This document shows, in pieces, positions 1 through 64,000 of a stretch of DNA of 64,000 bases; position 1 is the first letter of the stretch; the number at the start of each line of letters is the position of its first letter. The position numbers and the translations under genes are program-made. Source of the DNA: a virus; IMG/VR virus record IMGVR_UViG_3300031963_009342, positions 39,273 to 103,272 of that record. One strand, given 5' to 3'. Below the pieces are notes generated by a model. The model worked only from the letters and a program-made list of their open reading frames with translations. It was not told the DNA's origin and searched no databases.

Positions 1-1157
1 TTTTTACTATAATCAGATAGTTTATTTATTTTTAATTTAAACATTTCATATTCAAACTCTCCAATTTGACCACTATCTTCTAACATCAATTGTAACATAT
101 TAAAGAATTCAAAACCTTGATTGGTCAATTTAGTCGCGTCAAATTCAATTAATACGTCATTTGTTTTTTGATCGTCATATCTCTTCAATTTCTTTTTAAG
201 ATCAAATTTAGTATTTTTTTGTTCTGCTTGAATATAACGTTCATAAGGAACATCGGTATAGATTGAGTCACACCACGGTTCCAATAACATCAATTTATAT
301 TCATCACAGTTGCGAACTGTGAATCCTACATCATATCGTTTTGGTACAATAGGCTTCATGGTATCATTATGTTTAACAAAATGACCCCATTTACGAATAA
401 AGTTTCTAGCACTACGGTTGTTTTGAGCTAACCACTCATCGCTTTCTTTACCTACTGTAGTTAGCGTAGGATTATATCTACTACCTCTACAAGTCATGTG
501 ATAAACACATCCTTCCCAAGTTTGTACAAACTTATATCCATTCAACAGAAAACGATTAAAGATGTCACTGTCTTCTTTGCTTTGGGGTGCATATAGGTCA
601 TCATGGCCACCTATAGACTGAAAATCAGTCTTATAAATGGCCCAAGGCGCAAAAATTCCCTCTGTGGTTTTATCTTTTCTTGTTAAACGGGTATCATTGA
701 ACCATTTCAAGAATCCAGCTTCATTAAACTCTTCTGGCTCGGTGCCAAATGCTTGTACAATTTTTTCTGGACCTGGAGGATGTAGAGGTGGTTCGATACG
801 AGTCAAACTAACAATCGTGCCTGGCGCAATATATTTTTCAACATATTTGTCAAAGTTAGGACAAGCATACATATCAGCGTGATATATCATTACTACATCG
901 TTAGTAGCTACTTCATTGATGAGACGATCATATAGGATTGTGTGACCCAATCTGGTTGGTCCATCATTACGAATGAATTTGAAGTGCGGATCTTTTTCTG
1001 CGGTTTCTTTACACCATTCTAGTGTGCCGTCATTACTAAAGTCGTCTGCAACACAGATTTCATGTTCTTTGTGACTTAAATTTTTACGAATAGCTTCGTA
1101 ACTCCATTTAAGATATTTTAGGTTGTTTCTGCTTGGTTGAATAAAACTAATTTTCAT
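1..1157 (-). CDS. GT2-family glycosyltransferase (3' end runs off the window)
   Basis: Not in the ORF track. Manual translation from ATG at 1157 gives MKISFIQPSRNNLKYLKW...ICVADDFSNDGT...IYHADMY...IGGHDDLY..KEDSD, with GT-A motifs; the frame stays open to the window edge. Confidence 0.85.
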   Translation of the reverse strand, partial: MKISFIQPSRNNLKYLKWSYEAIRKNLSHKEHEICVADDFSNDGTLEWCKETAEKDPHFKFIRNDGPTRLGHTILYDRLINEVATNDVVMIYHADMYACPNFDKYVEKYIAPGTIVSLTRIEPPLHPPGPEKIVQAFGTEPEEFNEAGFLKWFNDTRLTRKDKTTEGIFAPWAIYKTDFQSIGGHDDLYAPQSKEDSDIFNRFLLNGYKFVQTWEGCVYHMTCRGSRYNPTLTTVGKESDEWLAQNNRSARNFIRKWGHFVKHNDTMKPIVPKRYDVGFTVRNCDEYKLMLLEPWCDSIYTDVPYERYIQAEQKNTKFDLKKKLKRYDDQKTNDVLIEFDATKLTNQGFEFFNMLQLMLEDSGQIGEFEYEMFKLKINKLSDYSK

Positions 1158-1159
1158 AT

Positions 1160-2104
1160 TTAAAACTGTATTTTAATTTGTTCCATCAATTTACTATAAT
1201 CATGTATACCTGTTTTTACAACACTATTGTCAATTACAGGAATAACATTAGCATTTGATAGCTTACGGAAATAACTATTAGGCCCAAAGTAATTAGGGCG
1301 TAATTCTTTTCCTTTATGAATATAACTAATAACGGTGCCTCCGAAAAGTGACGATAATATTGAATTTCCACCACAAACTGTAACAAATTTATCACAATTA
1401 GCCATTATTTTTAATTGCGTTTCATTATAACTGTACTTTGATTCTTTGACTAAATCATCGATCAGTATTACGTTATCAAAATATCTACATAAATCGAAGT
1501 CAGTTATAGTTCCAATATCTTCCACATTTGCTGTAATATCATGGTACCCTTGTTTTAATGAATTATATTCGTTTTGGTCTATTGTGAATTCTTTTTCTTT
1601 ATTGGTAGCTCTTTTATAGATTACAATATATCCCTTTTCTTTGAAATAATCAAACATTTTATAGAGACATGGTATATTAAAATAACCTAAAGGAATCTCA
1701 CCGTGTTCCATATTATATTTGTTTGTTATAAACACTATTGGTTTATCAAATTTATATTCTTCATTTTTATAGTAATCTTTAAATGGAGGACAAATCCATT
1801 GACTATAATCTAGAACTCCATTTACCTGATATTGTTCTTGTTCTGTTAGATGATGATACTCTTTGCCCATAACCGCTAGCGAATTGTGGTGTATCCATTT
1901 ATTTGGAACTCCTACTAAAGCGGCATCATTATCAATTGTTCTAGATAAAAATTCTTCTTTAACATTATCGCAGAAGAAATAATATGGACGCATTCCTTTA
2001 CTAGTAACAACACCTTCTAATTGTTTATTTTGATGTAACCAATAAGCAAATGGTACTGCTAGTGCTAGTTCAATGCCAAATTCAGGATTTACTTTTAGTA
2101 TCAT
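1160..2104 (-). CDS. putative glycosyltransferase (GT-B/GT9-like C-terminus)
   Basis: 314-aa ORF in glycan operon; ANCDKFVTVCGGNSILSSLFG resembles the GT9 C-terminal motif. Confidence 0.45.
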   Translation of the reverse strand: MILKVNPEFGIELALAVPFAYWLHQNKQLEGVVTSKGMRPYYFFCDNVKEEFLSRTIDNDAALVGVPNKWIHHNSLAVMGKEYHHLTEQEQYQVNGVLDYSQWICPPFKDYYKNEEYKFDKPIVFITNKYNMEHGEIPLGYFNIPCLYKMFDYFKEKGYIVIYKRATNKEKEFTIDQNEYNSLKQGYHDITANVEDIGTITDFDLCRYFDNVILIDDLVKESKYSYNETQLKIMANCDKFVTVCGGNSILSSLFGGTVISYIHKGKELRPNYFGPNSYFRKLSNANVIPVIDNSVVKTGIHDYSKLMEQIKIQF

Positions 2105-2106
2105 AT

Positions 2107-3183
2107 TTACTCACATTTATCATCTAAACAAACGTCTTCTTTTAGTACAGCGGCTGAAGCTAATCTTTTAGAATGTTTTTCAATTACATATTCTGACAGT
2201 GGTTCTTCTGATTTTTCCAAACCCAATGCTTTGCGATAACTAATTGATATTGGTCGTCCGTGATCTTTTTCAGCCATTTTATTCTTAGCTGATACTTGGC
2301 ACATCTTACACATTTCCCACATATCAGACTTTTTATTTATCTGCGCATTTCCTTTTTCATCAACGCCGGACCAATCGGTGAATGAATCGGGTAAAGTTTT
2401 TCTATTGTATCCATTTAATTTAAACAATCTCGCAATAGCTGACCCATTTGAACAAGGCCAATATCCATCAAATGAATAATTTACTCCACATCTATTTGGA
2501 ATATTACACTGTGGTATCATTTCTTGACCGGAGTCATAGGGAGCTACTAAACTACAACGGTGAATCTCACCTTTTTCGTCTAGTGGTGTGAAATTTGTAA
2601 CGGGTATACCTCTGAAAAAATTTACTCTTGATAAAATTTCTTTTAATGAAATCTGATTAGGCATTTCAAATACAATTTTATCTAAATTATTTATGATTTG
2701 ATCTTTGGTTACATTGTTTTGATTTATATATTCATTTATTGATCTGAATATCGGATTGATGTGGTCAATATATGCCAATTTTATTTTGTTAATTTTTTCA
2801 AATGGAAAATATTTAATAACACGATCTGGTGTATCTAAAGTACCAGCTTTTAACATCTTTGGATGTAAATTTGAAATAATTACGATGTTTGGTACTGGAT
2901 CTCCCCATAGATTATCACGTAATCTATCTACTATATCTGCTATATTTGGGTGAGTCAAAGGTTCTCCACCAATAATGTGTATACGTTCAATTTTACCTTG
3001 TTTCTTACAGTCACTTATTAATTTATCAACGTGATCCATTGTCACATTTGTATTTTCATAGTAATTCAATCCAGCCGCATTATCTTTATCAAATGGATCG
3101 ATTAATGCATTAAAATTGCTATGTCTGTTGCAGCTTGGACAACTAAAATTACATTGTAATGTAACATCAAATTCTATATTCAT
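2107..3183 (-). CDS. radical SAM protein
   Basis: CxxxCxxC (CNFSCPSC), GGEP motif, extra C-terminal Cys residues (SPASM/twitch-like). Confidence 0.85.
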   Translation of the reverse strand: MNIEFDVTLQCNFSCPSCNRHSNFNALIDPFDKDNAAGLNYYENTNVTMDHVDKLISDCKKQGKIERIHIIGGEPLTHPNIADIVDRLRDNLWGDPVPNIVIISNLHPKMLKAGTLDTPDRVIKYFPFEKINKIKLAYIDHINPIFRSINEYINQNNVTKDQIINNLDKIVFEMPNQISLKEILSRVNFFRGIPVTNFTPLDEKGEIHRCSLVAPYDSGQEMIPQCNIPNRCGVNYSFDGYWPCSNGSAIARLFKLNGYNRKTLPDSFTDWSGVDEKGNAQINKKSDMWEMCKMCQVSAKNKMAEKDHGRPISISYRKALGLEKSEEPLSEYVIEKHSKRLASAAVLKEDVCLDDKCE

Positions 3184-3839
3184 ACAGTTTTATTTATCAT
3201 CTTCAGTACTTTAAAAGCCTCCGCATATTTGCATTGAGCTTGTATTCCTCTAAATTTAGCTAGAACTTCTAAATTAGATTTTACATTAAGTCCAACTTTT
3301 TCATATTTTGAAATTTGACTTTTGTGACACATAGATGCTTCAATTTTTTTATCAAATGAATTGTCTATATTTTCATAATAATTAATATCCATTTGATTTT
3401 CTGTCATTCTCGATATCGGTATTTGTTCATAACAAAATACATTTGGAACATAACGAGCCGCAGCCATCGTAGTTTTAAAAGTTGAAATGTGATCTTGATT
3501 CGCGTCACCGGCCCAGTGAGTATAGATCGTATCAACTTTGTGTTTTTTGATCAGACTTTCAAGTTTACTTACAGAGTCAAAACTAAATGGTACGTGTAAA
3601 TCTTTAAATGGTAAAAATTCTACTTGATCGCACATTAATACATTTGACGCATTAATAGTTTCTAGTTTGTTTTCATCTGCGCTTCTTAATAAAGTTCCAT
3701 TTGTACCATCTACTGATTCGGTATTAGTCATACATACATAAACCACAAAATCTCCTTTTAATTTGTGATTATAAAGTGTTCCACCGCAACCGAATTCGAT
3801 GTCATCCGGATGTGCTCCTATTGCCATTACACGTTTCAT
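3180..3839 (-). CDS. PIG-L/LmbE family N-acetyl-sugar deacetylase
   Basis: AHPDDIEFGCGG, DxNQDH, HKSQ and AEAF motifs. Confidence 0.9.
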   Translation of the reverse strand: MKRVMAIGAHPDDIEFGCGGTLYNHKLKGDFVVYVCMTNTESVDGTNGTLLRSADENKLETINASNVLMCDQVEFLPFKDLHVPFSFDSVSKLESLIKKHKVDTIYTHWAGDANQDHISTFKTTMAAARYVPNVFCYEQIPISRMTENQMDINYYENIDNSFDKKIEASMCHKSQISKYEKVGLNVKSNLEVLAKFRGIQAQCKYAEAFKVLKMINKTV

Positions 3840-3840
3840 A

Positions 3841-4530
3841 TTAATTTAAAATTATATTTTTGCTATTTTCTCCTTCATTAAACAATAGATCTATTATACA
3901 CATATATGGTTTGAAGTCACCATATAATTGTGTATATGTTGGATGATTATAATGTTGCCAGATCAATTCTATATTATTGTCTTTAAATTCTTGTTCATTA
4001 ATATACCTCATAGATCCTGGTCCTGTACCTGAAATGTATTTGGTAGCATTCAATTTTTTTAATAGATACATTATACGATCTCCGCCAACAACATCAATAG
4101 GACATAATTCAGAACAAAACACCACTTCTGTTTTAATATCCATAACATTTAAAAAGTATTTAATCAAAGTGTTGTTTAGATCCGATAATGTTTTGTGATT
4201 GGTTTTTAAAATAGATTCTATATCTGAATAATATTTGTTTATATATTTAGATTTTCTATAAAAGTTTTTTATTAGATTTAAATGATTTTCATTCCAACCA
4301 TTATAATTAACTTCTATTTCATTGAAATTTTTAAATTCACTTTTTCCATTTAATGGCACAGTTAACCATTTAGGATCTCCTTCAGTTTTGATCAAATTTC
4401 TGTGACCAAAATGTTGTTTTCCTCTTGGAAATTGAACATTGTCAAAAATAACAAAAATATCACTTTTTGCGATTTTATCAAAAAATCCAAGCCAAGGTAG
4501 ATAATTGGGTTGATGTATACTTACTATCAT
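3841..4530 (-). CDS. wbqC: WbqC family protein (putative glycyl/acyl transferase)
   Basis: N-terminal HQPNYLPWLGFFDK and C-terminal YTQLYGDF...IIDLLFNEG signature. Confidence 0.88.
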   Translation of the reverse strand: MIVSIHQPNYLPWLGFFDKIAKSDIFVIFDNVQFPRGKQHFGHRNLIKTEGDPKWLTVPLNGKSEFKNFNEIEVNYNGWNENHLNLIKNFYRKSKYINKYYSDIESILKTNHKTLSDLNNTLIKYFLNVMDIKTEVVFCSELCPIDVVGGDRIMYLLKKLNATKYISGTGPGSMRYINEQEFKDNNIELIWQHYNHPTYTQLYGDFKPYMCIIDLLFNEGENSKNIILN

Positions 4531-5669
4531 ACGATTTTATTAATTACATCCGCGACATAATCTACTTGTTCCATCGTCATTTCAACATACATAGGAATAG
4601 ATAAGTGTCTAGTTAATAATCCATCGGCGGATTTATATGTTTGATTTTTTGTATATGGTTCAAATACTTTTTGTTGATGACAAGCGGGCCAATAAGCATT
4701 TGCGGTGGGTATATTATATTCTAAATACAATTTTTTACAAAGTTCCGATCTTTCATTTAAAGTAGTAGATTTTGGTAATTCTATAATGTAATGCCACCAT
4801 GTATTTACTATGTTACTTGGTACTTCAACGAATTTTATTTTAGGGTTAACGATTTTTTCTCTATATCTTTTTGCTATTATATTTCTCTTTTCGACAAATT
4901 GATTGGCTCTTTTTAATTGACTGATGCCTAAAGCTGCAACCATTTCGGTCATTTTATAATTTGACGAGATAAATTCACAACTTACTCCAAAATCTACACC
5001 ATTTACTGGAGTTGGATTTCTAACAGCCCCGTGATTTCTAAGTGTTTTGCAAGTTTCTGCGAATTTTTCATCATTGGTGGTGATTATTCCACCTTCACCT
5101 GTTGTTATAATCTTAGTAGCAAATAATGAGAAACAACCGGCATATCCTAAATTTCCTGAATGAATATTATCAATAGTAGAACCAACGGCGTGAGAAGCAT
5201 CTTCAAACAATAAAAGGCCGCGTTCGTCACACAATTTCTTGATGTTATAATAATCAGGTGTGATTAGTCCGGCCATATGAACCAACATTACACCAGCGAC
5301 ATCCGAATCTATAGCTTTTTCTATTATTTCCGCATTCAAACAATGTGTATTTTCATCAATATCGACGATTAATGGAATATTGTTGGATCTTACTATAGCA
5401 CTTACACTAGCTATAAAAGTTTGAGTGGGTACTATGATTTTTTTTCCAACTAAACCAGATGCTCTTAACGCAACTTCTAAACAAGTCCCGCCGGAACAAG
5501 TAGCTATAGCGTATTTAGTACCACAATACTTTGCAAATAAATTTTCAAACTCGGATACATACTTTGATTGTACCAGTGCTTCTGTATTCAGAATGTCTGA
5601 TATTCTTTCTAATATTTCCTTATGATCTTCTTTTGGAATATAAGGTTTTGTTCTTGATAATTTATTCAT
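4527..5669 (-). CDS. DegT/DnrJ/EryC1/StrS PLP-dependent sugar aminotransferase
   Basis: EDASHAVG and FSLFATKIITTGEGG (PLP lysine) motifs. Confidence 0.93.
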   Translation of the reverse strand: MNKLSRTKPYIPKEDHKEILERISDILNTEALVQSKYVSEFENLFAKYCGTKYAIATCSGGTCLEVALRASGLVGKKIIVPTQTFIASVSAIVRSNNIPLIVDIDENTHCLNAEIIEKAIDSDVAGVMLVHMAGLITPDYYNIKKLCDERGLLLFEDASHAVGSTIDNIHSGNLGYAGCFSLFATKIITTGEGGIITTNDEKFAETCKTLRNHGAVRNPTPVNGVDFGVSCEFISSNYKMTEMVAALGISQLKRANQFVEKRNIIAKRYREKIVNPKIKFVEVPSNIVNTWWHYIIELPKSTTLNERSELCKKLYLEYNIPTANAYWPACHQQKVFEPYTKNQTYKSADGLLTRHLSIPMYVEMTMEQVDYVADVINKIV

Positions 5670-6481
5670 AACGTATTTTTAATATAGTCAAAAAATTCTG
5701 GTAGATTTTCTTTTGTACTTGTAAATTTTCTACCTAACTTTAACGGTGATAATAACAAATGTTCATCTATAAATGGAGACATAGTTCCGTTTTCAACGAT
5801 ATTTGCTTTTTTATTTAAAAACTGGCTTATTTCTTCAATAAGTGTTTTTGAACTATAAACATCTTGATTAACAACGTTGTAACTATCTTTTGTATTAAAT
5901 TTATTTGTGGTAGACATTTCTACTAGTAAATCAACTATATCATTGACCCAAATAAAACTCAATAGTTTATTACCAGCTCCAGAAACTTCTACTGGTTTGT
6001 TATTTACTATATTTCTTATATAATAACTCATTCTGGGTCTGGGACAATCTTGACCGACAATGTATGGTGGTCTTATTACCACGTAGTTTGTATCAATACT
6101 TTTGATTATGTTTTCACATTCTGCTTTTTCTACACCATAGTCCCCAAATGCCTTTAATCCTCCAATTGTCATATCTTCATTGTATGATAAACAATTAGAA
6201 TCCTTATAAGCAGCTGCACTACTTATAAAGATATATTTTTGATCGGGTTTTAACCAACTTTTAAGATGTAAAGCTTGAGATGGTTTGAATAAACAAAAAT
6301 CTAAAGTTACATTATAATCATTTTCAATTGTCAGTGGATTGTTTCGGTCAAACTTAATTATTTTTACTTTATCTGGACCAGTGCCAGATCTATTGAGAAC
6401 GGATACACTGGCTAATTTAGTTAACTCATATGCTACTTTTTTTCCAACGAATCTGTTACCACCTATAACCAATATTTTCAT
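5666..6481 (-). CDS. NAD-dependent epimerase/dehydratase (SDR)
   Basis: GGNRFVG, SSAAAY, YGVEK (YxxxK). Confidence 0.85.
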   Translation of the reverse strand: MKILVIGGNRFVGKKVAYELTKLASVSVLNRSGTGPDKVKIIKFDRNNPLTIENDYNVTLDFCLFKPSQALHLKSWLKPDQKYIFISSAAAYKDSNCLSYNEDMTIGGLKAFGDYGVEKAECENIIKSIDTNYVVIRPPYIVGQDCPRPRMSYYIRNIVNNKPVEVSGAGNKLLSFIWVNDIVDLLVEMSTTNKFNTKDSYNVVNQDVYSSKTLIEEISQFLNKKANIVENGTMSPFIDEHLLLSPLKLGRKFTSTKENLPEFFDYIKNTL

Positions 6482-7344
6482 TAGATTAATTCTTTGATTT
6501 CTTCGATTGTATATTGATCTACCTCATTGCTATAAGGACCATTTTCCAGAATCTTTTCGTGTTTATTTTCTCCTGGTTGCAGTCCAATTATTTTGATATT
6601 TGGTCTTGTGTCATTCGGAGAATACTTTTGAATAAGCGCTTCTAGTAGATTTCCAATACTCATGCCTTTCATAGTAGGAACGTATGGAGTGCTATCATTA
6701 CAATTTTCAAGACAATTATAGATCAAATCAATAGCTTGATCCACCGTCCAGAAGAAACGTGTAGCTTCTGGTTCTGTAACAATTAGATCCTTTCCGTCTT
6801 TAATTAGGTCTCGCCATTTACACAACACCGATCCAGTGGAATACAAAACGTTTCCATATCTAACAATTCGATAATCCGTAGTTGGATTTAATTGTTCAAA
6901 TTGTTTAAACAATCGTTCCATTAACAATTTAGACGCGCCATATACTCCGGACACTTGAGCTGCCTTATCTGTACTAATTCCTATAACAAATTCTAGTTTA
7001 TGATTCAACGATTCTTCTAAAATATAAAGAGAGCCAAGTGTGTTTGATTTTATACATTCACGTACTTGTTTCTCTGCAATTCCAATATGTTTTGATGCGG
7101 CTAGATGAAATACACCATTAACACCGTTCATTGCTTGTTTTACTTCAAATGGATCTGAAATATCACCTGTCAAAATTTCTATTGATGGGAATGACTGTTT
7201 GAGATCAATTAATTTTCCTTCGTCTCTAGATAAAACACGCACTTTTGCTCCATCTTTTAGAAGTCTTTGTACGAGTGGTTTTCCTAAAAATCCACTGCCA
7301 CCTGTGATTAAAAACAACTTATTTTTAAAAATATATTTTTTCAT
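6481..7344 (-). CDS. UDP-GlcNAc 4,6-dehydratase-like (PseB/CapD, Polysacc_synt_2)
   Basis: TGGSGFLG, SRDEGK, STDKA, YGASK, RYGNVLYSTGSV, TRFF, GENKHE. Confidence 0.9.
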   Translation of the reverse strand: MKKYIFKNKLFLITGGSGFLGKPLVQRLLKDGAKVRVLSRDEGKLIDLKQSFPSIEILTGDISDPFEVKQAMNGVNGVFHLAASKHIGIAEKQVRECIKSNTLGSLYILEESLNHKLEFVIGISTDKAAQVSGVYGASKLLMERLFKQFEQLNPTTDYRIVRYGNVLYSTGSVLCKWRDLIKDGKDLIVTEPEATRFFWTVDQAIDLIYNCLENCNDSTPYVPTMKGMSIGNLLEALIQKYSPNDTRPNIKIIGLQPGENKHEKILENGPYSNEVDQYTIEEIKELI

Positions 7345-7898
7345 AATTTAGCTACTAAAATTTCTCCTTTTGTCGGTAGATTCTCTTCGTTTATATTTTG
7401 ATTCAGACTATATATTCTTTTTTGAGTGAAAATTTTGAAGTCTGGATTTATTTCTTTCAATATATTAGATATATCTTCTTTAGAAAGATTTTTAGCCCAT
7501 CTTTCAAACGAATGATAATCATCTATCAATATAATAATATTTTTATTTCGACAATACTTTTTGATTATTTTCAATTCTTCTAATAAAGGCGCATCTATAT
7601 TTTGATCGGAAGCTCCGTGTGCATCTAACCAAAAAGTTATATCTTGATATATTTTTTCATTTTCGAAAAAACTATTCAAAAAATCAACAGAATTCTGTTT
7701 AAAAATCTTAACCTTGTGATTATTGTATATATTTTTGGCATTTGAGACATACGATTCGTCGATATCACAACTGTATATTTTTTCAAAGCCACAGTCCAAT
7801 GCTACTTTAATTCCGTATCCCAACCATAAACCTGTTTCTACAAATATATTTTTTTTGTATTGATTTAAAACAATTGGGTATAATGTATTGTATATCAT
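7341..7898 (-). CDS. class I SAM-methyltransferase-like protein
   Basis: FVETGLWLG, SCDID, FWLDAH, ILIDD pattern. Confidence 0.6.
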   Translation of the reverse strand: MIYNTLYPIVLNQYKKNIFVETGLWLGYGIKVALDCGFEKIYSCDIDESYVSNAKNIYNNHKVKIFKQNSVDFLNSFFENEKIYQDITFWLDAHGASDQNIDAPLLEELKIIKKYCRNKNIIILIDDYHSFERWAKNLSKEDISNILKEINPDFKIFTQKRIYSLNQNINEENLPTKGEILVAKL

Positions 7899-7939
7899 AT
7901 CTAATTATACATACGATTCAATTCGTCTTAACTTTTTTT

Positions 7940-8494
7940 TTATTTGATAGATTTTATTACTCCGGTTTTTTCGTCATTTTCTAAAATGAAAGCCGGTCTT
8001 TTTACCTTATTAGAAACTTTTTTTATTAACTCCATCTCAGCTTGGCGATTCAGATCGTGAAACATCATATGTACATCCGTATTGAATAAATTTAAGTATG
8101 TGTAAAATCCTCCTCGCCCGTAATTACCATTTGGTCCGTCAATAATAATTAAATCATAATTTGGTATATTTTTTAATACAACTGATAATTTATCTGGATC
8201 ATACCAAGCAACTTGTTTTTCTGAAAACGGAAGACAACTTATACCGTCTGGCGATTTAAAATCTATATCATTATATTCTTTTAATGGTACGTGATAAGCG
8301 TTTGGATGATTTAACCACTGTATATTATGTTCGATTGAGTAAACATTATACCAATTTAATAACAGTTTAGATGTAACTCCACATCCAAATTCTAGAATAG
8401 AAGACTTTTCGGGCAGTAAATATCTTATTAAATCTACCGCTTGTTCTCCTATTGACCCTTTTATTAACGTTGGATATTTCTGACTAATTTGCAT
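7940..8494 (-). CDS. class I SAM-methyltransferase-like protein
   Basis: ILEFGCG, SIEH, YDLIIIDGP, FHD motifs. Confidence 0.65.
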   Translation of the reverse strand: MQISQKYPTLIKGSIGEQAVDLIRYLLPEKSSILEFGCGVTSKLLLNWYNVYSIEHNIQWLNHPNAYHVPLKEYNDIDFKSPDGISCLPFSEKQVAWYDPDKLSVVLKNIPNYDLIIIDGPNGNYGRGGFYTYLNLFNTDVHMMFHDLNRQAEMELIKKVSNKVKRPAFILENDEKTGVIKSIK

Positions 8495-8506
8495 ATTACT
8501 AAATTG

Positions 8507-9256
8507 TTAGTTATATAATTTATTATAAGTTTTTTCCATCCAGTGATATGTCAGTTTATTTTCGATATTATTTGGTATAGCGTTAAATTGATATATTCCT
8601 TCTATTGATGTAAACAAGAGATCGTCTGCTAGTAAATTTTTACTATGTAAATCTGCCATACAATATCTATATGGTAAAATATTTACTGGTATATTAAACA
8701 CGTTGTGAACAAAATGATTGATTAACGGTTGATCTGTTCCTGTTTTATATTTTTCTTGTACAAATCTTATTTTTTCTTGATTTTCTAAATAAAAATTTGT
8801 GAACGATTTTAGTAACTCCCTATGATTCTTATTTAAGACTATAAATCCAGCATTGAAATATTTCCAAAGATCAAATTTTTGGCCAAATATTTCATGTGCA
8901 TAATTTTCCATACTTCTAATAGTCCAATCATAACTACCATCTGTATGTGTTACCGTTAATTCACGGTTGGTTAATTTAAAGAAATCTGGACAATTTGGGT
9001 GAATTACCGCGTCTGCATCGGTTAGAAGAATTTGATCATATTCGATGCCCGAATTTTCTAATAGATCAAAACAAAAATATCTATAGAAATTTGGCTTCAT
9101 CACATCGTTTGGGTACAGTTCTTGGTCCAAAACAACTAGTTTATAATCTCTAGCCTCACACCATCTTTTAAAACTTTCTATGCCAAATTTATAAGGCGCG
9201 GATCTTGATTCTTTTCCAGGCACCTTCACGGCAGTCATAAATACTATATTTTTCAT
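8507..9256 (-). CDS. GT8-like glycosyltransferase
   Basis: DADA (DxD), YFNAGF, TDQPLIN motifs. Confidence 0.8.
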   Translation of the reverse strand: MKNIVFMTAVKVPGKESRSAPYKFGIESFKRWCEARDYKLVVLDQELYPNDVMKPNFYRYFCFDLLENSGIEYDQILLTDADAVIHPNCPDFFKLTNRELTVTHTDGSYDWTIRSMENYAHEIFGQKFDLWKYFNAGFIVLNKNHRELLKSFTNFYLENQEKIRFVQEKYKTGTDQPLINHFVHNVFNIPVNILPYRYCMADLHSKNLLADDLLFTSIEGIYQFNAIPNNIENKLTYHWMEKTYNKLYN

Positions 9257-9999
9257 TTATATCTTTCTTTTATGATATTCCAAGTGTCTTTCATTATACT
9301 TTCACGATGTTCAACTGGAAAGCCAGTAAAATGCCATATGTAAGCATATTTAATAAAATACGGCGTTGGATCATTGTTTAATTGCCAATTATGTTTAAAC
9401 ATATCTTTTCGATGTATTGAAATTAAATTCCAACAAGGATCTAAAATTTTTTGTTTTACACTATTCTCAGTTAGATGATAGTTAATCAACGTTTGATCTT
9501 TACCCCCTCCTTTATCCCAATTATCTAATTCATTTTTATTTTCGAAATAAAATTTTTGTAATTTATCAAATAAGAATAAATGATCTGACGTAAAAAACAT
9601 AACGCCGGAATTTATATAATTATCTATATTTAATTTTACATTTGGGAAAAATTTGTTGTATACTAAGATACTGTTGAGTATCCATCTATAATCCGATGTA
9701 TCGACAACCCCGCAAAATTCATTCTCGTACATTTCAAATATGTTAGGTGCATCCCAACGAATCATAGTGTCAGTATCCACTATTCCTATTTTTTTATATT
9801 TTTTGCCAATTTCGACAATGTTTGTTTTGTTCCACATTGCCTTTCCAAATTTCGGATCGCCAACTTTTTCAACAATTAAATCGACATTATTTTTTGAACA
9901 CCAATATTTCCAAGTATTAATACAATAGTCCGCATAACTACTACATTTCGTCTTGGATTGATTGTGATCTATCGAAACTATATAAATTAGATTGTCCAT
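9253..9999 (-). CDS. GT8-like glycosyltransferase (paralog of neighbour)
   Basis: DTDT, YINSGV, DQTLIN, WHFTG motifs. Confidence 0.82.
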   Translation of the reverse strand: MDNLIYIVSIDHNQSKTKCSSYADYCINTWKYWCSKNNVDLIVEKVGDPKFGKAMWNKTNIVEIGKKYKKIGIVDTDTMIRWDAPNIFEMYENEFCGVVDTSDYRWILNSILVYNKFFPNVKLNIDNYINSGVMFFTSDHLFLFDKLQKFYFENKNELDNWDKGGGKDQTLINYHLTENSVKQKILDPCWNLISIHRKDMFKHNWQLNNDPTPYFIKYAYIWHFTGFPVEHRESIMKDTWNIIKERYK

Positions 10000-10000
10000 T

Positions 10001-10840
10001 TTACGTCGTAGCAGATTTTGATTTTTCCCAATCCTTGTTTTTACGCACAGATAAATTACGTTCCCAAACAGATTTTAATACAAATGGGTCTAATCCTTCC
10101 TTTTCGAACGTCTTTATAAATGCGTTTATATCTTTTGGAAAACACGTACCACCAAATCCATAATCACCATCGTGACCAGGAACTTGATAATGACTTATGC
10201 CAATTCTACCATCTGACATTACGCCTCCTAAGACTTTATTCCAATTTAATCCTAGTTTATCAGACAAAAGATACATTTCATTGAAAAAAGATACTTTGGT
10301 AGCAAAGAATGTATTTGCAAAATACTTAACAAACTCAGATTCATTGCTTGTCATAACATGACAGTTTACGCCTGGAAATCTTTCTTCGTATAATTTTTTA
10401 ATAACATCCGTTCCATTTTCTTCACTGCCGCCCACAATATTTCTACTAGGCGTAATAAAATCTATCAAAGCAGTTTTAGCAGTTAAAAATTCTGGAGAAT
10501 GTACAATTTTTAATGGTTTGAATTTCTCACACAAACTTTTTGTTGTGCCTATAGGTACTGTAGATTTAATTACAAATACAGTTTCTGGATTATACGAGTA
10601 GGTAATTACATTATTAAAAAAGTTTGTAATGTATGTTATATCACAATCCAACGTATTTTTAAACATGGGGGTAGGTAAACATACAAATACTATTTGTTGA
10701 TTTATTACATTTTCAAATGTATCTGTTGAACGAGTTTGATCTACATCATAAACTTTAACTTCGTGGTAATAATTAAATCCTTTATTAACAGCATTACCAA
10801 CAAACCCATTTCCGACTACTCCAATTTTAAATTTGTTCAT
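10001..10840 (-). CDS. UDP-glucose/GDP-mannose dehydrogenase family, short form
   Basis: Likely start MNKFKIGVVGNGFVG at 10840; CLPTP, IKSTVP, SPEFL, GFGGTCFPKD; ends without the C-terminal UDP-binding domain. Confidence 0.88.
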   Translation of the reverse strand: MNKFKIGVVGNGFVGNAVNKGFNYYHEVKVYDVDQTRSTDTFENVINQQIVFVCLPTPMFKNTLDCDITYITNFFNNVITYSYNPETVFVIKSTVPIGTTKSLCEKFKPLKIVHSPEFLTAKTALIDFITPSRNIVGGSEENGTDVIKKLYEERFPGVNCHVMTSNESEFVKYFANTFFATKVSFFNEMYLLSDKLGLNWNKVLGGVMSDGRIGISHYQVPGHDGDYGFGGTCFPKDINAFIKTFEKEGLDPFVLKSVWERNLSVRKNKDWEKSKSATT

Positions 10841-11777
10841 AAATTTTATTCCATTTTTGTAACCACATATTCTCCGTATATAACTTTCTATAATTATCTT
10901 TGCAGACATTAGAACAGTAATTATAAAACTTTTTATCATCTCTCAGTTTAATTGTTAACTGATTTGCTTTTTCTATATCTCCTACATCGACCGATAAATC
11001 TGGATGTAAAATTTGTTGTGTGTCTAGTCCTTTATATCCTATACACGGAACGCCTAAATAAGCACAGTTGAGAGCGAATGTGCCAGCTGCATGTGTACGC
11101 ATTAAGTGTATACCAATATTAAAATTAGCAAGTGTTTTAATCCACTCGTTCCACATCATATATGGCAGATGATGTAAACCTGGGAATTGTTCTTCGTTTT
11201 GTATCTTACGTCCCATACTTGGGATGAATATAGGTTTATCAAAATTTCTCGCTACAAAGTAACTATCTACACCACCGTACCAACTACAGAAGTTACCACC
11301 TATAATGGGCATGCCATTATTTTCACGGGGTACGTCTTTAATTGTATCTTCGATCATAAGAGATTGCAGATTGAACGTCGGTTTTTTAAATATACCTTTA
11401 AAGTATGCAATATCACTTTTATTGTGTGTTAATAGAAAATCCATCTCACTCAGGAAGTTGATATAATTAACTTGATTGATATAATCGTAATCTTGATAAT
11501 ACCAAGTCGGACCTTCCTGCATTACTGTTACTTTTTTGCCAATTGATTTAACTAAATCCAACAATCTTGAACTGTCATAATTTTCTAATTTTTTTGGTAG
11601 TATAACAATTACTAAATCGTATCGAGGAACACCTTTAAATGGTTTGCTTAAAATATAGTCTATAGGTAGATGATCAGCATCAAGTGCAATTTGCCACGAA
11701 AACTCTGTACGGCAGTTTTCAAATGTTCTTGGTATCTTACCAGTGTGACCGTTTTGACTGACAAAACAAATATTCAT
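10827..11777 (-). CDS. putative GT-B glycosyltransferase
   Basis: AAGTFALNCAYLGVPCIG resembles the GT4 nucleotide-binding motif; operon context. Confidence 0.6.
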   Translation of the reverse strand: MNICFVSQNGHTGKIPRTFENCRTEFSWQIALDADHLPIDYILSKPFKGVPRYDLVIVILPKKLENYDSSRLLDLVKSIGKKVTVMQEGPTWYYQDYDYINQVNYINFLSEMDFLLTHNKSDIAYFKGIFKKPTFNLQSLMIEDTIKDVPRENNGMPIIGGNFCSWYGGVDSYFVARNFDKPIFIPSMGRKIQNEEQFPGLHHLPYMMWNEWIKTLANFNIGIHLMRTHAAGTFALNCAYLGVPCIGYKGLDTQQILHPDLSVDVGDIEKANQLTIKLRDDKKFYNYCSNVCKDNYRKLYTENMWLQKWNKIYEQI

Positions 11778-12760
11778 AGTTTATTTTTAAAGTCTTCGTA
11801 TGTATAAAATTTACCGGTGTTATTAAACAGTATATTTAAATTGTGTTGAGACATTTCTTTAAATATCTGCCACCAATCACCTTTTTCTTTTCCACAAAAT
11901 CCCCTGGGATTATTTTCATTTACAATGTACATTCGCTTGTTCGGATGTCGTCTAGCGTGTACCTTTAAAACATTTTTAAATATAATTTGAATATATTGAT
12001 CTCCCTGTATCTTCTTAGCCATCAATGATAAACTTTCATCGTCATTGTGTATGAAACAAGGTGGTATATTAACTCCACTTTTAATTAAATCACTTGTTAA
12101 TACCAAACAAGATCCATCGATTTTTGGATAATTAATTGATTGTATGTCTAATTCTTCTATTTTTGAATTAATTTGATTCATTTGTTCGATTGACATACAA
12201 GACTTTGCTTGATTTATATTATCAATGTCTTTATCGTCATATCGATGATTAATAAAATTAGGATGTACGGTTACGTCCCAACTGTTGTCCCACATCTTTC
12301 TATCAGCGAAACACGCTATGAATCTGTAAATTTCTTGTTTTCTTACAACGGGCGTTAGTTGTTCCAAAGATACTATAGCTTCTTTAGGAAAAAGACTGTC
12401 TGTTTCTCCCCAAATCAAATAGTCGGCTAGATAAGAATATTTAGTGTTAAATTCTCTTCTATAATTTGTTTGTGTATAAAATTCATTGTCATTATCAATA
12501 ATTTTATAAAATTTATTAAACGTATTAGGTATTCTATGATATTGATCGTTAAATTTTTGTATTAGTTCTTTTTTGTTTATTTTAGTGGTATCTATTTTTT
12601 CAAAAAACTGAGAAACATTAAAAGCAAAGTCTAGGTATATATTTGATGGATTGTCTACAGTGGATAATAAATTTAATAAACCATCTATATAAGTTGACAT
12701 CATTTCTATTTCATAGAACATAACGTGAACTCCAATTGCATATTTTTGCTTTATAACCAT
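11774..12760 (-). CDS. hypothetical protein, GT-A-like
   Basis: LIWGETDSL (DxD-like) and HNDDES; glycan operon context. Confidence 0.45.
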   Translation of the reverse strand: MVIKQKYAIGVHVMFYEIEMMSTYIDGLLNLLSTVDNPSNIYLDFAFNVSQFFEKIDTTKINKKELIQKFNDQYHRIPNTFNKFYKIIDNDNEFYTQTNYRREFNTKYSYLADYLIWGETDSLFPKEAIVSLEQLTPVVRKQEIYRFIACFADRKMWDNSWDVTVHPNFINHRYDDKDIDNINQAKSCMSIEQMNQINSKIEELDIQSINYPKIDGSCLVLTSDLIKSGVNIPPCFIHNDDESLSLMAKKIQGDQYIQIIFKNVLKVHARRHPNKRMYIVNENNPRGFCGKEKGDWWQIFKEMSQHNLNILFNNTGKFYTYEDFKNKL

Positions 12761-12761
12761 A

Positions 12762-13379
12762 TCATTTCTTTTTTAGAACGATTAAAGACCCAGGCCAACC
12801 TTCATCAATACATTCTTCTATTATATTGTAGTAATCTAATACAGTTCTGTATCTGATTCTTTCCTTAAAATCGTGTATATACACGATACCATCTTCTGTT
12901 AAATAGTCAAGTGCTTTATAAGCACAAAATACTCTTGCTCGTCCATCAACTAATACTTTATTGAATTTTTTATTATGTGTGGATATACTGTTAATATAAT
13001 TTACGTAGCAATGCCAATCGTCTCCACCGCGTGTTTGAGCATAATATATTCCATCTTTAACCTGTACATTATTGGTTAATTTTAATAAATTTCGAGATTC
13101 TTTGTCTAAGTGACTATCCAAATTTATGGGATGATTGGTTACATGTTTATAAATTACATTTTTAATATTTCTATTTGTCAATACATTATTAACAGTATTA
13201 TACCAGTTAAAATCGTGTTCTACTGAATAGTATTCCTTAACATACTTACAGAAGTTATAGGTACTTCCTCCTGATCCCCACTCAAATACACAATCTGTTG
13301 GGGACAGATATTTAATTAAACAATCTATTTGAGTTGCACTCATCATTATCTCTGGATGTTGATCTTTAAATAAGCTCAT
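12762..13379 (-). CDS. class I SAM-methyltransferase-like protein
   Basis: FEWGSGGST, SVEHD, VLVDGRAR, IHDF motifs. Confidence 0.75.
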   Translation of the reverse strand: MSLFKDQHPEIMMSATQIDCLIKYLSPTDCVFEWGSGGSTYNFCKYVKEYYSVEHDFNWYNTVNNVLTNRNIKNVIYKHVTNHPINLDSHLDKESRNLLKLTNNVQVKDGIYYAQTRGGDDWHCYVNYINSISTHNKKFNKVLVDGRARVFCAYKALDYLTEDGIVYIHDFKERIRYRTVLDYYNIIEECIDEGWPGSLIVLKKK

Positions 13380-13380
13380 A

Positions 13381-14391
13381 TTAATTTATAATGTTTCTAA
13401 CTACGTGCTGTATAATATATTCTGGCGACGACAGTTCGTTAAATGTTTTTCTTTGATTTGAAATTAAATATTCGGATCGATTGTCATAATCAATTAAGTT
13501 TGATTCTATAATTTGATTTATATCTGAAAAATCATCTTTGCAATGTAAACAAGATGTGTCTTTATTGTAAATAAACGGACTTGTTTTAATATTTTGTATT
13601 GATGGCTTTATAATTACGGTGCCTGTTAATAAACATTCTATTTCTCTAATATTAACTTCGCCGTATCCAAATGGAGAAATACAAAACTTACTATCTGACA
13701 AAACATTAAAGTATTCTTCTTTACTTAATTTTCCTGTTTTTTCTGTAGTAATAACATTATATTTAAGTTTGTTTACTTCCTCAAATAATTTTAACCTCGA
13801 TTTATTATAATAACCATCTGTGCGAATTCCGTGTTCATAATTTTCTTTAGATAATCCAATTAACACAGCAACGTCATATTTTTTATCTTTTTTAATAGTG
13901 CCCCAGTTAAACCCACATCCATATGTATTCAACCAATTCGTACCACTGCTTACTAGTTTATCATTTAATAATGATAGATCTTCTTTGTTAATTTTGTATC
14001 CACTAATATCTGGACCCCAAAACCATCTTCCATTTGGATAAGGATTTAAATAACTTTCTTTATTTTTGTGTAGGACATTTTTAGCTAGTTTTAAACCAGG
14101 AAATTCTTTAAAAACTTCCCATACCCCCAATAATGTAGATGAATCTTGTCCGTCAAATAAAACATACGGTTTATCAAGATTTTTAATAAAATTAATACCA
14201 ATTTCAATTGACTGATCAAGTGGTAGTTTTTTATTAATAATAGATGCCTGACCTACAAAATATATATCCGCTTTATCTGCGTCTTCTACAAATTCAATTC
14301 CATAATCACGAAAAGCTTCAGTTGAATAAAGATACGGTCTAAATGTCGTTTCGTTTCTATGTTTTTCTAATTCTAGAATTTTTATTTTCAT
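13381..14391 (-). CDS. putative glycosyltransferase (GT47/GT-B-like C-terminus)
   Basis: SKFCISPFGYGEVNIREIECLLTG motif. Confidence 0.65.
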   Translation of the reverse strand: MKIKILELEKHRNETTFRPYLYSTEAFRDYGIEFVEDADKADIYFVGQASIINKKLPLDQSIEIGINFIKNLDKPYVLFDGQDSSTLLGVWEVFKEFPGLKLAKNVLHKNKESYLNPYPNGRWFWGPDISGYKINKEDLSLLNDKLVSSGTNWLNTYGCGFNWGTIKKDKKYDVAVLIGLSKENYEHGIRTDGYYNKSRLKLFEEVNKLKYNVITTEKTGKLSKEEYFNVLSDSKFCISPFGYGEVNIREIECLLTGTVIIKPSIQNIKTSPFIYNKDTSCLHCKDDFSDINQIIESNLIDYDNRSEYLISNQRKTFNELSSPEYIIQHVVRNIIN

Positions 14392-14467
14392 ATTTTGGAA
14401 AATAGGTTGACAAACTCTGAATATTTAAATTCTCATGTTTTCTTAATTCTTAATTGGTCATAAAATA

Positions 14468-15115
14468 TTACTTTATAGTATATCCTTTATTTTCCTCTTG
14501 GGTAAATAATTGATTATAATTTATATTTGTTTGTCTTTGTTTTTCTATGCTTTTTTCGTGAATTATAGCATAATCTTTTTGTGGTGGTATAAATGTATAA
14601 CTTTTATAACCTTCAACTTTTTCATGTAGTCTCCGTTGATATCTAATATTTGAACTATTGCGGTATAAACGTGATTGATAATCAGGAAAATTAATCATTC
14701 CATCATGAAGCTGCCATCCCCACATTTGTATATCTTGCTGAGTAACTCCTATAAAATAGTTTAGTCTTGGTAACCATATAACTTCATTTTCATCATTCGA
14801 TTCTAATATAACATCAATATTTTCAATTAAACCGTCAGTCGGTAATTCGTCTGCATCCAATTGAAATATCCACTTTCCTTTACATAATTCAATTCCATAA
14901 TTTTTATGAGCGCCATAGTTTTTATCTAACTTATGTTGATAAAAATTTATTTGATTTTTATACTTTTGTATAATTTCAACAGTATCTTGATTATCTGAAT
15001 AATCATCAAGAAGAATAATTTCATGATTATATTTTTTGTATTTAATTAATTTAGATAATAGTTTTTCTAAACTATCGGTTTCATTGTGACTTGTTACTAA
15101 ATAAGACAAAAACAT
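14468..15115 (-). CDS. GT2-family glycosyltransferase
   Basis: LDDYSD, WIFQLDADE, PDYQSRLY, LHE motifs. Confidence 0.88.
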   Translation of the reverse strand: MFLSYLVTSHNETDSLEKLLSKLIKYKKYNHEIILLDDYSDNQDTVEIIQKYKNQINFYQHKLDKNYGAHKNYGIELCKGKWIFQLDADELPTDGLIENIDVILESNDENEVIWLPRLNYFIGVTQQDIQMWGWQLHDGMINFPDYQSRLYRNSSNIRYQRRLHEKVEGYKSYTFIPPQKDYAIIHEKSIEKQRQTNINYNQLFTQEENKGYTIK

Positions 15116-15116
15116 A

Positions 15117-16457
15117 TTAAAGAATTTTTAATTTTGGCAAAGTAATTTGATTTGATTCGTTGGATGTGTTAGTCATAGCTTTTAATTTTGGCAGTACAAA
15201 CTGATTTTGTACAGCAAACTGAGGTACGTACTTGTCAAGTATGTCCCATAAACGTTTGTCCATAGACGGAATACTAAATTTCTCAGCGTTTTCCTTACGT
15301 AGAAGTTCGGCATTTTTAGTAAACTTATCACTTTTACGAGCGAAATAAATTTGTTTCATTTTATCTTCTGCTAATGAATAAGCTACTTTGAACCATTTGC
15401 TTTCTTTGATAATCCATTGATTGACTGATTTTTTATCTACATCAACAAGAGTACCTGGTAATAAATTAGCATAAGTCGGATTTAGATAATCTAATTGACC
15501 ACTCCAATTTGGTGCTAATAATGGTTTTCCACTTAGAGTAGCCAATAACAATGGATGTCCATAACCTTCACCGTGAGTAAAAGATACGTGAGCTATAACT
15601 TTTTCATGGTTTAACAACGCATTCATTTCTTTTTCACTAAGTTCGCCGTGTAACAAATATACACTTGGTACATTACCGCCAATACTATCACGAATCTTTT
15701 TAATCTTACTCAACATGTCGAATCTGTCTACGGTAGAGTAACTATGACCACTCGTTTTAACAATCAAACATGGACGATCATTTTCCGATTGATTTTTGAA
15801 GGCACTACAAAATGTTTTGATCAGATTACCAATGTCTTTACGATCATTATACAATCCACCATGAGTCCACTGACCAACAAATAAAAACGCACTAGATTCT
15901 TTTATCTTAGATAAAGCATTTTCAACAGTTTGTATTTTATCTTCTGTTTTTTTGAAAATGTTGGTATCGGCCCCCCAAAAACACACTTCAATTGGTTTTT
16001 CTACTTGAACAGGAACTTGTTGACCATTTTCTAGTTGTTTGGCCATTTTAATTTCCGAGAAAGTTTTCTTTACATGATTAGATAGACCGATTGTTAAATT
16101 CATTTTATTAACGCCTTCGATCCAACTACCGGGTGGAATGGTTGTTTCAATACCAGCCGTCATACCGATATTATATTTGCCAACAGGATGAAATTCTTCT
16201 GGAATTGTTAACTGTATAAAAACATCTGGTTGTCTATCTAAGTTTCCTTGAAGAAATTTAGTTGCTAATAATTTATCTTCTGGATCGGTTAAATCTTCAA
16301 GAAAACGTTTGCTTTGACAATTGCCCCATCTAGTGGGCGCTATTTTTACATCAAATTTATCATAACGAATAATGCTTTTTGCAACTGTTGTTGCCCAGTC
16401 ACCATATCCGCTACGGTTAAATACTGGTCCTGAAATTAGACATAGTGGTTTACTCAT
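15117..16457 (-). CDS. GT4-like (GT-B) glycosyltransferase
   Basis: SGYG N-terminal motif; THGEGYGHPLLLATLSGKP..WSGQLDY. Confidence 0.8.
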   Translation of the reverse strand: MSKPLCLISGPVFNRSGYGDWATTVAKSIIRYDKFDVKIAPTRWGNCQSKRFLEDLTDPEDKLLATKFLQGNLDRQPDVFIQLTIPEEFHPVGKYNIGMTAGIETTIPPGSWIEGVNKMNLTIGLSNHVKKTFSEIKMAKQLENGQQVPVQVEKPIEVCFWGADTNIFKKTEDKIQTVENALSKIKESSAFLFVGQWTHGGLYNDRKDIGNLIKTFCSAFKNQSENDRPCLIVKTSGHSYSTVDRFDMLSKIKKIRDSIGGNVPSVYLLHGELSEKEMNALLNHEKVIAHVSFTHGEGYGHPLLLATLSGKPLLAPNWSGQLDYLNPTYANLLPGTLVDVDKKSVNQWIIKESKWFKVAYSLAEDKMKQIYFARKSDKFTKNAELLRKENAEKFSIPSMDKRLWDILDKYVPQFAVQNQFVLPKLKAMTNTSNESNQITLPKLKIL

Positions 16458-16458
16458 A

Positions 16459-17151
16459 TTATTTATTAAATTGTTTTGTATCTCGTTCGCTAACTAATTG
16501 ACTATATTTTTTATTTGGTGTAGGTATTCCTCCCAAACTATTATAGAGTGCTTCCATTTTGCTCATTTGTATCTGAGCTATGTCAGCTTTTTCTCCTTTT
16601 TTAACATCTGTACTACCAAATCCACCTTCGCCTCTAGTGGTAGAATCTAATTCATTTACCAATATGAATTCTACATCTTCTACTCTGGTTACTTTGAGTT
16701 GACAAATTTTATCGCCTTTTTTATAGATCTTGTTGTTATTAACAATTCCTTCTAATAGACTATCTTTATTAATTTTAAAATCTTCTGGTTGCCATATATA
16801 TTTGAAACGAAGTAATACTTCTCCGCGATAATCCGCGTCAATCAACCCAATACAATTAGCTAATACTAGATTGTATTTACTCACGCTACTACGAGGAAAT
16901 GCTAGAATATCATAATCAATAGCGGTATATATAAACCCACTGTATTGTCTTACTTCTTGTACAGCTAGTTTAAGATTTGTTTTATACTGAATATAATCAA
17001 TTCGTTTATATGTACCGTTGTCATACATTTCTCCAACGATTTCTGGTTCACTTGTAGTAATTACATCATATCCAGTAGCTCGATTCGTACCTTTCTTGGG
17101 TAGACGTTCTACATCTTGATAATCTTCGTTTTTTAATACTTGAATTTTCAT
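16459..17151 (-). CDS. dut: trimeric dUTPase
   Basis: ATGYD, PRSS, GLIDADYRGE, KICQL, RGEGGFGST motifs. Confidence 0.92.
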   Translation of the reverse strand: MKIQVLKNEDYQDVERLPKKGTNRATGYDVITTSEPEIVGEMYDNGTYKRIDYIQYKTNLKLAVQEVRQYSGFIYTAIDYDILAFPRSSVSKYNLVLANCIGLIDADYRGEVLLRFKYIWQPEDFKINKDSLLEGIVNNNKIYKKGDKICQLKVTRVEDVEFILVNELDSTTRGEGGFGSTDVKKGEKADIAQIQMSKMEALYNSLGGIPTPNKKYSQLVSERDTKQFNK

Positions 17152-18113
17152 GAAACTGTTTTCTTAATAGCTTCTAAATTTACAACGTGTAAATCAAATC
17201 CCAATTTGCCGTTTGGTAGATTTTTAATATCATAACCATTTTCAGTAAAAATGTCAAATGTTTTAACGGGTGTAAAGTTATTTAATGTGAAATCCATTGC
17301 TTTAATAAATTGATCACACATATTTTTACTATTGATTCCGCCTTCGTTTATAGCCCATTTACGACCTTCGACACCATATTGTTCACGTATTTCACTACCA
17401 ATAACATACCAATACCCAATAGCATCAGCGATATCTTTATAATTAACTAAGTCATCCATGATGTAAGGAGTTGGAGGACTGCCTTGTAGATTTTGTACTT
17501 TAGCCCACACAGGCTTTGCCCATACCCCGTGTTTAGTGTATCGTCCTGTAACATTTGTACCGAATTCTAAATTGAATTCTACAGGTTTACCTTCGTCAGT
17601 AACAATTCCCAATTGATCTTGTAAACCTCCTGTTACGGTGGCTATTACCGGTGTACCACACATGATACTCTCTGCAATACTTAAACCAAATCCTTCATTT
17701 GAACTTACATTCACGGTAACATCTGCTAAGTTATAGAACGCCACCATTTCTTCGGGGGTTCTACGCGTTTCATCTAATACAACTTTATATTCTGGACATA
17801 TTGCTTGAATTGTAGCTACGAGATCTGTACCGGCTTCACATACTTTGTCTGTATGCATTATCAAAGCACATTTTTTAGCTTCTTCTTGATCAATTGAAGC
17901 ACAGAATGATTTAAATGCTAGTATTAGATTTGCTGGATGTTTACGATGTGCGTTTCTACTATTGAATGCTACGATAAATTTATATTCTTTATCGCCGAGT
18001 AATTCTTTTTTTAATTTTAAAACCGACGAATCTCCTTTTGGTAGCGGTTTAAATTCGTTTGGATTGATACCATGTGGTACATAATGTAATAGATGTTTTT
18101 CTTGTACTGGCAT
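17148..18113 (-). CDS. GT4 glycosyltransferase, C-terminal half of split gene
   Basis: Begins at the YVPHGI linker; RNAHRK, SSNEGFGLSIAESIMCGTPVIA. Confidence 0.82.
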   Translation of the reverse strand: MPVQEKHLLHYVPHGINPNEFKPLPKGDSSVLKLKKELLGDKEYKFIVAFNSRNAHRKHPANLILAFKSFCASIDQEEAKKCALIMHTDKVCEAGTDLVATIQAICPEYKVVLDETRRTPEEMVAFYNLADVTVNVSSNEGFGLSIAESIMCGTPVIATVTGGLQDQLGIVTDEGKPVEFNLEFGTNVTGRYTKHGVWAKPVWAKVQNLQGSPPTPYIMDDLVNYKDIADAIGYWYVIGSEIREQYGVEGRKWAINEGGINSKNMCDQFIKAMDFTLNNFTPVKTFDIFTENGYDIKNLPNGKLGFDLHVVNLEAIKKTVS

Positions 18114-18130
18114 AATAAATGTTTCCTAAA

Positions 18131-18643
18131 TTAGTCTGTTAACTTAATACAATTTTCTGGTCCTAACACTTGTTCAACAATATTGTGAGTTTGTTTGCTA
18201 ATGGAAAACAAAGCATCACAGCTTTGATAAAACGGTTTGTTCCACATTGGGTATGGTAAATCGTCCCATATTGTCAAATATGTTAATGGAATTTTGCTAC
18301 GAATTTGATGTTCTATATTATAGAGCCAACCCCAAAAACGAGGATCTGTAAAGTGCATAATTGCATCGGGTTTTTCTAATGCCATAATTTGATACAACAC
18401 TTCTTCATCTCCGTATCCATCCACAGGGTATAGTTTTAGATAATTATCTGTTCTACCATTTAACTTATCACAAGCATCCTTCATATCTACTATCTTTCCT
18501 TGTTCAGGATGTTTAATAGCACCGGCAATTTGTACCCAATCATAATGATGAAGTGTGCCTAATACCAATTCTCTACTCATTGTAGCCACACCACTATGCA
18601 TTCTTAAATCATCGCTCAATAATAATATTTTTTTCTTTTTCAT
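18131..18643 (-). CDS. GT4 glycosyltransferase, N-terminal half of split gene
   Basis: KILLLSDDLRMHSGVA...KPDAIMHFTD...SCDALFSISKQT is a GT-B N-terminal Rossmann domain. Confidence 0.75.
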   Translation of the reverse strand: MKKKKILLLSDDLRMHSGVATMSRELVLGTLHHYDWVQIAGAIKHPEQGKIVDMKDACDKLNGRTDNYLKLYPVDGYGDEEVLYQIMALEKPDAIMHFTDPRFWGWLYNIEHQIRSKIPLTYLTIWDDLPYPMWNKPFYQSCDALFSISKQTHNIVEQVLGPENCIKLTD

Positions 18644-18855
18644 TTAGAATCCTTTGATAATGAAAATGGAGCATTGAAACTTAACCTTTGACAAATACTT
18701 TCGCTGATTTCAGAACGAAATTTGGAATCGTTCAAATATCTTTCCAAACATTTATTGACAAAATCTTGAAAAGATATTTTACCTCTTATATTTAGTTCTT
18801 TAAACTGGTTATATAACTCTTGGTTAAGTTTTACCGTTGTAACAAATTGATCCAT
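18640..18855 (-). CDS. small ribbon-helix-helix-like DNA-binding protein
   Basis: Likely start MDQFVTTVKLNQELY; beta-helix-helix pattern. Confidence 0.45.
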   Translation of the reverse strand: MDQFVTTVKLNQELYNQFKELNIRGKISFQDFVNKCLERYLNDSKFRSEISESICQRLSFNAPFSLSKDSK

Positions 18856-18897
18856 AACATATGTACATATATAGATATACACATATGTATATATTTA

Positions 18898-19788
18898 TTA
18901 TAATTTAGTGGCTTTACCATCACAGATCTTTTTGTAGTGTACACAGTACTTACAATTCTTTTTACCATTACCAGGTACTTTTATATATTGATTGGTTTCA
19001 TTGTATGTACCATCTGGATTGAATCCGTAATCTAAAAACTCAATAAAGCTTTGAATACTTTCTTTAATAGCTGTTGGCCCTGCGGTAGGTTTAAATAACT
19101 GAATTCTACTTTGTGGAAAACTTACATTTTCGTATAATTTACGTTTGACGATAAAGAACTCTACGTCAATATTATTTAAAGGTACGTTGAATTTTTTACT
19201 GTAAACACTCTTGTATAGATGTAACTGCGCAATCTTACTTACATCTTCTTTCATGTAAATATTCCAACCATTGCTTGATGTCTTAAAATCAATGATACGA
19301 TAGATTTCTTTATTTCGTTCTTTTAACACTATATCAATAAATCCTACAAACTCCACGTTGTTCTTAATAGAAATTTCCAGTGGAATTTCAATACCAACCA
19401 ATTCATATTCTTTAGTCGGAAAATATTTCAATCTATTAGCACTTTTACAAAAAGTATCGATAATATCATTACCATCAAAAATAAAGTCGGTAAATTCATT
19501 ATCATCTACATCTTTTACTTTTTTAATTTCTTCATTGAATTTGTCTAAGAACAACTTCTTGACATCCAATGAGTCTGCAATACCTACACCTTCATTATAA
19601 AGTGATGTGAGATAAGTTTGAAATGCATGGTGAATGGCAGTTCCAAATGTGGTGTTAATATTATCATCTTTAACCCTAAGATTCTTAACATAATCCAAAT
19701 ACCACTTGTGAGGACATTTTAAAAATGTTGAATATTGACTAAAACTGACTCGTTTCTTTTTTATTTCTTTATTTTCTTCAATTGACAT
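18898..19788 (-). CDS. PD-(D/E)XK nuclease, Cas4/AddB-like with four Cys
   Basis: SFSQ..CPHKW, GTAIH, GFIDIV, IIDFKTS, QLHLY, C-terminal CKYC..C. Confidence 0.87.
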   Translation of the reverse strand: MSIEENKEIKKKRVSFSQYSTFLKCPHKWYLDYVKNLRVKDDNINTTFGTAIHHAFQTYLTSLYNEGVGIADSLDVKKLFLDKFNEEIKKVKDVDDNEFTDFIFDGNDIIDTFCKSANRLKYFPTKEYELVGIEIPLEISIKNNVEFVGFIDIVLKERNKEIYRIIDFKTSSNGWNIYMKEDVSKIAQLHLYKSVYSKKFNVPLNNIDVEFFIVKRKLYENVSFPQSRIQLFKPTAGPTAIKESIQSFIEFLDYGFNPDGTYNETNQYIKVPGNGKKNCKYCVHYKKICDGKATKL

Positions 19789-19794
19789 TCTACC

Positions 19795-19822
19795 ATCTTA
19801 AAGTATAATTAAGAAAAGTCAA
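19795..19822 (-). promoter_or_regulatory. sigma70-like promoter TTGACT-N16-TAAGAT
   Basis: -10 ends 6 nt before the ATG at 19788. Confidence 0.6.
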
Positions 19823-19845
19823 TCTATAAAAACTATATATTACAT

Positions 19846-20577
19846 ATGAAAAAATTACTAACTATTTTATTGACGGCATTAAATCTACACGCAAACGATC
19901 TATTTCTATATGATAAAAACAACGATGTGGAATTGACCGAGGTTATTAACAATAAACTAAACGTTTTGTCCACTATCGCAGGTAAAACATATACAATTAC
20001 TAACAGTCTCAATATCAATACAACCAACTCTAGTACATCATACATACTACCATATCGTATTTCAGTATTTCAGAAAGAAAACACATCTACATATTTTAAT
20101 CAAACCAGTACTGAATATGTAAATAATTTTAAATTACCTGAGGTGGTTAAAGTAAAAGATGCAATGTTTAACTTTACCGTCAATGGTGAATTATATTGTG
20201 TTAGTGAAAGTACTAATCTAAATACATTACTCACAACACTGTGTAGTGTAACATTTAAACAATCATCATTCTTTGTTAAATCTAATGAGAAGTATACACA
20301 TTTATATGTGGTTAGTGGCACAGTGACAGTATTGGACAATAAATCAAAGAAGAAGAAAGAATTAAAAGACGGCGATTATTTAGTTGTTACTCCACAAATC
20401 GTCATGAGTGCTAGAGAAGCTAGTGTTACTAAGATGGGTAATAGTTTTAGTGTAAAAGAAGTGGAGGATGAAGAAAAAGAAGTTCACATCAAGGAACTTA
20501 TACTACTTAAATCTAAGTTAGATAACACATTATTTGTAAACTACGGCCAGAACATCTTTGGAATTAAATTAAAATGA
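19846..20577 (+). CDS. secreted beta-rich protein, FecR-like
   Basis: Signal peptide MKKLLTILLTALNLHA; THLYVVSGTVTV..ELKDGD resembles FecR. Confidence 0.5.
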   Translation: MKKLLTILLTALNLHANDLFLYDKNNDVELTEVINNKLNVLSTIAGKTYTITNSLNINTTNSSTSYILPYRISVFQKENTSTYFNQTSTEYVNNFKLPEVVKVKDAMFNFTVNGELYCVSESTNLNTLLTTLCSVTFKQSSFFVKSNEKYTHLYVVSGTVTVLDNKSKKKKELKDGDYLVVTPQIVMSAREASVTKMGNSFSVKEVEDEEKEVHIKELILLKSKLDNTLFVNYGQNIFGIKLK

Positions 20578-20801
20578 AATTAGATCACCTACAGTCTCTT
20601 ACAGAAGATGAATTAGCAATGTTGTGGTTTTGTATTAATAAGGTAAATCCTCCGGTATTGTCGGGGGAAGAACTTGAACCCTCTTTATTTGTTGCAATTA
20701 AACACAAAAGATTGATGGATAGAATATTACAATGTGCACAACATGTAAAAGAAGAACATCACGCTGTTTTTACTGGACTTGTGAATAAATTGAAAGTATG
20801 A
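20574..20801 (+). CDS. hypothetical protein
   Basis: 75-aa ORF coupled between neighbours. Confidence 0.6.
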   Translation: MKLDHLQSLTEDELAMLWFCINKVNPPVLSGEELEPSLFVAIKHKRLMDRILQCAQHVKEEHHAVFTGLVNKLKV

Positions 20802-20811
20802 TGGTGTTATC

Positions 20812-23340
20812 ATGTATCAAAATATTTTTATTTCAAAGAAGGACAATACGGTCCATTTGTGGGACGATAAACGTGGATATGTAAAGTTTCCATATCAACC
20901 ATATGCTTATCGTAAGCGTAAGGGTGGTATGTATAAGAGTATTTATGGCGATGAACTTGAAAAAGTATATAAGTTCAGTCCTAAAGACCCAAGTCTGTTT
21001 GAGAGTGATGTTCCAGCCGAAACTCGGGTTTTGATTGATGCCTATGAAGACAGCGATGATTCATCTGTAGGCCATCGTGTTGTTTATTATGACATTGAAG
21101 TTAGTACCGAAGGTGGATTTCCAAAGGTAGATGAAGCTGATAAAGAAATTACTGCTATTGCGTTGTATGACGCTGCAGCAGAACAGTATACCGCATTTAT
21201 CTTGGATAAGGAACATCGTCTAGAAGACTACAAAAAAGAAAATGTAGAAGTTCGTGGATTTCAAGACGAATCAAGTCTACTAATGCACTTTTTGACAAAG
21301 TGGGAAGAAATTCAACCAACGATTGCTACTGGATGGAATATTGATGAGTTTGATACTCCTTATGTATTTAATAGAATTAAACGTGTATTGAGTGATCGCG
21401 AATCTAAACGATTGAGTCCAATTAATGTTTGTTATAAGAACGATTGGAGTGGTAAGATCGTTGTAGCAGGTGTTTCATTTATTGATTACATGGTCTTGTA
21501 TAAGAAGTGGAATATCAAGCAAGAACCAAGTTATGCATTGGGTGCAATTGGTAAGAAAGTGGTGGGCATGGAAAAGATTACCTATCGTGGTAGTTTGGAT
21601 GATTTGTATAAGAGTGATCTAAACAAGTATATTGAATATAACTTAAATGACGTAAAGATCATTGTTGCTCTAGAAAAGAAACTTCAATTTATTGAACAGG
21701 CAAGAGCTATCTGTCACAAAGGACATGTACCATATGATTGTTTTACAATGAGTTCACGATTTATTGAAGGTGCTATTCTTATGTATCTTCGTCGTAAGGG
21801 TCAAGTAGCTAAAAATAAACCTATTGATGGTAGAGAAGAATATGAAAACCAGATGGAACAAGGAGAAGAGGGATTTGAAGGTGCATATGTTAAAGATCCT
21901 GTTCCTGGTCGTTATGATTGGGTCTTTGATTTGGATCTCACATCAATGTATCCGAATATCATCATCAGTCTTAACATTTCACCTGAAACTAAAATAGCTA
22001 AAGCTGAGAATTGGGATTTTGAGAAATATATGAAGGGTGAGATTGATACGATTCAAGTTGGGTCAGCTTCATATACAAAAGAACAATTTACTAAATTATT
22101 GAAATCTTCCAATTACAGTATTGCTAGTAATGGAGTAATGTACAATCAGTCATTTCAAGGTGTTATTCCTGAAATTCTAGTAAAGTGGTTCGATGAACGT
22201 AAAGATCTTCGTAAACTAGCTAAAAAACATGCTGATGCTAAAGAATGGGAAAAATATGAATTTTATGATAGTCGTCAAAAAGTACAAAAAGTATTACTTA
22301 ATTCAATCTATGGTGTATTGGGCCTACCGATCTTTAGATTTTATGATAAGGATAATGCGAGTGCTGTTACCTTAACTGGTCAAGATATTATTAAGACCGC
22401 TAACAAAGCAATCAATCAATATTATAAAAAGACATTAAACGATACTGAAAACAAGGATTATGTTATCTATGTTGATACAGATTCTTGTTTTGCTAGTGCT
22501 TTGCCAATCATTAAACACAAAATGCCTGATATTGATCTTAATGATGAAAAACAGATGACCGAGGCTATTTTGAAGGTTTGTACAGAAGCTCAGAAACATG
22601 TTAATGACACATTTAACGTAATGGCAGATCGTATGTTTAATGTTCAAAAACATCGGTTTGATGCAAAACAAGAAGTTATTGCAAAGACCAGTTTTTGGCT
22701 GGCTAAGAAACGATATGCTCAGTTCATCATCAACAAAGGTGGTATTGAGTGTGATGAATTGGAAGTCAAGGGTATTGACGTTGTACGTACTAGCTTTCCA
22801 ATTAGGTTTCGTAAGTTTATGGAACAGTTTTTACAGAATATACTTCGTAAAGTTCCTAAAGAAGAAATTGATGAGTCTATTCTTAAGTTTAAGGAGAGTA
22901 TGACTAGTTATTCGGTTATTGAGATTGCTAAAAATACCAGTGTTAAATTCGTTAGCCAAGATAAGGTAAACGATTATAATCCAAAGAGTAGACATCCGTT
23001 TCAAATGATCAAGGGCGCTCCTGCTCAAGTAAAAGCTGGTTGTTATTACAATGATTTGTTGAAGTTGTGGCAATTGGACAATGAGATTCCAGAAATCTTT
23101 CATGGTCAGAAAATCAAGTGGGTATATCTAAAGCAAAATCCGTTTGGCATGGAATGTATTGCAATGAAGGCTGACGGTACAGATCCACAACGTATTTTGG
23201 AGTTTATTGAACAATATGTTGATAGAGATGCAATGTATGAACAAGAGCTCAAGAGCAAGTTGATTGATTTTTATAATGTGTTGAGTTGGGATTATCCAAA
23301 TGAAACAGATGCTAAATTAGGAGAATTCTTTAGTTTTTGA
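20812..23340 (+). CDS. family B DNA polymerase (T4 gp43-like)
   Basis: Exonuclease DIE, GWNIDEFD, YNLND; polymerase DLTSMYP, KVLLNSIYG, YVDTDS, KKRY, KGIDVVR. Confidence 0.97.
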   Translation: MYQNIFISKKDNTVHLWDDKRGYVKFPYQPYAYRKRKGGMYKSIYGDELEKVYKFSPKDPSLFESDVPAETRVLIDAYEDSDDSSVGHRVVYYDIEVSTEGGFPKVDEADKEITAIALYDAAAEQYTAFILDKEHRLEDYKKENVEVRGFQDESSLLMHFLTKWEEIQPTIATGWNIDEFDTPYVFNRIKRVLSDRESKRLSPINVCYKNDWSGKIVVAGVSFIDYMVLYKKWNIKQEPSYALGAIGKKVVGMEKITYRGSLDDLYKSDLNKYIEYNLNDVKIIVALEKKLQFIEQARAICHKGHVPYDCFTMSSRFIEGAILMYLRRKGQVAKNKPIDGREEYENQMEQGEEGFEGAYVKDPVPGRYDWVFDLDLTSMYPNIIISLNISPETKIAKAENWDFEKYMKGEIDTIQVGSASYTKEQFTKLLKSSNYSIASNGVMYNQSFQGVIPEILVKWFDERKDLRKLAKKHADAKEWEKYEFYDSRQKVQKVLLNSIYGVLGLPIFRFYDKDNASAVTLTGQDIIKTANKAINQYYKKTLNDTENKDYVIYVDTDSCFASALPIIKHKMPDIDLNDEKQMTEAILKVCTEAQKHVNDTFNVMADRMFNVQKHRFDAKQEVIAKTSFWLAKKRYAQFIINKGGIECDELEVKGIDVVRTSFPIRFRKFMEQFLQNILRKVPKEEIDESILKFKESMTSYSVIEIAKNTSVKFVSQDKVNDYNPKSRHPFQMIKGAPAQVKAGCYYNDLLKLWQLDNEIPEIFHGQKIKWVYLKQNPFGMECIAMKADGTDPQRILEFIEQYVDRDAMYEQELKSKLIDFYNVLSWDYPNETDAKLGEFFSF

Positions 23341-23368
23341 TTGACATTGAATGATAATATGTTATCAT
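23341..23368 (+). promoter_or_regulatory. sigma70-like promoter TTGACA-N16-TATCAT
   Basis: Directly after the pol stop; -10 ends 6 nt before ATG 23375. Confidence 0.6.
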
Positions 23369-23374
23369 ATCTAA

Positions 23375-23788
23375 ATGAAGTCTTCTGCGCAAAAATTAAC
23401 ATTACCTTTAAATGGTGATAAAATATCACTATATACAAAATATCCATCCTATTCTGCTATTGCAGAACAATATCAACGTGTAGTAATAGGACAACGAGGA
23501 CCATATATAGAATTTACAAAAAATCAAATATGTGACAAACTTTTATATATTCCTAAAAATCAGTTATATCGTTTAAGCGATCCTAAAGTCTACTACATAG
23601 AGTTTAGATCTATAGAAAACGATGTGAAAGTTTATTATCAAATGCGAAATGTAGCATATGCCGATTATCTTATAAATCATTTTTATATCTCTCCAATTGA
23701 TTTATACAAAGAAGATGGTACTAAATGTTTAAATACGGACTTGGTAATTAACGAAAATTTAAATGAATTTTTTGAATTCAAAAATTGA
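23375..23788 (+). CDS. hypothetical protein with polymerase-like C-terminal peptide
   Basis: 137 aa; ends LNEFFEFKN versus polymerase LGEFFSF. Confidence 0.7.
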   Translation: MKSSAQKLTLPLNGDKISLYTKYPSYSAIAEQYQRVVIGQRGPYIEFTKNQICDKLLYIPKNQLYRLSDPKVYYIEFRSIENDVKVYYQMRNVAYADYLINHFYISPIDLYKEDGTKCLNTDLVINENLNEFFEFKN

Positions 23789-23813
23789 CAAAACAAACAA
23801 TCAGAATTAGAAT
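23785..23813 (+). promoter_or_regulatory. sigma70-like promoter TTGACA-N17-TAGAAT
   Basis: 8 nt upstream of the clamp ATG. Confidence 0.6.
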
Positions 23814-23821
23814 AATAGAGT

Positions 23822-24559
23822 ATGAAGAAACAAGTAATAAATACGTTTATAGATAAATATTCACTCAACGGATCCATTGAAAGTGTAAAATGGGTTGTTG
23901 ATACCACCAACAAACAAATCAAAACGTCATCTATTAGCGATGACAAAAATGTTTTGAGTTATGTAGTAATTAAAGACGACGCGGGATTAACCGATAGTGA
24001 ATTTGGTATTAATGATACGACCAAATTTAAGAAACTGTTGAACGTTCTCTCAGACGATGTTAACGTATCATTTAACAAACGTGACGATAAGATCGTCTCA
24101 CTTTCACTAAATTGTGAAACGACAGAGGTGCAATATGTTACAGCAGATCTTAATGTAATTCCAAAGGTACCGGATCTAAAGAAGTTGCCTCCGTTCAATT
24201 TGGAAATTCCATTAACCAAAGAGTTTGTAACTACATTTGTAAAAGCTAAAAGTGCGTTGAGTGACGTTGATACCATGACTTTTACAAAGGATAAAAAAGA
24301 TAAGATCAAACTTATAATCGGATACAGTAATGTTAATAGCAATCGTATTAATATTGATGTAAAGCCAGTGGAAGGTAAAGATGGTCTTGTTAAGACTATT
24401 CACTTTAGCGCGAAGTATCTTAAAGAAATTCTCACTAGTAACAGTGATTGTGAAAATGCAGTACTTAAGATTAGCGACCAGGGTATTATGCATGTAGAGT
24501 TCAATAATGATTTGTTCAATAGCAATTATTATCTAATTGAAATCAAGAGTGTAGATTAA
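23822..24559 (+). CDS. DNA sliding clamp (gp45/PCNA-like)
   Basis: 245 aa, between polymerase and clamp loader; FGIND..KFKKLL and FSAKYLKEIL..LKISDQG patterns. Confidence 0.8.
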   Translation: MKKQVINTFIDKYSLNGSIESVKWVVDTTNKQIKTSSISDDKNVLSYVVIKDDAGLTDSEFGINDTTKFKKLLNVLSDDVNVSFNKRDDKIVSLSLNCETTEVQYVTADLNVIPKVPDLKKLPPFNLEIPLTKEFVTTFVKAKSALSDVDTMTFTKDKKDKIKLIIGYSNVNSNRINIDVKPVEGKDGLVKTIHFSAKYLKEILTSNSDCENAVLKISDQGIMHVEFNNDLFNSNYYLIEIKSVD

Positions 24560-24561
24560 TT

Positions 24562-25518
24562 ATGAATTTCTTTGTTGAAGAAAAGTCTGTAAATATAGAA
24601 CAACACAGTTTATGGGCCGAACGATATCGTCCTGATACTGTAGAAAATTACATTTGTAGTGATCAATTGAGAAGTATCTTGAAGGATTTTATTTCTAAAA
24701 AGGACATTCCTCACTTGTTGTTTCATGGAAATGCTGGTACTGGCAAGACTACTCTTGCTAAAATTCTAACGAAAAATATTCCATGTGATGTGATGTATGT
24801 AAACGCATCAGATAATACCGGCGTAGACTTCGTTCGTGACAAGATCAGACCGTTTGCTTCTTCAATGGGGTTTTACGATCTTAAGATTGTCATTTTGGAC
24901 GAATCGGACTATATGTCTGCTGCTTCACAAGCTTCACTTCGCAATCTAATGGAGACGTATAGTAAAACTACACGATTCATTCTTACTTGTAATTACATAG
25001 AGAAGATTATTTCTCCACTTATTAGTCGGTGTCAGGTATTTCAGATTGAACCTCCTGCCAAAAAAGATGTAGCACTTTATGCTAAGAATATTTTGGATGA
25101 GGAAACGGTTAAGTATGAACTATCCGATTTGAAGATCGTCGTTGATAATTTTTATCCTGATATTCGCAAAATTGTTAACTTTCTTCAACAGAGTTCTACC
25201 AACGGATCTTTAAAGTTAGTTAAAACACAAAGTGCTAGTTTTGATCTTAAAAATAAGTTGATTGAACTATTGAAGAATTCAAAGACTAATGGTAAAGTTT
25301 TTAACGAAATTCGTCAGTTAATCGCGGATTCTGGAACAAAATCATTTGATGAATTATATAGTGAGTTATATAATAAATGTGGAGAATTTGCTACAGGTAA
25401 AGAAATATCTGTGATAATTGAAGTAGCAGAATATATGTATCAAAGCAACATGGTTGTAGACAAAGAAATTACGTTTATGGCATGTATTGCTAAATTAATT
25501 AAAACTATTACTAAATGA
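24562..25518 (+). CDS. clamp loader ATPase (gp44/RFC small subunit-like)
   Basis: WAERYRP, GNAGTGKTT, NASD, LDESD, SRC motifs. Confidence 0.95.
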   Translation: MNFFVEEKSVNIEQHSLWAERYRPDTVENYICSDQLRSILKDFISKKDIPHLLFHGNAGTGKTTLAKILTKNIPCDVMYVNASDNTGVDFVRDKIRPFASSMGFYDLKIVILDESDYMSAASQASLRNLMETYSKTTRFILTCNYIEKIISPLISRCQVFQIEPPAKKDVALYAKNILDEETVKYELSDLKIVVDNFYPDIRKIVNFLQQSSTNGSLKLVKTQSASFDLKNKLIELLKNSKTNGKVFNEIRQLIADSGTKSFDELYSELYNKCGEFATGKEISVIIEVAEYMYQSNMVVDKEITFMACIAKLIKTITK

Positions 25519-26645
25519 TTAAAAATGTTATAACAACTGAAAATCCGCTTGTTGTTTCACGATCTCGTATAATTCGTCCAGATCAAGTTAGTAAACAAGA
25601 AGTAAAAAAATCATTTGATATAACAGAAGACGATGCAATCAAATACATAGGTCAAACCGGTACTAGTGGTTATGCTTGTGCTGCTAAAGGTTATATAGCA
25701 GATTACGTATTAAGAGGAATTCCAATAAAATGGGTTCCTCTTAATTTTGATGATAGTACCAATGATAAGACGTATTACGTAGATGCATTAGCGGAGTCGG
25801 CAATTCAATCATATAGCTTTAATTTTAATAAAGCAATAATACACTCTACTCCTGATATATGGGAAGGATTTCTCAATGAAAATAAAAAAATACCTTATAT
25901 TTCTGGATATTGTACGTGGGAAACAAATAAACTACCTGAAAAGTGGGTTGATTGTATTAATTTGGTACCTGAAGTCATGGTGCCCTCCGTCTTTAATAAA
26001 GAATGTTTTATTAATTCAGGTGTTAAATCTAACATAACTGTTGTGCCACATATATGGCACCATAAAAAGTTAATTAACAAAGATGGTATTGTTATAAAAG
26101 ATTATAATGATGTAATAATACCAAAAGATAAGTTTACATTTTATAGTATAGGCGAATTTAATTTTAGAAAAGGAATTGAAGATCTTATAACCGTTTTTGA
26201 CATTTTTAATGATAAATACGAAGATACACAGTTAGTGTTAAAAATTCATTACAAAGAATATAAAAATAAAAATTATTGTATTGAAAAAGTAAAGTCTTTA
26301 ACAAATAAGTTAGGTACCAAAATATTTCTTATATTAGATAATATCTCTAATAGAGAAATACTTGCGTTACATAGTTTTGGAGACTGTTATATAAGCCTTA
26401 ATAAAGGAGAAGGTTTTGGGTTAACAATTTTTGACGCATATAATTTAGGTAAACCAATCATAACAACTGGATATGGTGGTCAAATTGATTATTTAGGAAC
26501 GGATTATGTTGGGTTGGTTGAATATAAATTAGATAAAGTAAATGGAATGGAGTCGTTTAGTACTAATTATTCTAGTGACCAACAGTGGGCATATCCAAAT
26601 TTGGAACATACATATGAACTGATGAAATATTGTTATGAAAATTAA
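25515..26645 (+). CDS. GT4 glycosyltransferase
   Basis: SGYA, WETN, RKGIEDL, GEGFGLTIFDAYNLGKP. Confidence 0.85.
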   Translation: MIKNVITTENPLVVSRSRIIRPDQVSKQEVKKSFDITEDDAIKYIGQTGTSGYACAAKGYIADYVLRGIPIKWVPLNFDDSTNDKTYYVDALAESAIQSYSFNFNKAIIHSTPDIWEGFLNENKKIPYISGYCTWETNKLPEKWVDCINLVPEVMVPSVFNKECFINSGVKSNITVVPHIWHHKKLINKDGIVIKDYNDVIIPKDKFTFYSIGEFNFRKGIEDLITVFDIFNDKYEDTQLVLKIHYKEYKNKNYCIEKVKSLTNKLGTKIFLILDNISNREILALHSFGDCYISLNKGEGFGLTIFDAYNLGKPIITTGYGGQIDYLGTDYVGLVEYKLDKVNGMESFSTNYSSDQQWAYPNLEHTYELMKYCYEN

Positions 26646-26708
26646 TTTTAATCAATTAGATGAAAATGGAAAACAAATTTAATTTACGCACGAGATTAAT
26701 ATTTTAAT

Positions 26709-27644
26709 ATGAATAAATCTGATAAAATTTACATTGCTGGACACAAAGGCTTAGTTGGAAGTGCTATTTTAAGACTTTTACAAAAAGAAGGATATACTAA
26801 TTTAGTTTATAAAACTCGTAAGGAATTAGATTTAACTAATCAAGTTGATGTATCAAATTTCTTTAAACGAGAAAAACCTGAATACGTATTTTTAGCAGCT
26901 GCTAAGGTAGGTGGTATTCATGCTAACAATACATATCCAGCCGATTTTATTGTAGATAATATTCAAATTCAAACCAATATAATTAAATCTTCATTTGAGA
27001 ATAATGTTAAGAAACTTTTATTTATGGGCAGCGTGTGTATATATCCAAAATATGCGGATGTGCCCGTTAAAGAAAGTTCTTTATTGACCGGAATGCTTGA
27101 ACCTACTAACGATGCATATGCAATTGCAAAGATTGCTGGTATTAAAATGTGTCAGTCTTATAGAAAACAATATGGTGTAGACTATATTTCTACTATGCCT
27201 TGTAATTTATATGGAGTTAATGATAACTTCCACCCAACCAATTCACATGTATTACCTGCTTTGATTCGTAGATTTCATGAAGCCAAGATTAATAAATTGG
27301 ATGAGGTAGTTTGTTGGGGAGATGGTAGTGTTAGAAGAGAGTTCATGAATGCCGATGATATAGCAGACGCTTCATTGTTTTTAATTAACAATTATAACTC
27401 CGATGAAATAATCAATGTTGGTTATGGAGATGATTATACAATCAAAGAAATTGTTGAAATAATTAAAGATATTGTTGATTATGATGGAAAAATCATATGG
27501 GATGTTACAAAGCCAAACGGCACTCCGAAACGATTGTTGGATTCTAGTAAAATATTTAATATGGGATGGAAACCTAAAGTTAATTTGAAGGATGGATTAA
27601 AAAATACTTATAATTGGTATATTAATCGGAGTAATACAATATGA
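26709..27644 (+). CDS. fcl: GDP-L-fucose synthase
   Basis: [47 protein letters not shown]. Confidence 0.95.
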
Positions 27645-28300
27645 ATATAGAATACAAATCTCAATATGGACAAGATCAATATATTATTGAAAAATTGTTT
27701 GATAGAATGGATTATGGATATTTTGTAGATATAGGTGCTGGCGATGGGATAACAATATCAAACAGTTATATTTTGGAAAAACAATTTAAATGGGATGGTA
27801 TTTGTTTAGAACCGTCCAGTATAAGTTTTCCAACTCTATTGCAAAATAGAAACTGTAAATGTGATGATACGTTGGTATATAACCATACAGGTACTCAAAA
27901 ATATTTTGATATAAAAAATACCGGTTACTTTAATGAATATTTTTCGTCAATTAATAAACCGGATGATCATTTTAAAGACTACTCTATTATAGATAAAAAG
28001 TGTGACACATTGTACAACGTATTAAATAAATTACAATCGTCAACTATGATTCATTATCTATCAATAGATACAGAGGGAAGTGAACTTGAAATTTTAAAAA
28101 ATTTTTTTGAAGACGAATATATTAAGGATTCGCGGGCGTGGAAACGTAGAATTTTATCCATAAGTATAGAACATAATTTCAACGAATCGTACAGATCTGA
28201 AATTAATGATTTAATGAATTTTTATTTGTACGATAAAGTAAATGAACTAGGAGTTGATGATATATACGTACATAAATTATATTCACATTTAGCAAAATAA
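27641..28300 (+). CDS. FkbM-family methyltransferase
   Basis: [27 protein letters not shown]. Confidence 0.88.
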
Positions 28301-28302
28301 TT

Positions 28303-29259
28303 ATGAAAAAACACTTGAGAATTTTATATGGATGTGACGATAGATTTGATATTGTTATAAATACAGTTAATGTATGTGAAAAATATTTTGATTCTATCAC
28401 TATACTTAATTCCGGCCCAGCAGAGTTTTATGAAAAATTAACAAATGCCGTGACTGGAAAAGTTGTTGTAAGGCAACTTAATAAATTTTTAGAAATTGAA
28501 TCGTGTAGACGAGCGATGGTAGATGACGTACCTGAAAATGAATGGGTATTGTGGCTGGATGCGGATGAAAGACCTTCTCCTGAATTACTAAATGATTTTG
28601 ACAATGTATTAAATCTCGCAGAAAAAGAAAATTTTAATGTAGTACGGTTTATTTGGTGTGAACATACAGAAGGCGTAATGTGTCCGATTCATCCAAACAT
28701 TCCGAAAACACATGAAGAATTTGCACAAAACCACGGCGGTCATTATTTCATGCCTTCTAGATTAATAAAAAAACAAAAAAACATGTGTGTGTCTTCTAAT
28801 TTCGGATCACACGAAACATTTATATTAAAAAATGAGAAACAGATGTATAATTCAAACATCGTATTTCATATGAAATCTCATTTGCAATATCACCAATCAA
28901 TTGTATTCTCGGGATTTCTAAATCCATTTTCTCACGTTAACTGTGCAAATTTACAAACATTACGAGAGTGTATTGATAGAAAAAAATATATCATGTTGAG
29001 AGAATTTCAAAAGAAAACAAATGTATATACATCAAATGATTTTGTTAAAAAAATAAAAATTGAAAAAGATGAAATCTTTATAGAAGATGTTAAAAAGCTA
29101 TTTTCTTCGTTTAGGGACGCCGATCAATCTGGCCCAAGTAATTCAGATATAACTTTTAATTATATGTTAGATTTTTGTGAAAAATATAATTTAGATGTAG
29201 AAAGTCCACATTATCCATGTAATAAAAGTTGTTGTGTTTATAATGGTATACAATTATGA
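28303..29259 (+). CDS. GT2-like glycosyltransferase
   Basis: WVLWLDADE, SHE motifs. Confidence 0.65.
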   Translation: MKKHLRILYGCDDRFDIVINTVNVCEKYFDSITILNSGPAEFYEKLTNAVTGKVVVRQLNKFLEIESCRRAMVDDVPENEWVLWLDADERPSPELLNDFDNVLNLAEKENFNVVRFIWCEHTEGVMCPIHPNIPKTHEEFAQNHGGHYFMPSRLIKKQKNMCVSSNFGSHETFILKNEKQMYNSNIVFHMKSHLQYHQSIVFSGFLNPFSHVNCANLQTLRECIDRKKYIMLREFQKKTNVYTSNDFVKKIKIEKDEIFIEDVKKLFSSFRDADQSGPSNSDITFNYMLDFCEKYNLDVESPHYPCNKSCCVYNGIQL

Positions 29260-30341
29260 AAAAAGTGTTATTTTATTTTGATTGTCGGCTCTTGACAACG
29301 AGAGCTATAGATATTTTAAAATTTTTACATTATAAACTAGACTATGACATATATTTTTATGAATTGGATAATAACTCAATTTGGATATTTAATAATTTAT
29401 ATAACTACTATAGTTACCACATTTGGAATAAAAACGATATAAATCAATTTGAAATTATTTTTTATGATAATACGTCCTGGGAACCAGGAATGTCAAAAAT
29501 AAATGAATATGCAAAGTCTTTCAAAAATAAGCTTGTTTGTATTAATTATGAAGATGGCCAAGAATTTTATTTACAAAATGTAGAACAATATACAATTGAT
29601 AAAACATTAATGTTTATTAATAATGCTTTATATATTGATAGAGATCGTTATAATAAACAAATTCACGATAAACTTTTTTTGACTACATCTTATATATCTA
29701 ATAGTCAGATATTTAAGAATAAAACAATAGATATAAATAATAAAAAATCAAGGATTTATTTTACAGGAAGTTTAACAGGCAATCCTTCCAAACTTACTAA
29801 TTTTAGTGAATCAGAAAAATATTTTAGATATAATTTAATTAAAAAAATATATAATAATAAAAAATACGATTCATATTTAAAATTTTTTAATTGTGATCCA
29901 AGTTATAGAACTTTTTTTAATACCGTTGTAGAGAATGAATTAAAAAGTAATACTGACAAATATTATTCTCCAGAAGAATATTGTAATATGATGGTTGAAA
30001 GTATGTTTTGTGTTGCTGTAAAAGGTAATAGTTTTCCTACAAATAGACTTCATGAATCACAAGCTGCTGGATGTATTTCTATAACAAATAATTTTGATAA
30101 CGAAATTGAAATTTATGGCGTTGGAAAAAATGAAAGTACTTTTTTGGAGATAAAAATTGATCTTTCTGATTTGGAAGAAAAAATTGATTTTTGTTTAAAT
30201 AATATGGATTTTTCTAAAAATTTAATGATTAACTCTAGAAAAAATTGGGAAATGTATAACATGTTAGACGAAATAGGAATATATACATCTAAAACTTTAA
30301 TGTATCACTTTGATGGTTTTATAAAATATGGAATTATATGA
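29256..30341 (+). CDS. putative glycosyltransferase (GT-B, GT47/GT90-like)
   Basis: FTGSLTG, FCVAVKGNSFPTNRLHE. Confidence 0.5.
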   Translation: MKKVLFYFDCRLLTTRAIDILKFLHYKLDYDIYFYELDNNSIWIFNNLYNYYSYHIWNKNDINQFEIIFYDNTSWEPGMSKINEYAKSFKNKLVCINYEDGQEFYLQNVEQYTIDKTLMFINNALYIDRDRYNKQIHDKLFLTTSYISNSQIFKNKTIDINNKKSRIYFTGSLTGNPSKLTNFSESEKYFRYNLIKKIYNNKKYDSYLKFFNCDPSYRTFFNTVVENELKSNTDKYYSPEEYCNMMVESMFCVAVKGNSFPTNRLHESQAAGCISITNNFDNEIEIYGVGKNESTFLEIKIDLSDLEEKIDFCLNNMDFSKNLMINSRKNWEMYNMLDEIGIYTSKTLMYHFDGFIKYGII

Positions 30342-30949
30342 AAAATACTTTTAATGGATGGTCGGAAATATCAAGTTTTGACTTAGAAAAAGTCATTGAT
30401 TTAGTATTAACTAATGGAACAACCGATACTATAAAATCAGATATGTGGTTGATACCGTTAATAGGGGAGAAAAACAAATCGTTGTCTATTTTAGATTTTG
30501 GATTTGGAATAGGAAGAAATATATTTGAATTTTCTCAAAATTTTCCAAATTGGAAAATTTATGGATATGATAATCCTAATATGATAAATAAATCGGAGGA
30601 GTATTCAAAAATAAAATTTAGTAAATCTATTCATGATTATACGAATATCGAACTTTCCTCCGAATGGGAATATATAAAAATGAGAAAATATGATTGTATA
30701 TACGCAACGCTTGTTTTTCAACATATACTTGAAAAAGATATTAATGCATATTTATCCGATATAAAATTAATGACAAACCGATTAATCGTATCTGGTCGTA
30801 GATTTAACGATGATAGTATAAATGGTGTATACAAAAATACGTGGCAAATATTAGAGAATAATGGTTATTATCCATCAAATATAAATGATATTAATTATTC
30901 GGTAGAAGGAGATCCAGAAGAACATATAACATGTGTATATGATTTTTGA
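30338..30949 (+). CDS. class I SAM-dependent methyltransferase
   Basis: ILDFGFGIGRN, YDCIYATLVFQHI. Confidence 0.82.
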   Translation: MKNTFNGWSEISSFDLEKVIDLVLTNGTTDTIKSDMWLIPLIGEKNKSLSILDFGFGIGRNIFEFSQNFPNWKIYGYDNPNMINKSEEYSKIKFSKSIHDYTNIELSSEWEYIKMRKYDCIYATLVFQHILEKDINAYLSDIKLMTNRLIVSGRRFNDDSINGVYKNTWQILENNGYYPSNINDINYSVEGDPEEHITCVYDF

Positions 30950-31826
30950 CTTAAAAATTTTAGAAATTGAATTACTTAAAAAATTTAATGGGATTAACAA
31001 TTATTTTAATCCATCTCATTTTAATGGCAGAACCATATACAGACGAGAGTCTAAATTTGAAGGAAAACTACTGGTAAGTGATATAGTAGATGATCTAGAT
31101 AGCGTTTTATTACAACATACAGTTGATGACAGTTATCTATGGAGTTATGAAGATGCTAGATTTATAAATGAGAATGAGATAAGTGTGTGTTGTTGTAAAC
31201 GAGATAAAAATGATATTGAGAAAATAATAAACGTTGAGTACAAAAAGTACAATTTAACTACAAAAGAGTTTACTAATTTTAAAACACAAAATGCTCATTT
31301 TGAAAAACATTGGCAATTTTATGGTAATAAAATAATATATCATGTAAATCCATATACAATTATGGATGATAATGAAAATATTATATATAAAAAAGAAATT
31401 AATTTACAACCGTGGATTGAAAAATACGGTAATCCTGGTTTAAGTACAAATGTCTTTGAAGTAGATGATATTAAGTATTTATTGTTTCATAGTTATGTAT
31501 GGTTTAGTCGTCTACATTTTAAATATTTCGTTGGATTGTTGCGGTTAAATTATGATTTGTCTCCGTTAGGATATACATACAAACCCTTATTTGAGGCTAA
31601 TAGAGAATATAACGATGTCACATTATTAAATGATTTGTGGAGCTGGAGGAAAACCAAACTATGTGAGGTCGTAAAATACGAAGTTATATTTCCTATGAAT
31701 GTAGTCGTTGATGATAAAAATCTCAATATTTATAGTGGATTAAACGATTGTAGCGCTGTCAATATTAAAATTGATAAACAATTGTTTGTGGATAAGATTA
31801 AAAACGAACCTTTTATATTACTATGA
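30933..31826 (+). CDS. beta-propeller glycoside hydrolase/phosphorylase-like (GH130-like)
   Basis: FNPS, YEDARF, EKHWQF, VIFP, YSGLND motifs. Confidence 0.55.
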   Translation: MYMIFDLKILEIELLKKFNGINNYFNPSHFNGRTIYRRESKFEGKLLVSDIVDDLDSVLLQHTVDDSYLWSYEDARFINENEISVCCCKRDKNDIEKIINVEYKKYNLTTKEFTNFKTQNAHFEKHWQFYGNKIIYHVNPYTIMDDNENIIYKKEINLQPWIEKYGNPGLSTNVFEVDDIKYLLFHSYVWFSRLHFKYFVGLLRLNYDLSPLGYTYKPLFEANREYNDVTLLNDLWSWRKTKLCEVVKYEVIFPMNVVVDDKNLNIYSGLNDCSAVNIKIDKQLFVDKIKNEPFILL

Positions 31827-32434
31827 TTTTAGATTTTAATACTATTATTAGTAAATATAATTTAAAAATAAAAGGAATATTACATATAGGTGCGCACCAC
31901 GGTCAGGAATACAAATTGTATAAGTCACATAATATAAAAAATTTAATGTTTTTTGAACCTATAAAAAATAATTTTAATGTATTAAAATCATCAGTAGGCA
32001 ATGAATGTATAATACATAATATAGCATTAGGCAATAAATCGGATTTTATAGAAATGTTTGTTGAAACGGATAATTATGGAATGTCGTCTTCTATTTTAGA
32101 GCCTAAATTACACATAACACAATATCCATTTATCAGATTTAATAATCGTGAAATAGTAGAGATTAAAAAATTAGACGATATAACCTTTGATAAAAACAAT
32201 TTTAATATGATTAATATAGATGTACAGGGGTATGAATTGGAAGTATTTAAAGGTTCGGTTAACGTTTTAAAAAGTATTGATTATATAATAAGTGAAGTGA
32301 ACATTGATGAATTATACGCTGGGTGTGCTAAATTGAATGAAGTAATGGATTTTTTAAAAATATTTGGATTTGAACTGGTTGAATTAGATATGTCAGGTGA
32401 AAATTGGGGTGATGGATTATTTATTAAAAAATAA
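31823..32434 (+). CDS. FkbM-family methyltransferase
   Basis: HIGAHHGQE, FEP, NIDVQGYELEVFKG, WGDGLF. Confidence 0.9.
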   Translation: MILDFNTIISKYNLKIKGILHIGAHHGQEYKLYKSHNIKNLMFFEPIKNNFNVLKSSVGNECIIHNIALGNKSDFIEMFVETDNYGMSSSILEPKLHITQYPFIRFNNREIVEIKKLDDITFDKNNFNMINIDVQGYELEVFKGSVNVLKSIDYIISEVNIDELYAGCAKLNEVMDFLKIFGFELVELDMSGENWGDGLFIKK

Positions 32435-32439
32435 ATTTT

Positions 32440-33159
32440 ATGCATATTATTACACCTTTGTGTTATACTTCAAATGAACGACTGGAATATTTTACACAGT
32501 ACATACAACATGTTAATAAGTTAAATAATTTAGATAAAATTCATTTTTTATTTTTTGTAGAACCCGACTCTGAAAATATGGTTGCGATGATTCCAAATCA
32601 TTGGAATAAAACTATATTCAAAAATTATTATAGATTTAAGCCAGCTTTGAATCATTTTGTATCATTCAACTATTGTTTTAATGATTTACAATTAGATTAT
32701 GTTTTTTTATTGGAAGATGATATAATTTGTTCTCCAGATCTATATGATTTATCTACATACTGTTTACAAAATAATTTATTGAATGATTCATTATTATGTA
32801 CTTTGAATAAACACGAACTTTTTAATAAGAATGACATATTATATCAAAATAAAGATAGTTCTGTTTTGTTATCATTGACAGGCAACAAATATGTTTCTTG
32901 TTGGGGTACTGGTATATCAAAATTATTTTGGGAAAGACATATGTTTAAACAATGGAGAATGGATATAACATTTGACGCTACGATTGACAATCAATCCGAA
33001 CCTTGTAAAGTGATTTCTCCGTTAGTATCTAGAACTAATCAAATTGGAAAAACGGGATTAAACTATTCAGAAGATCTGTGGAATCTGCATGATTTTGCAA
33101 GTGTATCTATACTTGAAAACGTTGTAACATCGTATAAATTGTTTAAACCAAATGAGTAA
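32440..33159 (+). CDS. GT-A glycosyltransferase (GT13/GT2-like)
   Basis: FLLEDDIICSPD and SRTNQIG motifs. Confidence 0.6.
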   Translation: MHIITPLCYTSNERLEYFTQYIQHVNKLNNLDKIHFLFFVEPDSENMVAMIPNHWNKTIFKNYYRFKPALNHFVSFNYCFNDLQLDYVFLLEDDIICSPDLYDLSTYCLQNNLLNDSLLCTLNKHELFNKNDILYQNKDSSVLLSLTGNKYVSCWGTGISKLFWERHMFKQWRMDITFDATIDNQSEPCKVISPLVSRTNQIGKTGLNYSEDLWNLHDFASVSILENVVTSYKLFKPNE

Positions 33160-34156
33160 ATTTAAAACACATCAAGAACAAAAGTATATAATTGGATCGG
33201 ATTATAACATCGCATCGAAAATTAAAGAAACTCAAGTTATAATAGGTAAGAGTGATAGGTATCATGATATAATTGAACTTAAAAAGGTAACAAATATTTT
33301 AGAAAATTTAAAAATAAAATATTGGATAGATTATGGAACTTTATTAGGCGCGTATAGAAAAAATAAAGTTATAAAACACGATAATGATTTAGACATCAGC
33401 ATTTTACTAAATGAAATTGATAGTGAATTTTTATGTGAATCGTTATCTTCCGAGTATTATATTATGCATCACTCTCCAAACCAATATATTTGCATATATC
33501 CTAAAAACAATAATGAATTTACAATGGTACATATTGACATATATTTTTGGTATGTGGACTCAAAAATCGTTAAGAGTTGTACGTGGCAGAATATATATAC
33601 ACCAAAATATTTTTATGATGAATTAGAATCTATAGAATTGGAGGGTTTAAAATTTAAATGTCCAAGACATCTACATAAGTACTTACAATTTAGATATGGT
33701 GAAGATTTTATGCAAGAAAAACCAAACTTTAGTCCTGATAAAAATATGATTGAAGCAAAGTCTGAGTATACTGTTTATACGTACGGCGTATTTGATATGT
33801 TTCATATAGGACATCTAAATTTATTTAAAAAAATTAAAGATAGTTTTCACAAATTGATAGTAGGCGTACATAACGACGACGATGTAATGACTTATAAAAG
33901 TAAGCCTATTATTCCATACTCGGAACGGATTGAAATAATTAAATCTTGTAAGTATGTAGATTCTGTATACGAAAATGCTGATTTAATCGTAACCGACGAT
34001 CTTCTTAATAAACTAAACGCTGACTATGTTGTTGCTGGTAGAGAGAATTTTGAATACATAAATAAGTATTACAAAGTGGACGATTGCAGATTACATCTTA
34101 TAGAAAGAACTAAACACATTTCATCGTCTAAGATTAAATCTTCTTTAAATACATAA
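33152..34156 (+). CDS. LicD-family phosphotransferase fused to TagD-like cytidylyltransferase
   Basis: N: GTLLGAYR..HDNDLDI, HIDIY; C: GVFDMFHIGH, RTKHISSS. Confidence 0.88.
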   Translation: MSKFKTHQEQKYIIGSDYNIASKIKETQVIIGKSDRYHDIIELKKVTNILENLKIKYWIDYGTLLGAYRKNKVIKHDNDLDISILLNEIDSEFLCESLSSEYYIMHHSPNQYICIYPKNNNEFTMVHIDIYFWYVDSKIVKSCTWQNIYTPKYFYDELESIELEGLKFKCPRHLHKYLQFRYGEDFMQEKPNFSPDKNMIEAKSEYTVYTYGVFDMFHIGHLNLFKKIKDSFHKLIVGVHNDDDVMTYKSKPIIPYSERIEIIKSCKYVDSVYENADLIVTDDLLNKLNADYVVAGRENFEYINKYYKVDDCRLHLIERTKHISSSKIKSSLNT

Positions 34157-34157
34157 T

Positions 34158-34871
34158 TTATTTATAACTTACATAGTTCCAATTATTTAAAACATAAATA
34201 TTGCCCATCCAGTCAATATATTCGTGTGGTATAGGACAGTATACATTAGATTTTTGTATTCCTAATAGTCCGATCCACCAACTAAATGTGCCCATACTAA
34301 GAATTTTATTGGTAAATCTAGAAGCAAACTTAATAGTATCCGATCTTTTTATATCAATCAATTTAATATTATATTTTTTAATTAAATAATTAATACTTTT
34401 GTGAGATGGACTGTCAGTCGTTATATAAATATTTTCTTTTTTATTGATATATTGTATACATTTTTCAAAATAACACAATTTTGTAACAGCCTCTCCGTTA
34501 TATAAACTTAAAAGATCTCCCAATCTATAGTGAATGATTGTACCTTCAATCGGTTCTTGATCAATTTCAAATAAAGCTTTAAAATCATTTTTATATTTGT
34601 ATACTATTTCTGCGGTTTGAAAATATCCATCTAATAATAAATTTGATTTTATTTTTTTCAAGTTTGTTATTTCTAAAAAATTGTTGTTATTAACAATAAT
34701 ATCAGATTCAAATTTTGTAATATTAAAATTTTTATTATAATTACACGGATATTCCAACAATTTAGGAGTTACCATCAATCCGTGATTTTTAGATAATATT
34801 TGCGCGGCACCATAAATAAACATTTTATTTCCCAATCCTCCTGAATATTTTTCTGGCAAAATTTTAATCAT
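34158..34871 (-). CDS. GT11 alpha-1,2-fucosyltransferase-like
   Basis: GGLGNKMF, GYFQ, IHYRLGD, TFSWW motifs. Confidence 0.85.
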   Translation of the reverse strand: MIKILPEKYSGGLGNKMFIYGAAQILSKNHGLMVTPKLLEYPCNYNKNFNITKFESDIIVNNNNFLEITNLKKIKSNLLLDGYFQTAEIVYKYKNDFKALFEIDQEPIEGTIIHYRLGDLLSLYNGEAVTKLCYFEKCIQYINKKENIYITTDSPSHKSINYLIKKYNIKLIDIKRSDTIKFASRFTNKILSMGTFSWWIGLLGIQKSNVYCPIPHEYIDWMGNIYVLNNWNYVSYK

Positions 34872-35773
34872 ATATTTTTTAAAAAATCAATTAATTGTTT
34901 TGAATTTTTGTCTAATATGTGTTTGAATAAAAGTCTTCGTTTTGTTGATGTACCTTTTGGTTTTAAATATTTTATAACATCCGTGTACATGTGCATATTT
35001 ACATAAAAACTTTTTCGTAATGGAAATTTTTTATTTATATTATCCGAGTTATATTGATAGTTAATATTAATATTTTCTACAGTTGGAATAAAATGTACAA
35101 GATCAGTATCTAATTGTTCTTTAAACACAGGTATATCGCTACATATTATTTCAGCTCCTGTAGAAAGTCCTTCAAATAAATAATGACCCCAACTTTCGTA
35201 TAAACTACAACATATGTGTATATTATGAGAATTTAGTAACTGTATAATCTGTTCTTTAGATTGATATGTATTAATATGATTCACATCTTCATTTACTTTG
35301 TATCGATTGTACGGATCTATGAGAGTCAAATTATTTGTCATTGATAATACTAACTCTGTGTTTTTTTGTATTGATCTACCTGCAAAATGTAAATTAAAAC
35401 GTTTTCTTACTATAGATGGATCATAATAATCAATTGATATAAATGGGATGAATATTACATTATGATACGATGATAACAACTTTTTAGCGTAATTAGATTT
35501 ACAGATTACATAATCAAATAAATGTAAATTTGATAATTCATTTACTCCCGCCCATTCTTCATTAATAAAGAACACGTTTTTTTTATATAAATTTAACAAA
35601 TTTATGTCATAATTTTGAATCCATATACCAATGTCCGAAATTTCTAAATTGTCTTCTCCTACAAATTTAACCTTTACATTAGTTGAAATATTATCATGAA
35701 TCAATTTTTTTAACAGTATAGCATCTGTAACTATACCTACTCCGTTGTTATATGTTAAAATATTAAATGTCAC
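34868..35773 (-). CDS. GT4-like glycosyltransferase
   Basis: GTG start; SLYESWGHYLFEGLSTGAEIICSDIP. Confidence 0.75.
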   Translation of the reverse strand: MTFNILTYNNGVGIVTDAILLKKLIHDNISTNVKVKFVGEDNLEISDIGIWIQNYDINLLNLYKKNVFFINEEWAGVNELSNLHLFDYVICKSNYAKKLLSSYHNVIFIPFISIDYYDPSIVRKRFNLHFAGRSIQKNTELVLSMTNNLTLIDPYNRYKVNEDVNHINTYQSKEQIIQLLNSHNIHICCSLYESWGHYLFEGLSTGAEIICSDIPVFKEQLDTDLVHFIPTVENININYQYNSDNINKKFPLRKSFYVNMHMYTDVIKYLKPKGTSTKRRLLFKHILDKNSKQLIDFLKNI

Positions 35774-35795
35774 TTATGTATTAATATATATTATT

Positions 35796-37181
35796 ATGAT
35801 ATATTATTCAATCATGATTAATGATGAACTGGAAATGTTACAATTACAATTTGTAATTAATTATCAAAACGTAGATAAATTTATAATAATTGAATCAAAT
35901 AAAACATTTTCCGGAATGGACAAGCCATATTATTTTTCAGAAAATAGAAAATTATTTAAAAAATATGAAGATAAAATAATTTATTTTAGAATGGAAAATT
36001 CAGATAGTGACGAAGATATAGATTTAAAAAATTTGATATCGGCGTATATACCTTATAAAAATAATTGGATACGTGAAAAAAATCAAAGAGAAGGATTTTT
36101 GAAAACAATTGCATTCAACGACGACGATTTGATTTTTTTTTCAGATGTGGATGAAATTGTTTTTTTAGATAAAGTACTCGATAAAATAAATTTTGATAAA
36201 ATAAATTATTTTAATTTAATTAATTGTGTATTTTATGCAAACACGACTAGAATTCCAATTGAATATATAACATACGCTAACTGTTGTTATCCATATAAAA
36301 TTTATAAAAAATATAAAGATATAATTGATACTCATTTTAATATTAGAAAATTAAATCATATATGTGATGATCATATATCCATAAATAATGCTGGCTATCA
36401 TTTAAGTTATTGTTATAATTTACATAATAAATTAAATTCGTTTTCACACGGAGAATGTAATAATAATAAAAATTATAAATTTATTTTAGATTCTAAAAAT
36501 TTAATAAGTGAAAAAAATATAATAGAAATTCCTAATATAATTTCCGATAATATTCCTAAACGATTTATTTATCCAACACCGATGGATTATTTTAAAACAA
36601 TATATAACGAAAACTTGTGGAAAAATCAAGAAAGTATAAGCGGCGACGGATCAACTTTAAAGTGTGCGACGCCATATTTAAATTTTCTGAATGGATTCTT
36701 GAAAGAAAAAAACATCAGAACAATATTAGATGTCGGATGTGGAGATTTTAATTTAATGAAACATATTGATCTTAAAAACATTGATTATTTAGGTATTGAT
36801 TTAATTGAAGATCTTATTAATAATAACAATTCAAAATTCGCCGATAAAAATATAAAATTTAATCATGTTAAAATTCACGATTTTATATATAATACTCAGT
36901 ATGATCTTATATTATGTAAAGATGTATTACAACATTGGTCAAATCAAAGCGTTATGTCTTTTTTAAAAAATATAAAAAATTATAAATATTGTTTATTAAT
37001 TAACGATTATGTAAACGAGGTTTATCACAATAAAAATTATAATGTAGATGTACTTGATAGTGAATACACGGTTGTAGATTTAACAAGTAATCCATACAAC
37101 GTTGATGGAGAATATATTTTTGAATGGCAGTCGTGTGACGTATTTAAAAAATGCTTTTTATTAAAAAATTTATATGTTTAA
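35796..37181 (+). CDS. GT17 (MGAT3-like) glycosyltransferase fused to SAM methyltransferase
   Basis: Likely start 35796; N: ESNKTFSG..KP, REKNQR, SDVDEI, GYHLSY; C: SGDGS, LDVGCGDFN, KDVLQHW. Confidence 0.8.
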   Translation: MIYYSIMINDELEMLQLQFVINYQNVDKFIIIESNKTFSGMDKPYYFSENRKLFKKYEDKIIYFRMENSDSDEDIDLKNLISAYIPYKNNWIREKNQREGFLKTIAFNDDDLIFFSDVDEIVFLDKVLDKINFDKINYFNLINCVFYANTTRIPIEYITYANCCYPYKIYKKYKDIIDTHFNIRKLNHICDDHISINNAGYHLSYCYNLHNKLNSFSHGECNNNKNYKFILDSKNLISEKNIIEIPNIISDNIPKRFIYPTPMDYFKTIYNENLWKNQESISGDGSTLKCATPYLNFLNGFLKEKNIRTILDVGCGDFNLMKHIDLKNIDYLGIDLIEDLINNNNSKFADKNIKFNHVKIHDFIYNTQYDLILCKDVLQHWSNQSVMSFLKNIKNYKYCLLINDYVNEVYHNKNYNVDVLDSEYTVVDLTSNPYNVDGEYIFEWQSCDVFKKCFLLKNLYV

Positions 37182-37764
37182 TTTTTACTCGCAAGCAAAT
37201 CAGGATGAATTTGTTTATAACATTTTAAATAAACAATCAATTGGTACATTTGTTGATATAGGCTCCAATGACCCTATTAATTTTAATAATTCTTATTTTC
37301 TCGAAACTATTGGATGGGATGGCATATGTATTGATTTAGAAAAATATGATTACACTTCAAGGCGTTGTAAATTTTACCAAACGGACGCGTTAAAAATAAA
37401 TTATCCGGAATTGTTTGAAAAAAATAATGTCCCCTGTGTAATAGATTATTTATCCATAGATATAGATTATTATAGCACCGAATGTTTAAAAAAAATATTA
37501 TTAGCCACTAACAGATATAAAGTCATAACAATTGAACATGATAGTTATAGATACGACGATTTACTTAAATCTGAACAAAACCGTTTGTTGTTTAACATGG
37601 GTTATGATTTGTTATGTGAGAATGTTACATGTGTCCCTTTGAGATCGAATCAATATTTTGAAGACTGGTGGGTTGATTCAAAATATATAGATATGAATTT
37701 ATATAATAAAATTAAATGTAAAGGAGAGTCTTGTGTAAATATAATAAAAAAGTTTAAATTTTAA
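37174..37764 (+). CDS. FkbM-like methyltransferase
   Basis: SQANQD, FVDIGS, YLSIDID, TIEHD, FEDWWV. Confidence 0.8.
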   Translation: MFNFYSQANQDEFVYNILNKQSIGTFVDIGSNDPINFNNSYFLETIGWDGICIDLEKYDYTSRRCKFYQTDALKINYPELFEKNNVPCVIDYLSIDIDYYSTECLKKILLATNRYKVITIEHDSYRYDDLLKSEQNRLLFNMGYDLLCENVTCVPLRSNQYFEDWWVDSKYIDMNLYNKIKCKGESCVNIIKKFKF

Positions 37765-38485
37765 GATCTATTAATTTATTATAATTTATATCATAGACTT
37801 TTTTCGTATCCGTAATGTATGGAATACATCCTTTTGTAATATGACTCGTTAGTGAAGGTATTGGACTAAAACATTTGTTGAATACGTATAACAAATTAAT
37901 ACCATGTTCGTCGTATACATAATCTTTAATTATACTAAAAGTTCTATTGTGTTCTTTATACAACGACTTAGTGAACGCCAATGTATATGTTGTATTTTTT
38001 ATGGATCTCCAATGATGGGTATCTGACAATATTATCTGGGAGTCGTATACAAATCTTACGTCATCCTCGTATAGGTTTGGATAATCTATAGGGTGACAAA
38101 AATAATTCGGATACTTATTTAAAAATTCTTTAATTTTAATTAAAGAATTATCAAAATGTAAATAATCATCTTCACATATATAAATTTGATCTTGTATTTC
38201 ATTTGAATTTATATACATTGTAGTTTCATAATTAATCTTAGATGCACTTTTATAATTGAACGTTTTGTACTTATAATTCACCTTATAGTTTTTACATAAT
38301 TTTTCTAATTGATTGATACAATCTTCTCCGTCACAAAAGAAAACTATTTCATCTTCAGATGTCATTTGTCTTAATAAAGAAGTTAAACATGTAAAAACTA
38401 ATTCGGAAGTGGAATTTGCTATAGAACAATCTCCGTGTTTTTTTAATCTATAGTCGTATAAACATATTTTATATAGTATTGTCAT
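37754..38485 (-). CDS. GT-A/GT2-like glycosyltransferase
   Basis: Likely start MTILYKI at 38485; YICEDDYLH, DYP, SPIPSLTSH. Confidence 0.65.
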   Translation of the reverse strand: MTILYKICLYDYRLKKHGDCSIANSTSELVFTCLTSLLRQMTSEDEIVFFCDGEDCINQLEKLCKNYKVNYKYKTFNYKSASKINYETTMYINSNEIQDQIYICEDDYLHFDNSLIKIKEFLNKYPNYFCHPIDYPNLYEDDVRFVYDSQIILSDTHHWRSIKNTTYTLAFTKSLYKEHNRTFSIIKDYVYDEHGINLLYVFNKCFSPIPSLTSHITKGCIPYITDTKKVYDINYNKLIDLKI

Positions 38486-38492
38486 TCTATTA

Positions 38493-38500
38493 TATTTATA
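38493..38500 (+). promoter_or_regulatory. TATTTATA motif, candidate late promoter
   Basis: Same 8-mer lies 4-6 nt before starts at 38506, 52142, 52363 and 61142. Confidence 0.4.
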
Positions 38501-38505
38501 AGTAT

Positions 38506-39033
38506 ATGTCAAAATTACAAGAAAATGAACTGGGTGATCGTATGATGCTTGGTACACCTTATGCACAAGGAGGAGCTGTTTCTGGAGCTTCTGATGTTTC
38601 AACATTTACCAGTCCAGACGTTGCACAAGATCCCAATCATTTTGGTACATTGATTGATAAAAGCAAAATTACCGCTGGAGCTAAAGATTCCATGTCAAAA
38701 ATAGCTCCATTTGGTCCATATACAGGTCAAAATCCTCAAGATTATGTTAAAGATGTAGAACAAATCAAATATAAAGTTACTCCCGATGAAATAATTGCTG
38801 GTATTGACTATGAAATGAAAAAGTTAGTACTTAAAGATAAACAAGTGGCTAAACAAAATGTCGTGAACAATCTAAAAAAAGACCGTCAATATTATAGTAA
38901 ACTTCATATGTTGGATATTAAAGATGATGAACCAACAAAACAAGAGGATTATCGTACTCCACAAGAAAAAGCTATTGCTGAAATAATGAGGGATTTACAC
39001 GAAAAGAAACAACAACGTAGAAATTGGAGTTAA
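38506..39033 (+). CDS. hypothetical phage protein (candidate virion protein)
   Basis: Likely start MSKLQENE; GIDYEM..AKQNV..NLKKDRQYYSKL resembles GVQVEMEH..IAMDHLTEDPAYYTKL in 39232..40425. Confidence 0.6.
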   Translation: MSKLQENELGDRMMLGTPYAQGGAVSGASDVSTFTSPDVAQDPNHFGTLIDKSKITAGAKDSMSKIAPFGPYTGQNPQDYVKDVEQIKYKVTPDEIIAGIDYEMKKLVLKDKQVAKQNVVNNLKKDRQYYSKLHMLDIKDDEPTKQEDYRTPQEKAIAEIMRDLHEKKQQRRNWS

Positions 39034-39035
39034 TT

Positions 39036-39239
39036 ATGAGAAATTTTGCTAAAGACGGTCCTCCTAAATATCGTAAACCAGAACCACTTCACAAAAACTG
39101 GCATTATATAGGTGACGGTAGATTTCATGATCCGAGTCTAGGTAGTGAACCTATGAGAGGTCGTAGGTGGATGATTGATCCTAGTGCAAGTAGTGGTAAG
39201 AGTTTTGACAAATTTCAGCAAGGATTAAAAAATGATTGA
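39036..39239 (+). CDS. hypothetical protein
   Basis: ATG at 39036 just after the upstream stop. Confidence 0.55.
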   Translation: MRNFAKDGPPKYRKPEPLHKNWHYIGDGRFHDPSLGSEPMRGRRWMIDPSASSGKSFDKFQQGLKND

Positions 39240-40425
39240 TAATTTAAACAAAAAATTGCCAGGTGGAGTGGGGGATAATACTCCAACCAATCAAGTTGAT
39301 CCAAATCAACTAAGTATAGGGGTTCAAGTTGAGATGGAACATACAAACGATCCTGAAATTGCGCAATCTATCGCGATGGATCATTTAACTGAAGATCCTG
39401 CTTATTATACTAAATTAGTAGCTGCTGGTTTAGCAAGTGAATTTAAACCAAGTACTAGTTCTGGATTCGGAGATCCAAATCAAAGTTTTAATGATGAGGC
39501 TAGAACCGGTCGTGGAGGTTTAAAGAAAGGAAATATGCACGGTAAAATTGGAAATACTTCAAATGGTAAAGTGGATGGTAGAAATAGCGAACCAATTATA
39601 AATAAAACAATTGATATAGAATTGGAAGAAGCTAAGAAAAAGAAAAAACCAAAACCAACCAATCCAGCACTTTGGGCTAGAGCCAAATCAGCAGCCAGAT
39701 CCAAATTTGATGTTTATCCTAGTGCTTATGCCAATGCTTTTGCAGCTAAATGGTATAAAAGTAAAGGCGGCGGATGGAGAATGAGTGAAGATTATTCATC
39801 AAGCCCAATTAAAGCGGCTGAAGCGCCTTTTCCATCACAAGTGTCACCTGAGGGTCAAGGTACAGGCGGTGGAAGTGGATATGATTTTGTCGGATTTGCA
39901 GAAAACAATCAAAAACTTATGAACAAACAAAGACTAAAAGAAGCAATCAAAAAAATTATCAAAGAAGTTGAAGACGAAACAGATGTTAATGCTGAAGAAA
40001 CAGTCAGTATTACTCTAGATCGTGAATTGGCTCAAAAACTGCATGACTTACTCATGACACAATTACAGCCGGTACAAGATGAAACTCCAGCGGGTCCAGA
40101 AGATGACAATGCTGTTGTGCCTTCTGAGGACGACGAACAACCCGTCGCCGCCAACATGAACAGTGATCAATTACCTATACAAGGCGATGAAGAAAGTTCC
40201 GTTGACGATGTAACGGACGAAGAATCTGAATCTATGGATGAAGCTAAAAAGAAATGGATTCAAAAAGCGATCAAAAAGCCAGGAGCGCTTCATAAGCAGT
40301 TAGGTGTGCCGTCCGGTGAAAAAATACCAAGTGGAAAATTAAAAAGTGCTGCTAAAAAAAGCGGAAAGTTAGGACAACGAGCTAGATTAGCTACCACACT
40401 TCGTAAACTAAAAGAAAGTTTGTAA
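39232..40425 (+). CDS. modular phage protein (DUF5661-like domain, basic and acidic modules)
   Basis: GVQVEMEHT..IAMDHL.EDP.YY; basic modules PSAYANAFAAKWYKSKGGGW and WIQKAIKKPGALHKQLGV; acidic linker. Confidence 0.7.
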   Translation: MIDNLNKKLPGGVGDNTPTNQVDPNQLSIGVQVEMEHTNDPEIAQSIAMDHLTEDPAYYTKLVAAGLASEFKPSTSSGFGDPNQSFNDEARTGRGGLKKGNMHGKIGNTSNGKVDGRNSEPIINKTIDIELEEAKKKKKPKPTNPALWARAKSAARSKFDVYPSAYANAFAAKWYKSKGGGWRMSEDYSSSPIKAAEAPFPSQVSPEGQGTGGGSGYDFVGFAENNQKLMNKQRLKEAIKKIIKEVEDETDVNAEETVSITLDRELAQKLHDLLMTQLQPVQDETPAGPEDDNAVVPSEDDEQPVAANMNSDQLPIQGDEESSVDDVTDEESESMDEAKKKWIQKAIKKPGALHKQLGVPSGEKIPSGKLKSAAKKSGKLGQRARLATTLRKLKESL

Positions 40426-40433
40426 TATATAAT

Positions 40434-42605
40434 TTGAACACGTATACTTTAAATATAAATAATAAAGATTATTTGGTGGGGGGGCCTGGTGATTTACTAA
40501 GCTCTCCACCGTCTGCACGGGGATTTAGTTTGGGATTGTATGAACCAGGTACAGACGAATATGTTACTATTTTTAAAGCGGTTGAAGAAAATGGTTATGG
40601 ATTTATAATATATTCAGATGAATCAAATAAACTTATATTAAAAGGACCACTGGGATCCGATCATAAAGAAACTATTTATAATCGTAACGAACAACTTAAA
40701 AATATTAGAAACGAAAAGTATTCCGATCAAAATGACTTAATTTTTTTAAGAAAAACGTGTTTGAGTGGTAGATCGTGGTTGGTTAATATTGAAGATGTAA
40801 ATTATTACTTTGTTGCTATATGGAATTCTTATATCACACAAGATCAATATGATCTCTTAATTCAATATTTGACTAAATTTCCAAAAGGTAGAACTTATAT
40901 TCAAATGGGTTTATTAGGTACGGGACCACAAAGTGAGTTTAAATTATTTAGTAATTTTGTACCAAAATTTTTTGTTAATAAGACTAAACTGTCAAAGAAA
41001 GAAAAAGATTTTGTGCAAACTGCACATCAAAGAATAATGGATTTACCACCAACTTATGCTAAAAAATTACAACAATTGAGACGTATGATAGAAAACAACA
41101 CTTACACAGACGATCATAGAGCGTATGAAAACTATAAAAAATATGCTTTAAAAATGATTGTCAAACTTGAAAATACTAAAAATATTGGCAAATCTAAAAT
41201 ACCTGTTAAAGATATAGTAACAAAAAGTTCTGTACAAACAATTTTGATTGGTATTGGGAACAAATATCCAAATATACGTAAAAAATTAGAATCTTTGATG
41301 GATTATTCGTTTACACACAGCGATTTATTAAAACTACACAATAAAGGTAGAATTGATGCAAAAATTTGGCAAGATACGTCTCTCGACGGAGTTATTGATG
41401 AAAAAACAAATAAGATAACACATGGTCAATGGATGGATAATATGTCTACAGGATTTGGAAAAAAGGATCACCCGATTAACGGCGATACAAAACATTTACA
41501 TCCACTCAAAGTAAAACTAGAAAAGTCAGATGTTGTTACGGATGAGTTGGATGAAAGTTATGATGTTAAAAAGTACTGGGTTACTCCACAAGGTAAAATT
41601 GTTGACGCGGGTAATAGTCATGAAGATTGGATTAAAAATAATGACAGACCGTTAATGGGGACCACGTTAGTTGATACTTACGAAAACGCAGTTGCAAAAG
41701 GATATGTACGTGTTATATATGACATAGGTTCTGGATTTTTAACACTTTCAAATTTACCCAATTATGATTTTTCAATGTCTAAAATAAACAGAAGTGTTAA
41801 ACAAGCCATAGAAGATTTTGTAGTAAATAAAGAAATAAGATTAGTAGCCACCGGTAAAGGAAAGTTAATAAAAGATTTTCAATTTAGTTTTGCTGAACAA
41901 TTAGAATTAGCCGAACAAATTTTGAACTCTAAAAAACTTGAAGAAGGTTGGAAAGATTGGGTTGCGGCAGGGGCAATAGGATTGGGTGCTTTAAGTGGAA
42001 GTCCAACATTGACAGCTAAACAATCTGTTAAACCGGCTATAACACAACAATCTTCAAAACTCAAATCATCCGAATCATCATTGTTGAATAAAAAAACTAG
42101 CGACTATATTGGTCAGTGGGAAGGTAAACGTAATACCATGTATTTGGATACTGAAAAGAAGCCTACGATTGGCATTGGACATTATTTGACAAATACACAA
42201 CAAGATCGTGACTTGTTCAATACATTATTTGGTAATGATGTAAATTATGATTTAATTTTAAAAGGCAAACAAAAACTTACAGACGATCAAATTGAAAAAT
42301 TATTTAATGTAGATGTAAAAGTAAAAGAAAAGTTAGCAAGTAAAAAAATCAGTAATTTTTCATCATTTCCACAATATGTTAAAAACGCAATTATTAACGC
42401 ATTTTATCGTGGGGATATGGGTCCAAAAACAATTAGATTAATGAATAACGGCGATTGGAATGCAGCCGCTAAAGAATATTTAAATCACCAAAATGCCCGT
42501 AGTGGACCAGAACAAATTCAACGTCGTATGAAGACAAATGCTTTAGCGTTTGTTCAATATGCTAAAAATAAAAACGAATACTTTGGGTTTAATTATTACT
42601 TTTAA
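40434..42605 (+). CDS. multidomain protein with C-terminal T4-type (GH24) lysozyme
   Basis: WEGKRNTMYLDTEKKPTIGIGH matches the E-x8-D-x5-T triad; WNAAAKEYL; TTG start uncertain. Confidence 0.8.
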   Translation: MNTYTLNINNKDYLVGGPGDLLSSPPSARGFSLGLYEPGTDEYVTIFKAVEENGYGFIIYSDESNKLILKGPLGSDHKETIYNRNEQLKNIRNEKYSDQNDLIFLRKTCLSGRSWLVNIEDVNYYFVAIWNSYITQDQYDLLIQYLTKFPKGRTYIQMGLLGTGPQSEFKLFSNFVPKFFVNKTKLSKKEKDFVQTAHQRIMDLPPTYAKKLQQLRRMIENNTYTDDHRAYENYKKYALKMIVKLENTKNIGKSKIPVKDIVTKSSVQTILIGIGNKYPNIRKKLESLMDYSFTHSDLLKLHNKGRIDAKIWQDTSLDGVIDEKTNKITHGQWMDNMSTGFGKKDHPINGDTKHLHPLKVKLEKSDVVTDELDESYDVKKYWVTPQGKIVDAGNSHEDWIKNNDRPLMGTTLVDTYENAVAKGYVRVIYDIGSGFLTLSNLPNYDFSMSKINRSVKQAIEDFVVNKEIRLVATGKGKLIKDFQFSFAEQLELAEQILNSKKLEEGWKDWVAAGAIGLGALSGSPTLTAKQSVKPAITQQSSKLKSSESSLLNKKTSDYIGQWEGKRNTMYLDTEKKPTIGIGHYLTNTQQDRDLFNTLFGNDVNYDLILKGKQKLTDDQIEKLFNVDVKVKEKLASKKISNFSSFPQYVKNAIINAFYRGDMGPKTIRLMNNGDWNAAAKEYLNHQNARSGPEQIQRRMKTNALAFVQYAKNKNEYFGFNYYF

Positions 42606-42607
42606 TT

Positions 42608-42946
42608 ATGGAGGAATGGCCAACAATAAACGCGGGTAACTTACAAGCTATGATGGTAATGCGTCAACAGAGTGCGCCTGCGCCTGCTAGTAATGGTTTT
42701 GATCCGTATCAAGCTATGTTGAGACGTAAACAGTCAAATATACAGGATGAAACAGGATATATTAATACTCCAACTCAAGAATACGATCCTAAAGATATTC
42801 AAGAATTAGAAGAGTTTTGTACCAAGTACGGTATTGTCGGATTTAACTTCGGTACGATGAATCCGAAATCTGCTTTAAGAATGCTTAAAGGACGTATGGG
42901 CGTTAGAGAAGAAAAGATTACTCCTAAAACTATGTTATTTGGATAA
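42608..42946 (+). CDS. hypothetical protein
   Basis: 112-aa ORF followed by a terminator. Confidence 0.65.
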   Translation: MEEWPTINAGNLQAMMVMRQQSAPAPASNGFDPYQAMLRRKQSNIQDETGYINTPTQEYDPKDIQELEEFCTKYGIVGFNFGTMNPKSALRMLKGRMGVREEKITPKTMLFG

Positions 42947-42982
42947 CAAAACCCCCCTCTGATCAGAGGGGGTTGTTTTTTT
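42945..42982. terminator. bidirectional intrinsic terminator
   Basis: CCCCCTCT-GATC-AGAGGGGG hairpin with A/T tracts on both sides, between convergent genes. Confidence 0.85.
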
Positions 42983-43247
42983 ATTTTTCTAAACTAAACT
43001 TTGGTTGTTTTAATTCGGATGGCAATAGTTCCTCCAACGGCGCCATACAGTTTACACAATATGGTATTGTAATTGGTACCAATGCGTCTTTATCTGTACC
43101 GGCCAGAATTTTACTTACTTTTCTAAATATAACTCCGTTTTGAAATACTTCGCCTTTACAATCTGTACATTGTACTGGTTGTGTATCTTTCAATCCAAAA
43201 TTAACATTTGGAGATTGATTCATTCCTTGTATTTTGTTGTTAAACAT
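42981..43247 (-). CDS. small zinc-ribbon protein
   Basis: CTDC...CVNC. Confidence 0.7.
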   Translation of the reverse strand: MFNNKIQGMNQSPNVNFGLKDTQPVQCTDCKGEVFQNGVIFRKVSKILAGTDKDALVPITIPYCVNCMAPLEELLPSELKQPKFSLEK

Positions 43248-43250
43248 AAC

Positions 43251-43340
43251 TTATATTCCTTTTCTTTTTTGATTTTTTAAATCGGTTTCCCATAGTATTG
43301 TAACACGGTATCCTAAATTTTCAAGATATTCTTTTATCTC
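43251..43340 (-). pseudogene. C-terminal remnant of a Vsr/DUF559-like endonuclease
   Basis: Start-less frame EIKEYLENLGYRVTILWETDLKNQKRKGI*. Confidence 0.55.
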
Positions 43341-43753
43341 TATAGAATATTGTGTTTTTTCATATAATCTTTTAAAGCTTCTTCAATTGCAGATTCAGCT
43401 AAAACACTACAATGAATTTTTTGTGGCATATTTGTTTTCCAATTTTCTGCACCGCCAAGTGCATCTAATACTTCATCGTTTGAAAAATTTTTTAATTCTT
43501 CAACCGTTCTTCCTTTAATTAAACTCATAGCCATATCGGCAGCGGAAATAGCTGTACCACATCCAAATATTTTCGCCTTTGCGTCTAATACTTTATGTGT
43601 ATCTGGATCTATTTTTAGTGTTATACGAAGAACATCGCCACAAGCTGCTGCCCCAACCTCCGCAATTGCGTCTGGATTTTCAATATCTCCAACATTTTGT
43701 GGATTAATAAATCTATCCATTACCTTTTCATTATATAATAGACTATCACTCAT
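43340..43753 (-). CDS. iscU: Fe-S cluster scaffold IscU/NifU-N
   Basis: NPQNVG, ACGD, FGCGTAIS, KIHCSVLAE..AL.DY. Confidence 0.93.
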   Translation of the reverse strand: MSDSLLYNEKVMDRFINPQNVGDIENPDAIAEVGAAACGDVLRITLKIDPDTHKVLDAKAKIFGCGTAISAADMAMSLIKGRTVEELKNFSNDEVLDALGGAENWKTNMPQKIHCSVLAESAIEEALKDYMKKHNIL

Positions 43754-43764
43754 ATACTGTATAA

Positions 43765-44877
43765 TTACAATCCGATTTGATTCAAATCGTGAATTACCAT
43801 CTTTTGTACAAGTTGTTCAAACGAAGTCTTCGGCGACCATTTTAGTTCGTTTCTAGCTTTTGTACTATCACCCAACAATAATTCTACCTCTGCCGGTCTG
43901 TAGAATTTTGGGTTGATTTTGACCAATACAGATGAAACGGGATCATATTTTATAGCGTCTTGTGTAGTAATACTAAATTCTGCCAGTTCAGCTTCACCGT
44001 GCCACCCACCATCAATATCTGCTGCTTTAAAAGCATACCAAACAAATTCTGCAATAGTATGTGTTTCATTACTGGATAGTACATATTCATTTGGTTTTTC
44101 TTGATTCAACATCTTCCAAATACCATCAACAAAGTCTTCGGCGTCACTCCAATCTCTTCTTGCTTTTACGTTACCAAGTTCAATAGGTTCAAATGATTTA
44201 CCTTCTAATATAGCTTTTTTGATTCTAGCTACACCCTTGGTAATTTTACGAGTAACAAATTCTTCTCCCCTGCGGGTACCTTCGTGGTTGAATAATAATC
44301 CTTGAACAGCATATAAATTATAAGATTCTCTATAGACTTTAACTAATTGTCTAGCAGCTGATTTGCTAGCACCATACGGACTGCGAGGTTTTGATGGATG
44401 ATTTTCGTCTTGTGGAGTATAAGCTACATTACCATATTCTTCACTACTTCCAGCATTGTAAAATCTACAAGTGGGTTTATGTTGACGAATCGCTTCCAAG
44501 ATGTGAATTACACTTGTGGTATTACATTCCCACGTTTGAGATGGAAAATCCCAACTACTACCTACAAATGTTTGAGCAGCTAAATTTATAAAATAGTCAG
44601 GCTTTATCGTTTCAATCACTTTATAAATACTATGCGCGTCACTTAAATCAAAATTTATTAATTTGAAACGAAGTTCGTTTTCTAAATGTTTGATGTTTTC
44701 GTGATTCTTAATACTTAGTCGTCTTGCTCCTCCTATTATAAAATAATTTGTATTTTTTAATAAAAAATCAACCATGTGACTACCATCTTGTCCCGTAACG
44801 CCGGTAATAAATACAACATTTTTATCTTTAACTAAAGTTGCAACGTCATTAATATTTAATATTTCCATAAGCTTCAT
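43765..44877 (-). CDS. gmd: GDP-mannose 4,6-dehydratase
   Basis: ITGVTGQDGS, PRSPYGASK, FNHE..RRGEEFVTRKIT, RDW, RPAEVELLLGD. Confidence 0.95.
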   Translation of the reverse strand: MKLMEILNINDVATLVKDKNVVFITGVTGQDGSHMVDFLLKNTNYFIIGGARRLSIKNHENIKHLENELRFKLINFDLSDAHSIYKVIETIKPDYFINLAAQTFVGSSWDFPSQTWECNTTSVIHILEAIRQHKPTCRFYNAGSSEEYGNVAYTPQDENHPSKPRSPYGASKSAARQLVKVYRESYNLYAVQGLLFNHEGTRRGEEFVTRKITKGVARIKKAILEGKSFEPIELGNVKARRDWSDAEDFVDGIWKMLNQEKPNEYVLSSNETHTIAEFVWYAFKAADIDGGWHGEAELAEFSITTQDAIKYDPVSSVLVKINPKFYRPAEVELLLGDSTKARNELKWSPKTSFEQLVQKMVIHDLNQIGL

Positions 44878-45347
44878 TAAAATCCTGGTTCTTCATTTTC
44901 ACCCTCTTCATCTAAATAGTCATCATCCGATTCTTGACCAATATTATATTTTTCTTTAAATTTTGTCATGTCATCGTTTGTTATTTTTAATAAGTGTAGT
45001 ACAGCTTGTATTAAAAATATAACATGTTCTTTTGTAAAATTATTTAACTTACACGTAGCTACAATTTTATTAGCAATAATTAGTATAGTTTGTTGAACTT
45101 TTGGTTGTATTATAAGTTTTTTATCAGATATATCCGAACACATACCAGGAATACTATTTTTATTAATATAACGTTCTGTTAAATTTTTGATTTCTTTATC
45201 AATTTCACGATCTATTTTCTTAGGATCTATGTTTTGTTTTTCCAATTTTTTACGTATGTTGGATATTTGAGATTGTTTTATTTTTTTAGCAATATCAAAT
45301 GAAACTAATACGTTGTATTTTGATAATAAATGTTGGTATTGATCCAT
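44877..45347 (-). CDS. hypothetical protein
   Basis: 156 aa, helical, acidic tail. Confidence 0.6.
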   Translation of the reverse strand: MDQYQHLLSKYNVLVSFDIAKKIKQSQISNIRKKLEKQNIDPKKIDREIDKEIKNLTERYINKNSIPGMCSDISDKKLIIQPKVQQTILIIANKIVATCKLNNFTKEHVIFLIQAVLHLLKITNDDMTKFKEKYNIGQESDDDYLDEEGENEEPGF

Positions 45348-45348
45348 G

Positions 45349-46092
45349 TTAAAATCTAGGTTTTAATATTTTTTTACTGTCCTGCAAAGTATCCGGATCA
45401 AAAATTTTTGGTCCTTTGCTTATATATCCTTTACCACTTGTGAAAGTACAATTATAACAAAATAATTTCATATTTTCTAATTTGTGATTATGTTTATTAC
45501 CATCTTCAAAATTGAGTAATAATGGCAATTTACCGTCTATTCTTCTTTCGTGAAATCCACACTGTTCACACTCTGACTTTTTTATACCAGATCTTATCAA
45601 CTTATCTTTCAATCTATGTATTGGAAAATCGGGATGTTTACCATCTAAAATATCATTTATTGGATATTTTCCTACATGTGGATTGCTTAAACTTCTCGGA
45701 GCTTTTGTACCTTTAACTGCTGGCCACCCTTTTGTTACGTGTATACCGTATTTTTTAGCATGTGTTTTGAATGTATTGTAACTAACCCCTAAAAGTCTAG
45801 CTGCCATTTTAGCGGACGGTGCTCTGTCAATAACTTCTTGAATTTCAAACTGAGTAATTGGTTTACTATATCTACCAAGATTGGGTCGTTTAGGATATAT
45901 CTGATCTGCAAATTGTTTTTCTAAATGAGGAATAGTTATGCCTTTAGACCGTAATTCTTTAAATTCGTCAAGTTCTTTTTTTACATCCTGACCTAAATTA
46001 TTTAGTGATATTAGTTGTTCTACTTTTGCTTTGAGTGCATCAAGTTCCTCTAACCTTTTTACAATCTGTTGTTGATCAAATATGTCGTTCAT
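45349..46092 (-). CDS. HTH plus degenerate HNH/zinc-finger protein
   Basis: AARLLGVSYNTFKTHAKKYG (HTH); CEQCG..LLLNFEDGNKHNHKLENMKLFCYNC. Confidence 0.7.
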   Translation of the reverse strand: MNDIFDQQQIVKRLEELDALKAKVEQLISLNNLGQDVKKELDEFKELRSKGITIPHLEKQFADQIYPKRPNLGRYSKPITQFEIQEVIDRAPSAKMAARLLGVSYNTFKTHAKKYGIHVTKGWPAVKGTKAPRSLSNPHVGKYPINDILDGKHPDFPIHRLKDKLIRSGIKKSECEQCGFHERRIDGKLPLLLNFEDGNKHNHKLENMKLFCYNCTFTSGKGYISKGPKIFDPDTLQDSKKILKPRF

Positions 46093-46430
46093 TAGAATTT
46101 AGATGATGATAACGGTTCCATTGCAAGATCTACTTCGGTGGATTCATAAAATTTTAAACGTAAAAATTCAGCTCTGTTATGATATCCAGCATTTAATAAT
46201 ACTTTATATGTGTTAACAATTTTTTCTTTACAGTTTTTACGTTTTAAACTTTTAACAAACATTATTGGATTAACATTGAAATCACTGTTTTGTTTTAGAT
46301 TTTTTACTTTATTTTCAATACACCGCGTACACGCTTCTATGTGTGGATCGTCAAATATTTCTTCGTTGATACTAACTGTCATAGACCAGTCTGCCGATTT
46401 TACTAAATATTTGTTATTTTGTTTAGACAT
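46092..46430 (-). CDS. hypothetical protein
   Basis: 112-aa coupled ORF. Confidence 0.6.
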   Translation of the reverse strand: MSKQNNKYLVKSADWSMTVSINEEIFDDPHIEACTRCIENKVKNLKQNSDFNVNPIMFVKSLKRKNCKEKIVNTYKVLLNAGYHNRAEFLRLKFYESTEVDLAMEPLSSSKF

Positions 46431-49047
46431 AATTCATATCTCCATCGTTAAGTAAATCTAAGTTAGCCAACTTTTGATTTACACTATTACACACTTTTTC
46501 TTCGACTGTGCCTGACACAAACACAATCTTCTGTATACTCTTACTCTTCGCACTATCACGCCAAACTCTACCCGTTGCCTGTCTCATATTGACAGCTGAG
46601 TAAGATGGACTAATCAAAGCCAAACGAGGATACTTGCCAGTAACATCGTGTAAACTTAAACCAGCACCACCGGCGGCGAGATTTATTAATATAACCCTTT
46701 GTTTATCTGCCTGAAAATCATCTATGTTTTGTTGACGAGCTTTTGCATATTTAGCTTCACCATTAACAATACACTTAGTGTTTAACCGTTGACTAAGTGC
46801 TTCAATAGTCTCTGAGAAATTTAAAAATACAACAACACTCATGTTGTTTTCTAGAGCTTCTTCTACCATTTCAACAAACAATGGTACTTTAATCATTTCC
46901 ACCGTTTGTCGTGCACGTAATATAGCTGTTAGTTCGTTACTCTTTTTATCTTTCTTTAAAAGTTTTTCAATCTTCAACAATTCAAGTTGCATTTCTTCAT
47001 ATGCTGAATTAATCTTGTCTTGATCTTCTTTTTCCATTTCATAACATTCCGCGATAATTTGACTTTCTGGGAAGTTAGGAATAGTGTCACGATTGAGACG
47101 AACACCTCTATTAACAAATATGTCATTGCTTAATTTCTTTAAAGCATCTATATTACCACGAAACTCCAGTCCGAATCTACCTCTAGTAACACCATGTGCA
47201 TATGCCCATTCGTAATATTGTTTATTATTTTTGAATAGTTGAATACATTGTCCTACAGTACGCAGTTCAAGTGGATTAGTAGCCATGGTAGCACTACAAA
47301 ACAACATCTTGTAACCTTGTTTGAGTGCTGCCATACACATTTCACTGTTTTTGGTTTTGGCATTCTTCAACTTTTGTGCTTCGTCCCATACAATAAGAGT
47401 GTTTTTTGGAATCTTCCAAACGAATTCTTTACGATGGGTATCTCTACGTTTTACATATGAAGCAAACATATTGTCTGTCTTACCTGTACGTAGAGCTTCA
47501 TAGTTGGTAATACCCACACATTTACCCCACATTTTAAAGTGGTTCTTGATAACTCTTTTCCAACTTTCTTTTACTGCTTTAGGACATACTATCATAATGT
47601 CCATATTGAGTTCTCTAGCTACAGCTGTAGCTGTATATGTATTATGAGTTATAGTAAAATCTTCTAAGAGATACCTATTGTTTCCGTCTAATGTAAATCC
47701 AAAATACTCTCCTTTTCCTCTTGGTAAAATTTTAAATCCACTAGATAATACTGATTTTTTTTGTTTTCTGTCGGTAGATTTTTTACGACTTAATAGGATA
47801 GGTAAATCATGTGCGCCTGATATTTGTATTTTATAATAAATTTCTCCGTTTACTCCAAAATTATTATTTTTAGAAATTTTATTAGATTCACTTACTTTAT
47901 ATCCAAGTGATCTAGCTAATTCAATTATATCATTTTTAAGGCGACACCATTTAGTTATTATTCCATAACATCCGTTGGTATCTTTCCATCCATCAGAATC
48001 AATAAGTCCTGCTAATAAGTGTTTTCTGACTACAATGTCGTTTATCAAGAAATCTCTAGGTATAAATTTTTCTCTGTTTATTCCAAAACCATATTTTTTA
48101 AATTCTTGCCACAAATTATTATTGCCTAATTTTTTACTTCTTAAGTAATAGGTATTACAATTATTATTAATACGATCCTTTGATTTATATATTCTGACAT
48201 TCAAATTTAAATTTTTTTCAAAATTATATAAATAATTAATGATTGGTAAATCATCACGATGTGTGGTAATGGATAATGAGTTCCACGTTCCGTCTCCAAT
48301 CCACAATCCCATAAGATATGGTTCAACATTTGTTTTTTTGTATGGATAATTTACAATTGCTCTTCGGAGAGTCCAGTTATGTCTGTTTGTTTTGTATTTA
48401 GACAAAAAATCTTTCACAGATATTTCTATCGTTTGTTTTCTAGCTTTATAATCTAAAACGAGTATATGTTCACTATTACATCCCCATGTTATTCCACCAT
48501 TGGTTGGAACGATTTCATACATTTCGTCTACGCCATTAGCTAATGATAAAACTTTTCTGGAAGTAGAATCATCTCCCATCAGTTTGTCACCCACCACAAT
48601 GTCCTCTACATTTTTGATAGAACCGTCAAACATTCTTATTTTGGTACCTCTAGAATGACATTTTCCTATGCCAACGTCACTTCCATCTACGCCAGCCCCC
48701 CACTTTTTGATCGACGATACTATCTTACTTACCGCGTCAACTTGCCAAGGACGTAATCCGTCTGGATTTTTAACTTCGTAATCCGGAAGCGATTCATCTA
48801 CTTTTTGTTTGGGTTTTTTTGGATCTTTGAATAGGGTGGGATTATCTTTGGTTTCTGTAAGAACCCATTCATTTTCTCTTTTTATTACACCATATCCTTT
48901 GCTCTTTAAAGCAAGTTTGTTTACTTTCCAGTAATTGAAGAATTGGTTTAGGTAAACGGTACCGATTATCCATTCACGTTGAAATGTTACATCGCCATTT
49001 TTTTCTACTTGAACTGGATCTGACCACTTGATATCCAAGTTAATCAT
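46423..49047 (-). CDS. SF2 (SNF2-like) helicase containing an intein
   Basis: LRPWQ, GIGK/T Walker A split by the intein, DEAQ, SAT, AGGAGLSL, QATGRVWR. Confidence 0.9.
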   Translation of the reverse strand: MINLDIKWSDPVQVEKNGDVTFQREWIIGTVYLNQFFNYWKVNKLALKSKGYGVIKRENEWVLTETKDNPTLFKDPKKPKQKVDESLPDYEVKNPDGLRPWQVDAVSKIVSSIKKWGAGVDGSDVGIGKCHSRGTKIRMFDGSIKNVEDIVVGDKLMGDDSTSRKVLSLANGVDEMYEIVPTNGGITWGCNSEHILVLDYKARKQTIEISVKDFLSKYKTNRHNWTLRRAIVNYPYKKTNVEPYLMGLWIGDGTWNSLSITTHRDDLPIINYLYNFEKNLNLNVRIYKSKDRINNNCNTYYLRSKKLGNNNLWQEFKKYGFGINREKFIPRDFLINDIVVRKHLLAGLIDSDGWKDTNGCYGIITKWCRLKNDIIELARSLGYKVSESNKISKNNNFGVNGEIYYKIQISGAHDLPILLSRKKSTDRKQKKSVLSSGFKILPRGKGEYFGFTLDGNNRYLLEDFTITHNTYTATAVARELNMDIMIVCPKAVKESWKRVIKNHFKMWGKCVGITNYEALRTGKTDNMFASYVKRRDTHRKEFVWKIPKNTLIVWDEAQKLKNAKTKNSEMCMAALKQGYKMLFCSATMATNPLELRTVGQCIQLFKNNKQYYEWAYAHGVTRGRFGLEFRGNIDALKKLSNDIFVNRGVRLNRDTIPNFPESQIIAECYEMEKEDQDKINSAYEEMQLELLKIEKLLKKDKKSNELTAILRARQTVEMIKVPLFVEMVEEALENNMSVVVFLNFSETIEALSQRLNTKCIVNGEAKYAKARQQNIDDFQADKQRVILINLAAGGAGLSLHDVTGKYPRLALISPSYSAVNMRQATGRVWRDSAKSKSIQKIVFVSGTVEEKVCNSVNQKLANLDLLNDGDMNYV
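47641..48660 (-). mobile_element. 340-aa intein with LAGLIDADG homing endonuclease
   Basis: Starts CHSRGTKIRMFDG after GK; YLMGLWIGDG and LAGLIDSDG; ends FTITHN followed by extein Thr. Confidence 0.95.
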
Positions 49048-49050
49048 ATA

Positions 49051-49350
49051 TCAATCACCCATTTCTTTACGATATTTTAGATTTCTAGCTAATTCATGAA
49101 TGTTGGTGCGTATCATTCTACCATCTTTTTTTATGGCCCCCACTTCAAAGTGATCACTCATAGTGGTTGTGAAGTTTATACCCTGTGGATCATCATATCC
49201 ATGTCCAAGAGTTTCCATCTCAAACATTAGTTCTTTACGACTTTTCTTAAGTTTTTTACGACAGAGATTTTCTAGATAACCGACTACTTCATTTGGATCG
49301 GTAAATGTGATAACTTTGTTTATGGTTGTATCTTTAATATAGTAACTCAT
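49051..49350 (-). CDS. hypothetical protein
   Basis: Likely start MSYYIKD at 49350. Confidence 0.6.
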   Translation of the reverse strand: MSYYIKDTTINKVITFTDPNEVVGYLENLCRKKLKKSRKELMFEMETLGHGYDDPQGINFTTTMSDHFEVGAIKKDGRMIRTNIHELARNLKYRKEMGD

Positions 49351-49401
49351 ATGTTTATACTTTACTATATAACTATTGTACAATCAATCACTTATAATAT
49401 T

Positions 49402-49995
49402 TTAATTTGATACCATTGGAACTTTTGAATATATGTTACGTTCTGTTTGACTACGTATAGTTTCAAAATATTGTATTATATGATTTACAACTACATCGGC
49501 AATACTTTCTAACCAATCGTCAATTTTAAATTCAGTTGTACTTACTCCGCCGTGTATAGGTTTTAAATGACCGTCATTAAATTCTTGTTTTAAAAATCGT
49601 ATTAAATCTTGTTTTAAACCTTCTTTTTGTGCTATTACAAATATCTCACTCAACGATTCTTTATAACTGACTCTGACGGGGGATTTTCCTTTACCACCAC
49701 TACCTTTTTCTCCTCTTCCAGCATCACGTTGAGCGGATTTTTTTCTCTTAACCCAATTTGCTATAGCTTTTTTGCCACCTTTTGCTCTTAATCTAGCAGC
49801 ATATTTTTTACCTAAACAAGCGCTATAACTACTACCTTGTTTAGCGTCACCACATTTACCTGCTTTTTTACCACTACTGTCATAACGATCCCACCCCCCA
49901 CCACTTGAACTGCCTACAGGTCCTTTGCCAAACCAAGCACGTAATCCGCCACGATATGCTTCTAATAAAAATTTATTGTATTGGTCCACATACAA
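49402..49995 (-). CDS. basic Gly/Lys-rich phage protein
   Basis: GLRAWFGKG..GGWDRY..GKCG module; start uncertain (TTG 49995 or GTG 49989). Confidence 0.65.
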   Translation of the reverse strand: MYVDQYNKFLLEAYRGGLRAWFGKGPVGSSSGGGWDRYDSSGKKAGKCGDAKQGSSYSACLGKKYAARLRAKGGKKAIANWVKRKKSAQRDAGRGEKGSGGKGKSPVRVSYKESLSEIFVIAQKEGLKQDLIRFLKQEFNDGHLKPIHGGVSTTEFKIDDWLESIADVVVNHIIQYFETIRSQTERNIYSKVPMVSN

Positions 49996-50006
49996 TAAAT
50001 ATAAAT

Positions 50007-50040
50007 AAAAAAAGATATAACCCGAAGATTATATCTTTTT
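50007..50040 (-). terminator. intrinsic terminator with cUUCGg loop
   Basis: Minus strand AAAAAGATATAATC-TTCG-GGTTATATCTTTTTTT right after the HNH stop. Confidence 0.8.
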
Positions 50041-50043
50041 GTG

Positions 50044-50688
50044 TTAAACACTCATTAAAAAGTGTTCCCAGTCTTTGTGTTTTGCTTCACGTATCAAGGC
50101 TGATACTGGTACTGGATTTGGAACGGTTGGGTTTTTTATTAATTTCAACCCAGCTTCGTTGTTCATACGATTACCCTTTTTTGAGTTAACATCTTTAGAA
50201 CATAACACCAAATTTGTCCATGTATCTTCTCCGCCTCTACTACGAGGTATAATGTGGTCAACTGTAGCATTGTTTCTGTCTATTTTTTTACCGGTATATT
50301 GACACATACCATTGTCACGGGTGTATATAGCATCTTTGCTAGGCTTTCCTTTAAATGACTTAACAGGCATTTTGTTGAAATTTGTAGCAATGATAACAGT
50401 TGGTACACGAATAGACATGTGAGCGGAGTGTATAACAAGATCCCAACTACGAATCGGCAGTTTAATCCACTCACTCCAACTCACCGGATTCATAGCTGAA
50501 GGTTCTGATAGATTAGGTTCTCCGTTACTATCTAATGTGTAATCAATGTCTAATGCAAGGCTTGTTGGTTTACCGTCTGCTTCTGATCCGCAAAGATCTA
50601 TAATAGCATCTTTTACGGTCTTAAAACCTACTGGTTGCCAACTTTTATTAAGATTTAAACATATCAATTTATTAGCAATTGTGCTCAT
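50044..50688 (-). CDS. HNH endonuclease (McrA-like)
   Basis: RDNGMCQYTG, TVDHIIPRSRGGEDTWTNLV, NSKKGN. Confidence 0.9.
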   Translation of the reverse strand: MSTIANKLICLNLNKSWQPVGFKTVKDAIIDLCGSEADGKPTSLALDIDYTLDSNGEPNLSEPSAMNPVSWSEWIKLPIRSWDLVIHSAHMSIRVPTVIIATNFNKMPVKSFKGKPSKDAIYTRDNGMCQYTGKKIDRNNATVDHIIPRSRGGEDTWTNLVLCSKDVNSKKGNRMNNEAGLKLIKNPTVPNPVPVSALIREAKHKDWEHFLMSV

Positions 50689-50700
50689 AACTATGATATA

Positions 50701-50728
50701 ACTATACTACGTTTTTAAAAAAAGTCAA
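50701..50728 (-). promoter_or_regulatory. sigma70-like promoter TTGACT-N16-TATAGT
   Basis: Upstream of the HNH ATG at 50688. Confidence 0.55.
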
Positions 50729-51040
50729 GAGATTTTCTTCGGGTTCTAAACTTTCATCTAATCTACCCTTTACGATTTCAAGGTCACACTTGAACCACTC
50801 ATTTTTTATTTCAGTGGCGAAATATTTAAGTTTTTCTGCTATTTTCTTTTCGGCTTTATAACAATCCGGATGATGTATAAAATACTCTATTTTATAATTA
50901 CGAAGAGGTGATGATGTTTGATAATTACGTAAACGAGCTTTTATATCATTTGTTACTCCTACTTTGTAATAACCAGGAAAATTATTATTACTTATGATAT
51001 AAACATATCCTTCTTTAGATAATCTCGTCGGCGAGTCCAT
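50702..51040 (-). CDS. GIY-YIG superfamily (T5orf172-like) protein
   Basis: GYVYII, YKVGVT, RLRNYQTSSP, EWF. Confidence 0.85.
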   Translation of the reverse strand: MDSPTRLSKEGYVYIISNNNFPGYYKVGVTNDIKARLRNYQTSSPLRNYKIEYFIHHPDCYKAEKKIAEKLKYFATEIKNEWFKCDLEIVKGRLDESLEPEENLLTFFKNVV

Positions 51041-51611
51041 AACGAATTGCGTCTTCGGCGTTTAAATAAATGTCTCTTTTTAGTAAAGTGTTTAGTTCAT
51101 CTTCACTAAATTTGGTGTGTTTTAAATAAACATTTTTGATAATTTTCATCACTAAATCCATGTTTTGTTTTTCGTCATTAAAATCTTCGTATGTACCTTC
51201 AAACCAACTTCTTACTTGGTGTATTAGTAATATACTATTTTTGCGAATATATCTTTTATGACAACAAACACTAATAAGAGTACTAGCACTAGCGACTAAT
51301 CCTTCAGCATATGAATGTACAGGAACTTTTGATGATGTAATTCGGTCAACGATACTTAATGCGCCAAATACTTCTCCACCATCACTGTTGATGTGTAATT
51401 TTATATGAGGAGTTTCTTGTAAATCAAAATTAATTTTTGTTATTAAAAGTTGTCTAGACAGATCGTTTAATGATTTATTTAAAATAAAGACAGATTCATT
51501 GTTAACGTCGTTGTAAAAGTACAATTCGTTATTGTCTATTATAGATATGAACTTTTGTTTATCGGTAGAAATGTCTTCGTCTTGTGATTTAAATGTTAGT
51601 TTTTTCGTCAT
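51015..51611 (-). CDS. ClpP-like serine protease
   Basis: HINSDGGEV, GLVASAST, LIHQ, DIYLNAEDAIRYGLADEI. Confidence 0.88.
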   Translation of the reverse strand: MTKKLTFKSQDEDISTDKQKFISIIDNNELYFYNDVNNESVFILNKSLNDLSRQLLITKINFDLQETPHIKLHINSDGGEVFGALSIVDRITSSKVPVHSYAEGLVASASTLISVCCHKRYIRKNSILLIHQVRSWFEGTYEDFNDEKQNMDLVMKIIKNVYLKHTKFSEDELNTLLKRDIYLNAEDAIRYGLADEII

Positions 51612-52053
51612 AGTTTTTTAATAATGTTCGTAACTCTTCGTCGTCGACAAAGTTAAAGTCTTTTTTATTTGGTGTTAATTCTTCACGTAGTACCTGTATG
51701 TATCCTTTTTTATTATATCCAACATTGGTTGTATGACCTGTTTTTTCACATATATAACCGGATATAAATTCTGTAAATTCTATTATTGATCTTATATGTT
51801 CGTTACCACCTTCGTAATAGAATCGTAATGTGCCAAATTTTTGTTTTACTTGTAATGTTACAAACTGTTTTACAGGTTGGTAATATTGTGGGTTTTTACA
51901 AGACATTTCATTTTGTTGTGTAATATACATTTCAAGATATCTACTCAACCATAATATTATTTTAAACCACCCATCACCACATTCAAATTCAAAATTTTTT
52001 GGGTATAATATTGGAAATTTTTTCTTTAAATAATCTTGTAACTCAATTTTCAT
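51589..52053 (-). CDS. conserved phage hypothetical protein
   Basis: ECGDGW..QVKQKFGTLRFY..ICEKTG; ATG at 52053. Confidence 0.7.
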   Translation of the reverse strand: MKIELQDYLKKKFPILYPKNFEFECGDGWFKIILWLSRYLEMYITQQNEMSCKNPQYYQPVKQFVTLQVKQKFGTLRFYYEGGNEHIRSIIEFTEFISGYICEKTGHTTNVGYNKKGYIQVLREELTPNKKDFNFVDDEELRTLLKNYDEKTNI

Positions 52054-52141
52054 TTTCAATATATAGTTTTGAATTTACAAATATTTTAATGAATTTTTTT
52101 TATATTTACGTGTTGTTATTTTTATGTTATATTTATAGTAA

Positions 52142-52339
52142 ATGAATCTTACAATCAAAAAGAGGGGGTTAATAAACGGTATTCGTTTTGAAATAAAAGA
52201 TACTAATACTATAAAAATTTGGAAACCGGAAGGTGTACGTTTTGTTGATTTTAAAAGTAGATGTGATTGTATAGTTCGTTATATTATAGACGAAGCGTTA
52301 TTTGATAAGAAAAATTGCAAAGTAGAAGTTGTTACTTAA
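52142..52339 (+). CDS. hypothetical protein
   Basis: 65 aa, preceded by TATTTATA. Confidence 0.55.
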   Translation: MNLTIKKRGLINGIRFEIKDTNTIKIWKPEGVRFVDFKSRCDCIVRYIIDEALFDKKNCKVEVVT

Positions 52340-52362
52340 TTTTTGTTATATTTATATTATAT

Positions 52363-52722
52363 ATGATAGTAACTAATTTATTGACATTGCACAATCAACT
52401 TAAAATTAACCACTGGCAAACAGAAAGTTATGCTCAACATCAAGCATTTGGAGATACATACGGTGATTTAACTGATAAGATAGACGAATTTGTTGAGACG
52501 TTTATGGGAAAATATGGCCGAATTGAAAGTCGTGAAGGTTTTAAAATTGAATTAAGTAACTATAATAATAACGGCGTAGTTGATTTTATTGATCAATATA
52601 TTAATTATTTAGTAAATGATTTGCCTAAAGATCTTGAAGAAACTGATACTGATTTATTAAATATACGAGATGAAATGTTGGGTAGTTTGAATAAACTTAA
52701 ATATTTACTAACATTAACCTAA
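52363..52722 (+). CDS. ferritin/Dps-like four-helix protein (DUF5856-like)
   Basis: HWQTESYAQHQAFG..Y..IDEFVE..G; NKLKYLLTL; likely start 52363. Confidence 0.78.
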   Translation: MIVTNLLTLHNQLKINHWQTESYAQHQAFGDTYGDLTDKIDEFVETFMGKYGRIESREGFKIELSNYNNNGVVDFIDQYINYLVNDLPKDLEETDTDLLNIRDEMLGSLNKLKYLLTLT

Positions 52723-52723
52723 T

Positions 52724-53092
52724 ATGGATAGTATAAATAAATATATAGTAGTTAAATTTCTGAAATTTGTAAATGACGAATTGTCTTTAAATCAACCATT
52801 TAAAGTTAAGTTGGTTACTCAACGAGACGGAGATTTAAAAACTTATGCTTATTATGATCCAAATAACGGATTAATTAAAGTATATTGTAAAAATAGAGGA
52901 ATGGCAGATGTTTTAAGAAGTATAGCTCACGAATTAATTCATCATCATCAAAATCAGTCTGGTAAACTAGATCAACCTACACAAGATATAGGTGGAGAAA
53001 TTGAAGACGAAGCAAATAGTGTTGCGGGTCAATTAGTTAAAAAATTCGGATATGCGAATCCCAAATTAGCTATTTATACAAATACTTTATAA
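52724..53092 (+). CDS. HExxH metallopeptidase-like protein
   Basis: SIAHELIHHHQ..EDEAN. Confidence 0.7.
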   Translation: MDSINKYIVVKFLKFVNDELSLNQPFKVKLVTQRDGDLKTYAYYDPNNGLIKVYCKNRGMADVLRSIAHELIHHHQNQSGKLDQPTQDIGGEIEDEANSVAGQLVKKFGYANPKLAIYTNTL

Positions 53093-54001
53093 ATAACTTT
53101 GTATCGTTTTTTCAAGCGAATCATCAAAGTTAAGTAGATTGTTTTTTGGTATTTCCGATAAGTTATAATCTGTGTGTCCTTTTCTGTCTTCTATGTGTTC
53201 ATACCAATTATCCAATATATTATCATTCGTTAGTTTTGTATATATGTGTTTTATCTTGTGTATTAAATCATAATTACTTATATAGTTCTCGCCCAATATA
53301 ATATGTCTCGGTTGATTGTTTTGATTAAATAAAATTTCGGTTATTCTGTCAACGTGATCTTCCACATACAACCAATTCCGAATATTTTTGCCTTTGCCAT
53401 ATAATTTGATTTTGTTTTTGTTTTTTAAATTATTAACACATGTAGGTATAAATTTATCTAAAGATTGTCTCGGTCCAAAATTGTTACTACAGTTAGTAGT
53501 TATTACATTTAGTCCATAACAATTTGAATAATACTGACAAAAATATTCATTCGTTGTTTTACATATAGCATACGGATTTTTGGGTTGATAATTTAAATCC
53601 GATTTGTTAATGTTGTTACCAAAGACTTCGTATGTAGATATATTTATTATTTTTTTAACACGTGAATTTTTAAAACATTCTAATAAATTTACCAAGCTTG
53701 TTATGTTTGATTTTACAAATAAACTGGGATGTTTTATGGAGTCATCTATATTACTGTATGAAGCGAAATGTATTACATGATCAATTTCAAGATTTAACAA
53801 TATGTTTTTTTTATCTATTACACGTTCGTCCGATAAGTCCAAATTAAGTTCTTTGTATTTTTCGTTGTACTGATACGGTAAAGATGTTGGTCTTGGTTTA
53901 CGACTTATATTGTATATACATGAAAAATTTTTATTATTTATGTTTTTTTCAATGAAATGAGATCCTATAAATCCGTTGCCTCCTGTAACTAATAGATTCA
54001 T
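53087..54001 (-). CDS. divergent RmlB paralog (SDR)
   Basis: Termini near-identical to the neighbouring RmlB; STYEV replaces STDEV; YAICK retained. Confidence 0.8.
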   Translation of the reverse strand: MNLLVTGGNGFIGSHFIEKNINNKNFSCIYNISRKPRPTSLPYQYNEKYKELNLDLSDERVIDKKNILLNLEIDHVIHFASYSNIDDSIKHPSLFVKSNITSLVNLLECFKNSRVKKIINISTYEVFGNNINKSDLNYQPKNPYAICKTTNEYFCQYYSNCYGLNVITTNCSNNFGPRQSLDKFIPTCVNNLKNKNKIKLYGKGKNIRNWLYVEDHVDRITEILFNQNNQPRHIILGENYISNYDLIHKIKHIYTKLTNDNILDNWYEHIEDRKGHTDYNLSEIPKNNLLNFDDSLEKTIQSYL

Positions 54002-54002
54002 G

Positions 54003-54956
54003 TTATAGATAACTTTGTATTGTTATTTTTAACGATTGTTTAAAATCGCTTAATTTTAAATCGGGAAATTGTTGTTTTAGTTCCCAATTATTGATGGAAT
54101 ATCTTAAATCGTGACCTTTACGATCATCTACATACTGAAACCATTTCCAATCCACATTTGTCGTTGTTAGTTCCTCATATGCTTCTTTGATACAATGAAT
54201 CAACTCATAGTTTGATATTTCGTTATCTCCTCCTATCAAATACTGACTCCCAACGATACCTTCTTCTAGAATACGTATAATTGCGTTAACGTGGTCTTTT
54301 ACATAAATCCAATCTCTTACGTTGGAACCATTGCCATATAGAGGTATAGTTTCTTTGTTTTTTAATTTATTAATTGATAATGGTATTAATTTTTCCGGAA
54401 ATTGTCGAGGGCCAAAATTGTTGCTACAGTTAGTAATTATTGCCGGAAACTTGTAAGTTTTTACATAACTTCTTACTAATAAGTCACTTGCAGCTTTACT
54501 AGCAGCATACGGACTGTTGGGTTTGTAAGGACTGTCTATATCAAATGGTCCTTCTTTGTAATTTAGGCTACCAAACACTTCGTCCGTTGAGATGTGAATA
54601 AATTTTTTAATATTTGAATCTTTAAAAAACTCTAATAAATTAAAAGTACCTACTATATTTGTGTCAATAAACTTTCGTGGTGTTGTAATTGAGTTATCTA
54701 CGTGAGACTCAGCCGCAAAATGAACAACATAATCTAAATCTAGAGATTCAAAATAATATTTTTGATTTAAATATGAATGTGATATGTCTATTTTTAATTT
54801 TTGATAACGACTGTCTTTATCAAATGGTAAGTTCTTGTTTGCAGCATACGTATCTATATCTAGATTGTAAAGTTTGACAACATCATTTCTTTTAAAAAGT
54901 TCTTCTATAAAATGACTGCCTATAAATCCATTACCTCCTGTTACTAATATATTCAT
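54003..54956 (-). CDS. rmlB: dTDP-glucose 4,6-dehydratase
   Basis: HFAAESHVD, STDEVFG, PYAASKA, NCSNNFGPRQFPEKLIP, RKGHDLRY. Confidence 0.95.
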   Translation of the reverse strand: MNILVTGGNGFIGSHFIEELFKRNDVVKLYNLDIDTYAANKNLPFDKDSRYQKLKIDISHSYLNQKYYFESLDLDYVVHFAAESHVDNSITTPRKFIDTNIVGTFNLLEFFKDSNIKKFIHISTDEVFGSLNYKEGPFDIDSPYKPNSPYAASKAASDLLVRSYVKTYKFPAIITNCSNNFGPRQFPEKLIPLSINKLKNKETIPLYGNGSNVRDWIYVKDHVNAIIRILEEGIVGSQYLIGGDNEISNYELIHCIKEAYEELTTTNVDWKWFQYVDDRKGHDLRYSINNWELKQQFPDLKLSDFKQSLKITIQSYL

Positions 54957-56279
54957 TTAAAATCCTCTTTTTACATTATATTCAAACGGAAAATTATTTT
55001 TCTTAAGATAATTAGAGATTACAGATTTGTATTCAGCATTTTTTAAATTGTGATTTAGATTTAAAAATTCTTGAACTAATAATTTATCTAAAAATGGGTA
55101 TCTTATTTCCAGTCCATACGACCCCCCGACATATTCTTCTTTTGCTATGTATGATTCCATCGTAGAATTATAAAAACTGTTCCATGGAAATATTGAAGAT
55201 AGATCGTGTGGAAACAGACCGCCGAAGTTGGAATGATTATAATATTTAATTCCATTAAAACCATAATCTGAAATAATTTCATCAGCTCCTACGCTTGATA
55301 AACATATTAAACAATTATCCACTTTAGCTAAAGAACATACCGACGAGAACCAATTGGACCCACCATCTTGTGATAATTTTATTCGTTCTTTGTAATCCGA
55401 AGAAGAACTATTAATTGTGTAAAAAAATTCTTCGGTATTTTTGTTTATGTAATTATTGTGAGTATTATATAATTCTTCGTTTTTGTTAATTTTAGTAAAT
55501 TTTATGTTATTGTTTTGAATTATTTCAAAACGTTTGTTTAAAACATCGTCATTTTCATTTCCTATTACACTATATACGTTAAATTTTTTATATTGTTTTA
55601 ATAATTCACAACAAATAGCACCACTATCATATCCACTACTCAATCCAATAAATAAGTTTTTGTTTGTTAGTGTTCGTTTTTGTATTGATTTTTCAAATGC
55701 AAATATCCAGTCATCATATGAATTTTTGTATTGGGTTATATTAAAAGTGTAAACAGACTTTATTTCTTTTACAGTTAGAGTTTGTAGATCAATAACTAAA
55801 CACTTGTTTTTTTCAAAAGATTTTATATCGGAAAATCCTAAATCTTGTAACGGCGTTTTGAATGTGCTTATACCAATGTATTTGTTTTCAATAGAATAAA
55901 ATAAAGGTTTGGTCTTGAAAATATCGGATGATACCACTAGAATTTGTTTTTTTAAATCCAGCAAACAAACAGAAAACTCGCCATCCAAATAATTTACAAA
56001 ATTACTACCATGTTCTATATAAGATTCAGCGATATAATGTGTATCGTTTAAATACAAATTTCTGTCATAATTATATATTTCGCCGTTAAATAATAGACAT
56101 ATATCATTTTTTTCAAATGGTTGTAACACAGTATTTTCTGTTATGCCTAACAGATAATGTATTAACGTATATGGATGTGAGTATAATACAGAGTGACTAT
56201 CCGGTCCTCGGTTAATTAAAAATTTGTTATGACGTACATCACCGTTAACAGTTTTATTTGTGAATAAAAAACTACACAT
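54957..56279 (-). CDS. asparagine synthetase-like glutamine amidotransferase
   Basis: N-terminal MC, RGPD, FNGEIYN, LSSGYDS, GADE, RYPFLD. Confidence 0.85.
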   Translation of the reverse strand: MCSFLFTNKTVNGDVRHNKFLINRGPDSHSVLYSHPYTLIHYLLGITENTVLQPFEKNDICLLFNGEIYNYDRNLYLNDTHYIAESYIEHGSNFVNYLDGEFSVCLLDLKKQILVVSSDIFKTKPLFYSIENKYIGISTFKTPLQDLGFSDIKSFEKNKCLVIDLQTLTVKEIKSVYTFNITQYKNSYDDWIFAFEKSIQKRTLTNKNLFIGLSSGYDSGAICCELLKQYKKFNVYSVIGNENDDVLNKRFEIIQNNNIKFTKINKNEELYNTHNNYINKNTEEFFYTINSSSSDYKERIKLSQDGGSNWFSSVCSLAKVDNCLICLSSVGADEIISDYGFNGIKYYNHSNFGGLFPHDLSSIFPWNSFYNSTMESYIAKEEYVGGSYGLEIRYPFLDKLLVQEFLNLNHNLKNAEYKSVISNYLKKNNFPFEYNVKRGF

Positions 56280-57312
56280 TATAAATAATTGTTTTTTTGT
56301 AAAACGTATATCCTTCGTTTTTTATAACCAAAACTATTGGTTCTTTTTTCGTTATACTGTTGGTGCTTAACCAGTATGTTATATTTTTATCTAAACCATT
56401 AAAGGTTGTTTCAAATTCTAAATTATTATTTTTGTCTATTATTTGTACAACGATATTATTTTCAATTGTTTCATCTATATTTAGGTTTAAGCAATCGTTA
56501 AAGACTGTTACTTTTATTTTTAAATTTGACAATATCAAAGCTTTTTGAAAGTCAGTTATGTATTTGTATGTACCACTATTAAAGTGTACTATACTTGGAA
56601 ATGTTTGACCGTCAAAATAATTATATAAAACTTTTCCGTTTTCAAATCTCAAAAAGTCCTTTTCAACTCTAAAATGGTTGAAAAACACATATGGGTATAT
56701 GTCTATTTTATAATCATCGTTATCATTTTTGACGAAATCTATAGTAGCTGCTCCTTGATCACTTTTGCTTAAAAACGTAAAATCGGCTAAATTTGAAGGG
56801 GGGAATTCTTTTTTTTCTAAAATCTCTTTCCATCTGTACAATCTGTATAACAATTGATTTTTGAATCCCATCATAACACCCGCGCACGGAAACTTAAACA
56901 TATCTTTTTGATTTAATTTGTTTGATGGATAGTAACCAGATTTAATGTAGTTGTTCACCTTTTCACTTACATTATTAATAAGACTATCATATGGCCAACA
57001 AAAAGATTCTCCTGATATCAAAACTTTAGCATTTGTTTTTAAGAATTTTTCTATTATAGTTTGTTCGTCGTCTAATACTATACAATCAAACGCGTCCATA
57101 AATAATATTAAATCATCGGCTCGACACGATTCAACATATTCAATCATGGGTAAAAGTTTTGAATAATATGATCCGTCAAAACGTTTATTATTTACTACTA
57201 CCACAAAAGGCAGCTTATTTTTATTTACGGATTTAAACAATTCATCAAAACCAAACGCCTTTTCGTTATTACGAAATTCTGAATTTAGTACAGTAAACAC
57301 TTTTAGTTTCAT
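56272..57312 (-). CDS. PLOD-type glycosyltransferase domain protein
   Basis: LILFMDAFDC, LISGESFCWP, SDQG, PSIVHFNSG. Confidence 0.7.
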   Translation of the reverse strand: MKLKVFTVLNSEFRNNEKAFGFDELFKSVNKNKLPFVVVVNNKRFDGSYYSKLLPMIEYVESCRADDLILFMDAFDCIVLDDEQTIIEKFLKTNAKVLISGESFCWPYDSLINNVSEKVNNYIKSGYYPSNKLNQKDMFKFPCAGVMMGFKNQLLYRLYRWKEILEKKEFPPSNLADFTFLSKSDQGAATIDFVKNDNDDYKIDIYPYVFFNHFRVEKDFLRFENGKVLYNYFDGQTFPSIVHFNSGTYKYITDFQKALILSNLKIKVTVFNDCLNLNIDETIENNIVVQIIDKNNNLEFETTFNGLDKNITYWLSTNSITKKEPIVLVIKNEGYTFYKKTIIYNV

Positions 57313-58163
57313 ATATTATAATCTAGTAACTTGCTTAAGTATTGTTTATATTCACATTCATTCAAATTGTTTATTAAATTATATAGTTGTGCTTTATTTA
57401 TTAAGTTACGTTTAAAACACTGTTCTTCTATACAACCAATCTTTATTCCCTGTCTAGATTGAATTGAGTATATATAAGTACTACTTTCAAAAAGAGTTTC
57501 AGTTGTACCGGCATCGAACCAAGCAGATCCTCTAGCAAATTTTATAGCGGTTAATTCATTATTTTCAAGATATTTTAAATTCAAATCAGTAATTTCCAGT
57601 TCACCTCTTTTTGAAGGCTTAAGAGTCTTAGCATATTCCACCACTTTATTATTATAAAAATAAAGACCCGGTACAGCAAATTTGCTTTTAGGATTAGAAG
57701 GTTTTTCCTCTATACTTATAACTTTGTCATCTTTATCAAATTCAACCACTCCATAGTTTTTTGGATTATTTACTTCATATCCAAATATAACCGCTCCTGT
57801 TAAAGATGCTTTAATTCTTGGCATGCCGTGAAAAATATTGTCACCTAAAATAAGAGCTACGTTGTCATCGCCGATAAAGTCGTCCGCAATAATAAAACTT
57901 TCAGCGATTCCTTTAGGTTTATACTGTACTCTATATGTTATTTTTATACCAAATTGACTACCATCACCGAATAACTTTTCATAAGAAGACAGATATTCAG
58001 GTGAGGATATTATACAAAACTCCGTTATTCCACAAGACAATAACGTGCAAATTGGGTAATATATCATAGGTTTATCGTAAACAGGTAATAATTGTTTGTT
58101 TACCGTTGATGTTAGTGGATATAGCCTACTCCCAGTACCTCCTGATAAAATAATACCTTTCAT
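57309..58163 (-). CDS. rmlA: glucose-1-phosphate thymidylyltransferase
   Basis: GGTGSRLYPLT, KQLLPVYDKPMIYY, LGDNIF, EEKP, RGELEITD. Confidence 0.97.
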   Translation of the reverse strand: MKGIILSGGTGSRLYPLTSTVNKQLLPVYDKPMIYYPICTLLSCGITEFCIISSPEYLSSYEKLFGDGSQFGIKITYRVQYKPKGIAESFIIADDFIGDDNVALILGDNIFHGMPRIKASLTGAVIFGYEVNNPKNYGVVEFDKDDKVISIEEKPSNPKSKFAVPGLYFYNNKVVEYAKTLKPSKRGELEITDLNLKYLENNELTAIKFARGSAWFDAGTTETLFESSTYIYSIQSRQGIKIGCIEEQCFKRNLINKAQLYNLINNLNECEYKQYLSKLLDYNI

Positions 58164-58206
58164 TTAAAATATATATTTTTTATTTCAGATAACAAATTTT
58201 TATATC

Positions 58207-58235
58207 TTGACTTTTAAAAATATAGAAAGTATAAT
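58207..58235 (+). promoter_or_regulatory. sigma70-like promoter TTGACT-N17-TATAAT
   Basis: Near-consensus, in the divergent intergenic region. Confidence 0.7.
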
Positions 58236-58334
58236 GCTTTTATTAGTAAGCGCTTAGTTGCTTGATGTGCCTATTAAAATATAATAATTAAAATATAATA
58301 TTTGCTTAATATAAGTTAAAAATAGTTAATTAAT

Positions 58335-58916
58335 ATGGGAATGTTTGATGACATAGTATGTAAATATCCTCTTCCACTGCCAGAAGATAACAAAGGCTTT
58401 AAGTCTAATGGGTTTCAAACCAAAGACTTAAATAACGCTTTAGATCTTTATGAAATTCGTGAAGATGGTACATTGTGGTTATTTGAGTGTGAACGTGAGT
58501 ACACAGTAGGTGATCCCAATGGAGTTACGTTCAGCGAACGATTCGGAGAAGTAAAACAAATTAACAAACGATGGACTCATGTAAAGTTGACCAAAACAAT
58601 CAATATGTACACTTACCAACACGGTGAAGATGATTACGATTATTGGGTTGAATTTACAATTGAATTTGTTGGTGGTTTTATTAATAAAATTGAGCTCAAA
58701 AAGTTTGAAGCTAATGACAATAAAGAAAGAAAAGAAAATCTAAGACTTCATATTGAAGAACTTAAACGAAGAAAAGAGTTTGAGTCCACCGTATTTTATA
58801 AACTAATTGGCAAACCATACAATAAAACTATTTGGTTTATTGCATGTGTATTAAACAGTGTTGGATCTTTTATAACTGACATTGGTTATAAATTTTACAG
58901 GAATATAAAGATATGA
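58335..58916 (+). CDS. hypothetical phage protein
   Basis: MGMFD..C..PLP..FQTKDL..Y.I..DG.L pattern. Confidence 0.7.
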   Translation: MGMFDDIVCKYPLPLPEDNKGFKSNGFQTKDLNNALDLYEIREDGTLWLFECEREYTVGDPNGVTFSERFGEVKQINKRWTHVKLTKTINMYTYQHGEDDYDYWVEFTIEFVGGFINKIELKKFEANDNKERKENLRLHIEELKRRKEFESTVFYKLIGKPYNKTIWFIACVLNSVGSFITDIGYKFYRNIKI

Positions 58917-59155
58917 AAGAAGATTCTGTGTTTTTAATGTGTGATTGTCACTCTCACGCTCTTTACGTTGAAAAATTTGAAGATGAAGAAGAAGTATGTA
59001 TTAGTTTGTTTGAACTGGGTTACAACGGCAAAAAAATGACAGTCTTTGAAAGACTAAGGTGGTGTTATAGAATTATTATACATGGACATCCGTGGACAGA
59101 TAGTGTTATTCTGAATAAAGAAAACCAAATCAAATTAAAGAATTTTTTAAAATGA
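58913..59155 (+). CDS. hypothetical protein
   Basis: 80-aa coupled ORF with CDCH. Confidence 0.6.
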   Translation: MKEDSVFLMCDCHSHALYVEKFEDEEEVCISLFELGYNGKKMTVFERLRWCYRIIIHGHPWTDSVILNKENQIKLKNFLK

Positions 59156-59688
59156 ACCTTCTCAACAAAACAAAGACATATTTGGTAGGACACATGCAAT
59201 ACCACAACGGAACTGTATGGAGACAATATGTACGAACTGAACTACAAAAGTTAAATATTACGGTATTTGATCCGTATGATAAACCTTTTATTAAAGACGT
59301 TGAAGAAGGCGACTCCATACGAGTTGATTTAAAAACTCGTATGGAAAATGAACAGTATGATGATGTGCAAAAAATCATGCGGGAAATACGTATATATGAC
59401 TTAAATTTAGTGGATCGTAGTGATTTTATCATAGCACATATTATACCGGAAGTTGCGAGTTGGGGTAGTGCAGAGGAATTGGTTACCGCTAATAGAGAGA
59501 AAAAGCCAATATTTTTAAGTGTTGAAGGCGGCAAACAAAAATGTCCGCTATGGTTATTAGGAACAATTCCACATCGTTACGTCTATAATAACATAGACGA
59601 AATATTAACCACCATAAAAAAATTAGATTCTGGCGAACTTACAATGGACAGTAATCGCTGGAGACTGCTCAAGGAACAATACAGATGA
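59152..59688 (+). CDS. nucleoside 2-deoxyribosyltransferase-like protein
   Basis: YLVGHM, FDPY, DLNLVDRSDFIIA, GSAEEL. Confidence 0.75.
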   Translation: MNLLNKTKTYLVGHMQYHNGTVWRQYVRTELQKLNITVFDPYDKPFIKDVEEGDSIRVDLKTRMENEQYDDVQKIMREIRIYDLNLVDRSDFIIAHIIPEVASWGSAEELVTANREKKPIFLSVEGGKQKCPLWLLGTIPHRYVYNNIDEILTTIKKLDSGELTMDSNRWRLLKEQYR

Positions 59689-59876
59689 ATACTTCAATTT
59701 CAGAATTTGAAAGACAAAAACCCATAATTACTATGCAGAAGTTAAACGAATTAAGCAAACGTATTACGGACGAACGTATTAAAACTGAAATTCTATATAA
59801 AGATAGAATAAGAAGTCTAAATGAAATAGACGAACTGTTAAAAGATGTTAAAAAAAGTTTCTTAAAAGGTGAGTGA
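59685..59876 (+). CDS. hypothetical protein
   Basis: 63-aa coupled ORF. Confidence 0.55.
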   Translation: MNTSISEFERQKPIITMQKLNELSKRITDERIKTEILYKDRIRSLNEIDELLKDVKKSFLKGE

Positions 59877-60145
59877 TGAAATTCAAAAATTTTGAGGGTA
59901 AAGAATATACTGTTAATTATAACAAACTCAATGCCAGATTAAATGCCTCGGGATTGTGTGATAATCCAACAATTAAAAAACATCCCACAATCATAGTAGA
60001 TCCCACATTAAAACCTCGTAGACAGCTAAATGTTTTAATTGAAGAAGTATTTCATGCACATCTTTATGATTTGCCAGAAAAGAAAGCGCGTAAATTTGCC
60101 GCTAACCTCGGTAAATTGATATATAACCGTTTTATTAAAAAATGA
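59873..60145 (+). CDS. hypothetical protein, degenerate zincin-like
   Basis: GLCD..LIEEVFHAH (HExxH-like with first His replaced). Confidence 0.55.
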   Translation: MMKFKNFEGKEYTVNYNKLNARLNASGLCDNPTIKKHPTIIVDPTLKPRRQLNVLIEEVFHAHLYDLPEKKARKFAANLGKLIYNRFIKK

Positions 60146-60300
60146 AAAAGATTATAAATACATTAATTGGACTAGTCGGAGGTGTTATATTCTCAATACT
60201 ATTAATATCAGTACTTACTGTATTCTTTGTGGTATTACTTCCGTTTCTATTTTATTTCACAGTAAGAGAAGTACTTAAATATTTAACAACAACCAAATAA
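60142..60300 (+). CDS. small membrane protein (52 aa)
   Basis: Below the ORF-track cutoff; MKKIINTLIGLVGGVIFSILLISVLTVFFVVLLPFLFYF... fills the gap exactly. Confidence 0.6.
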   Translation: MKKIINTLIGLVGGVIFSILLISVLTVFFVVLLPFLFYFTVREVLKYLTTTK

Positions 60301-60301
60301 T

Positions 60302-60808
60302 ATGAACAAAATAAGCAAAAACATCATACTAACATACGCAAAAGGTATTCGTACAATTCAGTCCGAACAAATTGATCCGTACCTAAAACTAATTGAAGAT
60401 GAATTAATCAAGGTATATCCGGAACTAAAAGATCGAGATGATAATGCTTTGAATTGGACATTTGATATAATGAATGCCGAATCAAACGCTGAAGTCGTAG
60501 AAACTTTAGAAAGACTTAACAAAATAATCAACGATGAACGTGTAAGCAAATGGACTTGTAATTATTGTGGTAAAAATACATATAACGATGACGTTGAATA
60601 TCTTTTTGGTACAAATCACATCAGTTGTGCTCTGACAGAAGATATTAAAAATAGATCACACAGCGACCCAGATTACAACTTAAATCCTGAACTTAGAAAA
60701 ATTAGTGATCTTGAAAATGAACTAAGACATACAAAACGAGAACTTCAAAACTTGGAATTAAAACTTGAACATCTAAGACGAGATTATCATCACGAACCAA
60801 CTAATTAA
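60302..60808 (+). CDS. hypothetical protein with Zn-binding motif and coiled-coil tail
   Basis: CNYC..HISC; heptad-rich C-terminus. Confidence 0.65.
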   Translation: MNKISKNIILTYAKGIRTIQSEQIDPYLKLIEDELIKVYPELKDRDDNALNWTFDIMNAESNAEVVETLERLNKIINDERVSKWTCNYCGKNTYNDDVEYLFGTNHISCALTEDIKNRSHSDPDYNLNPELRKISDLENELRHTKRELQNLELKLEHLRRDYHHEPTN

Positions 60809-60814
60809 AACAAC

Positions 60815-60840
60815 AAGCGTACTCAAGGTACGCTTTTTTT
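60815..60840 (+). terminator. intrinsic terminator
   Basis: AAGCGTAC-TCAAG-GTACGCTT followed by a T-tract. Confidence 0.8.
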
Positions 60841-60841
60841 G

Positions 60842-60869
60842 TTGACTACCCCCCGATATCGTGTATACT
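60842..60869 (+). promoter_or_regulatory. sigma70-like promoter TTGACT-N16-TATACT
   Basis: Immediately after the terminator, 8 nt before ATG 60878. Confidence 0.7.
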
Positions 60870-60877
60870 TGTTATAT

Positions 60878-61129
60878 ATGATTAAATGTGGCTGTGGAAA
60901 CGAAATTCATCCTGAACGATATGAACTTGGTTACAAGATTTGTTTGTCATGTGGCGAACAATCCGCAGCAAAACAAAGACCATATGGTTATTTACATTTT
61001 GGTCACAAAACAGCTGGTAGTATTGTAATTACTTCTAAAAAAGCTTTTGAGAATTATTCTAAAGTTTCATATCGTAAAGGAAAAGCCAGTAATATGGCAT
61101 ATGCAAGTCGTTTGAGTACATCTTTTTAA
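60878..61129 (+). CDS. DksA/TraR-like C4 zinc-finger protein
   Basis: Likely start MIKCGCGNEIHPERYELGYKICLSC. Confidence 0.6.
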   Translation: MIKCGCGNEIHPERYELGYKICLSCGEQSAAKQRPYGYLHFGHKTAGSIVITSKKAFENYSKVSYRKGKASNMAYASRLSTSF

Positions 61130-61141
61130 TATTTATATAAT

Positions 61142-61393
61142 ATGACAGCAACATTCTATAAAACCGTATATCAACGTAAATTTGATGAACTTCCACGATG
61201 GAAACAGCTGGCAATCGTAGAAGATAGTGGACGCAATCATTGGAGTGGAATTCTTACCGATTTTATTAAATCTGTAATTGAAGAAGCTGAAAAAGAATAC
61301 GCTAACTCCAAAACACGGAACGAAATTGCACCATTGGAACCTACACCCGAAACATCCGTTAAAGACAAAAAAATTACGAAGAAAAAAAGTTGA
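61142..61393 (+). CDS. hypothetical protein
   Basis: 83 aa, preceded by TATTTATA. Confidence 0.6.
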   Translation: MTATFYKTVYQRKFDELPRWKQLAIVEDSGRNHWSGILTDFIKSVIEEAEKEYANSKTRNEIAPLEPTPETSVKDKKITKKKS

Positions 61394-61418
61394 CTTTTTA
61401 TAAAGTGAGTGGTATAGT
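61390..61418 (+). promoter_or_regulatory. sigma70-like promoter TTGACT-N17-TATAGT with extended -10
   Basis: A-tract upstream; GTGG before the -10. Confidence 0.7.
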
Positions 61419-61427
61419 AATTTTACT

Positions 61428-61970
61428 ATGAATGTTTTGGATCACTTAAAGTCTTCGTCTGTTGACGATATTAAGACTTATTGTAAGAGTACTAGTATCA
61501 ATGCCGGTGTAGCCATGATGCACGTTAATGGCGACTTTAATCTATCTACGTTGGTTCGAAATGCCAATTTTTTCGGCTTTAAGGAAGCTTTTTATGTTGG
61601 AGGCAGCAAGCAGTGGGATCGTCGTGGTACCGTAGGTACACATCATTATACAGATTTGAAGCACATTAAGACAGAAGAAGATTTTGTATCTTATGTACGG
61701 TTAAACAATTATACTTTGATTGCTATTGAAAATAATATTCCTGAGTATGATAACAAGACGTGTAACCTATTCAGTTATAATTGTTTTGATAGTTCTTGTT
61801 ATCCAATGTTTATTTTTGGCGAAGAAAAGTGCGGTTTGAGTAATTATATGCTTGATCAAAGTGATATGATTATCACTATTCCAGCGTATGGTAGTGTACG
61901 TTCACTTAACGTAGGTACTACTAGTGGCATTGTAATGAGTTTTTATCGCAATTTCGTAGACAACAACTAA
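61428..61970 (+). CDS. SpoU/TrmH-family RNA 2'-O-methyltransferase
   Basis: NLSTLVRNANFFG, IFGEEKCGLS, ITIPAYGSVRSLNV (SPOUT motifs). Confidence 0.9.
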   Translation: MNVLDHLKSSSVDDIKTYCKSTSINAGVAMMHVNGDFNLSTLVRNANFFGFKEAFYVGGSKQWDRRGTVGTHHYTDLKHIKTEEDFVSYVRLNNYTLIAIENNIPEYDNKTCNLFSYNCFDSSCYPMFIFGEEKCGLSNYMLDQSDMIITIPAYGSVRSLNVGTTSGIVMSFYRNFVDNN

Positions 61971-61982
61971 AATATATAAAAT

Positions 61983-62195
61983 ATGAGTACTAAGTATGTA
62001 ATGGACAATAACAACCGCAACATTGGTTATACCAAAGATATGGGATCTGTAATTTATGCCCACGATAAAACTGGAAAAAATGTTGGTTATTATAATCCAA
62101 CCAGCAACACTACGTTTGATCGTAATGGCAAGCGTTATGGTAACGGCAATTTGACCGAATCGTTGGTTTTTGAAGCTTCAAAATCTTCAAAATAA
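61983..62195 (+). CDS. hypothetical beta-repeat protein
   Basis: Three D-x-x-G/N-x-x-x-G repeats. Confidence 0.6.
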   Translation: MSTKYVMDNNNRNIGYTKDMGSVIYAHDKTGKNVGYYNPTSNTTFDRNGKRYGNGNLTESLVFEASKSSK

Positions 62196-62210
62196 TTTTG
62201 AAAAAGAACG

Positions 62211-62238
62211 TTGACATTTTCAAAATCAGTGGTAAGAT
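62211..62238 (+). promoter_or_regulatory. sigma70-like promoter TTGACA-N16-TAAGAT with extended -10
   Basis: GTGGTAAGAT, also seen at 63760-63769. Confidence 0.7.
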
Positions 62239-62253
62239 GAATTTGTAGTCGGT

Positions 62254-62296
62254 AAATAAAACAATAAAACAAACAATAAAACAAAAAATAAAAAAC
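62254..62296 (+). repeat. G-free A-rich leader with AATAAAAC repeats
   Basis: aaataaaacaataaaacaaacaataaaacaaaaaataaaaaac directly before ATG 62297. Confidence 0.6.
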
Positions 62297-62542
62297 ATGA
62301 ACACAAGCAAGACTGGCCGTAAGGCAATCACCGTAGTTGAAATCACTGATCGTAACTTCACGATTGTTGATCTTAGTAACCTCAACTCCACAGTCAAAAC
62401 TCCTACGCTACGAATGCACGTTAAACGTAATCTAGCTAACGGTCGTTATACTGTTGCGGGCTCTCAGAAGACCGGTAAACGTGGTAAGCCTAGTACGGTA
62501 TACACTTACAATACAACCGAAACTAAAGCTGTTTCTGCTTAA
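62297..62542 (+). CDS. small basic winged-helix-like DNA-binding protein
   Basis: FTIVDL..TPTLRMHV..GKRGKPSTVY wing motif. Confidence 0.6.
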   Translation: MNTSKTGRKAITVVEITDRNFTIVDLSNLNSTVKTPTLRMHVKRNLANGRYTVAGSQKTGKRGKPSTVYTYNTTETKAVSA

Positions 62543-62553
62543 ATTGGATATAA

Positions 62554-62588
62554 TCGGGGATAGGTAAATAATATCTATCTATCCCCGA
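62554..62588 (+). other. strong hairpin after the gene, no U-tract
   Basis: TCGGGGATAG / CTATCCCCGA 10-bp stem. Confidence 0.6.
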
Positions 62589-62619
62589 GTTAACAACTAT
62601 TTATTACTAAAAGTAGTAT

Positions 62620-62775
62620 ATGGGAAAGTCATTCAAAGATCGTCGTTCGCGTAACGAAGGAAATTGGCGAAATAAGACAACTAAAAAGTCTAACAAAAAG
62701 TGGCAAACTACAGATAGTAAACCCAATCGTTATAATTCAAAATATGAAGACGAAGACTACTCAAACGGTTATTAA
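62620..62775 (+). CDS. small basic/acidic protein (51 aa)
   Basis: Below the track cutoff; MGKSFKDRRSRNEG...YEDEDYSNGY*. Confidence 0.55.
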   Translation: MGKSFKDRRSRNEGNWRNKTTKKSNKKWQTTDSKPNRYNSKYEDEDYSNGY

Positions 62776-62926
62776 TAACCTAAAAGGTAAAATTGCTGAA
62801 CGTAAACTGCAACTCACAGATCTATACGCACAGTATTATTATAAATCCGCTATCAAACAGGCTGTAGATGAAAAGATTGGTGTTGAACCAAATCGTGATC
62901 TACTACGTTACGTTGAAGGAAACTAA
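62744..62926 (+). CDS. hypothetical protein
   Basis: 60-aa ORF. Confidence 0.5.
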   Translation: MKTKTTQTVINNLKGKIAERKLQLTDLYAQYYYKSAIKQAVDEKIGVEPNRDLLRYVEGN

Positions 62927-62947
62927 AAAATTAAAAATAAAGGTTAT

Positions 62948-63235
62948 ATGAAGAATACTACACTCAAGCAGTTGGTACGTGACCGTGATGGTCAGCCCCG
63001 TGGAATGGTTGTTGCCACAGTTATTGATGGCACGGTTCGTCTAGGATGGAGTCATACCAATACAAAAGCAGGTGACCGTTTTGATAAACGTAAAGCACTA
63101 ACTATCGCTCTAGGTCGTGCTGAAAACGGTTGGGGGCCAACCACAGTCGTGCCAGTAAGTACCCGCAAAGTTCTTAATAAAATGGCAGAACGTGCTGTAC
63201 GTTATTACAAGAATGTGCCGGTAACCCTAACCTAA
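62948..63235 (+). CDS. hypothetical phage protein
   Basis: GWS....D.FDK..A..IALGRA pattern. Confidence 0.7.
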   Translation: MKNTTLKQLVRDRDGQPRGMVVATVIDGTVRLGWSHTNTKAGDRFDKRKALTIALGRAENGWGPTTVVPVSTRKVLNKMAERAVRYYKNVPVTLT

Positions 63236-63246
63236 TACTTATATTC

Positions 63247-63579
63247 ATGGACAGATATATTAACAACAACTTTTTCGGATCCGTAGACGATCTACTAAAT
63301 CATTGTACACACCTAGATGTAGATAAAATTGAACAACAAGTCAAAGCTGAAGAAAAAGAAGAATGTATTCGGGTTATTATGAAAGAACTTGAATGTAATG
63401 AGTTTGAAGCGGGTGTAATCTATAATGAAATTGCCTTGGTAGAAGTTAAAGAAACAGTTGACAAGATGGTAGCAGATGGTCTATTATATATGTCAGGTCA
63501 TACTGAAGATGGAGAACCACTGTTCAGTCTAACTGAGCTTGGTAAAGCTGTTCGTGACAAAATGAATAAAGACAAGTAG
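63247..63579 (+). CDS. hypothetical protein, C-terminal winged-helix-like
   Basis: VDKMVADGLL..FSLTELGK. Confidence 0.6.
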   Translation: MDRYINNNFFGSVDDLLNHCTHLDVDKIEQQVKAEEKEECIRVIMKELECNEFEAGVIYNEIALVEVKETVDKMVADGLLYMSGHTEDGEPLFSLTELGKAVRDKMNKDK

Positions 63580-63593
63580 ATTGTCTAATGCTA

Positions 63594-63674
63594 GCTCCGG
63601 TACTGGCGGGGTCTTCTAAGCCCTAAGTGCATAAATGGATGAAAATGGGGGTTCAAGTCCCTCTCGGAGCGCCA
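63594..63674 (+). tRNA. atypical tRNA-Arg(UCU)-like gene lacking a D-arm
   Basis: Acceptor GCTCCGG/TCGGAGC+G+CCA; anticodon arm GGGGT-CTTCTAA-GCCCT; T-arm GGGGG-TTCAAGT-CCCTC; only TACTGGC between acceptor and anticodon stems. Confidence 0.7.
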
Positions 63675-63741
63675 TTTTTTTGTAATTTATTCAATATATT
63701 TTATATTTATAAGTTACCTCAAAACTTTTGAAAAAAAGTTC

Positions 63742-63769
63742 TCGATCTTTGAAAACTTAGTGGTAAGAT
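63742..63769 (+). promoter_or_regulatory. extended -10 promoter (GTGGTAAGAT), weak -35, overlapping a boxA-like GATCTTTGAAAAC
   Basis: -10 region identical to the 62211 promoter. Confidence 0.55.
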
Positions 63770-63781
63770 AAAGAAGTAGTA

Positions 63782-63891
63782 AGTGATGGTTCTTTTAAGC
63801 ATGGTGGGAGAAGCACTCCTCTAGAACATCTACGTATGGCGGAACTGCCTCGGCCTTTAACCGAAGGGGGTCACCAACAAAGAACATCGCT
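63782..63891 (+). ncRNA. candidate structured small RNA
   Basis: Closing helix AGTGATG(G)TTCTTT/AAAGAACATCGCT, inner TGGTGG/TCACCA and several small hairpins; GC-rich versus surroundings. Confidence 0.5.
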
Positions 63892-63892
63892 G

Positions 63893-63920
63893 TTGACAAA
63901 AGAAGAAAATGTGGTAGGAT
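63893..63920 (+). promoter_or_regulatory. sigma70-like promoter TTGACA-N16-TAGGAT with extended -10
   Basis: Consensus -35; GTGG before the -10. Confidence 0.7.
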
Positions 63921-63926
63921 AAAAAA

Positions 63927-64000
63927 GTAACGGAGATGAAACTGAAGTTCATCTTAAAAGAGTGACTAGGAACCGAATCCGTAACTTAGTTCTTTAAAAA
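63927..64000 (+). ncRNA. candidate pseudoknotted RNA or leader (may continue past the window)
   Basis: GATGAA/TTCATC hairpin; GACTAGG/CTTAGTT hairpin whose loop TCCGT complements the 5' ACGGA. Confidence 0.4.

Follow-up and report, generated by a model that had tools for sequence, protein, structure and literature searches.

The window, by which we mean the whole 64,000-nt stretch of DNA that was analysed, has a G+C content of about 30% and is read by us as a T4-like phage contig; it encodes a DNA polymerase matching phrog_262, an endolysin-like domain and many sugar-modifying enzymes, and its SNF2-type helicase gene carries an intein made up of a Hint domain and a LAGLIDADG homing endonuclease (the coordinates of all features are collected in Table 1). 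Neither 600 nt nor 24 kb of the window found a match in the GenBank phage set. Close to the end of the window, an open reading frame of 110 amino acids is followed, 14 nt past its stop codon, by an 81-nt tRNA gene with an unusual order of segments, referred to here as rewired; promoter-like sites precede it, and a terminator scan found no site with a stem plus T-run. AGA makes up 267 of the 527 arginine codons (51%) in the open reading frames of the window, which are also rich in AUA, AAA, GAA and UUA, and this codon usage matches the tRNA set of the cluster. A gene for a SpoU/TrmH-family RNA 2'-O-methylase lies 1.6 kb upstream of the tRNA cluster; a connection of this enzyme with the rewiring was considered and rejected, since the gene is present in relatives with either tRNA-Arg allele.

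When read directly, the element has a 7-bp acceptor stem with a single G-U pair (G7-U71), an encoded CCA after the discriminator G, a 7-nt anticodon loop with the anticodon UCU at 63615-63617, flanked by U33 and a purine, A37, and a canonical T arm with a 5-bp stem (GGGGG/CCCUC) and the loop UUCAAGU, in agreement with the T-loop consensus U54 U55 C56 R57 A58. These parts had been recognized in a first-pass annotation of the same DNA and were found again here, as were the connector of 7 nt (UACUGGC) between acceptor and anticodon stems and the 22 nt, containing AAAUGGAU, between anticodon stem and T stem. The D hairpin that a cloverleaf has at positions 10-25 is absent, with just 7 nt in its place. 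The resemblance that had been noted between the region 3' of the anticodon arm and the D-loop of an ordinary tRNA-Arg can be made exact, as the 8-mers AAATGGAT and AATTGGAT are those of the D-loops of the ordinary tRNA-Arg genes at two related loci, L004 (UUAAAUGGAUAG) and L017 (UCAAUUGGAUAG). In the window, positions 63632-63640 read UAAAUGGAU and positions 63645-63646, directly before the T stem, read AU; we propose that the strand 63632-63646 holds the analogues of U13, A14, A15, 16, 17, G18, G19 and A20, and then of A21 and U48. The bacterial ArgRS identity set is generally given as A20, C35, U or G36 and A or G73 (cf. the review PMC9976931), and in the sequence the putative counterparts of these bases are present at 63639 (an A following G18-G19), 63616 (C35), 63617 (U36) and 63671 (G73).

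Table 1. Features of the window, and loci of family members that carry other anticodons
Feature	Position or loci	Strand	Remarks
SNF2-type helicase gene with intein	46423-49047	-	
SpoU/TrmH-family RNA 2'-O-methylase gene	61428-61970		Pfam PF00588, E = 1.5e-20
Open reading frame, 110 aa	63247-63579		
Promoter-like site TTGACA-18-TATTAT, the stronger one	63458-63487		Consensus scan match only
Promoter-like site GTGACA-17-TAGATT	63554-63582	+	Consensus scan match only; ends 12 nt before the RNA 5' end
Rewired tRNA gene, 81 nt	63594-63674	+	Direct reading
Acceptor stem 5' strand GCUCCGG	63594-63600	+	Pairs with 63664-63670; 7/7 pairs covary, 98.7% of cells paired in 114 relatives
U8, A9, then C10	63601-63603	+	Column counts over 114 relatives
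S1 5' strand UGGC, D-stem-like, analogue of canonical 22-25	63604-63607	+	Covariation
Anticodon arm, stem GGGGU/GCCCU, loop CUUCUAA	63608-63624	+	Direct reading; 5/5 stem pairs covary in the family
AA spacer from anticodon stem to S1 3' strand, putative analogue of variable-loop 44-45	63625-63626	+	Alignment A3, columns 34-36
S1 3' strand GUGCA, G at 63629 bulged, analogue of canonical 10-13	63627-63631	+	Covariation
D-loop-like single strand U-A-A-A-U-G-G-A-U-GAAA-A-U	63632-63646	+	Column counts; 8-mer match to canonical D-loops
T arm	63647-63663	+	Direct reading; stem pairs covary in the family
Acceptor 3' strand UCGGAGC, discriminator G (63671), encoded CCA (63672-63674)	63664-63674	+	Direct reading
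T7 run straight after CCA	63675-63681	+	Homology with L008, a relative with the canonical allele, resumes here
G+C-rich segment of about 110 nt with paired ends	63782-63891		Between two promoter-like sites
Second promoter-like site (TTGACA-16-TAGGAT with TG), then about 60 nt	63893-64000		The 60 nt are absent from L002 here
Rewired tRNA-Arg(UCG)	L133, L159, L146, L129, L092		R1 search of tRNA clusters around UCU members
Rewired tRNA-Arg(ACG)	L098, L071, L110, L163		R1 search, as above
Rewired tRNA-Arg(CCU)	L147, L122, L088		R1 search, as above
Rewired tRNA-Ile(UAU)	L095, L146, L148, L143		R1 search, as above
Rewired tRNA-Ile(GAU)	L102, L073, L127		R1 search, as above

It had been expected that tRNA finders would miss the element, and this is the case: ARAGORN reports no tRNA gene in the whole window, and Rfam returns nothing at its gathering threshold. 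The only match to the Rfam tRNA clan, obtained at a permissive threshold, is to tRNA-Sec, with 21.6 bits, E = 0.16 and the D arm deleted. Minimum free energy folding of the single sequence is unremarkable (z = -1.17), extends the acceptor and anticodon helices and leaves positions 38-53 of the element unpaired; the register of this fold in which 8-11 pair with 33-36 was rejected, as family covariation gives it no support.

Downstream of the rewired gene lies a G+C-rich segment that had no Rfam match even at a permissive threshold. Over the aligned part, its beginning (63782-63800) and the preceding spacer show hardly any difference from L008, and the whole segment is closely similar, by eye, in L002 (L002:~5548-5650); it is likely that the tRNA cluster includes a conserved small RNA at this place. 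In relatives, a tRNA-Lys(UUU) gene is found about 365-380 nt after the Arg gene, and in the genome of the window it should begin just beyond the window end.

Two alleles at one site in close relatives

Close relatives were collected with the 110-aa protein and the SpoU methylase as queries, which gave 27 loci on about 20 IMG/VR contigs. At several of these loci (L001, L004-L007, L008, L017) ARAGORN predicts a tRNA-Arg(UCU) of the ordinary kind immediately downstream of the orthologous 110-aa reading frame, followed by tRNA-Lys, Glu, Met, Ile and Leu, and at others (L002/L015, L003, L013, L014, L026, L018-L022) the rewired allele, with 94-99% identity to the element of the window, occupies the same slot. 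A scan with exact patterns detected the odd form in 12 viral contigs, and it is thus neither unique nor an assembly artefact; its conservation, 94-100% in at least 12 viral contigs, goes far beyond what chance would give; an exact 28-mer of its T arm and acceptor found no match in viral contigs. Across the members of the close clade, only five of the 81 nt are variable (positions 10, 19, 42, 64 and 71), one of these changes turning G7-U71 into G7-C71, and the flanks diverge right outside the acceptor 5' end and after CCAUUU; the closing pair of the anticodon stem is A.G in sister contigs. A contact between positions 10 and 19 (C/U versus A/A in close relatives) was also considered and rejected, since position 10 is C, A or U independently of position 19 in the wider subclass, and the association is probably one of linkage.

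In a tree of SpoU proteins the window is sister to L008, which has the canonical allele (support 99/100, 93% identity), L017 with the canonical allele groups with L014 and L026, both of which have the rewired one, and the alleles are scattered in such a way that at least two allele changes are needed, or four on the best SpoU tree. When the window and L008 are compared pairwise, identity is about 90% in the upstream reading frame and about 95% downstream from CCAUUUUU, and the tRNA bodies (L008:8148-8222 for the canonical gene) share only the anticodon loop and the T loop. Since the flanks are alike and the tRNA body alone is exchanged, the two forms behave as interchangeable cassettes at one locus. 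A normal tRNA-Arg is present at the site in the closest relative, which is one half of what the first-pass annotation had named as speaking against its reading, but the odd form is neither unique nor decaying. As a further feature of this cluster, its tRNA-Ile(UAU) (L001:7346-7439; also in L002, L003, L004, L008, L014, L017 and L018) is 94 nt long and forms a normal cloverleaf, but its variable arm, GCUC-UAGAUUU-GAGC, has a length that is uncommon among Ile tRNAs.

The wider family and the covariation of its helices

Metagenomes were scanned with the pattern CTTCTAA, 11-16 nt, AANTGGAT, 8-13 nt, GTTCRANTCC, which matched at least 120 contigs. Together with the viral loci these matches provide at least 115 distinct family sequences, 114 of which have at least six of the seven acceptor pairs, and CCA is encoded in 65 of 115 sequences among the matches listed. 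The 114 distinct relatives with at least 6/7 acceptor pairs at a fixed offset were aligned with MAFFT (alignment A3), and in every one of them the layout is identical: the acceptor stem is followed by U8-A9, a strand of 3-4 nt, 0-1 nt and the anticodon arm, and then come 2-5 nt, a complementary strand of 3-4 nt, U-A-A-N-U-G-G-A-U, 2-7 nt, A-U and the T arm. The helix formed by the two short strands is called S1 here. For the resulting structure of four helices, 95.5% of the pair cells over the 114 relatives are paired, compared with 62% in shuffles (none of 500 reaching the observed value) and 37-46% when the partners are slid along each other; double changes occur in 18 of the 20 pairs, and RNAalifold returns the same four helices from the alignment alone. 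These compensatory changes in every helix, together with sharply bounded conservation, bear out the earlier view that the element is not a product of random decay.

The statement that the RNA has no D-arm needs to be given up, as connector bases 11-14 pair with bases 34-38 on the 3' side of the anticodon arm and this pairing covaries across the 114 relatives. In the element of the window the pairs 11-38, 12-37, 13-35 and 14-34 form, with the anticodon arm nested inside. In A3 columns, pair 13-41 is CG in 78 sequences, UA in 24, GC in 11 and AU in one, and pair 14-40 is GC in 67, CG in 24, UA in 12 and AU in 11, both without a mispair among the 114; pair 15-39 is paired in 80 of the 114, and its 34 exceptions include 22 G.G, which constitute the subclass of the window, and 11 C.A. 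In that subclass (n = 22) 11-38 is UA throughout, 12-37 is GC in 21 and AU in one, 13-35 is GU in 18 and GC in four, 14-34 is CG in all and G36 is an invariant bulge, so that the subclass has little S1 covariation of its own, namely one double change and four changes from GU to GC. The hairpin CAT-AAATGG-ATG, which had been proposed in the first-pass annotation for the region 3' of the anticodon arm, fares differently from S1: it has no double change or other covariation, its third pair is missing in 82 of the 114 relatives, and it overlaps and competes with S1.

Conservation of single positions has to be read against the search pattern, which fixed CUUCUAA, AANUGGAU and the T-loop, whose invariance within the 114 is consequently no evidence. 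U8 and A9, neither of which was imposed by the pattern, are invariant in 114 of 114 relatives, and the same is true, or nearly true, of U39, A40 and the A-U ahead of the T stem, which the pattern had likewise left free; C10 is variable (C, A or U) and sits opposite the invariant U39. In members with other anticodons the bases at the positions termed 15' and 48' are A/U in 14 cases, G/C in two, U/A in one, G/G in three and A/C in one, with U never opposite G, these being small numbers with the start of the D-loop assigned by hand in four rows. This co-variation may hint at an A15-U48 (Levitt) contact and is suggestive only.

A covariance model built from A3, R1, has the sequence of the window as one of its 114 seeds and gives it, as a seed member, 74.9 bits. 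Family members score at least 43 bits, those outside the seed 43-81 bits, canonical tRNAs at most 34 bits and canonical tRNA-Arg(UCU) 16-23 bits; matches of R1 that lie outside the search pattern argue against the family alignment being an artefact of that pattern. When R1 was applied to the tRNA clusters around the UCU members, rewired tRNAs with other Arg and Ile anticodons were detected (Table 1). A spacer AGAAAG is common to several of the members with other anticodons and to one Arg(UCU) subclass, and because it is shared, a single origin followed by anticodon shifts is suggested. One rewired tRNA-Arg(ACG), L163:2951-3039, is 89 nt long, bears a small extra hairpin in the D-loop-like strand and scores 54.3 bits with R1.

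Family members sit inside phage-type tRNA clusters, where ARAGORN nearly always skips them. Over some rewired tRNAs ARAGORN does make calls, with wrong boundaries or identity (L069:5690-5771; L097:10072-10156; L109:168-261), an example being tRNA-Asp(atc) given for an Arg(UCU) member, and some of the odd tRNA calls met in phage annotations could stem from such errors. At five loci (L050, L102, L104, L109 and L161, about one locus in six) a rewired and a canonical tRNA-Arg(UCU) are both present, and the occurrence of both forms in one phage hints at a role that is not identical to plain decoding. Among prokaryotes, represented by one genome for each of 185,579 species, the same pattern matched 7 contigs only, mostly contigs of metagenome-assembled genomes; one of these matches, a rewired tRNA-Arg(UCU) at 5784-5858, belongs to an array of 25 tRNAs in the cultured Acidobacteriaceae bacterium KBS 96. 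In this array ARAGORN also calls a tRNA with a four-base anticodon (ttgg) at L166:436-512.

BLAST identified members in the cultured phages Agrobacterium phage Atu_ph04, Stenotrophomonas phage SOVA965, Limnohabitans phage DC31 and Sinorhizobium phage Phosso, with no annotated feature beneath any of these matches. R1 confirms those of Atu_ph04 (81.3 bits) and SOVA965 (74.8 bits), both of which have the loop UUUCUAC and so lie outside the search pattern. The SOVA965 member comes after annotated genes for tRNA-Gly, Thr, Leu and Met and for an HNH endonuclease; this HNH homing endonuclease gene is placed directly upstream of the rewired tRNA-Arg and within the tRNA cluster (L168:1455-1991), and enzymes of this type could drive a cassette-like exchange of tRNA alleles.

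The proposed permutation of the core and the readings weighed against it

The rewired layout itself is regarded by us as almost certain. The element of the window is likely to be a working phage tRNA-Arg (anticodon UCU, codon AGA) whose core would be a non-circular permutation of the cloverleaf, a reading in which charging and decoding are predicted. In canonical numbering the order of segments would be 1-9 / 22-25, 26, 27-43, 44-47 / 10-13, 14-21 / 48, 49-76, so that two inner blocks would be swapped with the ends unchanged, as in a non-circular permutation. The strand after U8-A9 would correspond to the 3' strand of the D stem, continuing into the anticodon stem in the manner of canonical 22-25 and 26; the 5' strand of the D stem would be found 3' of the anticodon arm, followed by a normal D-loop (A14 A15 N U G18 G19 A20 ... 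A21), and U48 would lead straight into the T stem, the A-U at this place matching A21 and U48. The secondary structure is then a three-way junction in which the anticodon arm is nested in the D stem. The L shape may nevertheless be kept, as S1 (3-4 pairs plus U.U), the spacer and the 5-bp anticodon stem would add up to about 10 stacked layers, like the normal stack of D and anticodon stems, with G18-G19 presumably docked on the T loop and with predicted contacts U8-A14 and A15-U48. RNase P would cut the 5' end, the host ArgRS would charge the RNA by way of A20 (63639), C35 (63616) and G73 (63671), and AGA would be decoded on the ribosome. The first-pass annotation had described a tRNA with rearranged arms whose elbow may be rebuilt from the variable position, where it saw a likeness to a D-loop, and this part of it has been strengthened by a large covarying family, whereas the D-armless form with an extra hairpin that accompanied it has not stood. 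The likeness to a mitochondrial D-armless tRNA is also set aside, as a helix of D-stem length and a complete D-loop motif are present and conserved.

Among the roles that have been proposed, decoding would appear to fit best, because the rewired form is exchanged as a cassette with the canonical tRNA-Arg(UCU), the ArgRS identity bases are kept and sister forms exist with other Arg and Ile anticodons; such a range of anticodons is expected of a family of decoders and not of a single decoy. It is improbable, in our judgement, that the RNA is a tRNA look-alike which is processed and perhaps charged but acts outside translation, serving a host defence nuclease directed at tRNAs as decoy or sponge, or another tRNA-binding factor as substrate. 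The presence of the rewired form beside a canonical tRNA-Arg(UCU) in some phages does suggest that the two are not redundant, defence and counter-defence around tRNA nucleases are known to be fought out in phage tRNA clusters (PMC13096335, PMC12673091), and permuted tRNA mimics exist in YrlA and the TYMV tRNA-like structure (PMC11472068). In the clade of the window, however, the rewired form stands, as a clean cassette, in place of the sole tRNA-Arg(UCU) that the cluster has, and a pure decoy would need neither U33 and R37, nor A20, C35 and G/A73, nor the six anticodons for two amino acids, all of which are kept. It is more doubtful still that the RNA is truly D-armless in the manner of animal mitochondria, with S1 merely lengthening the anticodon stem and the 22-nt region forming a floppy loop or small hairpin. 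This would agree with the single-sequence fold, in which the acceptor and anticodon helices are extended and 38-53 stay unpaired, and the tertiary contacts of the permuted model are themselves predictions. It agrees poorly with the fact that the supposed loop is the most conserved part of the molecule and reads as a D-loop, in the right order and right after a helix strand, or with the invariance of U8, A9 and the A-U before the T stem, the co-variation of 15' and 48' in the wider set, the canonical stack length maintained by S1 and the anticodon stem, and the CAT/ATG hairpin that is devoid of covariation.

That the element is a decaying tRNA-Arg pseudogene, an attP-type fragment or an assembly artefact can hardly be entertained: tRNA finders reject it and close relatives have a normal gene at the site, as would be expected in that event, but compensatory changes affect every helix among at least 115 distinct versions, the same form recurs in at least 12 viral contigs independent of one another as well as in completed genomes from cultured phages, and its conservation is sharply bounded at its ends. 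Some other explanations were also discarded, namely an attP-like 3' tRNA fragment, as the 5' acceptor strand is present and covaries; an inversion of the inner segment, as the GG motif and U33 both read in the sense direction; and an insertion of intron or BHB type, as the whole RNA is just 81 nt long. As regards the advantage that a core-permuted tRNA may offer, escape from a tRNA-directed nuclease is our leading guess, and it is plausible because some phages keep both forms. A broader proposition is put forward tentatively and with considerable reserve: that these RNAs constitute a second, non-cloverleaf design of working phage tRNAs for Arg and Ile codons, with the anticodon arm nested in the D stem and the L shape kept, and that this design has been retained since its altered backbone path evades or resists host or phage nucleases acting on canonical cores.

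Known tRNA designs and the meaning of a second layout

To our knowledge, all tRNAs except those of a few organelles are taken to share the cloverleaf order of segments. A canonical class I tRNA-Arg(UCU) (RF00005, L008:8148-8222) and the rewired form have in common the 7-bp acceptor, a G or A discriminator, CCA, the 5-bp anticodon stem, the loop CUUCUAA, the UUCRANY T loop, the D-loop motif AAYUGGAU with A20, the genomic slot and the codon demand; they differ in the order of the core segments, in that the rewired D-stem strands flank the anticodon arm and are followed by a D-loop that passes into the T stem, and the rewired form is without a four-way junction and falls below the ARAGORN and Rfam thresholds. 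With animal mitochondrial tRNA-Ser(AGY) it shares the lack of a D hairpin between acceptor and anticodon stems, the short connector and an effectively extended anticodon helix. Animal mitochondrial D-armless tRNAs have lost the contact between D-loop and T-loop and need adapted partners (reviews PMC4394434, PMC7609411), whereas the rewired phage form retains a helix of D-stem length and the full D-loop motif in a new order.

Different threading of the backbone through a tRNA-like L shape, which the rewired form would exemplify as well, is found in the TYMV tRNA-like structure (non-circular) and in the Y RNA YrlA (circular). The TYMV structure can be charged, and both it and the bacterial and phage YrlA are mimics inside larger RNAs without a decoding role (PMC11472068), while the rewired form is a free-standing gene of tRNA size with an anticodon; it is part of a tRNA cluster, and a genuine tRNA is its alternative allele. 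Segments in non-standard order also occur in the circularly permuted tRNA genes of Cyanidioschyzon merolae, whose transcripts are circularised and recut to give a normal tRNA (Soma 2014, as cited in PMC10085705); the phage RNA, by contrast, has its acceptor ends at the 5' and 3' termini from the outset, and the mature RNA must therefore stay permuted. A formal parallel may be drawn with the natural, permuted hammerhead and hairpin ribozymes, a different class of RNA, in which inner blocks are likewise swapped, with the ends unchanged and the positions in three dimensions presumably kept. According to Eckert et al. 2023, no natural RNA with a non-circular permutation had been known before those ribozymes, and tRNAs are not reported there (PMC10085705). 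A review of non-canonical tRNAs mentions neither phages nor permutation (PMC7609411), and a full-text search of openly accessible literature found no description of the rewired phage design.

If the proposed reading is true, a permuted core would be seen here for the first time in a natural tRNA that decodes, and in one that annotation pipelines have systematically missed. Such a blind spot of tRNA finders would mean that phage tRNA counts and analyses of codon supply are biased for AGA, AUA and CGN. It would also follow that ArgRS and IleRS, RNase P, EF-Tu and the ribosome accept a different threading of the backbone, which would provide a natural test of which tertiary contacts define a tRNA and a ready scaffold for the engineering of orthogonal tRNAs. 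In this regard, Agrobacterium phage Atu_ph04, Stenotrophomonas phage SOVA965 and the tRNA array of Acidobacteriaceae KBS 96 are cultured systems that contain members of the family. Should the rewiring guard against tRNA-directed immunity, it would represent a new kind of counter-defence.
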